Shown: positions 1-38,024, numbered from the stretch's first letter. The stretch is 38,024 bases of DNA from Sphingomonadaceae bacterium (GCA_050261575.1 JBLNDL010000014.1:74054-112077), one strand, 5' to 3'. Made by a program: numbers and translations. Notes: a model not told the origin generated them from the sequence alone.

Positions 1-1
1 C

Positions 2-934
2 CAGGATGTCCACGATCTCCTTCGGCGTGCCGGCCGGCACGGAGAAGCCTCGGGCAGAGCTGAAGCTCACCTTGTATCCCAGTTCTTCCATCGTTGGGAC
101 GTCGGGGAAGAACTCGCTCCGCTGGGTATCCATCACAGCCAGAGCACGAAGGTCGCCATTCTTGACGGGGCCTACGAAGTTGCCTCCCCAACCAATGTTG
201 GCGTCCACGTGGCCACCTAAGAGGGCAGTCAAGGCAGGGGCCGCACCGTCGAACTGGGCGATGGTGAACTTGGTGCCAGTCGCCTTCTGGAACTGCAGAG
301 TCGCCATATGCGCTGGGCTCATGATGCCTGAGGAAGATACCTTCACCTTCTCTGGATTAGCCTTGGCAGCCTCAATGAAGTCCTTGGCGGTCTTGTATGG
401 GCTATCGCTCTTGACAACGAGGATGGCCGGCTCGGAGACGTGGAGGGCGATGGGCTGGAAATCCTTGCGCCCATAATTCGCCTTACGCCCTGGATCCAGA
501 TAGACGGTGATGGTGCCGGGAACCAGGGTCGCGCAGATGGTGTAGCCATCCGGCTTGGACTTCAACATCTCCATTTCGCCGATCTGTCCGCTGGCGCCTG
601 CCTTGTTCACTACCTGGATCGGTACACCCAACTCCTTTTCCAGGTAGGGGGTCAGCAAACGAGTGCCTACGTCCACGCCGCCTCCCGCCGGCCATGGTAC
701 GATCATGGTGATCGTCTTGCCCTTCTGAGGGAAATCGACCTTCTTGGCAGGTGATGCAGTAGGCTGTGCTGCGAGCGTGGGTTTTGCGGCAGGCGCGGCA
801 GCCTTTGTGGGCTCGGCTGCGCTTGCCGGTGCCTTGGTGGATGCGGGTGTGGCTGCCGGCTGTGCTTGCGAGCAGCCGGCGAGCAGGACCGCTGCGGTGG
901 TGATCGCGACCAAGGCGGTGGCGAGACGCTTCAT
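2..934 (-). CDS. Tripartite tricarboxylate transporter (TctC/Bug family) substrate-binding lipoprotein, truncated at window edge
   Basis: Not in the ORF track; translated manually from ATG at 934 with GGAGG upstream: MKRLATALVAITTAAVLLAGC (lipobox LAGC), a P/A/T/K-rich linker, then FPQKGKTITMIVPWPAGGGVDVGTR...VVNKAGASGQIG...SKPDGYT, typical Bug/TctC motifs. Confidence 0.9.
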   Translation of the reverse strand, partial: MKRLATALVAITTAAVLLAGCSQAQPAATPASTKAPASAAEPTKAAAPAAKPTLAAQPTASPAKKVDFPQKGKTITMIVPWPAGGGVDVGTRLLTPYLEKELGVPIQVVNKAGASGQIGEMEMLKSKPDGYTICATLVPGTITVYLDPGRKANYGRKDFQPIALHVSEPAILVVKSDSPYKTAKDFIEAAKANPEKVKVSSSGIMSPAHMATLQFQKATGTKFTIAQFDGAAPALTALLGGHVDANIGWGGNFVGPVKNGDLRALAVMDTQRSEFFPDVPTMEELGYKVSFSSARGFSVPAGTPKEIVDIL

Positions 935-978
935 CCTTCTACCTCCACGAAATCGTGCCCTGAGTGTGGGCGTCTGAA

Positions 979-2253
979 TCAGGATTCACCGTTGCCGGGG
1001 ATCCTCCGCTCCTCCGGTCTGAAGAGCCCGTGGGATCGCATTCGGATGGTTGGATCGGCCTGCGGGTGGCCGACGTAAGTCTTTGCGCTATCGTTGCGAG
1101 GCCAGCCGGGGTGAGCGGGGGTGCCGAGCGGAGGGGGCAATTCGATGCCCAGGTGCTTCGCTGGGGTAACCTGGAACACCTGGTAGAGCTCTTCCCTGGT
1201 GCAGCCGTAGGCGAGCAGCAGCTTAACCATCCAGCGGGCCGCGATGGAGGGTGGGAAGTTCTGCAACTGGTTGAAGTCGGACCCGTAGACTACGTTCTCA
1301 GGGCCCACCTCCTTCACGATGCGCGCGGCATAGAGCGGGCCGCTTTCGTGCAGCGGGAAGGCCATGGCCCCGAGGCCTGAAAGCATGATCTTGGCACCTC
1401 TTTCGGCCTGAGCCTTCATGTTCTCGATGGTGTGCTTGGAGTGGATGTGCGCGGGGTGCACCACCTCCATTCGGGTTACCCCGAGCCGTCGAGCCTCCTC
1501 GAATAGGATGGCACTATCCTCGTATGGGTAGTGGCCGGTGGCCAGGATCAGGTCGTTATCCGCCACGATGCGCAGGATCTCCTGCATAGCTGGAATGACC
1601 TTGCGGTTCTCGTCCAGGAAATGCAGCCCGAACCCGGACCAATCGTCGTAGACCACCCGCCTGTGATGGTAGGAGTCCACCATCGGCATCCAGACGTACT
1701 TCATGCCGGGGAAGCCCAGACACTTCTTCACGGCCTCCGGATTGATCCCGCCCACGGAGTAGCTGAGGGTGACGCCTCCGAAGCACTGGACCGGGCGAAG
1801 CCCACGTTCCTCGGCGTAGCGGTTCACGGCCTTCTGAACGAGGGCGTTGCGGGATGCGGACGGGCTGTACCAAGTCTTGACCACCATGGCTCGCATGCCG
1901 ATGTCGGTGTAGTCCATGGCGATGTCGTCTTCCAGCATCAGCCGCTCCATCGGGTCGGAGCCGCCGTGGACGTGGATGTCGATGGAGTTGCAGAGGATGT
2001 CGTCGACATCTTGCTCGGAGAACTTGGCGCCGGCCAGGAAGCGGGCGTACTGGATGTTGGCGAACTGAACCTGCTGCCTTATCAGGAAGGTGAATATCTC
2101 GTCGCTGATACCGGGTATGTCAACCTTTGCGAGGGTTTTCAGCCGCTCGACCCTCTCTGCTGGGACCTCGATCTGAAGGATCTCCTTGAGGCTGAGCCCC
2201 TCCTCCGGCTTGACGCTTCCCCGTTTTTCGGGTGCGTTCTTCTGGTCGGTCAT
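979..2253 (-). CDS. DUF6282-family metal-dependent amidohydrolase-like protein with N-terminal extension
   Basis: DIHVH (HxH) motif, LATGH, VVHP and YGSDF amidohydrolase-fold signatures; GGAGG RBS before ATG; paralog of 13116..14000. Confidence 0.75.
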   Translation of the reverse strand: MTDQKNAPEKRGSVKPEEGLSLKEILQIEVPAERVERLKTLAKVDIPGISDEIFTFLIRQQVQFANIQYARFLAGAKFSEQDVDDILCNSIDIHVHGGSDPMERLMLEDDIAMDYTDIGMRAMVVKTWYSPSASRNALVQKAVNRYAEERGLRPVQCFGGVTLSYSVGGINPEAVKKCLGFPGMKYVWMPMVDSYHHRRVVYDDWSGFGLHFLDENRKVIPAMQEILRIVADNDLILATGHYPYEDSAILFEEARRLGVTRMEVVHPAHIHSKHTIENMKAQAERGAKIMLSGLGAMAFPLHESGPLYAARIVKEVGPENVVYGSDFNQLQNFPPSIAARWMVKLLLAYGCTREELYQVFQVTPAKHLGIELPPPLGTPAHPGWPRNDSAKTYVGHPQADPTIRMRSHGLFRPEERRIPGNGES

Positions 2254-2433
2254 TGCTCCTCCGACTGCCCATCTCTTGGGATGGCAAGACTGGTAGTTGA
2301 GGGTTTCGCTGTATCAGGTTTTCCGAGTGAACGAGATGGAAAGGGATGGGTATCAACCAGAACGGGGGTAGTGCCAGGGACAGACCGGCGAGAAGTCGCT
2401 CGGGAGCGAGGCCCGGCAACCAGGCCGCCGATT

Positions 2434-2480
2434 CTATCGTTATGCTAAACGTTTAGCATAAACGTTTAGCATAACGATAG
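2434..2480. promoter_or_regulatory. LacI-family-type operator palindrome (TGCTAAAC|GTTTAGCA) with a 13-bp internal duplication
   Basis: Perfect 22-bp palindrome TTATGCTAAACGTTTAGCATAA at 2440-2461; 17-bp inverted repeat 2434-2450/2464-2480; AAACGTTT core with central CG typical of LacI/GalR operators; overlaps the -10/+1 of the leftward promoter. Confidence 0.75.
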
Positions 2481-2502
2481 CACGAGGGCTGGGCTGTGTC
2501 AA
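2474..2502 (-). promoter_or_regulatory. sigma70-type promoter for the DUF6282-tctC operon
   Basis: Minus strand reads TTGACA-17 bp-TATCGT with extended -10 TGn. Confidence 0.75.
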
Positions 2503-2507
2503 CAAAC

Positions 2508-2536
2508 TTGACACGATTCTGGAACTACCCTATACT
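2508..2536 (+). promoter_or_regulatory. sigma70-type promoter for the aro leader/operon
   Basis: TTGACA (2508-2513), 17 bp, TATACT (2531-2536). Confidence 0.85.
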
Positions 2537-2583
2537 GGCGACCAGTTCGGGGCGAACCCGAGTGCAGGTTTCGTCGGATCAAG

Positions 2584-2640
2584 ATGACAGCGCTCAACAG
2601 CTACTACTACTTTAAGAGCCGGCATGACGGGGCTCCCTAG
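2584..2640 (+). CDS. Tyr/Phe-rich attenuator leader peptide [18 protein letters not shown]
   Basis: 18-aa ORF with TAC TAC TAC TTT at 2602-2613, between the promoter and a terminator, upstream of DAHP synthase. Confidence 0.85.
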
Positions 2641-2679
2641 AGAAGACCAATAGGGACGCCCAAGACCCCGTCATGCCGA

Positions 2680-2716
2680 AAGGAGCAGAGGAGAAATCCT
2701 CTGCTCCTTCGTTTTT
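2680..2716 (+). terminator. Intrinsic terminator (attenuator) upstream of aroF
   Basis: 13-bp stem AAGGAGCAGAGGA/TCCTCTGCTCCTT, GAAA loop, followed by CGTTTTT. Confidence 0.85.
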
Positions 2717-2753
2717 GTCCGCCACCGCCAAGGCAGAAGAAAGGAGATCCGCC

Positions 2754-3803
2754 ATGATCGTGGTGATGTCCAGCCAGGCTACGGAGACGCAGATCCAGGG
2801 GGTTCTGGCGCGACTGGAGAGCGAGGGGCTGAAGGGCCACCGCTCGGGAGGAGAGGAGCGAACGGTGATTGGCGTCATAGGCACGCGTTTCGAGCCGCAG
2901 TTGAGCGAGCAGTTGGAGATGCTCGCGGGGGTGGAGAAGGTCACGCCCATCAGCAAGCCGTACAAGCTGGCCAGTCGCGAGTTCAAGCCCTTCGATAGCG
3001 TCGTCCGGGTGGGCGATCTGGAGATCGGCGGCCCGGAGCTAGCGGTGATGGCCGGGCCGTGCTCCGTGGAGAGCCTGGACCAGATGATGGAGACCGCTGC
3101 AGCGGTTAAAGCGGCCGGTGCACGGGTGCTGAGGGGTGGCGCCTTCAAGCCGCGCAGCTCGCCCTACTCCTTCCAGGGTATGGGCGAGTCCGGCCTGCAG
3201 ATCCTGGCGGAGGTGCGGGAGCGGACGGGGCTGAAGATCGTGACCGAGGTGATGGAGCCGGAGCAGGTGAGGGTGGTGGCGGAGCACGCGGATATCCTGC
3301 AGATCGGCGCTCGCAGCATGCAGAACTTCCCTCTCTTGAAGGAGGTGGGCAAGATCGACAAGCCCGTGCTGCTCAAACGGGGGATGGCGGCCACGATCGA
3401 GGAGTGGCTGATGGCGGCCGAGTACATCATGGCTTCCGGCAACTTCGACGTCATCCTCTGTGAGAGGGGGATCCGGACCTTCGAGACCGCGGTGCGGAAC
3501 ACCCTCGACCTGAGCGCCGTGCCGGTGGTCAAGCGGCTGAGCCACCTCCCGGTGATCGTGGATCCGAGCCACGGCACTGGCAAGTGGTACCTGGTGAAGC
3601 CGATGGCGCTGGCCGCCGTGGCCGCGGGTGCCGACGGGCTGTTGATCGAGGTGCACCCCACCCCCGACACGGCGCGGTCCGACGGCCCGCAGTCCCTCAC
3701 GCTGCCCAACTTCGCGGACTTGATGAACTCCCTGCGGGTGGTGAGTTCGGCGGTGGGCCGCCGGGTGCCCGACGGCATGGATGCGGACGTGGTGGCGGCA
3801 TGA
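2754..3803 (+). CDS. aroF: DAHP synthase, type I-beta with N-terminal regulatory domain
   Basis: MIVVM start with [58 protein letters not shown] motifs. ORF-track start 2673 lies within the attenuator. Confidence 0.95.
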
Positions 3804-5152
3804 GCGGCGAGCGGATGTGGAGACATGGAGACACGGAACCCGGTGCAGCCAGCACCCGGATCGTGACACCTCCCAGGCGACTGCGGGGTCAGCTTCGGGT
3901 ACCGGGAGACAAGTCCATCTCGCATCGGGCCCTGATGCTCAACGCCGTGGCTCGAGGCTCCGCCGTCGTGTCGAACCTCGGCCCGGGGGAGGACTGCATC
4001 TCCACCGTGCGGTGCCTCCGCGCACTTGGGGTGTCTATCGAGACGGCGGACGGGGGGGCCACCGCCAGGGTGGAGGGCGTTGGGCTGCGTGGGCTGCGGG
4101 AGCCGGAGGACGTGCTGGATGCGGGCAACTCCGGCACCGCCATGCGGCTCCTTGCCGGGTTGCTGGCCGGGCAACCGTTCCTTTCGATCCTCACGGGCGA
4201 CGGCTCGCTTCGCTCTCGCCCGATGCGCAGGGTGATCGACCCGTTGCGCCGGATGGGCGCGCAGTTGTGGGGGCGCAGAGGGGATACCCTGCCGCCCCTG
4301 GTGGTGAGGGGAGGCGAGCTGAGGGGAATCGACTTCACCCTGCCTGTGGCCAGCGCGCAGCTCAAGTCCGCCATCCTGCTGGCGGGGCTCCACGCCGACG
4401 GCCCCACGGTGATCCGCGAGCCGCAGCCCTCCAGGGACCACACCGAGCGGATGCTGGCGGCCCAGGGGGTGGACATCACCCGCTCCGAGCGGGTGGTCAC
4501 GTTGCGCCCCCCCGCGGAACTCGATTCCCTGGACGTCGAGGTGCCTGGGGACATCTCCTCGGCGGCCTTCTGGTTGGTGGCGGCGGCGATCCATCCCGAT
4601 GCGGAGATAGTGGTGAGGGATGTGGGGGTGAACCCGGGCCGCACGGGGGTGCTGGAGGCGCTGAGAGCCATGGGAGCCGACCTGGAGGTGATCCCAAGGG
4701 GTGAGCGAGCCGGGGAGCCGGTCGCGGACCTGGTGGCCCGCTCCAGTAGACTCCAGGGGATCACGGTCGGTGGAGAGATGATCCCGCGGCTGATCGACGA
4801 GATCCCCGTGCTGGCAGTGGCGGCCGCCTGCGCGGAGGGGGAGACCCGGTTCGTCGACGCGGCGGAGCTGCGGGTCAAGGAGACCGACCGGGTGCATGCG
4901 GTCGCGACCGAACTGTCGAAGCTGGGTGCCAGCGTGGAGGAGCTGCCGGATGGGCTGGTGGTTCGGGGCGGCCGCGCCCTGCGGGGCACCACCTGCCTCA
5001 GCTACGGCGACCATCGCATGGCGATGGCCGTGGCGGTGGCCGGACTGGTGGCCGAGGGCGAGACTGCCGTCCAGGGTGCTGGCACCGCGACGGTTTCCTA
5101 CCCAGGCTTCTGGGAGGAGATGGAGTCCCTCTGCGAGGGGGGCCGGACGTGA
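3800..5152 (+). CDS. aroA: 3-phosphoshikimate 1-carboxyvinyltransferase (EPSP synthase)
   Basis: [54 protein letters not shown] overlap with the aroF stop. Confidence 0.95.
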
Positions 5153-5265
5153 GGCGGCTGGCGGTGATCGGGCACACTGGTCGGGTACAATACCGATCGG
5201 CGAGTTTCCCCCCGACGCTTCGGGGAGGAGCGGCATCGATGTTGGTGCATCAGGGGAGATAGACG

Positions 5266-6453
5266 ATGCTCAGGGTACTTAGAATGCTCACGGCCGGGGA
5301 GTCGCACGGGCAAGCGCTCGTGGGGGTGCTGGAGGGCATGCCCGCCGGGTTGCCCCTCTCCCAGGACCACATAGACCTTCAGTTGCGGCGCCGGCAGGGC
5401 GGCTACGGTCGGGGTGGGCGGATGAAGATCGAGCGCGATCGGGCCCTCCTGCTCTCGGGCGTGCGCCACGGGTTGACCCTGGGCAGCCCCATCGGGCTTC
5501 AGATCCAGAACCGCGATTGGGCCAACTGGCAGGGCCAGATGGGCGTGGAGCCTCCCGAGGAGCCGGTGGACGTCGTCACCCGGCTGAGGCCGGGCCACGC
5601 GGACCTGGCGGGGGCTCTGAAGTACGGGCATGCGGACGTCAGGAACGTGCTGGAGCGGGCGAGCGCCCGGGAGACTGCCATGCGGGTGGCGCTGGGGGCG
5701 GTCGCGCAGCGGCTGCTCTCGCATTTCGGCATCGAGCTTCGGAGTCAGACCATCTCCATCGATGGCGTCGTGGCTCGGCCCCCGGACTGGGTCTCCACCG
5801 ATCGGCGGGGTGCGTGGGGCGAGCGAGCCGAGGCTTACTGGCGAGCGGTGGAGTCCTCCCCGGTTCGCTGTGGGGATGAGGCGGCGGGAGAGGCGATGGT
5901 CCGGGCCGTCGACGAGGCGCGGCGGGACGGCGACACCCTGGGGGGAGTCTTCCAGGTGGTGGCCTACGGGGTGCCGGCAGGGCTCGGAAGCCACGTACAT
6001 TGGGACCGGAAGCTGAACGCACGGCTATCCGCGGCACTCATGAGCATCAACTCGGTGAAGGGTGTCGAGGTGGGAGCCGGATTCGGCGGGGCTGAAGCTC
6101 GGGGTAAGGACTACCACGACGTGATCGAGCACCACCCGGAGCGAGGGTGGACCCGCCGAGGAAACAACGCAGGGGGGATCGAGGGGGGGATGAGCAACGG
6201 CGAGCCGATTGTGGTGCGCTGTGCGGCCAAGCCGATACCGACTCTGATGAAGCCGTTGCCATCTGTGGACCTGGTGACGAAGGAGCCGATCGCGGCCGCC
6301 ATCGAGCGGAGCGACGTGTGCGTCGTGCCGGCGGCGGGCGTCGTGGGAGAGGCCATGGTGGCGCTTGTGCTGGCGGATGCCTTCCTGGAGAAGTTCGGGG
6401 GGGATTCCGTGGAGGAGATCGGGCGGAACTACGCCGGGAGGACGACGCAGTGA
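5266..6453 (+). CDS. aroC: Chorismate synthase
   Basis: [51 protein letters not shown] motifs. Confidence 0.97.
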
Positions 6454-7076
6454 ACGTGGTGTTGATCGGCTTCAGCGGCAGTGGCAAGTCCAGCGTGGGG
6501 CGGCTGCTGGCGCTGAGGCTGGGTTGGGAATTGATCGACACGGATGCCGAGGTGGAGCGGATGGCGGGGAAGAGGATCCACCAGATCTTCGCCGAGGAGG
6601 GCGAGGCGGGCTTTCGCCGCCTGGAGAGTGAGGCGGTGCTGCACGCCCTCGTGGGGGAGCGCCGGGTAGTGGCCGTAGGGGGCGGCGCCGTGGTGGACCC
6701 CGCCAACCGCGAGGCGATGCGGAAGGGCAACCTGGTGGTGCTGTTGGATGCGGGGGTCGAGACCCTTCACCGCCGGTTGGCGGCAGCGGTCGTGGCGGAG
6801 CCGAGGCCGATGCTGGGAGCGGAGGACGGGGAGAGGGCAGGAGGGGAGGCCGGCCGCGCCTGCACGTCTGGCGGGCCCGCAGATCCGCCGGCCCCTGCAG
6901 ACCCCGTCTTGGCCCGCATCGCGGCCCTGAAAGCGCAGAGAGACCCCATCTATCGCGAAACCGCACATCTGTCGATATGGACCGAGGGGCTGGACGTCGA
7001 GAGCATCGCCGATCGGGTGGCAGAGGCAGTCGGGGCGGCGTGCAGCGAGACCCCGGACACTGCGAGGCAGCCATGA
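6450..7076 (+). CDS. aroK: Shikimate kinase
   Basis: GTG start overlapping the aroC stop; GFSGSGKS P-loop, [19 protein letters not shown]; low-complexity insertion after RPML. Confidence 0.92.
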
Positions 7077-8173
7077 TCAGACTAGCTATCGAGGCTGCGG
7101 CCGGCGGATACGAAGTCCTGGTAGGTCGGGGATTGCTCCAGTCGACCGGGCGGTTGCTGAAGGAGTCAGGGCTGGTGGGCTCGATCCGCCTGGTGGCGGA
7201 CCAGGCGGTGTACGCCCTCTATGGGGAGCGGTTGGAGAAGTCGCTGGCAGACGAGGGCTACTCCGTGTCGTCCTACTCGGTGGTGCCCGGCGAGGCCACC
7301 AAGTCGCTTGAGATGGCGGCCATCCTCTACGACTGGTTGGTGGACTCCGGGACAGAGCGGCGAGACCTGGTGCTCGCACTGGGCGGGGGGGTGGTCGGCG
7401 ACTTGGCGGGTTTCGTCGCGGCCACCTTCGTGAGGGGGCTCCGGTTGGTGCAGCTCCCGACGAGCCTCCTGGCGCAGGTGGACTCCAGCGTCGGCGGAAA
7501 GGTGGCCGTCAACCACCCTCGAGGCAAGAACCTGATCGGTGCCTTCTATCCACCCTCGTTGGTGATCGCCGATCCGGCGACCCTCTCCTCGTTGCCTCGC
7601 AGGGAGGTCTCCGCTGCCTTTGCCGAGGTGGCGAAGATGGGCCTCATAATGGATGCGAGTCTCTTCGAACGGCTGGAGCGGCGGGGGGAATCGCTGCTGG
7701 GTGTGGAGGGCGAGGAGGTGGACGAGATCGTCGCCCGCACGATCCAGTTGAAGGCGCAGGTGGTGCAGGCCGACGAGAGGGAGGGTGGGCTTCGGGCCAT
7801 CCTGAACTACGGCCACACCATCGGGCATGGCGTGGAGGCGGTCGCTGGATACGGAAGATACCGACATGGCGAGGCGGTGGCAATCGGGATGGTGGGCGCG
7901 GCCAGGATCGCCGTTGCCCTGGGGATGGTCGACGCAGCCACCGCGGACCGGCAGGAAGCGCTGCTACGCCGCCTTGCCTTACCCACCCGCTGCCCCGGGC
8001 TCTCTCCGGCGGGACTCTGGGCGGCGATGGCGCACGACAAGAAAGCGAGCGAGGGGAGACTGGCCTGGGTGCTCCCCGAGGGGATCGGTCGGGTTACCGT
8101 CCGGCGAGACGTGCCGGTCGAGCTGGTGCGGAGGGTGCTGGGCGAGCTGGTGAAAGAGGCTCCCTCTCCCTAG
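7073..8173 (+). CDS. aroB: 3-dehydroquinate synthase
   Basis: GEATKS, LGGGVVGDLAGF, PTSLLAQVDSSVGGK, KNLIGAF, LNYGHTIGH, HGEAVAIGM, DKK. Confidence 0.96.
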   Translation: MIRLAIEAAAGGYEVLVGRGLLQSTGRLLKESGLVGSIRLVADQAVYALYGERLEKSLADEGYSVSSYSVVPGEATKSLEMAAILYDWLVDSGTERRDLVLALGGGVVGDLAGFVAATFVRGLRLVQLPTSLLAQVDSSVGGKVAVNHPRGKNLIGAFYPPSLVIADPATLSSLPRREVSAAFAEVAKMGLIMDASLFERLERRGESLLGVEGEEVDEIVARTIQLKAQVVQADEREGGLRAILNYGHTIGHGVEAVAGYGRYRHGEAVAIGMVGAARIAVALGMVDAATADRQEALLRRLALPTRCPGLSPAGLWAAMAHDKKASEGRLAWVLPEGIGRVTVRRDVPVELVRRVLGELVKEAPSP

Positions 8174-8183
8174 GGAGAGGGAG
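8161..8183. repeat. REP-like palindrome over the aroB stop
   Basis: TCCCTCTCCC-TA-GGGAGAGGGA perfect inverted repeat containing the TAG stop. Confidence 0.6.
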
Positions 8184-8224
8184 AGAGTGGGACCTCCCCG
8201 AGGGGGGAGAGATGGGAGTTGTAA

Positions 8225-8665
8225 GTGAAGATCGCGGTGGTGAACGGCCCGAATCTGGACATCCTGGGGAAGCGGGAGCCCGGGGTGTACGGCACCACGA
8301 CCCTGGCGGAGATCGAGGACCGACTGATGGAGCGAGCGAATGCCCTGGGGGTGCAGTTGCAGTTCTTCCAGAGCAACCACGAAGGGTCTATAATTGATTA
8401 TCTTCACGAGCTTGAAGGCACCGTCGATGGTTTGATCATCAATCCCGCCGCATTCAGTCACTACAGCGTGGCGGTGCGCGATGCTCTCGCGTCCCTCTCG
8501 ATTCCGATCATCGAGGTGCACCTGTCCAACATCTACGCGCGGGAGCCGTTTCGGCATCACTCGATAACCGCCGAGGTAGCGACCGGACAGATCAGCGGGC
8601 TCGGAGCAGAAGGCTATTTGCTGGCACTTCAGGGACTAATAGCCCTTGTTGGAACAGGGGGCTAG
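8225..8665 (+). CDS. aroQ: Type II 3-dehydroquinate dehydratase
   Basis: NGPNLDILGKREPGVYG, QSNHEG, INPAAFSHYS, EVHLSNIYAREPFRHHS. Confidence 0.97.
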   Translation: MKIAVVNGPNLDILGKREPGVYGTTTLAEIEDRLMERANALGVQLQFFQSNHEGSIIDYLHELEGTVDGLIINPAAFSHYSVAVRDALASLSIPIIEVHLSNIYAREPFRHHSITAEVATGQISGLGAEGYLLALQGLIALVGTGG

Positions 8666-8716
8666 TGCTACTTTCCCTTACAGGGAAGTAGTAACGCTTC
8701 CCTGTGGGAGAGAAAA

Positions 8717-10429
8717 GTGGGAGCAGGACCAGACGGGGTCTTCGAGGCGATCTGGGTGCAGGCGGCGAAGGTGCTCCCAGCGGAGTCGTTCTCGATCGCG
8801 CTCTGTGGCCCCGGCCCCAGCCAGATCACCTACGAGTTGGTGGTCGAGCGTGGGGTGAAGCAGGTCCCTCAGACCCGAGAGCTCGGAGACGGACTCAGCG
8901 AGGTGGTACTTCGCACCGGCAAGCCTCTGCTGGTGCGGAACTTCGAACTCGAGAAGGGGTGTCTCCCGCTGTCCTGGATGGGAGCACCGATGATCGCTGG
9001 CGGCAAGGTCCTCGGCCTGCTCTCCGCCCAAAGCTACCGCCAGGGGGCCTTCGAACAGAGGGACCTCTCCATCCTCGCCACGTTGGCCTCCTGGGCTGCT
9101 TCCTCCATCGAGTACTCCCGGCGCGTGCGGGCGCAGAGGCAGGAGGTCGAATCCTCGGCCGCTTTGTTGCGCGTGGCCAGGGAGTTGGGGAAGGAGACGG
9201 AGGAATCTGGGCTGTTCCGATCGGTGGTGGAGATGGTGCCCACCGCGGTGGAGTGCGATCGGTGCTCGGTGTGGTCCTGGGTTCCCGACCGGCGAGAGTT
9301 CCGGCCCGCGTGGCGCGCCAGCCCGGCGTCCCGTAAGGCCGAGTGCTTTACCTCGTCGCCCATGAGGCCCGATGAGATCCCCGCCGTCGCGGAACTGCTC
9401 AGAACCGTCGACGTCGTGGTGGTGGGAGACGTGGAGGGCGGGCAGCTCGGCGCCGTCCCGGACATGGTGCCGCTCGAGATCGGCTGCGTCGCCTTCGTGC
9501 CGCTGGCGATCGACCGCGAGGTGGTCGGACTGATCGTGGTCGTGCGATCCCGGAGCCAGGACGGCTTCAGTCCCTGGGAGATGGACCTGCTCCGGGGCCT
9601 TGCCGACATAGTGGGGCTGGCCCTGGTGAACCAGCGGCACCATCGACAGGCGGGCGAGGCGGCGGCGCTGAGAGAGTTGAGCGATCTGAAGTCTCGGCTG
9701 ATCTCAACGATCTCTCACGAGCTGAGAACCCCTCTGAGCTTCGTCCAAGCCGGAAGCGAGCTGCTGATGCAGCGGCTCTTCGAGCCGGACCAGTTGCGGC
9801 AGGTGGCCGGCCTGGTCAACCAGGGGGCGGTGCGGTTGGCGGAGGTGGTCGACGACATCATCGAGTTCGCCGACCTGCAGTCCGGGACCATTCTGCTCTC
9901 CCCTCAGCCTACGAACCTGGGTGCGCTGATGCGGGATGCCATCGCCGATGCCACCGGCGTGGCCCATGGACACCGAGTCCTGCTCGATGTGGACGAGCCG
10001 CTTCCGGCGGTCAGGGTGGACCGCGACAAGCTGAAGTCGGTCGTGGCGAGACTGGTGCGGAACGCGCTCAACTTCTCTCAGGAGCCTGCGGCGGTGGTGG
10101 TGAGGCTCTCCCTGGCCGAGGAGAGGGTGCGGATCGAGGTAGCCGACAGCGGTATCGGGATTCCGCCCGAGGACCTGGAGAAGGTGTTCGACCCATTCTT
10201 CCGGGGCGAGTTGAGCCAGATTCGGTGCGTCCCGGGCGCAGGATTGGGTCTCTCCATCGTGAAGCAGTTGGTGGATATCATGGGCGGCGACGTGTCCGTG
10301 CAGAGCGAGGTGGACAAGGGCACGGCCGTCGTGGTCTCCCTCCCCGTCGAGTTCATCGAGCCAGCGATCAGGACCGGCAACGGGCACGGATACCCGATCG
10401 AGTCCCTCACCGGGGAGAGCCGGGTGTAG
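8717..10429 (+). CDS. Cytoplasmic sensor histidine kinase with two GAF domains
   Basis: SWMGAPM...LGLLSAQS (GAF), second GAF (FVPL...VVGLIVV), H-box ISHELRTPL, N-box RNALNFS, DSGIGI, VFDPFFR, GAGLGLSI; no obvious TM helix. Start uncertain. Confidence 0.9.
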   Translation: MGAGPDGVFEAIWVQAAKVLPAESFSIALCGPGPSQITYELVVERGVKQVPQTRELGDGLSEVVLRTGKPLLVRNFELEKGCLPLSWMGAPMIAGGKVLGLLSAQSYRQGAFEQRDLSILATLASWAASSIEYSRRVRAQRQEVESSAALLRVARELGKETEESGLFRSVVEMVPTAVECDRCSVWSWVPDRREFRPAWRASPASRKAECFTSSPMRPDEIPAVAELLRTVDVVVVGDVEGGQLGAVPDMVPLEIGCVAFVPLAIDREVVGLIVVVRSRSQDGFSPWEMDLLRGLADIVGLALVNQRHHRQAGEAAALRELSDLKSRLISTISHELRTPLSFVQAGSELLMQRLFEPDQLRQVAGLVNQGAVRLAEVVDDIIEFADLQSGTILLSPQPTNLGALMRDAIADATGVAHGHRVLLDVDEPLPAVRVDRDKLKSVVARLVRNALNFSQEPAAVVVRLSLAEERVRIEVADSGIGIPPEDLEKVFDPFFRGELSQIRCVPGAGLGLSIVKQLVDIMGGDVSVQSEVDKGTAVVVSLPVEFIEPAIRTGNGHGYPIESLTGESRV

Positions 10430-10465
10430 GCGAGGTAGACGATTCGCTTCCCGGCGATGGGCAGT

Positions 10466-10552
10466 GCCGTGCCCATGCACGAGGGGCGGGCTCTGCCCCG
10501 CGTTATGAGCCAGCGGCGGAGGTCCGCCGTGCCCATGCACGAGGGGCGGGCT
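10466..10552. repeat. Two exact 27-bp direct repeats (GCCGTGCCCATGCACGAGGGGCGGGCT) 60 bp apart
   Basis: Copies at 10466-10492 and 10526-10552. Confidence 0.85.
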
Positions 10553-10655
10553 GGAAAGCCTCGCTGGCACACCGCGCCCCGCAGGACGCAGGCTGAGCAT
10601 CCACCCCGGCCGCTACCCCAGGAACTGGAATCCCGATCCCGGATGCTTCGTAGCG

Positions 10656-10727
10656 GCTTCAGCCGTTCGCAGCCTCGTAGGGGAACGGTACGTGGGCCCA
10701 GGGGTAACTGGGTCGAACGGCTGAAGC
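10656..10727. repeat. REP-like inverted repeat between convergent genes
   Basis: GCTTCAGCCGTTCG (10656-10669) and CGAACGGCTGAAGC (10714-10727), 14-bp perfect IR, preceded by GTAG. Confidence 0.7.
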
Positions 10728-10751
10728 GGTCATCCCCGCCCTCTACAGGCG

Positions 10752-11918
10752 CTAGCTCCCCGTCGAGCGCTCGAGGCTCAGGCCGTCCAGATAGGCGGTG
10801 GCACGCATGACGTCCACCTTGATCTGCACCCGGGCCCGAACGGTATAGGTGGGCATCGTGATGCGGTTCTCGACCTTGACCCAGCCGTCGGTAGGTTGGG
10901 TGAAGGCGGCCTGTTCGTGGCTCCCAAGGGGTTGCCCCCGGTCGTTCAACGGGATCACTGAAATGGTCAACCTGAACCAGCCGCCCGCGCTCGGAATGTG
11001 CACAAACCCTCGGAAGTCGTAGCTCTCGTTCTGCCGGACCTCCACCTCCTGAGTGACGAGGAAGCTCTTCGTGGAGGGCGGGAAGACGGCCACCTTCCGC
11101 CCCTCTTGAGGCCCGGTTGGAGCCTCGGCGGCCACGAACTGGCTGTCGGGTATGGAGACGCTCCATCCGTCGGGCAGCCCGTCGCCGTTCGAGTCGAGTT
11201 CGAAACCCCCGTTGGCCAGGAGGTTTCTGGTCTGGCTGTTGCCATCGCCGCCGGGGCTTGCGGCGTTGGCGACGATGGCGGAACCGGACGAGGGACCTGA
11301 TGCCGGGGTGGCATCTTCCCGGTATGGGTTCCCGTCGGCAGGGACCCCCCACGAGCCCGTCTCCGGGGTGGCCGCGGACGCCGTCGGTGCCTCTTCCCAC
11401 CAGAGGCTCACCTTGGCGTCGCCCCAGTTCTCGTAGTACTCGACCCTCAGTCTGTGGTTGCCAGCCGACAGCGGGATGTCCACTGTCTGCTCCGCGCCAC
11501 GGTTGTCGTACCATCTATCCATCTTCAGCTCGTCATCGACGTAGATGCGGATCCCGTCGTCGCTCCTGACGTGGAAGCGGTAGACCCTCTGCTCGAACGG
11601 CACGGTTCGGGTCCAGCGGACGGAGAACTGCTCCGAGGGGACACCCGCTCCAGGCGAGCCCTTCCCCCAGTCGAAGTCGATCTCGGGGTCGTTCCGAACC
11701 AGGAGCGGCTTGGATTTCGGGCGGTTCCCTGCCCTCTGATCCTGCCAGGGGGCCGACGCAGAGACGAAGTACTCCCCCACCCAGTAGTCGTTCACGGGCT
11801 CCGCGGCCTTCGTGTCAGTGGCCAGTAGCCGCGGGACGACGATGCCAAGGAGGACGAGGACGGCTGGGATCGATGCCACGAGGAGCGTCTTCCGATGTGT
11901 ACTGGCAAGGCTCGGCAT
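10752..11918 (-). CDS. Membrane-anchored/secreted PA14-domain protein with a C-terminal carbohydrate-binding-like domain
   Basis: ATG 11918 with GGAGG RBS; hydrophobic N-terminus; PA14 motifs IDFDWGKGSP, FSVRWT, SDDGIRIYVD, HRLRVEYYE; NLLANGGFE..DGLPDGW CBM-like start. Confidence 0.85.
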   Translation of the reverse strand: MPSLASTHRKTLLVASIPAVLVLLGIVVPRLLATDTKAAEPVNDYWVGEYFVSASAPWQDQRAGNRPKSKPLLVRNDPEIDFDWGKGSPGAGVPSEQFSVRWTRTVPFEQRVYRFHVRSDDGIRIYVDDELKMDRWYDNRGAEQTVDIPLSAGNHRLRVEYYENWGDAKVSLWWEEAPTASAATPETGSWGVPADGNPYREDATPASGPSSGSAIVANAASPGGDGNSQTRNLLANGGFELDSNGDGLPDGWSVSIPDSQFVAAEAPTGPQEGRKVAVFPPSTKSFLVTQEVEVRQNESYDFRGFVHIPSAGGWFRLTISVIPLNDRGQPLGSHEQAAFTQPTDGWVKVENRITMPTYTVRARVQIKVDVMRATAYLDGLSLERSTGS

Positions 11919-12219
11919 GGCTGGGCACCTCCGTCGCCCAAGTGCGTCGTTCCGCAATTGGATGACGTAGGACAGGCGTGACCGCGAGGTTGTGCTCGCT
12001 CGCCTCGCGTGCACGCTCGCGTCACGTGTCCCCCTTTGTCGCAGCCAATGAGCGTGCCGCGGGGCACGAGACCCTGCCCTACTCGAGGAACGCCGCACTC
12101 AGGTAGTGCCCACATGTTAGGCGCGACTGGCTGGGCGGTCTTCAAACTTCCGTCAGAAAGGGCTGCAGGGCCGTACGGAATGAGGTGAGAATCCGGTTAC
12201 CTTAGCAACGAGAGGCGGG

Positions 12220-12870
12220 CTACCGAGGGGGGATCTGCCCCCTCTTCCGCTGCGCGATCCGCAACTGAAGCTCCCGCATCTTGGCCGAGGCCGCAGATCG
12301 GTTCTGGTTGATGCGCGTGGTGTTGCGGGCTGCGCGATACTCAGCCACCGCTTTCTCCAGGTCTCCGCGGCGCTCGTAGGCCGTGGCCAGCATCAGGCGG
12401 GTGAGCTCTTCCTTGGGCTTCAGTTGGGCTGCCTTCTCCAGATGCACTATCGCTTCGTCGAGGCGGTTTCGTTCGAGGAGGGCATTGCCCAGGGAGATCT
12501 GGGTGCGCCAGTCGTCGGGCACTTCGCGGCAGATGGTCTCGTACTCGGAGAGCGATTCCTCCCGCTTCCCCGAGTCCCCCAGGGCCTTCGCGAGGGCGAT
12601 TCGGGACTCCACATCGCCGGGCTCCAGCCGAACGGCCTGGCGGATGTGCTTGATGGCCTGGGAGAGCCTCTTCTGGTTCAGGTAGAGGGCGCCGAGGTTG
12701 TGGTGTGCGGCAGAGAGATCGGGGGCGAGCCTGATGGCCTCCAGGAGCATTCGCTCGGCCTCATCCAGCCGGTTACCGGCTATCGCCTTGAGGGCTTTCT
12801 GGTTGAGAGCCTCCGCCTGCTTCCGAGGCGTGTCGGGCTTCGAGCCAAGCAGCCTGTCGAGCCAACCCAT
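12220..12870 (-). CDS. Tetratricopeptide-repeat protein
   Basis: MGWLDRLLG start with GGGAG RBS; repeated TPR patterns (AIRLAPDLSAAHHNLG, AVRLEPGD, LGNALL, AAQLKP); TGGTACAAT -10 upstream on the minus strand (12933-12941). Confidence 0.88.
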   Translation of the reverse strand: MGWLDRLLGSKPDTPRKQAEALNQKALKAIAGNRLDEAERMLLEAIRLAPDLSAAHHNLGALYLNQKRLSQAIKHIRQAVRLEPGDVESRIALAKALGDSGKREESLSEYETICREVPDDWRTQISLGNALLERNRLDEAIVHLEKAAQLKPKEELTRLMLATAYERRGDLEKAVAEYRAARNTTRINQNRSAASAKMRELQLRIAQRKRGQIPPR

Positions 12871-13115
12871 GCTGTCTCCCTTTGTGCGGTCGACGAGGAT
12901 GGTGCAGGTGAGGGTCGATGCGTCCTCGCGCAATTGTACCAGACGGGGAGGTCGGAAGGGGAAGGCACGACGGCGGCCGATGGGGCATTTGGCGGGCGCT
13001 TGGCAAATCGCGGGACCGGGGAGTAGACTCGTAGCGGCCGGATTCCGAGCGCGGCTCCGACCGGCCGCGCGCAGGTGGCCCGAGCAGGCTCCCCACGTGG
13101 AAGTGAGGTGCAACC

Positions 13116-14000
13116 GTGAGACTGCGATTCGAGCCGAAGGTTCTCGGTCTGTTGGAAGGCACCATCGACATTCACATCCACTCGGCGCCCGACATCGTCC
13201 CCCGCATCCTGAGCGATATCGACCTGGCGCGACAGTGCAAGGAGATGGGGATGCGCGCCATCCTGGTCAAGAGCCACTTCGTGCAGACTGCCGATCGTGC
13301 TCTGTTGGCGTCCGAGGAGGCAAGCTTTCCCGTGTTCGGAGGGGTGGCCATGAACCTCACCATGGGTGGGGTGAACCCGCACGCCGTGGAGTACTGCCTG
13401 AAGGTGGGGGGCAAGATGGTCTGGCTGCCCACCGTGCACGCCAGGGAGTTCCTGGCCCACAGAAGCCACGTGGCCAGCCTGGCGGCCACGCTCGACGGTG
13501 TGCTCCAAGGTGTGGAGGTCCTAAACCCGGACGGCAGCGTGAGGGAGGAGATGTACCGGGTGTTCGATCTGATCGCCAGGCATGATGCGACTCTCGCCAC
13601 CGGGCACGTGAGCAAGCAAGAAGCGAAGGCCGTGGTCCGTGAGGCTGCCAGGCAAGGTGTCAAGAAGATCGTCGTCACCCACCCCATGGCCTCCTTCGTG
13701 AGCTACAGCCTGGAGGACATGAAGGAGATGCTGGACCTGGGTGCTACCTACTTCGAGCACGTGTACAATGACGTGACCCACAACGTGGCTCATCCCATCA
13801 GGACTCGAGATCTGGTCGAGGCCATCGAGGCGATCGGCCCAGAGCACAGCATAATGTCCACCGACTCAGGGCAGTGGCAGAATCCCGTGCCAGTGCAGCA
13901 GATGTGCATCTACATCAAGGAGATGCTCGACTTGGGCCTGTCCGAGCGGGCGATTCGCACCATGGTGAGCGACAATCCCGCCAGGATCGTGGGCTTCTGA
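13116..14000 (+). CDS. DUF6282-family amidohydrolase-like protein
   Basis: DIHIHSAPD, KSH, VWLPT, LATGH, VTHP, STDSGQ, NPARI; GAGGTG RBS. Confidence 0.8.
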   Translation: MRLRFEPKVLGLLEGTIDIHIHSAPDIVPRILSDIDLARQCKEMGMRAILVKSHFVQTADRALLASEEASFPVFGGVAMNLTMGGVNPHAVEYCLKVGGKMVWLPTVHAREFLAHRSHVASLAATLDGVLQGVEVLNPDGSVREEMYRVFDLIARHDATLATGHVSKQEAKAVVREAARQGVKKIVVTHPMASFVSYSLEDMKEMLDLGATYFEHVYNDVTHNVAHPIRTRDLVEAIEAIGPEHSIMSTDSGQWQNPVPVQQMCIYIKEMLDLGLSERAIRTMVSDNPARIVGF

Positions 14001-14077
14001 CTTCGTGTCCCGTTCCGCAGGTCCCACGCGGTAGGGCGGCGGTTCATCCGCATTCCAATCAGAGTAAGGGGTGCCGA

Positions 14078-14983
14078 ATGACCACGAGAGTAGGTTTCGT
14101 CGGGCTGGGCCAGATGGGCCGGTGGATGGCCCAGAACCTGTTGAAGGCCGGATACCCGTTGACGGTGTTCAACAGGACCGCCGAAAAGGGTCGGTTCTTG
14201 GTCGAGCAGGGCGCATCACTCGCCAGTTCACCCGCCGAACTCGCGGCTGCCTCTGAGGTGGTCTTCCTGAGCCTGCCCAACAGTGAGGTGGTCGAGGAGA
14301 CTCTCTTCGGGCCGGGTGGGATCGTGGAGGGTGCGAGGAGCGGAATGGTGGTGGTGGACACCAGCACCATCAGCTACATGGGCACCCTGGAGATCGCTCG
14401 CCGTCTAGCCGAGCGGGGCATCCGCTTTGCGGACGCGCCGGTGTCTGGGATGGAGGCTCGGGCCAAGGATGGCACCCTCACCATCATGTTCGGCGGCGAC
14501 GAGGGCCTTTTCGAGGAGGTGTTGCCGGCCCTTGGGGCGATGGGCAACACCATCACCCGTATGGGTGGCGTCGGCAGCGGGCAACTGACCAAGCTGATCA
14601 ACCAGCTTCTCTTCAACGCGGCCATGGCCTCCATGGCAGAAGTGCTTCCCATGGCGGTCAAGCTGGGGCTGGACCCGGAGAAGGTCACCCATGTCGTGAC
14701 CACGGGGACCGGGCGCAGCTTCGGCTTGGAGTTCTTCGCACCTCGCATACTCGAGAACCGCTTCGACCAGGGATACCCCCTGGAGAAGGCGTATAAGGAT
14801 ATGGCCAGTGCCCTGGAGATTTGCGCCCAGCAGAAGATCCCGCTTCCGATGGTCCAGGCCACCGCAACTGCCTTCCAGTTGGCGCTGGCTGAGGGGCTTG
14901 GCGGCGAGGACAAGGGGGCGTTGATCAAGGTGTACGAACGTCTCTTGGGTGTTCGGTTCAGAAAGGGTGGAGTCGAGGCATGA
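14078..14983 (+). CDS. NAD(P)-dependent beta-hydroxyacid dehydrogenase (GarR/MmsB/YihU family)
   Basis: GFVGLGQMG Rossmann motif, [24 protein letters not shown] catalytic Lys motif. Confidence 0.9.
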
Positions 14984-16641
14984 CCGATCAGTTGCGCGAG
15001 CGGCCGGAGGAGATGACCGAGGCCTACTACCGGGGGTTGATGCACGCCGTTGGCTACCGAGCCAGGGATCTGGCCAAGCCGCAGATAGCGGTGGTGAACT
15101 CCTGGACGGAGGTAAACCCCGGCCACCAACCGCTGCGAGAGTTGGCAGTCAAAGTCAAGGAAGGTATTTGGGCAGCGGGGGGCTCCCCAGGGGAGTTCAA
15201 CGTGCCCGCCCCCTGTGACGGCATGGCCAACTCCGGGCCGGGCGGCCACTACCTCCTGCCGCAGCGCGACCTGATCGCGGGTTCCATTGAGGCGATGGTG
15301 CGGGCTCACGGCTTCGATGGGCTGGTGATGCTCGCCTCCTGCGACAAGGTCATCCCAGGTATGGTGATGGCGGCGATCCGCCTCAACCTGCCCACGCTCT
15401 TCCTGACGGCCGGGGCGATGCTGCCCTACCGGTTGCCCGATCGGACGATGGTGACCTCGGACCTGAAGGAGGCGATCGGAAAGCGGCGAAGCGGCGAGAT
15501 CGACGAAGACACCTTCTTGCGGTGGCAAGAGCAGATGTGCTCCTCGCCGGGCACCTGCTCAATGATGGGCACGGCCAACACCATGGCCTGTTTTCTGGAG
15601 GCCACAGGGCTCGCTCCCTTCGGGTCGGCCACCATGCTCGCCTTCGATGGTGCCAAGCTACGCCAGGCTCGGGACGTTGGCGAGCGGATCGTGGAACTGA
15701 CCAGGGAGGGTCGCCCGCTCCGCCACTACCTGAGCTGCCAGAACCTGGCAAACGGTATCAAGTACGTTTCGGCATCGGGTGGGTCCACCAACGCGGTGCT
15801 CCATACCCTGGCGTTTGCCTCATTGTTGGGCGGCGACCTCGACCTGGAGGGGTTCGATCGGCTGCAGGGCTCGGTGCCGCTGCTCGGCAAGTACAAGCCT
15901 TCGTCGCCCTACAACGTCGACGACTACCATCGGGCCGGCGGAGTGGCCGCGTTGCTCAACGGGCTGCGGGACCACCTGGATCTGGATCTGCCGCTCGCGG
16001 CCTACGGTTGCACCCTGGGGGAGGTGCTTTCGACGGCGCCGAAGCCAGACGGAAGGGTGATCCGCACCGCCGCCGATCCGCTGGAGCCGAACAGCGCCTT
16101 CGCGATCCTGCGCGGGAACCTGGCCCCTCAGGGGGCCGTGGTGAAGCGGAGCGGAATGGATCCCAGGATGCTCAAGCACACCGGACCCGCCGTGGTCTTC
16201 GACTCGGAGGAGGACGTCCGCCGCTATCTGCTGGACAGGGTGGTGAAGCCGGGATCGGTGCTGGTGGTGCGCTACGAGGGGCCGAAGGGCGGCCCAGGCA
16301 TGCGCGAACTCTCCATCCCCGCCGCGATGCTGGTTGGCATGGGACTCCACACCTCCGTGGCGATGGTCACCGATGGCCGCTTCTCCGGCGCCACCCGCGG
16401 ACCCTGCGTGGGCCACGTCTCGCCCGAGGCGTGGGAGGGCGGCCCCCTCGCCTACGTCCGGGACGGCGACCTGATCGAGATCGACGTGCCGGCCAACCGC
16501 CTCCAACTGCTCGTCGCCGAGGAGGAGCTACGGCGTCGGCAGGCTGAGCCGCCCCAGCGACCCGACCATCCAGCCGTCGGGATCCTCGCGGCCTACCGTG
16601 AGCGGGTAGGCGGAGCGCACACGGGGGCTGTCTGGCTGTGA
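14980..16641 (+). CDS. IlvD/Edd-family dihydroxy-acid/sugar-acid dehydratase
   Basis: [61 protein letters not shown]. Confidence 0.93.
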
Positions 16642-17855
16642 AGGAAGGCCGACCCTCGGACCCGCACCATCCCGGCCAGGACGGCGCGAGAGCGTCGCAT
16701 GCCAAGAGGGAGGGGCGCGCCACCGTTCCCCTCTTGTACGTCGCAACGGCGCTCTACTGGGCCTCCATGTACGTCTACGTGCCGATCCTGCCGGTTCACG
16801 CCGAGAACCTGGGGGCGTCCATGGGGCTGGTGGGCACCATCGTGGGCGCCTACGGCTTCTCTCAACTGGTCTTTCGGATCCCGCTGGGCGTCTGGTCCGA
16901 CCAGCTCGGCATGAGGAAGCCCTTCATCCTGGCGGGGCTGGCCACTGCATCCCTCGGAGCCCTCGGTCTGGGCTTCTCCTCCGACCCCATCTGGCTGGTG
17001 GTGTGGCGGGGGATGAGCGGAGTCGGCGCCGCCGCCTGGGTCGCCTTCACGGTGCTCTTCTCCAGCTACTTTGCTCCCCACAAGGTGACTCGGGCCATGT
17101 CCTACCTCACGTGCGTTTCGTTCGGGTCGCAGACAGTGTCCACTTACGCGGGTGGAGTGATCGCCGAGACCTGGGGCTGGCATGCGCCCTTCCATGTGGC
17201 CATGGCTCTAGGGGCGCTGGGGACGCTTGTGGCCCTGCCGATATCGGAGAAGAGGCTCCCGGCCCGACGGAGGATGACACTTGGGCAGATCTACCAAACC
17301 GGCACTGTGCCGCTCCTCGTGACTGTATCACTGGTGGCGATGCTGGGCCAGTGGACCCACTGGGCCACCAGCGGCGGGTTCTCGCTGGTCTACGCCGGCC
17401 GGCTCGGGGCCACCCGGGCGGACCTGGGCATACTCACCATGGTGATGAGTCTGTCCGTCACGGTGGCCACGCTGCTGAGCGCGTTCTTGGTCGAACGGCT
17501 GGGGCCGAAGACCGTCGGCATGGTGGGCCTGAGCATGCAGGCGGTAGGGGCGTTCGGCGTGCCACTGATGGACACGGTGCCTCTCGTCTGCTTGACGCAG
17601 GCGTTGAACGGGGCGGGACGAGGCCTCTCGTATCCGGCGATGATGGGGCTGAGCATCCGGGCAGTGCCCGAATCCGAACGGGCAACGGCCATGGGGGTGT
17701 TCCAGGCGGTCTACGCCCTCGGGATGTTCGCGGGACCGGCCTCGACCGGCATCATAGGGGATGGATTCGGCCTGGGTGCCGTCTTTGCGGTCGCGGGCAT
17801 CGCCGCGTTGCTCGGGGTGGCTCTGGTAGCCGCCAGGGTGCCCGGCAGGGGCTGA
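16638..17855 (+). CDS. MFS transporter
   Basis: About 12 hydrophobic segments; [11 protein letters not shown] motif A; ERATAMG; overlaps the dehydratase stop. Confidence 0.9.
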
Positions 17856-17892
17856 GACTGAGTGCTCAGGACTGCCGAGAGCCCGGAACCCC

Positions 17893-19167
17893 TCAGGACC
17901 GAAGCCTCGGGCTTACTGATCGGGCGGCGCAGTAGCAGATCGCCGCTGAGGTGATAGAAGCCGCACCGACCAGCCACCCCAAGCTCTGGTAGCCGGCGCT
18001 CCCCAGCAGCAAACCCCCGACAGCGGCTCCCACCATCAGTCCCACCTGATTGGTGGTGGCCGTGAACCCCATGGTCGCGCCTCTGCGGCTCTCCGGCGCC
18101 TGGCTGACGAGCCAAAGCCACGCGGGTCTAGCCAGGGAGTTGGCGAGACCGAACAGGGCCCCCAACGCCGCAGTGGGGACCACGCCGGGGGTGGACAGGA
18201 AAAGGGGAAGGGCGATCAGGGCGGCAAGGCTCTGGAAGACACCGAAGACCAACCCCTTGCGCTTGCGATTGTCTGCCATCCGCCCGCCGAAGGCGCTGCC
18301 TATCAGTGTGCCGATGGCGGTGGCGGAGAGGGCTGGGGCCACCTGGTCCAGGCGCAGACCGTAGGACTGCATCAGGAACGCCGCGAGGTAGGTGGCCACG
18401 GTGGTGAAGGAAGCCCGCTCCATGACGTTGGAGAGCAGCAGCAGTCTAGTGGGGTGGTCTGCCAGCACGGCGGCCAACTCCGCGGGGGAGCCCTGCCTGG
18501 ACTTGGGTGGCTTTGCACGGGGGAATGTGAGCAGGACGGAGGCCCCTATCGCCAGGAGAAGCAGCCCCAGGCCGATGAAGGCCAGCCTCCAGCCGGCGTA
18601 GGCGGCTGCCATGGCGACGAGCGGGACCCCAACCACCGTAGCCAGAGACACGGCGGCGAGAACCCATCCGAGCGCCCGGCCTCGCTGGTTGGCAGGGAAG
18701 TAGTCGGCGGCGCTAGACATAACACTAGGGCCGGTGGAGGCGCCGCCCATCCCTCCGATCACCCGGATCATGAGCAGGGAGTAGTAGTCCCAGGCCAGGG
18801 CCGAGAGAATGGTGGTGAGCCCCAGGATGGCGAGTCCAGTGGCCAGGACGGGGCGTCTGCCGAAGCGGTCGGAAAGGGCGCCCATGAAGGGCGCGAGGAT
18901 CGCCCACGGCACTGCGGAGGCTGCCGCGAGCTGTCCCATGGCCCCAACGGAGGTGTGGAAGTCGGCTGCGAAGTCCACCAGCAGGGGGGCCATCATGTTG
19001 ATGTTGGTGACCACCAGGAACATGGTCCCAACCAACAGAGCCAGCAGGCGACCTTCGTGGATCGGGGCTGCAAGACGGTCCGGTGCGGCCTGAGCGACCC
19101 TGGTTTCCGGCGAGATAGGAGTGGTGGGTGGCTGGGCATCCGAGGTGCTCGGAGGACGAAGCGACAT
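17893..19167 (-). CDS. MFS transporter (DHA1/efflux-like)
   Basis: GALSDRFGRRPV motif A, RVIGGMGG, QRGRALG; start uncertain (19167 or 19209). Confidence 0.88.
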   Translation of the reverse strand: MSLRPPSTSDAQPPTTPISPETRVAQAAPDRLAAPIHEGRLLALLVGTMFLVVTNINMMAPLLVDFAADFHTSVGAMGQLAAASAVPWAILAPFMGALSDRFGRRPVLATGLAILGLTTILSALAWDYYSLLMIRVIGGMGGASTGPSVMSSAADYFPANQRGRALGWVLAAVSLATVVGVPLVAMAAAYAGWRLAFIGLGLLLLAIGASVLLTFPRAKPPKSRQGSPAELAAVLADHPTRLLLLSNVMERASFTTVATYLAAFLMQSYGLRLDQVAPALSATAIGTLIGSAFGGRMADNRKRKGLVFGVFQSLAALIALPLFLSTPGVVPTAALGALFGLANSLARPAWLWLVSQAPESRRGATMGFTATTNQVGLMVGAAVGGLLLGSAGYQSLGWLVGAASITSAAICYCAARSVSPRLRS

Positions 19168-19308
19168 GCCGAGAGACGACCTTCCAAAGACGGACTGACC
19201 CAGGAGCACGTGAGGGCGAAAGAATGGGCCCAGGCTCCCAGGGGATCACAGGGAACAATAGCCGGACCCAAGGTCTCGTTGGGTCGCGCCGCTGCCGGCG
19301 CGGGGGGC

Positions 19309-19350
19309 AGTATAGCACAGCGGGCGGCTCCGAGGCACGCGTGGTAGAAT
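19309..19350. promoter_or_regulatory. Back-to-back extended -10 elements for MFS (minus) and comB (plus)
   Basis: TGCTATACT on the minus strand (19309-19317) and TGGTAGAAT on the plus strand (19342-19350). Confidence 0.55.
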
Positions 19351-19449
19351 CTGGGGTCAGGGCTTTCTCAGTGTCGCCCAGACCGTCGTGCCAAGCGTGG
19401 TGAGGCCCTCGCCGAAGCGGTGCCAAGGGGTGAAAGATCCGCCACACCT

Positions 19450-19537
19450 GCCATGCTGGGCGAAGCGAAGCACCTCCACGTGAGGAGACACGCCCGCACT
19501 GCCACGTGGAGCCCCTTCACCTGCGGCTCAGGGTGAC
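19450..19537. repeat. Degenerate palindromic repeat of the GTCATCCTGAGCGAAGCGAAG...CTCAGGGTGAC type
   Basis: GCCATGCTGGGCGAAGCGAAG left arm, CTCAGGGTGAC right arm, internal CTCCACGTG/CACGTGGAG stem. Confidence 0.6.
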
Positions 19538-19670
19538 GATGAGCAAGCCCTGGAAACCGGAGTGAGGGCCGAGGGACGGGTTACCCGCGCGGGGCATGCC
19601 CCCGAACGCTCCCTCGAGCTGCGTGCCCTTGGATCCGTTACCGGATGGCCGAGTGTCGCGGAGGTAAAGC

Positions 19671-20513
19671 ATGAACGTCGAGGTAGTCTTCCTTCCCCCC
19701 ATCGCCACCGATCTCCCTACCAAAGTGTGCGTCGTGATCGACGTGCTGAGGGCGACCTCGACCCTGGTGGCCATGTTCGAGGCCGGGACGAGCCGGGTGA
19801 CTCTTGCCGAGACGATTCCGGGCGCCCTGGAATACGCCGAGAGTTGCGAGGTGAGGCCGCTGGTGTGCGGAGAGTCCGGCGGGCTGCCTCCCGCGGGTTT
19901 CGACCTGGGCAACTCGCCGCGCGAGTTCCGGCTGGAGACGGTGAACGGGCGGAGCATCTCCTTCTGCACCTCGAACGGGACGCGTGCCATGTGGCAGGTT
20001 GCCTCCGCGCCCGTCGTGCTGGCGGGGAGCCTGTTGAACGCCACTGCCGTGGTCCGTACCGCAATGAGTGAGGCCAGAGCGAGGAGGCTGGACATCGCCT
20101 TCGTCTGCTCAGGGGACTACATGGGGAGCAAGTTCGCCATCGACGACGCGTTTTGCGCGGGCTACCTGGTCTCCCTGTTGGAGAGGGAGGCAGCGGATGA
20201 TGCGGCGAGTGCGGAGCGCCGGCAGGTGGGCACGCCCGGTCGCGACGAAGTCGCCCAGGAGGTCACACTGGAGGAGTCCGCCCTCGCGGCCTTGAGGCTG
20301 TTCCGGTCCTACCTGCCGGAGGCGGGCGCGGGCGAGGTGTCGGGGCGGGACGTGCCCCGAGAGGCGATCCTGCGGGCCTTCTGGGAGTCCCACAACGCCC
20401 AGGTGCTGAAGCGAGTGGGTCTGGAGGCGGACGTGGAGTTCTGCGCCCAGATCGACGTGAGCGAGAGGGTTCCCCGTCTCCGGATGGAGGCGGGGAAGCT
20501 GGTGCTGGTGTGA
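19671..20513 (+). CDS. comB: 2-phosphosulfolactate phosphatase family protein
   Basis: VIDVLRATST, CGESGG, GFDLGNSP, TSNGT, DDAFCAG; GGAGG RBS. Confidence 0.88.
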   Translation: MNVEVVFLPPIATDLPTKVCVVIDVLRATSTLVAMFEAGTSRVTLAETIPGALEYAESCEVRPLVCGESGGLPPAGFDLGNSPREFRLETVNGRSISFCTSNGTRAMWQVASAPVVLAGSLLNATAVVRTAMSEARARRLDIAFVCSGDYMGSKFAIDDAFCAGYLVSLLEREAADDAASAERRQVGTPGRDEVAQEVTLEESALAALRLFRSYLPEAGAGEVSGRDVPREAILRAFWESHNAQVLKRVGLEADVEFCAQIDVSERVPRLRMEAGKLVLV

Positions 20514-20660
20514 GCCACGCATACTCGGTGCGCCCGCAGCTCCTCCGCGGCTGCCTCTAAGATGGCGATACCTTCGTCGATCAACTCGACCGACGGAGCG
20601 AAGGTGAAGCGCAGATACTTCCCTCGTTTGGAAGCGAGGCCGCAATCCAGGGCCTGATCG
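20514..20660 (-). pseudogene. Possible remnant C-terminus of a class I/II PLP-dependent aminotransferase
   Basis: Minus-strand frame reads GKYLRFTFAPSVELIDEGIAILEAAAEEL, resembling the LRxxFA...EGxxxL terminal motif; the rest of the gene is absent. Confidence 0.5.
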
Positions 20661-20757
20661 CCGTGGACGCAAGCGTGGTGTCGGCTTCGAGTCGCGAGTG
20701 ACTGACGTTGGGGAACTGACCCAGCGCTGGATGGGAGCGAGTGGCTTGTCTGAGGTG

Positions 20758-21471
20758 ATGGAGCAATCGGGAGAGACCCTGGCGGCACGCGTCGAGGAGG
20801 TCCGCCGGCTGCTGGAGGAGGAGTACGGGCGGCCCGCGCCGCGCAGGAGGATGAGGCCACTGGATGAGTTGATCCTCACGATCCTCTCCCAGCACACCTC
20901 CGATTCCAACTCGGGGCGGGCTTTCCAGAGCTTGAAGGAGCGTTTCGACTCGTGGGAGGCGGTGCGGGATGCCGATCCCGAGGCCATCGAGGAGGCCATC
21001 AGGTGTGGGGGATTGGCTGGCATCAAGGCCAGGAGGATCAAGGACCTGCTGCTGCGGCTATCCGCCGAGGAGGGCGGACTCGACCTCGACTTTCTGAGGG
21101 GGAAACCCCTGGACGAGGCGAGGGAGTATCTGCTGCGGCTGGACGGGGTCGGGCCGAAGACGGCCGCCTGCGTGCTGCTCTTCTCCTGCGACCTGCCCGC
21201 ATTCCCGGTGGACACCCACATCCATCGGGTGACGCGCCGCCTCGGGTTGATCGGCCCCACCACCTCGGCGGAGGAGGCCCACCTGCTCTTGGAGGGCGTG
21301 GTTCCTCCTGGAGAGGTGTATCCCTTCCACGTCAACGTGATAGCCCACGGCCGGAGGGTGTGTAAGGCTCAGCGGCCACGCTGCCAGTCGTGTGTGCTGG
21401 CGGCGAGGTGCGCATTCTTCGCCGGCCGGCAGTCGGCGGTCGGCGATCAACGGCGGGCTGCTGGCGAATAG
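20758..21471 (+). CDS. nth: Endonuclease III-like HhH-GPD DNA glycosylase with 4Fe-4S cluster
   Basis: ILSQHTSD, LDGVGPKTA (HhH), FPVDTHIHRV, CKAQRPRCQSCVLAARC; start 20758 or 20698. Confidence 0.88.
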   Translation: MEQSGETLAARVEEVRRLLEEEYGRPAPRRRMRPLDELILTILSQHTSDSNSGRAFQSLKERFDSWEAVRDADPEAIEEAIRCGGLAGIKARRIKDLLLRLSAEEGGLDLDFLRGKPLDEAREYLLRLDGVGPKTAACVLLFSCDLPAFPVDTHIHRVTRRLGLIGPTTSAEEAHLLLEGVVPPGEVYPFHVNVIAHGRRVCKAQRPRCQSCVLAARCAFFAGRQSAVGDQRRAAGE

Positions 21472-21484
21472 CTGCCGATGGCCA

Positions 21485-22132
21485 TCAGACCGAGAACTCG
21501 ATGGTGCTGACCGTGGTGAGGTGGGCTGTGCTGGCGATCTCCAGCAGGTCGATCCGCCCGTCTCGTAACTCGAGCAGGTTGATGGCGCAGTTGGACTGGC
21601 GCGCCCCGTCCCACAGCCGGGATAGCGGCCACCCCTGTGCGTGGCAGATGATCGTTCTTATGACCGTGTTGTGGGTCACGGCGCAGATCGCCTGCCCGGG
21701 GTGGCGTGCCCGGATCTCTGCGAGGAATCGAAGCGACCGTTCTTGGATCTGGGCCACGCTTTCACCCCCCGGCATTCGATGCTGGTGTGGGCGGGACCTC
21801 CAGGTCTCGAACTGCTGAGGCCATCCGGCCCCGACCTCCTCGTAGCTCTTCCCCGTCCAGTCGCCGCAGTCGATCTCGCGCAACTCCGCACGAGAAATGA
21901 CGGCGAGGCCGAGGCGCGAGGCTAGCGGCTCCGCAGTCTTCATCGATCGACCGAGGTCGGAGGAGTAGACGGCCGCGATCGCCTCGGCGGCGAGGTGGGA
22001 GGCCAGTTGGTTGGCCTGTCGCAGGCCGGTGGGTGTCAGCGGAGAATCCAGGTGCCCCTGGAAGACTTGGGCGGCGTTCCATTCGGTTTCGCCGTGGCGA
22101 ACGAGGAAGAGCCTGGTGAGCTTGCGATCCAA
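21485..22132 (-). CDS. Histidine phosphatase (phosphoglycerate mutase/CobC family)
   Basis: LVRHGETEWN, YSSDLGRS, LREIDCGDWTG, PGGES, VTH; probable TTG start with AGGAG RBS. Confidence 0.9.
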   Translation of the reverse strand: MDRKLTRLFLVRHGETEWNAAQVFQGHLDSPLTPTGLRQANQLASHLAAEAIAAVYSSDLGRSMKTAEPLASRLGLAVISRAELREIDCGDWTGKSYEEVGAGWPQQFETWRSRPHQHRMPGGESVAQIQERSLRFLAEIRARHPGQAICAVTHNTVIRTIICHAQGWPLSRLWDGARQSNCAINLLELRDGRIDLLEIASTAHLTTVSTIEFSV

Positions 22133-22246
22133 GATACGACTCCTGAGTGAATCCTCGACAGATGTGGGAGGGGCAGACCTGTGAGCCTGCCCAGGGCGCA
22201 CGCGCGGATGCGCCACCACCAGGTATCAGTGGCATTGCGGCTGGAA

Positions 22247-24157
22247 TCAGACTAGTACCCGCTCGTCCCCCACGCGGCGGGTGATTCGCTTCTCGTCGAG
22301 GTGCTCCATGATGGCGAGGGCGTACTTGCGGCTGGTGTTGAAGCGGTCGCGCACCGCTGCGACGGTGATCGGACCCTGCATGCGAATCATTTCGACGATG
22401 GTCTGCACCATCTCGGTGTAGACCTGCTTCTCCAGCACGATCCCCGGGGCGACCTCCACCACCAGCCCCTGGGCGGTCAGCGCGGCGAGCGCTTCCGTGT
22501 CCAGATGGAAGCGAGCCAGCAGCTCCGAGACGGCGGGCGGGGATACCTCGCTCGCCTTGAGTGCGGCCACGAACTGGTCGATCCGTCTCTGCAGATCCTC
22601 GTCGAACCGCACATCGTGGCCGGCGCGTGCCATCAGCGGGCCGTCCTCGGTCACGATCCCATCGCTCAGCAATTGAGCCTCCACTCGGCTGAAGGCTCGG
22701 GCGTCCAACCCGCTCCTGCTCCGTACCTCCTCCCTCGGCATGCCTCGCCTCAGGGGATACTCCGCGTGGTAGGCGACGAGCAGGTCCTCTATCCTCTGTC
22801 GCAGCGTGGACCAGGCGGCGGTGGTGATGAGCAGGCTCTGGGCGTTCAGCGTGGGGGTGTCGCTGGTTCCTCCCTTTGCCGCATCCAGCAGGAGCAACTG
22901 GCCCTTTGCGAGCAGGTCGCTCGCGGCCTGCCGTACCTGGTCCTGGGAGAGCCCGCTCCGGCGCGCGACGGTCTGCAACTCCATCGGCGCGGCCGGAGGC
23001 ATCTGCTGCAGCACGATTTCCTCAGGCGTGCCCCGTTCCAGGGTGCTGAGGCTCTCCACCAACTGGGCCTGGAAGCGACGATGGCGCTTGGGATGTGGGT
23101 CCACCACCATCCCGCCACCGACGGTGAAGCTGGGGGACGGGATTCGGACGATGAACTGGTCTCCCCGAGCCACGGCGACGGGATCGGCCAGGCGCAACTG
23201 GGCCCACCCACTCCGGCCGGGTTCCAGCCTGTCCGCGTCCAGCAGGGAGAGCTTGGCCACGCTCTCGGTGGCGCCTGCGTGGAAGGTGAGCTCGTCCCCG
23301 TGCTCCAGCGGCTTCGGCGCGGCGCCGATCACCTGCAGCTTCACGTCCAAAGCCTTGGTCGGCCACAGCCAGCCCGGCGTGGTGACGACGTCGCCTCTCC
23401 TGATCTCGTCGGTGGCGAGGGAGGCGAGGTTCACGGCCACCCGGCTCCCTGGGCGCGCCACGTCGGTCTTCTTCTTGTGAGACTGGATCCCCCGCACCCG
23501 CGACTTCTTGCCCGAGGGGAGAAGCTCCACCTCCTGGCCCACCCGCAGCTCGCCGTCGATCAGGGTTCCCGTGATGACGGTGCCGAACCCTGGGACGGTA
23601 AAGACCCTGTCTACTGGGATCCTGGCCTTGCCGACGTCGCGCTTCGGGGGGACGGCGGCGAGCACGCGGTCCAGGGTGGCCAGCAGCTCCTGCAACCCCC
23701 TGCCGGTGGTGGAAGACACGGGAAGCATGGGTGCTCCGGCCAGGGAGGTTGGGCCAAGCCTCTCCTCCACCTCGGCTTTCACCAGCTCCATCCACTCCTC
23801 GTCCACCAGGTCGGCCTTGGTGATCGCAACCACGCCTCGAGCGATGCCCAGCAGATCCAAGATCGCCAGGTGCTCGTCGGTCTGGGGCATGGGGCCCTCG
23901 TCGGCCGCCACCACCAGCAGAGCCACGTCGATGCCGCCCACGCCCGCCAGCATGTTCTTGATGAAGCGCTCGTGGCCGGGGACATCGACGATGCTGATCT
24001 CCTGGCCGCTGGGCAGCTTGAGCCAGGCGAAGCCGAGGTCGATGGTCATGCCCCGCTCTTTTTCTTCCCGCAGCCGGTCCGGATCGATACCGGTGAGGGC
24101 ATGGACCAGGGTGGACTTGCCGTGGTCCACGTGCCCGGCGGTTCCGACGACGTACAC
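22247..24157 (-). CDS. selB: Selenocysteine-specific elongation factor
   Basis: [38 protein letters not shown]-terminal [13 protein letters not shown]...TRRVGDERV winged-helix. Confidence 0.97.
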
Positions 24158-24303
24158 AGCGACTCCCCGGTTTGGTCCTGCGTCCTGTGCCCCAAAGGGT
24201 GGTGCGAGTCACTCAGGGCACAGCACTCAGGACGCTGGACTGGACGATGCTCCTCGGTGCGACACCGTTGCGCAACTACCGACGATTATACCCGTTCCCC
24301 GCG

Positions 24304-25695
24304 TCACTTCGTGGCGGCGGCCACCAGGTGCTCGCAGACCACCTGGTCGTCCTCCGGCCGGACGGTCCGGAGGTCCAGCAGCAGCAGGTCGTGTTCGATG
24401 CGGGACACCAGTGGAGGATCCATCCTCCGCAGCCGCGCCGCCAACTCCGAGGCAGTGGGCCCCTCGGAGGGTGGGGTGATCGCGATCAGGCGGGTTCGGA
24501 GTGTCTCGCCGGGGAGGGAGCCGCCGCCCACCGTGGAGAGGCCGTCGATCAGCTCTGCCGCAAGCCCGCCCTCGCGGAGCCGTCGAGCCAGTCGGGCAGC
24601 GCGTTCCTCGATCTCCTCGACCGGCGTCGAGATCATCCGCCAGACCGGCACCTTGCTCGTGGCCTCGCCCATCAGGTAGTGGTTCAGGGTGGCAACCAGG
24701 GCTGCGATGGTCATCTTGTCCACTCGGATCGCCCGGGCGAGGGGGTGCCGGCGCAGGGCCTCCACCAGTCTCGCCTTGCCCGCGATCAGCCCCGCCTGTG
24801 GGCCGCCCAGCAGCTTGTCGCCGCTGAAGCTCACCAGGTCGACGCCGGCCGCCACCCTCTCCTGGACCATTGGCTCGTGTTGGAGGCCATAGTGCGCCGT
24901 GTCCAGGAAGGAGCCGCTGCCCAGGTCGTCCACCACGGGGATGCCCCTCCGGCGACCGAGATCGACCAGCTCCTCGGTCGTAGTGGAGTGGACGAACCCC
25001 TCCACGCGGAAGTTGCTTGGGTGGACGTGGAGCAGCAACGCTGTGTCGGGGGTGATGGCATCCTCGTAGTCCCGGAGGTAGGTGCGGTTGGTGGTGCCTA
25101 CCTCCACCAGCCTCGCCCCGCTCTGCCTCAGCACGTCGGGGATGCGGAAGCCGCCACCGATCTCGACCGCCTGGCCTCGCGATACGATCACTTCCCGCCC
25201 CTGCGCGAAGGAGGAGAGGATCAATAGCACGGCGCTGGCGTTGTTGTTGACGGCGATCGCATCCTCGGCGCCGGTGATCCGGCGCAGCAACTCGGACACG
25301 TGGTCGTGGCGGGAGCCCCGGGTCCCCTCCTCCAGGCGGTACTCCAGATTGCTGTATCCGCTCGCGACCTGGAGCACGGCGCGCTGCGCGTCGTCGCTGA
25401 GGGGCGCGCGCCCCAGGTTGGTGTGGATGATGACGCCGGTTGCGTTGATCACGGGCCGCAGGGAGGGGCGGAAGGCGCGCGCGAGCCGCCGCTCGGCCGC
25501 CTCCACCAGGATGGCGGCATCGGTGCGCGTCTCCACTCCCGCGCGAATGGCGCCACGGGCCTCTTCGAGGACGTCTCGAAGGGCCTGGACCACCTGCTGC
25601 CGTGGGTAGCGCTCCGCCAGCTCCGCCGCCCGCGCCTCCTTCAGGAGGCGGCCGACGCTGGGAAGCGCGCGGAGCGCCGTGGCGGTGTCGGTCAT
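24304..25695 (-). CDS. selA: L-seryl-tRNA(Sec) selenium transferase
   Basis: [63 protein letters not shown] 25695 with GGAGG RBS. Confidence 0.97.
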
Positions 25696-26315
25696 GTCTG
25701 CCTCCCCTGGAATCTTACCAGGCCGAGAGCCAGCATGCGGGCCAGGGCCGCCAGGTCCTCGGTGGGGAGACAGCGGGGGGCTACGGCGTCGAACAGCAGG
25801 CTGGCCTCGGCTCTCTGCTCCTCGTCTGCCGTCCACAGGAGGCAGGCCATCGGGAGGTGGGGCAGTGCCTGGAAGGTGTAGGAGACGTCGGCCATCGTGT
25901 CCCGCACGCCGCCCAGGGCCTCCGCCGCGGCGGCCAGCCCCTCGGCGTTCGAGCCGAAGGCATCCACCAGAGGAGCCAGACACTGCCTCCGAAATGCCTG
26001 CTCGTAGACTGCGCCGCCTGGGAGACTCCGAAAGGGAATCCACTGGCGGGACACGGGGCAGCCGTCCGCCGTGGCCAGGTAATGGAGCAGCACCAAGGTG
26101 GTGGTCGCGCCGGTCTCGGCGCCGGTGGACGCATCGTAGGCCAGCGCCTCCGGCAGCGGAATCCTGTAGTGCCGTCCCAGCAGCCTCAGGAGGAATGTGG
26201 GGCTGCCCTCGCGCTCGATCAATTGCGCCCCGCTGCGCTCGGCGACCGTGGAGGGATCGAGGGCGCGAAGTCTCCGCTGAGCGAGCTCCAGGGCCGGGCG
26301 GTAGTTGGTCTGCAC
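25692..26315 (-). CDS. DUF3786-domain protein
   Basis: LLHYL, WIPFRSLPGG..Y..AF, ALPHLPM...W.ADEE...A.LLFD...LPTEDL pattern; probable GTG start 26315 because a promoter lies inside the longer ORF; stop overlaps the selA ATG. Confidence 0.78.
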   Translation of the reverse strand: MQTNYRPALELAQRRLRALDPSTVAERSGAQLIEREGSPTFLLRLLGRHYRIPLPEALAYDASTGAETGATTTLVLLHYLATADGCPVSRQWIPFRSLPGGAVYEQAFRRQCLAPLVDAFGSNAEGLAAAAEALGGVRDTMADVSYTFQALPHLPMACLLWTADEEQRAEASLLFDAVAPRCLPTEDLAALARMLALGLVRFQGRQT

Positions 26316-26344
26316 GTGCACGTCCCAGAGGCGATGGTGAGGGG

Positions 26345-26374
26345 ATTCTAGCCCTCTGGCTCGGGGCGTGTAAA
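26345..26374 (-). promoter_or_regulatory. sigma70-type promoter for DUF3786-selA(-selB)
   Basis: Minus strand reads TTTACA-18 bp-TAGAAT. Confidence 0.6.
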
Positions 26375-26420
26375 GGATGTCCTGCGTGGAGCCGGCCGCA
26401 AGCACTGTCTTCCAGGCCAT

Positions 26421-26465
26421 CCCCCTTTGAGGTGGGGCTCATAGGCGCCCCACTCCAAAGGGGGC
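26421..26465. repeat. GC-rich hairpin (REP- or terminator-like)
   Basis: CCCCCTTTG..GTGGGGC / GCCCCAC..CAAAGGGGG, followed by GTTTT on the plus strand. Confidence 0.55.
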
Positions 26466-26658
26466 GTTTTCTGGTAGACTAGCGCCGCCGGATCATGCGC
26501 CTCGGCGTGCGGAATCTCCTGGTCGTACTGTGCGCCTGGCTGTACACCGTGGGGGCGGCCCTATCTGTCCGCCCAGGGCACACCCGTGCGCGCCTCTACC
26601 GCATCGTCCGGCGCGGTAACCCAGCATACTCGTTGCTGCTGAACTGATGGGGAGGAGC

Positions 26659-27666
26659 ATGGCCGAACCCCCGCCGCTGGCAAGCGTCGTGATAGCCAAC
26701 TGGAACGGGCGCGTCCACCTGGAGCGCTGTTTGGCGGCGCTGGCCTCCCAGAGCCTGGACCGCTTCGAGGTGATCCTGGTGGACAACGGTTCCACGGATG
26801 GATCCGCGGAGATGGTGAGCGAGCGCTTCCCGTGGGTTCGGCTGATCGTGTGTCCCCGGAACCTTGGCTTCGCCGCTGCCAACAACGTGGGGATTCTGGC
26901 CAGCGCGGCGCAGTTCGTCGCCACCCTCAACAACGACACTGAGCCGCGCCCAGATTGGCTGGAGCGGTTGCTGGCGCCGGCACTGGCCGACGACGGGGTG
27001 GGAATGGTCGCCTCCAAGATGGTCTTTGCCCACCGGCCGGGCACGATCAACTCGGCCGGCATCGCCCTGGATCCGGCGGGCATCGCCTGGGATCGGTTGG
27101 GGGGCGAGCCGGATCGGGGGGGCGGTGCCGTCGAGGAGGTGTTCGGGCCCTGCGCGGGGGCGGCCCTCTACCGGCGGGCGATGCTGGACGAGGTCGGACT
27201 GTTCGACGAGGATTTCTTCGCCTACCTGGAGGATCTGGACCTGGCGTGGCGGGCCCGGCTGGCCGGCTGGAGGGCCCTCTACGCGCCGGATGCGGTGGTC
27301 ACCCACGTCCACTCCGCAACGGGGGTGGAGGGGTCGCCGTTCAAGAGCTACCATCTGGGCCGAAACAAGCTGTGGACCATCTTCAAAAACTACCCGGCGC
27401 CCCAGATATTCCTGGCTCTGCCCCTCATAGTGGCCTACGACCTGGCGGCTACCCTCTACGGTGTGATTTCTCGGAGGGACTTCGCCTCACTCGAGGGGCG
27501 GCTGGCGGGGATGATCGGGCTTCCGCGACAGTGGTCGAAGCGGCGGAGAGTGCAGCGGATGCGCCGAGTAGCCTACTCTACCCTGGCAAGACAGATGGCG
27601 CCCCTGGCGTCGCCACTCGGAGTGCTGGCCCGATACCGGCACCTGCGTTGGGAGGAAGCATGCTGA
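26659..27666 (+). CDS. Glycosyltransferase family 2 (rhamnosyltransferase-like)
   Basis: [45 protein letters not shown]; start 26659 (GGAGG RBS) or 26647. Confidence 0.92.
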
Positions 27667-28148
27667 GCAATCAGGAGATCCAGTCGATCATCCCCCACCG
27701 GTTCCCATTCCTGCTCGTGGACAGGATCGTGGAGCTGGAGGAGGGGGTTCGCGCAGTGGGCATCAAGGCGGTGAGCGCCAACGAGCCCTTCTTCCAGGGG
27801 CACTTCCCGGGCTACCCGGTGATGCCGGGGGTGCTCATCGTGGAGGCGCTGGCCCAGGTGGGGGCGGTGGCGCTGCTGAAGGTGCCCGAGAACCACGGCA
27901 AGATCGCCTTCTTTGCCGGCATCGATGGCTTCCGTTTCAGGAAGCAGGTGGTCCCCGGGGACGTGCTGAGGCTAGAGGTCCAACTGACCAGGATGCGTGG
28001 CCCGGTCGGCAAGGGCACGGCGCGCGCGACGGTGGACGGCGACGTGGCGGCGGAGGGTGAGCTGATGTTCGCGATCGGACCGTCCTCGGCTGCACCGGGG
28101 CCGAAGCCCAAGGACCTGGTCCACGGGGAAGAGGGAGGCCGGCCGTAG
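27660..28148 (+). CDS. fabZ: 3-hydroxyacyl-ACP dehydratase
   Basis: [48 protein letters not shown]. Confidence 0.96.
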
Positions 28149-28222
28149 ACGCCAGTCGATCCTGCCGCTGCGTTTCAGCCGAGCGGTCCGGCGGCGCAAC
28201 CAGTGCCAGGCTCCGCCTGTGG

Positions 28223-29659
28223 ATGCTGCGGGCGGGCGGCGTGGCCTCGAGGCTGGCGGGGCAGGCAGTTCCGGCGCGACTTCCCGACCGCCCGAGGGTG
28301 CTGCTGGTCCGCCCCGACCACCTGGGCGACCTGCTCATGTCCGCGCCAGCCGTGGAACTGCTGCGGAAGATGCTGCCCCACGCGCATCTGACGATGATGG
28401 TGGGGCCATGGGGCGTGGAGATCGCCAGGCGCGATCCTCTGCTGGACGAGGTCCTCACCTGCCCCTTCCCAGGCTTCACGCGCGAGCCGAAGGGCTCTGC
28501 GGTCGCCCCTTATCGACTGCTCTGGAAGACTGCTCGGGAGTTGAGGCGGGGAAGGTACGATGCCGTGCTGCTGCTGCGATTCGACCATTGGTGGGGAGCC
28601 TGGATGGCGGCGCTGGCGGGGACACCGGTGAGGGTCGGCCACGGCGTTCCGGAGTGCCTGCCCTTTCTCACTCACGTGGTCGAGCCGGTGGGGCGAGGTC
28701 CACTGGCGTGTGGCGCACGCTGGTGCGAGACGCAAACAGAGACCGTGGGGAGGTGCGGGGGCGGACCCGCGCGTTCGCCCAGCCCGGATGTAGGTGGCGA
28801 GGCTGCACCTGCATGTGCAGCCCTGCCGGGGGCCGGCGCTCCCAATGCGCATCGCGCATCTCCGGGGTGCGGCATGCTTCCCACGTCTGGCCACTGGGTG
28901 GAGCAGTCGCTGGCAGTGGCCGAGGAGCTGCTGGTGGCCTGGGGCGTCGGTGGCAATGCCGGCTTCAGCTCTTCTCTGGGGCGAGCACACGAAGGACTGA
29001 AGTCGTTACCTCGGATCGATTCGGAGCCTGCGGGGTCGCTACCACGAAAGGAGTTCGCGGGTGTGCCGCGCGGGCTCGGGCTCCGGTTTGCCTTGACGGA
29101 AGAGGACGAGGCGAAGGCCAGGCGGCTCGTGGTGGAACTCGGCCTTTCCACCGATCGACCGCTGGTGGCCTTCCATCCCGGCACCGGCTCACCCCTCAAG
29201 CTGTGGCTCGAGGAGAGATGGGTGGGGCTGGGCCGGACCCTCGCGTCTCGGGGCGCGCAGGTGGTGGTGACCGGGTCGCCTGCGGAGAGCCGCGGCGCGG
29301 AGCGGATAGCTGGGGCGATACCCGACGCTCACTCGCTGGCCGGACGGACGGATCTGGGTTCGCTCGCAGCGCTGTTCCGTCGATGCAACGTGGTGGTGGG
29401 CGTGGACAGCGGGCCCCTCCACCTGGCGGTGGCGGTCGGCGTGTCCACGGTTCACCTCTTCGGACCTACCGACCCAGCCCTCTTCGGCCCCTGGGGGGAT
29501 CCCGCGCTGCATCGGGTGGTGAAGGGCGAGTGGCCTGGGGCGCCCTGCGGGCGGCTGGACTTGGCGCCGCCCAGCGGGGAGTATGCGGGTTGTATGGAGT
29601 CGATCTCACTCGACCGGGTGGTGGCGGAGTGCGAGGAGTTGCTGTGGGGACGCCGCTAG
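28223..29659 (+). CDS. Glycosyltransferase family 9 (heptosyltransferase-like) with in-frame insertions
   Basis: RPDHLGDLL, FHPGTG...KLW, LAGRTDL, GVDSGPLHLA, LFGPT. Confidence 0.88.
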   Translation: MLRAGGVASRLAGQAVPARLPDRPRVLLVRPDHLGDLLMSAPAVELLRKMLPHAHLTMMVGPWGVEIARRDPLLDEVLTCPFPGFTREPKGSAVAPYRLLWKTARELRRGRYDAVLLLRFDHWWGAWMAALAGTPVRVGHGVPECLPFLTHVVEPVGRGPLACGARWCETQTETVGRCGGGPARSPSPDVGGEAAPACAALPGAGAPNAHRASPGCGMLPTSGHWVEQSLAVAEELLVAWGVGGNAGFSSSLGRAHEGLKSLPRIDSEPAGSLPRKEFAGVPRGLGLRFALTEEDEAKARRLVVELGLSTDRPLVAFHPGTGSPLKLWLEERWVGLGRTLASRGAQVVVTGSPAESRGAERIAGAIPDAHSLAGRTDLGSLAALFRRCNVVVGVDSGPLHLAVAVGVSTVHLFGPTDPALFGPWGDPALHRVVKGEWPGAPCGRLDLAPPSGEYAGCMESISLDRVVAECEELLWGRR

Positions 29660-29857
29660 TGGTGCGGCGCGAACGGGGGTCCGTGGGGCAGGGGGTTGCC
29701 CCCGCCGCGGAGATGTGGCAGGGAGATCACCGTGACGGCTAGTCCTTGGCCGAATCGGTCGATGGGATGCGCGGTCGTCCCAGGCCCCACCGGCGTTGGG
29801 AACGACGCCGGCTTCGGGAGCATCACGGAGTCGGGGTCGTCCCAACCCCGACGGTCG

Positions 29858-31171
29858 ATGGCGGCAATGCCGGTGTCAAGACCAGTTCGGCTGAGCACTA
29901 GTCCCATCAAGTCCATCGCGAAGGCGGGACTCTGGGAGGCGGCGCACGTCCTGTTCGGGGTCTACGGGCTGGCGCGACGGCTCCGCATCCGGCGTTCGCG
30001 ACCGAGGCTGGAGGACGTGCGATCGATCCTGGTGATCCGGCTGGACCTGATGGGAGACCTGATCTTCACCCTGCCCGCCATCGATGCGCTCAGGGAGGCG
30101 GCGCCGCGAGCGACCATCACGGCCCTGGTGCTGCCCTACACGGGCGAGCTTCTGCGTGGGCATCCATCCGTGGACCGGGTGATCGCGGTCGACGTAAACC
30201 GATGGAGAGGGCCGGGCGTGTGGGCGACGGGGACGGCGGCGCGGCAGTTGGCGGCCGCGATTAGGGAGCTGCGTCGGGAGAGGTACGATCTGGCGGTTAG
30301 CTTCTACGGACGCGTCGGCGCGGCGGCGGCGCTACTGAGCGGGGCCGGTCTCCTGGTGGGCTACCGGGAGGAGGGATACCCATTCACCTTCGACGTTGGA
30401 CTGCCCGGCCGGCGCTACCGGAAGAGGCGGCACGAGAGCGAGTACTGCCTCGACCTGGTCCGAGCCTTCGGTGCCCCGGTACGCGAGCACGACGATACCG
30501 GCGCGTCGGAGCCTGCTGGGCCGGGGACGCCTCCATCTCCTTCAGGTCGAGGTGGTGCAACGCGAGCAGGCGCCGAGCCCGTCCGGCTTCTCGTGGACCC
30601 CACCGCCGCGCGACGGGTAGAGTCCAAGCTCCACGAGGCTGGCGTGACGCCTGGGGATAGGCTCGTTGCCCTGCACCCAGGAGCCCTGAACATGGAGGCG
30701 AAGCGGTGGCTGCCGGAGCGGTGGGCGGAGGTGGCAGATCGGGTGCAGCGGGAGACTCGGAGACGAATCCTGCTGGTGGGCTCCTCGGCCGAGCGGTCGC
30801 TCGCGGAGGAGGTGCGCGGCCACATGGCTACCGATCCGGTGATGCTGGCGGGGAAGACCACCCTGCCGGAGCTCGTGGCGCTGCTGGCTCGATGCGAGCT
30901 GTTCCTCGGGGGCGATAGCGGTCCTCTCCACGTGGCGTCCGCCCTCGGGTTGCCGTCCGTGTCGGTGTACGGCCCGACGGATCCCGCGATCACGGGGCCA
31001 ATGGGCCCGAATGCCCGTGTGCTTAGGGCGCACGTCGGCTGCAATCCCTGCTACGACCCTATGGACCCCTCGGCCTGCCCGCGACCGAGCCCTCTCTGCA
31101 TGGCCGGCGTGCCGGTGGACGAAGTCTGGGGGGCGGTTAGGGAAGCGATAGCGACGAGTGACGAGCGATGA
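29858..31171 (+). CDS. Glycosyltransferase family 9 (heptosyltransferase-like)
   Basis: IRLDLMGDL, LHPGA...KRW, LAGKTTL, GDSGPLHVA, YGPT, CNPC...C...CM; start uncertain. Confidence 0.9.
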   Translation: MAAMPVSRPVRLSTSPIKSIAKAGLWEAAHVLFGVYGLARRLRIRRSRPRLEDVRSILVIRLDLMGDLIFTLPAIDALREAAPRATITALVLPYTGELLRGHPSVDRVIAVDVNRWRGPGVWATGTAARQLAAAIRELRRERYDLAVSFYGRVGAAAALLSGAGLLVGYREEGYPFTFDVGLPGRRYRKRRHESEYCLDLVRAFGAPVREHDDTGASEPAGPGTPPSPSGRGGATRAGAEPVRLLVDPTAARRVESKLHEAGVTPGDRLVALHPGALNMEAKRWLPERWAEVADRVQRETRRRILLVGSSAERSLAEEVRGHMATDPVMLAGKTTLPELVALLARCELFLGGDSGPLHVASALGLPSVSVYGPTDPAITGPMGPNARVLRAHVGCNPCYDPMDPSACPRPSPLCMAGVPVDEVWGAVREAIATSDER

Positions 31172-31300
31172 GTGAGGTGAGAGGCGAGTGGCAACCACCA
31201 GCAGGGGGCAGTGAAGCGGAGCGAAGGCGGGGAGTCGGGCTGGCGGCACAACGCGCTCCGTGGATGCGTGACTCATGACTCATGACTCATCGCTCATCAC
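31158..31300. repeat. Heptamer-based inverted-repeat element between two GT9 genes
   Basis: GTGACGAGCGATGAGTGA (31158-31175) vs reverse complement of 31283-31300 (2 mismatches); TGACTCA x3 tandem from 31269. Confidence 0.65.
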
Positions 31301-32450
31301 CAGGATTCTTGTCGTCAAGCTGGCGGGCATCGGCGATCTTCTGACCGCCTATCCTGCCTTGCAGGCGCTGCGGCGGCGTTTCCCCCATGCCGAGATCAGC
31401 GCACTGGTGACTCCCCAGACTGAGCTGCTGATGCGCCGTTCGGGGCTGGTAGACCGGGTGATCGTGCTGGACAAGTACCTGTACGACTACGCGGGCGGTT
31501 TCTTGCGGCCGAGCGCGCTGGTTGCGCTCGCCGGTCTGGCCCGGCGGCTGCGCCGGCACTCCTTCGACGCGGTGATCCTGCTGCACCACCTGCTCACGTG
31601 GCCGGGGGTAGCGAAGTACGCTCTGCTGATGGCCGCCACGGGGGCGCCGCTCAGGGTCGGTCTGGACGATGGGCGGGGTCGTTTCCTCAACCTGTCCTGC
31701 CGAGACCAGGGTTTCGGCGTGCTGCACGAGGTGGACTACTGGCTGAAGGTGGTAGGGTTGTTGGAGGCCGCCGTCGAGCGGCCGAGGGTCGAGCTGTCGT
31801 GGGGGGCGCCCGAGGAGGAATACGCTGCCGATGTCTGGCGGCGGCTGGGGTTGGATCGCGGAAACCAGGTGGTGGCAATCCATCCTGGCTCGGGAAGCTA
31901 CAGCCCGGCCCGCCGCTGGGACCCCCGGGGCTTCATCGCTGTGGGCGCATCGCTGATCGAGGATGGGCTGCTTCCGCTAGTGGTGGCTGGTCCCGACGAG
32001 GAGGAGCTAGCGGAGGGGGTGGCGCGCAAGATCGGCACGAGTGCTGCGCTGCTGCGGGGCACGGCCTCGCCGCTTCACCTGGCCGCGATCCTGTCGCGCT
32101 GCCGGCTATTCGTGGGGAACGACAGCGGCGTGATGCACGTGGCATTGGCGGCAGGGGTTCCGGTGGTCGCCGTCTTCGGCCTCTCCAACCATCGGGCGTG
32201 GGGCCCCTACGATCCGAGTGGCGAGCGGAGCCGGGTGGTGAGAGTGGACCTCCCGTGCAGCCCTTGCATGTATCGGGGGCACGGCCTGGGGTTGCGATAC
32301 GGGTGCGGCGACCCAAGATGCCTGGCACTGATCACCCCCGCAATGGTGATAGAGGCCGCGCGGGACCTGCTGGGTGCGCCCAACAGGCCTCACCACCGAG
32401 ACGCTGAGGGCACCGAGACTGCATCGAGAGAAGCAGAGAACCCTCGCTGA
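31275..32450 (+). CDS. Glycosyltransferase family 9 (heptosyltransferase-like)
   Basis: KLAGIGDLL, HEVDY, IHPGSG...RRW, GNDSGVMHVA, FGLS, CSPC...C...C. Confidence 0.9.
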   Translation: MTHDSSLITRILVVKLAGIGDLLTAYPALQALRRRFPHAEISALVTPQTELLMRRSGLVDRVIVLDKYLYDYAGGFLRPSALVALAGLARRLRRHSFDAVILLHHLLTWPGVAKYALLMAATGAPLRVGLDDGRGRFLNLSCRDQGFGVLHEVDYWLKVVGLLEAAVERPRVELSWGAPEEEYAADVWRRLGLDRGNQVVAIHPGSGSYSPARRWDPRGFIAVGASLIEDGLLPLVVAGPDEEELAEGVARKIGTSAALLRGTASPLHLAAILSRCRLFVGNDSGVMHVALAAGVPVVAVFGLSNHRAWGPYDPSGERSRVVRVDLPCSPCMYRGHGLGLRYGCGDPRCLALITPAMVIEAARDLLGAPNRPHHRDAEGTETASREAENPR

Positions 32451-32646
32451 CCCGTGTCTCGGTGGTAGTGCGAGGGTGTCTGGGGGCACCGCGGGCTGAG
32501 CGGTGGGTAGCGTACGGCAAAACGCATGGCGGCGCGGTGGCTGCACCCCGGCCCGGTTAGTGCTAGAGTGGTAGACTACGGGATCAGCCTCGCCGGATAG
32601 CCTCTTCGCTCTTGGAGAGGGTTGCCGGCCTGATTGGGGAACGGAA

Positions 32647-33210
32647 TTGACTTCGGATACGGCCAAGATAGCTCCATTCCGGTGCGCCAACCATCCGGAC
32701 ACGGAGACCCATCTGCGCTGCAGCCGTTGCGGCAAGCCTATCTGTGTCCGATGTGTGATTCAGACTCCGGTCGGAGGTCGGTGCAGAGTGTGCGCCGACT
32801 TGAGGAAGCCGCCCATGTTCCAGGTGGGGTTCCGCCGGTTCGCCAAGGCTACGCTCGCGGGAGCAGTCGCGGCCGGGATAGGAGGATTCATCTGGGCGCA
32901 GGCCGGCTCGTTCTTTGGGCTGACCTCGATCCTCCTGCTGCTGATGGGATACGCCGTCGGCGAGGCGGTGAGTTGGGGGGCGGATCGGCGCATCTCCAGG
33001 GGACTGGTGGTGCTGGCTGCTGGCCTGACGGTGCTGGGGGCGTTGGGAGGGCGTGTAGCCCAGGTCTGGACTCGCCTGCCGGCCGCGGTGCCGGTGGATG
33101 CCAGGCTTGGGGTGGCGCTGGACGCCGCCGTGGGAGATATCTTGGGAAACCTCTTCGGATTGCTCTTTCTGGTGCTGGCGGTGGTGATCGCCACGAGTCG
33201 GGTCCGATAG
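32647..33210 (+). CDS. Zn-finger (B-box-like) membrane protein
   Basis: CANHP...CSRCGKPICVRC...PVGGRCRVC followed by about four hydrophobic helices. Confidence 0.8.
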   Translation: MTSDTAKIAPFRCANHPDTETHLRCSRCGKPICVRCVIQTPVGGRCRVCADLRKPPMFQVGFRRFAKATLAGAVAAGIGGFIWAQAGSFFGLTSILLLLMGYAVGEAVSWGADRRISRGLVVLAAGLTVLGALGGRVAQVWTRLPAAVPVDARLGVALDAAVGDILGNLFGLLFLVLAVVIATSRVR

Positions 33211-33231
33211 CCGCACCGCGTTGGAGGGGAG

Positions 33232-34266
33232 TTGAACAGGAATCGGCTGCTGGAGGTCCTGCCCGGGTTCGGGGGAAAGCGCGTCCTCGTGGTCGGGGAC
33301 CTGTTCCTAGACGAGTACCTGGTGGGTCGGCCCACAAGGATCTCCAGGGAGGCCCCGGTGCTGATCCTGGAGTTCGAGAAGAGGTACGCGCTGCCGGGAG
33401 GGGGGACCAACCCCGCTAGAAACGTGCGCTCCCTCGGGGCCGAGGCGCTGATGGTTGGGATCGTCGGGAACGACGAGGCCGGCTTCGAGCTGCGGGGGCT
33501 GCTGCAATCGGTTGGGGTTGGCACCGAGGGCGTGGTGGTGGACGATAGCAGGCCAACCATCACCAAGACTCGGATTCTTGCCCACGGCAACCACATCATC
33601 AGGCAGCAGATCGTGCGGGTGGATCGGCTCTCCCGGAATCCCGTGGACGGGGCCGCGATCCAGAGGCTGATCGAATACCTGGAGAAGACCGTCCCCCACG
33701 TCGACGCCGTGCTGCTGTCCGATTACAAGAGCGGGGTGGTGACGCCCGCGGTGATCGAAGCCTCCCGCCGTCTGGCTACCCAGCACGGCAAGCTGCTAAC
33801 CGTCGACTCTCAGGGGGATCTGCATCGGTTCAGAGGCTTCGGCCTGGTGAAGGCCAACCAGGGAGAGGTGGAAGCGACCCTGGGCGAGACCCTAGACAGC
33901 GAGGAGGCATTCGCTGGTGCGTGCCGCCGCCTGCTGGAGGAACTAGGTGCAGGCGTGGTGCTGATCACCAGAGGGGCGGACGGCATGTCGGTGATGCACA
34001 CCGGCGGCAGGCACACCCACATAGAGGTGGCGAATCGCAGCGAGGTGTTCGACGTGACTGGCGCGGGGGATACCGCCGTGGCGGTGGCCACACTGGCGCT
34101 GGCGGCGGGGGCCCGTCCCGTGATCGCTGCTCACCTGGCCAACTACGCAGCGGGGCTGGTGGTTCGGAAGATCGGCAACGCCACTACGACTGTCGAAGAG
34201 ATGCGGGAGGCCATCACCAGTTCCCAGTTTCCCCGAGTGGACCCAGAACCGGAGTTTCTGCAGTAG
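33232..34266 (+). CDS. Heptose-7-phosphate kinase, RfaE/HldE domain I (PfkB family), stand-alone
   Basis: VVGDLFLDEY...RISREAPV, TITKTRI, QQIVRVD, LSDYKSG, VFDVTGAGDT, ANYAAGLVV.K.G; no fused adenylyltransferase domain. Confidence 0.88.
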   Translation: MNRNRLLEVLPGFGGKRVLVVGDLFLDEYLVGRPTRISREAPVLILEFEKRYALPGGGTNPARNVRSLGAEALMVGIVGNDEAGFELRGLLQSVGVGTEGVVVDDSRPTITKTRILAHGNHIIRQQIVRVDRLSRNPVDGAAIQRLIEYLEKTVPHVDAVLLSDYKSGVVTPAVIEASRRLATQHGKLLTVDSQGDLHRFRGFGLVKANQGEVEATLGETLDSEEAFAGACRRLLEELGAGVVLITRGADGMSVMHTGGRHTHIEVANRSEVFDVTGAGDTAVAVATLALAAGARPVIAAHLANYAAGLVVRKIGNATTTVEEMREAITSSQFPRVDPEPEFLQ

Positions 34267-34343
34267 CAACTGGCCGATGCCCGTGCGTGTGAGTCTGAGG
34301 GTGCGGCCGCATCAATGGAGGCCGGAATGCCGGACGCGCGCCC

Positions 34344-34730
34344 TCATCTCTCGGTCTTGGACCGGCGCGCACGCCCGCTGCGGCTTCCACTGACCTCGTC
34401 GTCGCCGGATTCGTGGCCGTTTCGGCCGTTGCGCTTCTCCCGAGCTTCGCCGCAAGGCTCTGCCTGTCCGGTGGATCCATTCTGTCGGTTCGATGGGTGG
34501 TTGGCCCTCCAGCACCCGTTGGCGGCGTGGAGGCAACGACTCTGCTCCTCACTGGTTAGCGGGGGGGTATCCCAAAGGCAGATGATCTGATACAGCACGT
34601 GGTCGCCGGAATTGCCGGCATCTCCATCCGCCGCCCAGTTCTCTCGGTAGAAGGGGCAGGCTCCCCGGTGGCGGCGGTAATGGCCTCTATCGGCTATCGG
34701 TGCGGCCTGTTTTTCTTTCTGCTCAGAAAT
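34344..34730 (-). CDS. Hypothetical small protein with a Cys-containing core (possible ATT start)
   Basis: Protein-like core RRHRGACPFYRENW...LYQIICLWDTPPLTSEEQSRCLHAANGCWR; AGGAG 7 nt before ATT at 34730; TGGTAAAAT upstream. Confidence 0.6.
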   Translation of the reverse strand: MSEQKEKQAAPIADRGHYRRHRGACPFYRENWAADGDAGNSGDHVLYQIICLWDTPPLTSEEQSRCLHAANGCWRANHPSNRQNGSTGQAEPCGEAREKRNGRNGHESGDDEVSGSRSGRARRSKTER

Positions 34731-34792
34731 GGTTAGTCTCCTATGGCCAGATTGACAGATTTTACCACCTTGATGCCGTTCTGGGGAACGGG

Positions 34793-35083
34793 CTACCAAG
34801 CGGCGCCGTGAAGGACGTCGAAGCTATCGAACTCTCCGACGTAGGGCTCCCATTTCACCTCGACCTCTTCGACCTGAGCCCTGGGTGGGCCGTGATGGCA
34901 CCAGTCGATGACCCTCTGCACGTCGGATGCCTCGCCTTCGAAGACCGCCTCCACCTGACCGCCCGGGATGTTGGCGACCCACCCCGTGACGCCGCGGGCC
35001 TCAGCTTCGCGGCGGGTGGCTGCCCGGAAGTTGACTCCCTGAACGAAGCCAGAGACGACGATGTGTGCCCGAACTCTTGCCAT
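34793..35083 (-). CDS. acyP: Acylphosphatase
   Basis: VSGFVQGVNFR, GWVAN, VEAVFEG, WCHHGPPRAQV. Confidence 0.93.
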   Translation of the reverse strand: MARVRAHIVVSGFVQGVNFRAATRREAEARGVTGWVANIPGGQVEAVFEGEASDVQRVIDWCHHGPPRAQVEEVEVKWEPYVGEFDSFDVLHGAAW

Positions 35084-35157
35084 GGGTCCCGTGCCCTCCT
35101 CCCACGAAGGTTTCATGGTAGGATGTGCGGCACTGGCCGTCAACCTCGTAATCGTGT

Positions 35158-36024
35158 TTGCTGGACGGTCGTGTCTTGAGAAAGGCGTTGAGAGTGCTGC
35201 GGCGGGTGATCTCGGCTTCCTGGAAGCCCTTGATGGCAGCGAGCGCGCTCGCTGCCATAGACGCGTACTGGGAGCCGAGCCAACTGAGGATGAGGCGGGT
35301 CGCCGTGCCGCTCGAACCCCGCTGGGGGCAGTTCAGCGGCTTGCGGCTGGCGCACCTGTCCGATCTTCACGTGGGCGGGCGCGGCTGGCGGCCGGGCACC
35401 ATCGCGAGGGCGATCGAGACCTGCAATCGGGCGGACGTGCATCTGGTGGCGATCACCGGCGATCTGATCAGCGGCGTGGCGGGCGTGGCCACGGTGCTGG
35501 AGATGCTGGCTGCGCTGAGGACGGACGTGCCGCGTTTCGCGGTGCTAGGCAACCACGACCACGTCTACGGTGGCAGGGCGTTGCACGTCCTGCTGCGCGG
35601 ACTTCGTTCGCTTGGTATCGTGGTCCTCCGCAACCGGGCTCTCCCCGCAGACCTACCTGCCGGCCGTGTCTGGCTCGCGGGCGTGGACGACGGCTACAGC
35701 ATGCGTGACGACCTCGCGCGGCTACGGCGGGATCTGGAGGACGACGGCGCCCCCCGCCTGTTGCTGACCCACTACCCCGACGTGGCCGATTGGCTGCGCC
35801 CGGGGGAGGTCCAACTGTCGCTGGCTGGCCACTCCCACGGCGGACAGATAAGGCTGCCGGTGGTGACATCGCTGGTTCACAACGGCCACGCCCGGACCAA
35901 GTACGCTTCTGGACTCTACTGGGTGAACGATAACCCTCTCTACGTCAACGCCGGGCTCGGCACCTCCGGGGCGCCGCTCCGGTTCCGCAACTGGCCCGAG
36001 GTGGCGATCGTCGAGTTCGCGTGA
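35158..36024 (+). CDS. Metallophosphoesterase (YkuE/YaeI-like)
   Basis: HLSDLH, TGD, LGNHD, LTHYPD, AGHSHGGQ, VNAGLG. Confidence 0.92.
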   Translation: MLDGRVLRKALRVLRRVISASWKPLMAASALAAIDAYWEPSQLRMRRVAVPLEPRWGQFSGLRLAHLSDLHVGGRGWRPGTIARAIETCNRADVHLVAITGDLISGVAGVATVLEMLAALRTDVPRFAVLGNHDHVYGGRALHVLLRGLRSLGIVVLRNRALPADLPAGRVWLAGVDDGYSMRDDLARLRRDLEDDGAPRLLLTHYPDVADWLRPGEVQLSLAGHSHGGQIRLPVVTSLVHNGHARTKYASGLYWVNDNPLYVNAGLGTSGAPLRFRNWPEVAIVEFA

Positions 36025-36110
36025 CGGTCCTGGACAAGGTTCGGAGCACGTACTATCCTGGCGCCAAGACCTTCCAAGAGTCGACTGGCATCGAGAGGAG
36101 GAATTGGACT

Positions 36111-37181
36111 GTGGCAACGGAGAACGGTGGCGTGGTCGTCATGCCCGACATCTTGAAGCAATTCGTCACGGAGGTATTCGTCAAGCAGGGCATGCTTCGT
36201 GACGAGGCGGCCATCATGGCCGACCACCTCGTGGAGGCCGACCTGCGAGGCGTCTACTCCCACGGCATGATAAGAATACAGCCCTACATCGAGCGGTTGA
36301 AGCAGGGCGGTATGAACCCACGGCCAAAGATCCGAGTCATCCGCGAGACGCCTGGCACGGCGTTGGTGGACGGGGACAACGGTGCCGGCCAGGTGTGCGG
36401 CGTGCGAGCGATGGAGATCGCCATCAAGAAGGCGAAGGAAGTCGGTGTCAGCCACGTGGGCCTCCGCATGACCAACCACTTCGGCACCTGTGCCTACTAC
36501 GCTCAGATGGCGGCCGAGCAGGACCTGATCGGCGTGGCGATGACGGTGAGTGGCGGCAACATCATGGCGCCGTGGGGCGGCATCACGCCCCTACTGGGCA
36601 ACAACCCTATCGGGGTCGCCATTCCGGCCGGCAAGGAGCGACCGGTGGTGCTGGACATGGCGATGAGCGTGGTGGCCAAGGGGAAGATCGTCCATGCCAT
36701 GAAGGCCGGCACGCCCATCCCGCCCACGTGGGGACTGAACAAGTACGGAGAGCCCACGACGGACGCGAAGGAGGCATTCGAGGGGCTGGTGCAGCCCGTC
36801 GGCGGGTACAAGGGCTACGCCATGTCCTTCGTGATCGGTGTTCTGGCTGGCGTGCTCAACCGCGCGGCCTTCACCCACGAGGTCACCAGTTTCTACCACA
36901 ACTATAAGGACCCCCAGAACATCGGCGCTTCGTTCCAGGCGATCGACATCAAGGCTTTCATGGATCCGTCCGAGTTCAAGGCGAGGGTGGACGAGGCGAT
37001 CCAGGAGATGCACAACTCGGAGCTGGCGCGGGGGAACGACCGGATCTACGTGCCGGGCGAGATCGAGTGGCTCAAGCGGGAGGAGCGACTGACGAAGGGC
37101 GTTCCCGTGGCGGATGCGGTGTGGAAGGACATAATGACCATCAGCGAGGAGTCGGGCATTCCCCTGCCTCCCACCGTGTGA
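36111..37181 (+). CDS. Ldh2/AllD/ComC-family oxidoreductase
   Basis: ADLRGVYSHG, VDGDNGAGQ, NHFG, LGNNP, LDMA, GGYKGY, PGEIE; probable GTG start 36111 with GAGGAGG RBS. Confidence 0.9.
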   Translation: MATENGGVVVMPDILKQFVTEVFVKQGMLRDEAAIMADHLVEADLRGVYSHGMIRIQPYIERLKQGGMNPRPKIRVIRETPGTALVDGDNGAGQVCGVRAMEIAIKKAKEVGVSHVGLRMTNHFGTCAYYAQMAAEQDLIGVAMTVSGGNIMAPWGGITPLLGNNPIGVAIPAGKERPVVLDMAMSVVAKGKIVHAMKAGTPIPPTWGLNKYGEPTTDAKEAFEGLVQPVGGYKGYAMSFVIGVLAGVLNRAAFTHEVTSFYHNYKDPQNIGASFQAIDIKAFMDPSEFKARVDEAIQEMHNSELARGNDRIYVPGEIEWLKREERLTKGVPVADAVWKDIMTISEESGIPLPPTV

Positions 37182-37197
37182 CCGCCTGATCTACGGC

Positions 37198-37225
37198 GTG
37201 GGGGCAGCTCGCGAGCCGCCCCCAC
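37198..37225. terminator. REP-like hairpin, possible bidirectional terminator
   Basis: GTGGGGGCAGCTCGCGAGCCGCCCCCAC between convergent stops; no U-tract. Confidence 0.55.
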
Positions 37226-37228
37226 CCC

Positions 37229-37867
37229 CTACTTCGTCAGGTATTCCTCGAAGGCTTCCCAGATTATCCGAACGACTGTTGCACCCGGGTCCGGTTGGCC
37301 GGCGGTCCGCTCCGTGATCCAGGCGGCGCGGCCCGATTTCGCCTTCATCGGTATCGTGGCTTCCACTCCGGCGCGTGCAGCCGCCGTCGCCGCCCGCACC
37401 GCAACCGCTAGGGGTACGCCGTCACGGGCGGCGCTCTCCAGGGAGTCGGCGCTCGGACCGAGGGCATCGAGCAAGGTCTTGTCCCCCCTCTCGGCCTGCC
37501 CCTTCTCTTTGATCCCTGTCTCGGCGGCGCGCGCCATCCTCGCTAGCAGCGCCACGTCCAACTCCTGCGCGCCCCTGCCTTCTTTTCCTGCCCGCATTGC
37601 ACCGATGGCGAGGAGCGCGCCCATCGTGGAGGGCGCCGCCCCGTTGAAGGCCATCCCGCACTTCGCCACGATGGTCCCGAGATCCTGCTCCGACAGGCCG
37701 GGCAGGACGTTGCGCACTGCTCGGCAACCCAGAGTCATCGTGACTCCCAGGTCCCCGTCTCCCACGGCCGCATCCAAGCGATTGAGCTCCTCGGCCGAGC
37801 TCTCCAGTCGGTCGAGGACGTGGCCGATCATCTCCAGGAACTGCCGGCGGTTCAGCGATTCACCCAA
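37229..37867 (-). CDS. dhaL: Dihydroxyacetone kinase subunit L (DAK2 domain)
   Basis: LNRLDAAVGDGDLG, GDKTLLDAL, AKSGRA, DPGA. Confidence 0.9.
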   Translation of the reverse strand: MGESLNRRQFLEMIGHVLDRLESSAEELNRLDAAVGDGDLGVTMTLGCRAVRNVLPGLSEQDLGTIVAKCGMAFNGAAPSTMGALLAIGAMRAGKEGRGAQELDVALLARMARAAETGIKEKGQAERGDKTLLDALGPSADSLESAARDGVPLAVAVRAATAAARAGVEATIPMKAKSGRAAWITERTAGQPDPGATVVRIIWEAFEEYLTK

Positions 37868-37891
37868 CTATTGCCTCCCGATGGTGTGACC

Positions 37892-38024
37892 TCAGATCTG
37901 CACGAAGAACGGGGTCTGCGCCGGAGCGTCCAGCAACCTCTTCAATTCGTCGTTCAGCCTCATCAGTGTCAGCGATGCCCCGGCCATCTCCATGGAGGTG
38001 GCGTACTCGCCGACGTAGGGCCGA
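37892..38024 (-). CDS. dhaK: Dihydroxyacetone kinase subunit K, C-terminal fragment (window edge)
   Basis: Manual translation RPYVGEYATSMEMAGASLTLMRLNDELKRLLDAPAQTPFFVQI*, matching the DAK1 C-terminal motif. Confidence 0.85.
   Translation of the reverse strand, partial: RPYVGEYATSMEMAGASLTLMRLNDELKRLLDAPAQTPFFVQI

Follow-up and report, generated by a model that had tools for sequence, protein, structure and literature searches.

The window, the whole stretch of 38,024 nucleotides analyzed here, carries genes of the common aromatic pathway on its plus strand, headed by aroF, whose product joins a DAHP synthase domain to an N-terminal ferredoxin-like regulatory domain (Table 1). The preliminary description had proposed a shikimate operon of aroF and aroA; the operon is longer, and Pfam assignments of the genes behind aroF, which together span 3863..8665 (+), gave the order aroF-aroA-aroC-aroK-aroB-aroQ. 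In this genome (G000), a search for PF00793, which covers type I DAHP synthases, gave aroF as its sole match. Directly 3' of aroQ is a gene for a sensor histidine kinase of the GAF-GAF-HisKA-HATPase type (8717-10429). Public RNA data contributed one soil metatranscriptome, from which a single 155-nt contig was obtained; it covers 2790-2944 and lies within aroF, outside the leader.

On the 5' side of the aroF leader, a large perfect palindrome (TATCGTTATGCTAAACGTTTAGCAT AAACGTTTAGCATAACGATA) that contains two overlapping copies of ATGCTAAACGTTTAGCAT was observed at 2437-2480. It overlaps the -10 element of a divergent promoter-like site on the minus strand (2502..2474; TTGACA, 17 nt, TATCGT; 10/12 positions), and this site faces a DUF6282/amidohydrolase gene (979-2253) and a gene for a TctC-type receptor. 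Judged by the consensus, the palindrome resembles an operator of the LacI/GalR type; similar palindromes occur elsewhere in two related genomes (G001:C32 and G003:C70).

Table 1. Features of the aroF leader and of the genes that follow it, in window coordinates
Feature	Position	Strand	Details
Sigma-70-type promoter	2508..2536	+	TTGACA 2508-2513, 17-nt spacer, TATACT 2531-2536; 11/12 consensus positions
Leader ORF	2584..2640	+	ATG 2584 to TAG 2638-2640; 18 codons plus stop
Control codons	2602..2613	+	TAC TAC TAC TTT (Tyr-Tyr-Tyr-Phe); end 6 nt before the foot of hairpin 1
Hairpin 1 (59 nt)	2620..2678	+	Perfect 13-bp outer helix 2620-2632/2666-2678; inner 6-bp stem 2634-2639/2651-2656
Single-base spacer (A)	2679..2679	+	Separates hairpin 1 from the terminator
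Intrinsic terminator	2680..2717	+	Stem 2680-2692/2697-2709, 13 pairs (7 G-C), GAAA loop, then CGTTTTTG
aroF ribosome-binding site (RBS) and start	2740..2756	+	AAAGGAG 2740-2746; ATG 2754
aroF, DAHP synthase with N-terminal ferredoxin-like regulatory domain	2754..3803	+	Pfam DAHP_synth_1 2.5e-81; DAHP_snth_FXD 4.1e-20
aroA, EPSP synthase domain	from about 3863, frame ends 5152	+	Start approximate
aroC, chorismate synthase	5266-6453	+	
aroK, shikimate kinase (SKI domain)	from about 6477, frame ends 7076	+	Start approximate
aroB, dehydroquinate synthase	6977-8173	+	
aroQ, type II dehydroquinase	8225-8665	+	

The region ahead of aroF holds the elements of a leader. The preliminary description had listed a consensus promoter, an ORF of 18 amino acids with Tyr-Tyr-Tyr-Phe codons, a perfect 13-bp helix enclosing a 6-bp stem over the leader stop, and a 13-bp terminator with a U-tract ahead of the aroF RBS, and each of these was found where it had been placed. 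A promoter scan of 2000-3200 returned two promoter-like sites where 0.2 was expected, TTGACA...TATACT stands at the equivalent place in relatives, and from its position transcription is predicted to start at about 2543. The leader ORF is located 114 nt 5' of the aroF ATG and is preceded by a weak Shine-Dalgarno sequence (GGAT); its stop codon sits in the upper part of hairpin 1, overlapped by the inner stem. Predicted stabilities in the window were -33.3 kcal/mol for hairpin 1 and -23.7 kcal/mol for the terminator. The minimum-energy fold keeps the two as separate helices with no bases common to both, and in some relatives the last base or two of hairpin 1, at most, can join the terminator instead. 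The 218-nt leader as a whole folds at -92 kcal/mol (z = -6.35), and 0 of 200 dinucleotide shuffles folded as well. A scan of 2200-3000 against Rfam 15 at E values up to 10 found no leader or T-box family; the seven matches that it gave were all far below their gathering scores (the best at 22.7 bits versus 55.8).

Two further structures were seen in the leader. A small G-C stem-loop (UUCGGG-GCGAA-CCCGAG) lies at 2546-2562, just after the predicted transcription start, and may serve as a 5' stabilizer; comparable CGGGG...CCCG hairpins stand at the equivalent place in three close relatives, and the stem-loop is absent from the minimum-energy fold of the whole leader. At 2703-2748, the terminator 3' arm together with the U-tract (CUCCUUCGUUUUUGUC) can pair in the minimum-energy fold with the purine-rich region of the aroF RBS (GGCAGAAGAAAGGAG), and a second, translational layer of control acting through this predicted pairing is conceivable.

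The distribution of the leader was then followed by DNA and covariance searches. A DNA search with the leader was run over 41 related genomes and gave matches in 4/4 genomes of the same family and weaker matches in other families of the order; the seven relative loci that were inspected all share the layout of ORF, helix, and terminator, and one of their leaders includes MLSTASSSWYYFRRRHEGATG. A covariance model (R1) built from 8 sequences matched 31 of 39 genomes of the order and, with stricter filters, 34 of 151 sampled Chloroflexota genomes, a tally that includes one unpublished genome (G075); the related genomes in these counts are non-independent samples. The closest named relatives of aroF are themselves from Chloroflexota metagenome-assembled genomes. 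When 80 aroF loci were grouped by phylum according to their record titles, the element was present upstream of aroF in 22 of the 38 with Chloroflexota-type titles, among them Thermomicrobiales, Nitrolancea, and "Chloroflexia," and in 0 of the 42 from other phyla. A leader of this kind was looked for at the pheS gene of this genome and was not found. When the whole genome was scanned, with crude criteria, for a short ORF together with a hairpin that abuts a terminator, 206 candidates emerged, nearly all of them noise, and among these the codon run was shown by the aroF leader only. One scan candidate outside the window (contig C97 of G000, plus strand, near 8188) has a short ORF, MSTSASSSSLTTTY, that terminates in a hairpin abutting a terminator-like stem; it may be a chance occurrence or a Ser/Thr-rich leader.

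In an alignment of 58 sequences, which had been fitted to the model, 93.3% of cells were paired versus 72.6% in shuffled controls and 34-62% with slid partners. Changes on both sides were seen at 30 of 31 pairs of this alignment: all 18 pairs of the two helices of hairpin 1 covary, and 12 of the 13 terminator pairs show two-sided changes. Inside the order, the helix keeps its sequence (CGGCAUGA/UCAUGCCG) to a high degree; between orders it differs and covaries. A GCAGAGG...CCUCUGC terminator stem is kept across the phylum except in pheS-type leaders, which deviate with GGAGCGGUCC.... A homologous ORF with a run of Trp, Tyr, or Phe codons was present in the relatives parsed, but its frame with respect to the helix changes from genome to genome, three frames being used, with tails such as ...RHDGAP*, ...CGMTG..*, and ...STA*. 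This indicated that the aromatic run and the RNA helix are conserved and that the peptide tail is not. The comparison of aroF upstream regions called for in the preliminary description thus returned a conserved Tyr/Phe run and two covarying helices, and it is confirmed that the leader elements exceed chance, since dozens of relatives share the ORF with its aromatic run and both helices, with covariation. Two other readings of the region were discarded: an arrest peptide, suggested by the Pro-stop tail, because the tail is not conserved and its frame is variable, and a 30S trap at the Shine-Dalgarno-like AAGGAG of the terminator 5' arm, which is unconserved outside the family.

The codon content of the leaders was compared with the genes that follow them. 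The order contributed 37 matches, 29 before DAHP synthases (26 of these genes begin like the aroF of the window, and 3 are without the N-terminal domain) and 8 before pheS. All 29 leaders of DAHP synthases carry both Tyr and Phe codons, and some add Trp. In all 8 pheS leaders the run is Phe-only, as in MSRLFSFTFGTST; Trp is absent, and Tyr occurs once at most. At a single locus of another family, a prephenate dehydrogenase gene follows a leader that carries ...YAYWFYFSPPA. Four of the regulated genes were checked with Pfam, and the assignments held for one pheS, a prephenate dehydrogenase, and two DAHP synthases. Among 66 family members, 51 have TTT as their final aromatic codon, which is notable for G+C-rich genomes. 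The pheS-type leaders (L042, L044, L045, L047-L049, L051, and L060) begin about 12-15 nt after a TATACT box and may therefore be translated from a nearly leaderless mRNA.

Mainly because the codons follow the gene and the run is conserved independently of frame, we consider it highly probable, judging from sequence comparison, that the element is a Tyr/Phe-sensing leader-peptide attenuator of transcription, mediated by the ribosome and responding to charged tRNA. The leader of the window lacks Trp codons and so would sense Tyr and Phe. This is the function that the preliminary description had suggested, and the comparative evidence (the conserved run, the covarying helices, and the match of codons to gene) argues for it. 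It had also suggested that an aromatic leader gates the entry to the pathway; the comparison supports that idea as well, but it has a precedent in aroR-aroF of Corynebacterium glutamicum, for which the passages on aroR in PMC11802643 and PMC4046766 describe a Phe-Tyr-Phe leader peptide before the DAHP synthase gene aroF and increased transcription on Phe limitation. The likeness, an aromatic leader peptide upstream of a DAHP synthase gene, is one of the description given in those passages, and C. glutamicum belongs to another phylum (Actinomycetota). No description of such attenuators in Chloroflexota was found in the full-text literature searched, on which the comparative paper of Lopatovskaya et al. 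(2010) may bear.

The geometry of the hairpin and terminator could be parsed for 66 of 69 distinct matches; the other three were L140, which is truncated where its contig ends, and L155 and L162, whose folds could not be parsed. The choice of frame and the parsing of folds were automatic, and the counts that follow retain three rows that are mis-framed or mis-parsed (L049, L157, and L164). The gap from the last aromatic codon to the helix was 2-8 nt in 60 of the 66 (mode, 5 nt), and the leader stop fell inside hairpin 1 in 63; in 19 of these it stood in the 5' arm, as a UGA shortly after the start of the arm, and in 44 close to the apex. Counted from the first P-site base of a ribosome stalled on the final aromatic codon, the helix begins at +9 to +15 across the family; in the window, TTT 2611-2613 in the A site puts the first P-site base at 2608 and the helix start at +13. 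Hairpin 1 and the terminator were separated by 0 nt in 44 members, by 1 nt in 15 others, and by 2-4 nt in the remaining 7; the 0-1 nt spacing results in part from minimum-energy folding, which extends stems through weak A-U pairs. Measured from G-C core to G-C core, 63 of 67 members had a distance of 0-4 nt, and the window has 3 nt. At the foot, 2.96 of 4 pairs were G-C in hairpin 1 versus 1.66 of 4 in the terminator, and the median stabilities in the family were -34.7 and -17.2 kcal/mol, respectively. Judged by eye, terminator strength showed no evident trend with spacer length.

This layout resembles the enterobacterial trp, pheA, pheST, and his attenuators in having an ORF with cognate codons between a promoter and an intrinsic terminator, with a first hairpin followed by the terminator, and the pheS target also recurs in some of the relatives studied here. 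Classical attenuators, however, work through overlapping 1:2, 2:3, and 3:4 pairings and have their control codons inside segment 1, whereas in the present family the control codons stand just 5' of the hairpin, the stop lies inside it, the hairpin abuts the terminator, and there is no conserved 2:3 pairing. In attenuation of the pyrBI type, alternative RNA pairing is likewise absent, and the terminator hairpin is blocked by a ribosome that follows the polymerase closely; the pyrBI leader ORF extends through the terminator, with polymerase pausing at low UTP as the signal, whereas the present ORF stops 40 nt short of the terminator and the hairpin would serve to draw the ribosome near. T-box leaders of aromatic genes are similar in being about 200 nt long and in ending with a terminator, but no T-box match was obtained from Rfam at E values up to 10, and a translated codon run takes the place of the specifier loop.

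The spacing of the family is the same as that of the tug-of-war riboswitches of Bushhouse, Fu, and Lucks, in which a stable structure lies 0-4 nt 5' of an intrinsic terminator and shares no bases with it (bioRxiv 10.64898/2026.06.17.733018). Antitermination is attributed there to steric competition for the exit channel of the polymerase; with stable terminators, a simple hairpin placed upstream changed little or nothing, and the term "leader peptide" is nowhere mentioned (bioRxiv 10.64898/2026.06.17.733018). The riboswitches depend on a ligand that stabilizes the aptamer, whereas in the present case a translating ribosome would decide whether the hairpin exists at all.

As the best mechanism for the family, though a tentative one, we favor a ribosome-gated "tug-of-war" without antiterminator pairing. 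Counted from the P site, an Escherichia coli ribosome opens mRNA as far as about +11 and shields it as far as about +15; with the helix at +13, a ribosome awaiting Tyr- or Phe-tRNA would therefore touch hairpin 1 without opening it. In starved cells, the ribosome would wait at TAC or TTT and hairpin 1 would stay closed; the closed hairpin, with the ribosome parked at its foot, would leave no slack and crowd the polymerase, so that the lower stem of the terminator would be unable to close and transcription would continue into aroF. In fed cells, the ribosome would read on, unzip the 5' arm of hairpin 1, and stop at TAG 2638-2640; the 28-nt 3' arm (2651-2678) would then be a free spacer, the terminator would close, and transcription would end. 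With no ribosome at all, the bare hairpin would probably lose to the strong terminator, and termination would prevail. The direction of the effect follows from two considerations: starvation should raise expression, and hairpin 1 would be closed when cells are starved, so it is the closed hairpin that must stand in the way of the terminator, although the two have no bases in common. Since a bare hairpin was weak in the preprint, and since a tight distance between codons and helix would be pointless if the hairpin acted alone, the stalled ribosome is proposed to add bulk. This contribution of the ribosome is a proposal that the model needs, because the terminator of the window is stable (about -24 kcal/mol) and something must add to the effect of the hairpin. 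The shared chassis would be re-targeted by its codons, with Tyr/Phe/Trp for DAHP synthases and prephenate dehydrogenase and Phe for pheS.

A classical attenuator, in which a weak or kinetically trapped pairing would sequester the terminator 5' arm when the ribosome stalls, is an unlikely alternative. Its candidate pairings in the window are GCUCC (2632-2636) with GGAGC (2682-2686), or UCAUGCC of the 3' arm with GGAGCAGA. The first of these, noticed in the preliminary description as a competitor of about 5 bp, is real and extends to 7 bp in two close relatives. In the window's family, GCUCC(UU) of the upper 5' arm forms a 1:3 duplex with AAGGAGC at -9.5 to -12.1 kcal/mol (z of -1.8 to -2.8), the window itself standing at -9.5 kcal/mol (z = -1.84) and L025 and L026 at -12.1 kcal/mol, and four pheS-type leaders have 1:3 duplexes of -13.7 to -18.9 kcal/mol. 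Against shuffled sequences, z for 1:3 duplexes was below -1.64 in 10 of 51 sequences, including the window's family and some pheS leaders, but was not significant in the other 41. Moreover, GCUCC(UU) would be locked in hairpin 1 during a stall and covered by the ribosome on read-on and would thus be free in neither state. This complementarity to the terminator arm could nevertheless be a hidden competitor pairing that counts against the tug-of-war. As for pairing between segments 2 and 3, a small 2:3 hairpin does emerge in folds that omit segment 4, solely when the hairpin 1 5' arm is masked, from +8 onward, and because the masked arm corresponds to the fed state, its polarity is wrong for a classical switch. 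The mean z of 2:3 duplexes was +0.28 over 51 sequences, with 1 of 51 below -1.64, and the duplex tests, which covered 1:3, 2:3, 1:4, and 2:4, gave no family-wide signal. A periodic match of UACUACUUU with AAAGCAGAGG, spotted by eye, was likewise dismissed, since pairing of the codon run with segment 3 was worse than in shuffled controls (mean z = +0.70). The fold with a masked 5' region that the preliminary description had recommended as a ribosome mimic was run stepwise in all 8 sequences, and the terminator remained dominant, with a pairing probability of >0.8 at every mask; when segment 4 was omitted, the terminator 5' arm paired weakly. Together, the masked folds and duplex tests indicated that there is no conserved alternative (antiterminator) pairing in the family, and the reservation already expressed about a classical 2:3 switch holds.

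The other explanations differ in the part they give to translation. The hairpin alone might be the antiterminator, by tug-of-war or as a polymerase-modifying RNA, with the ribosome merely opening it and the codon-to-hairpin distance incidental; leader translation would then turn expression off, and an untranslated leader would be read through. The abutting geometry, the G-C-rich foot, and the strong conservation of the helix sequence inside the order all fit this explanation, as does the suppression of termination by upstream structures on their own (bioRxiv 10.64898/2026.06.17.733018), but it leaves the narrow gap of 2-8 nt without a need, and plain hairpins did little against stable terminators in the same preprint. 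The helix also varies between orders and covaries, which argues against a sequence-specific polymerase-binding RNA, and the explanation as a whole is distinctly unlikely. It is very improbable that the polarity is opposite or unspecific, such that the element gauges general translation or terminates more on a stall and the aromatic codons are not sensors. All RNA-only pairings found (2:3, codon run with segment 3, and extension of the terminator by a freed CG at 2677-2678) would favor termination on a stall or read-through in fed cells, yet codon content matches the regulated gene, a reduction of biosynthetic or synthetase genes on starvation would be physiologically senseless, and, in the passages of PMC11802643 that concern them, the experimentally studied aroR-aroF and pheST leaders go up on starvation. 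Finally, the ORF might be untranslated and the two hairpins might be a leader controlled by a protein or ligand or a constitutive partial terminator. The weak Shine-Dalgarno sequence before ATG 2584 speaks for this reading, but in the family members parsed across the phylum the aromatic run lies in an open frame that ends in hairpin 1, in three frames relative to the helix, codon content depends on the downstream gene, and no Rfam family matched the leader in the scan described above, so that an untranslated ORF is barely credible.

The leaders described here are a new phylum-wide family, an RNA family absent from the Rfam 15 scan and from the attenuator literature searched, with an architecture that is unlike the classical model and consistent with the tug-of-war principle. 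Possibly, though we would not yet call it probable, it is the first natural ribosome-gated tug-of-war attenuator, a modular Chloroflexota device found phylum-wide in which termination would be sterically blocked by a stalled ribosome together with an intact hairpin pressed to the terminator foot, without antiterminator pairing, and which would be re-targeted by its codon run. If this mechanism is true, attenuation by a leader peptide can dispense with the overlapping 1:2/2:3/3:4 scheme taught ever since the trp operon; it would suffice to set a hairpin directly against a terminator and have a ribosome open or spare it. The tug-of-war principle would then extend from ligand-binding riboswitches to translation-coupled control, it would be clear why leaders of this kind would be overlooked when antiterminators are sought by structure, and synthetic biology would gain a very simple re-targetable part. 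Whatever the mechanism, the only type I DAHP synthase found now has an assigned regulator, and with it the entire common aromatic pathway, in a lineage that is largely uncultured.
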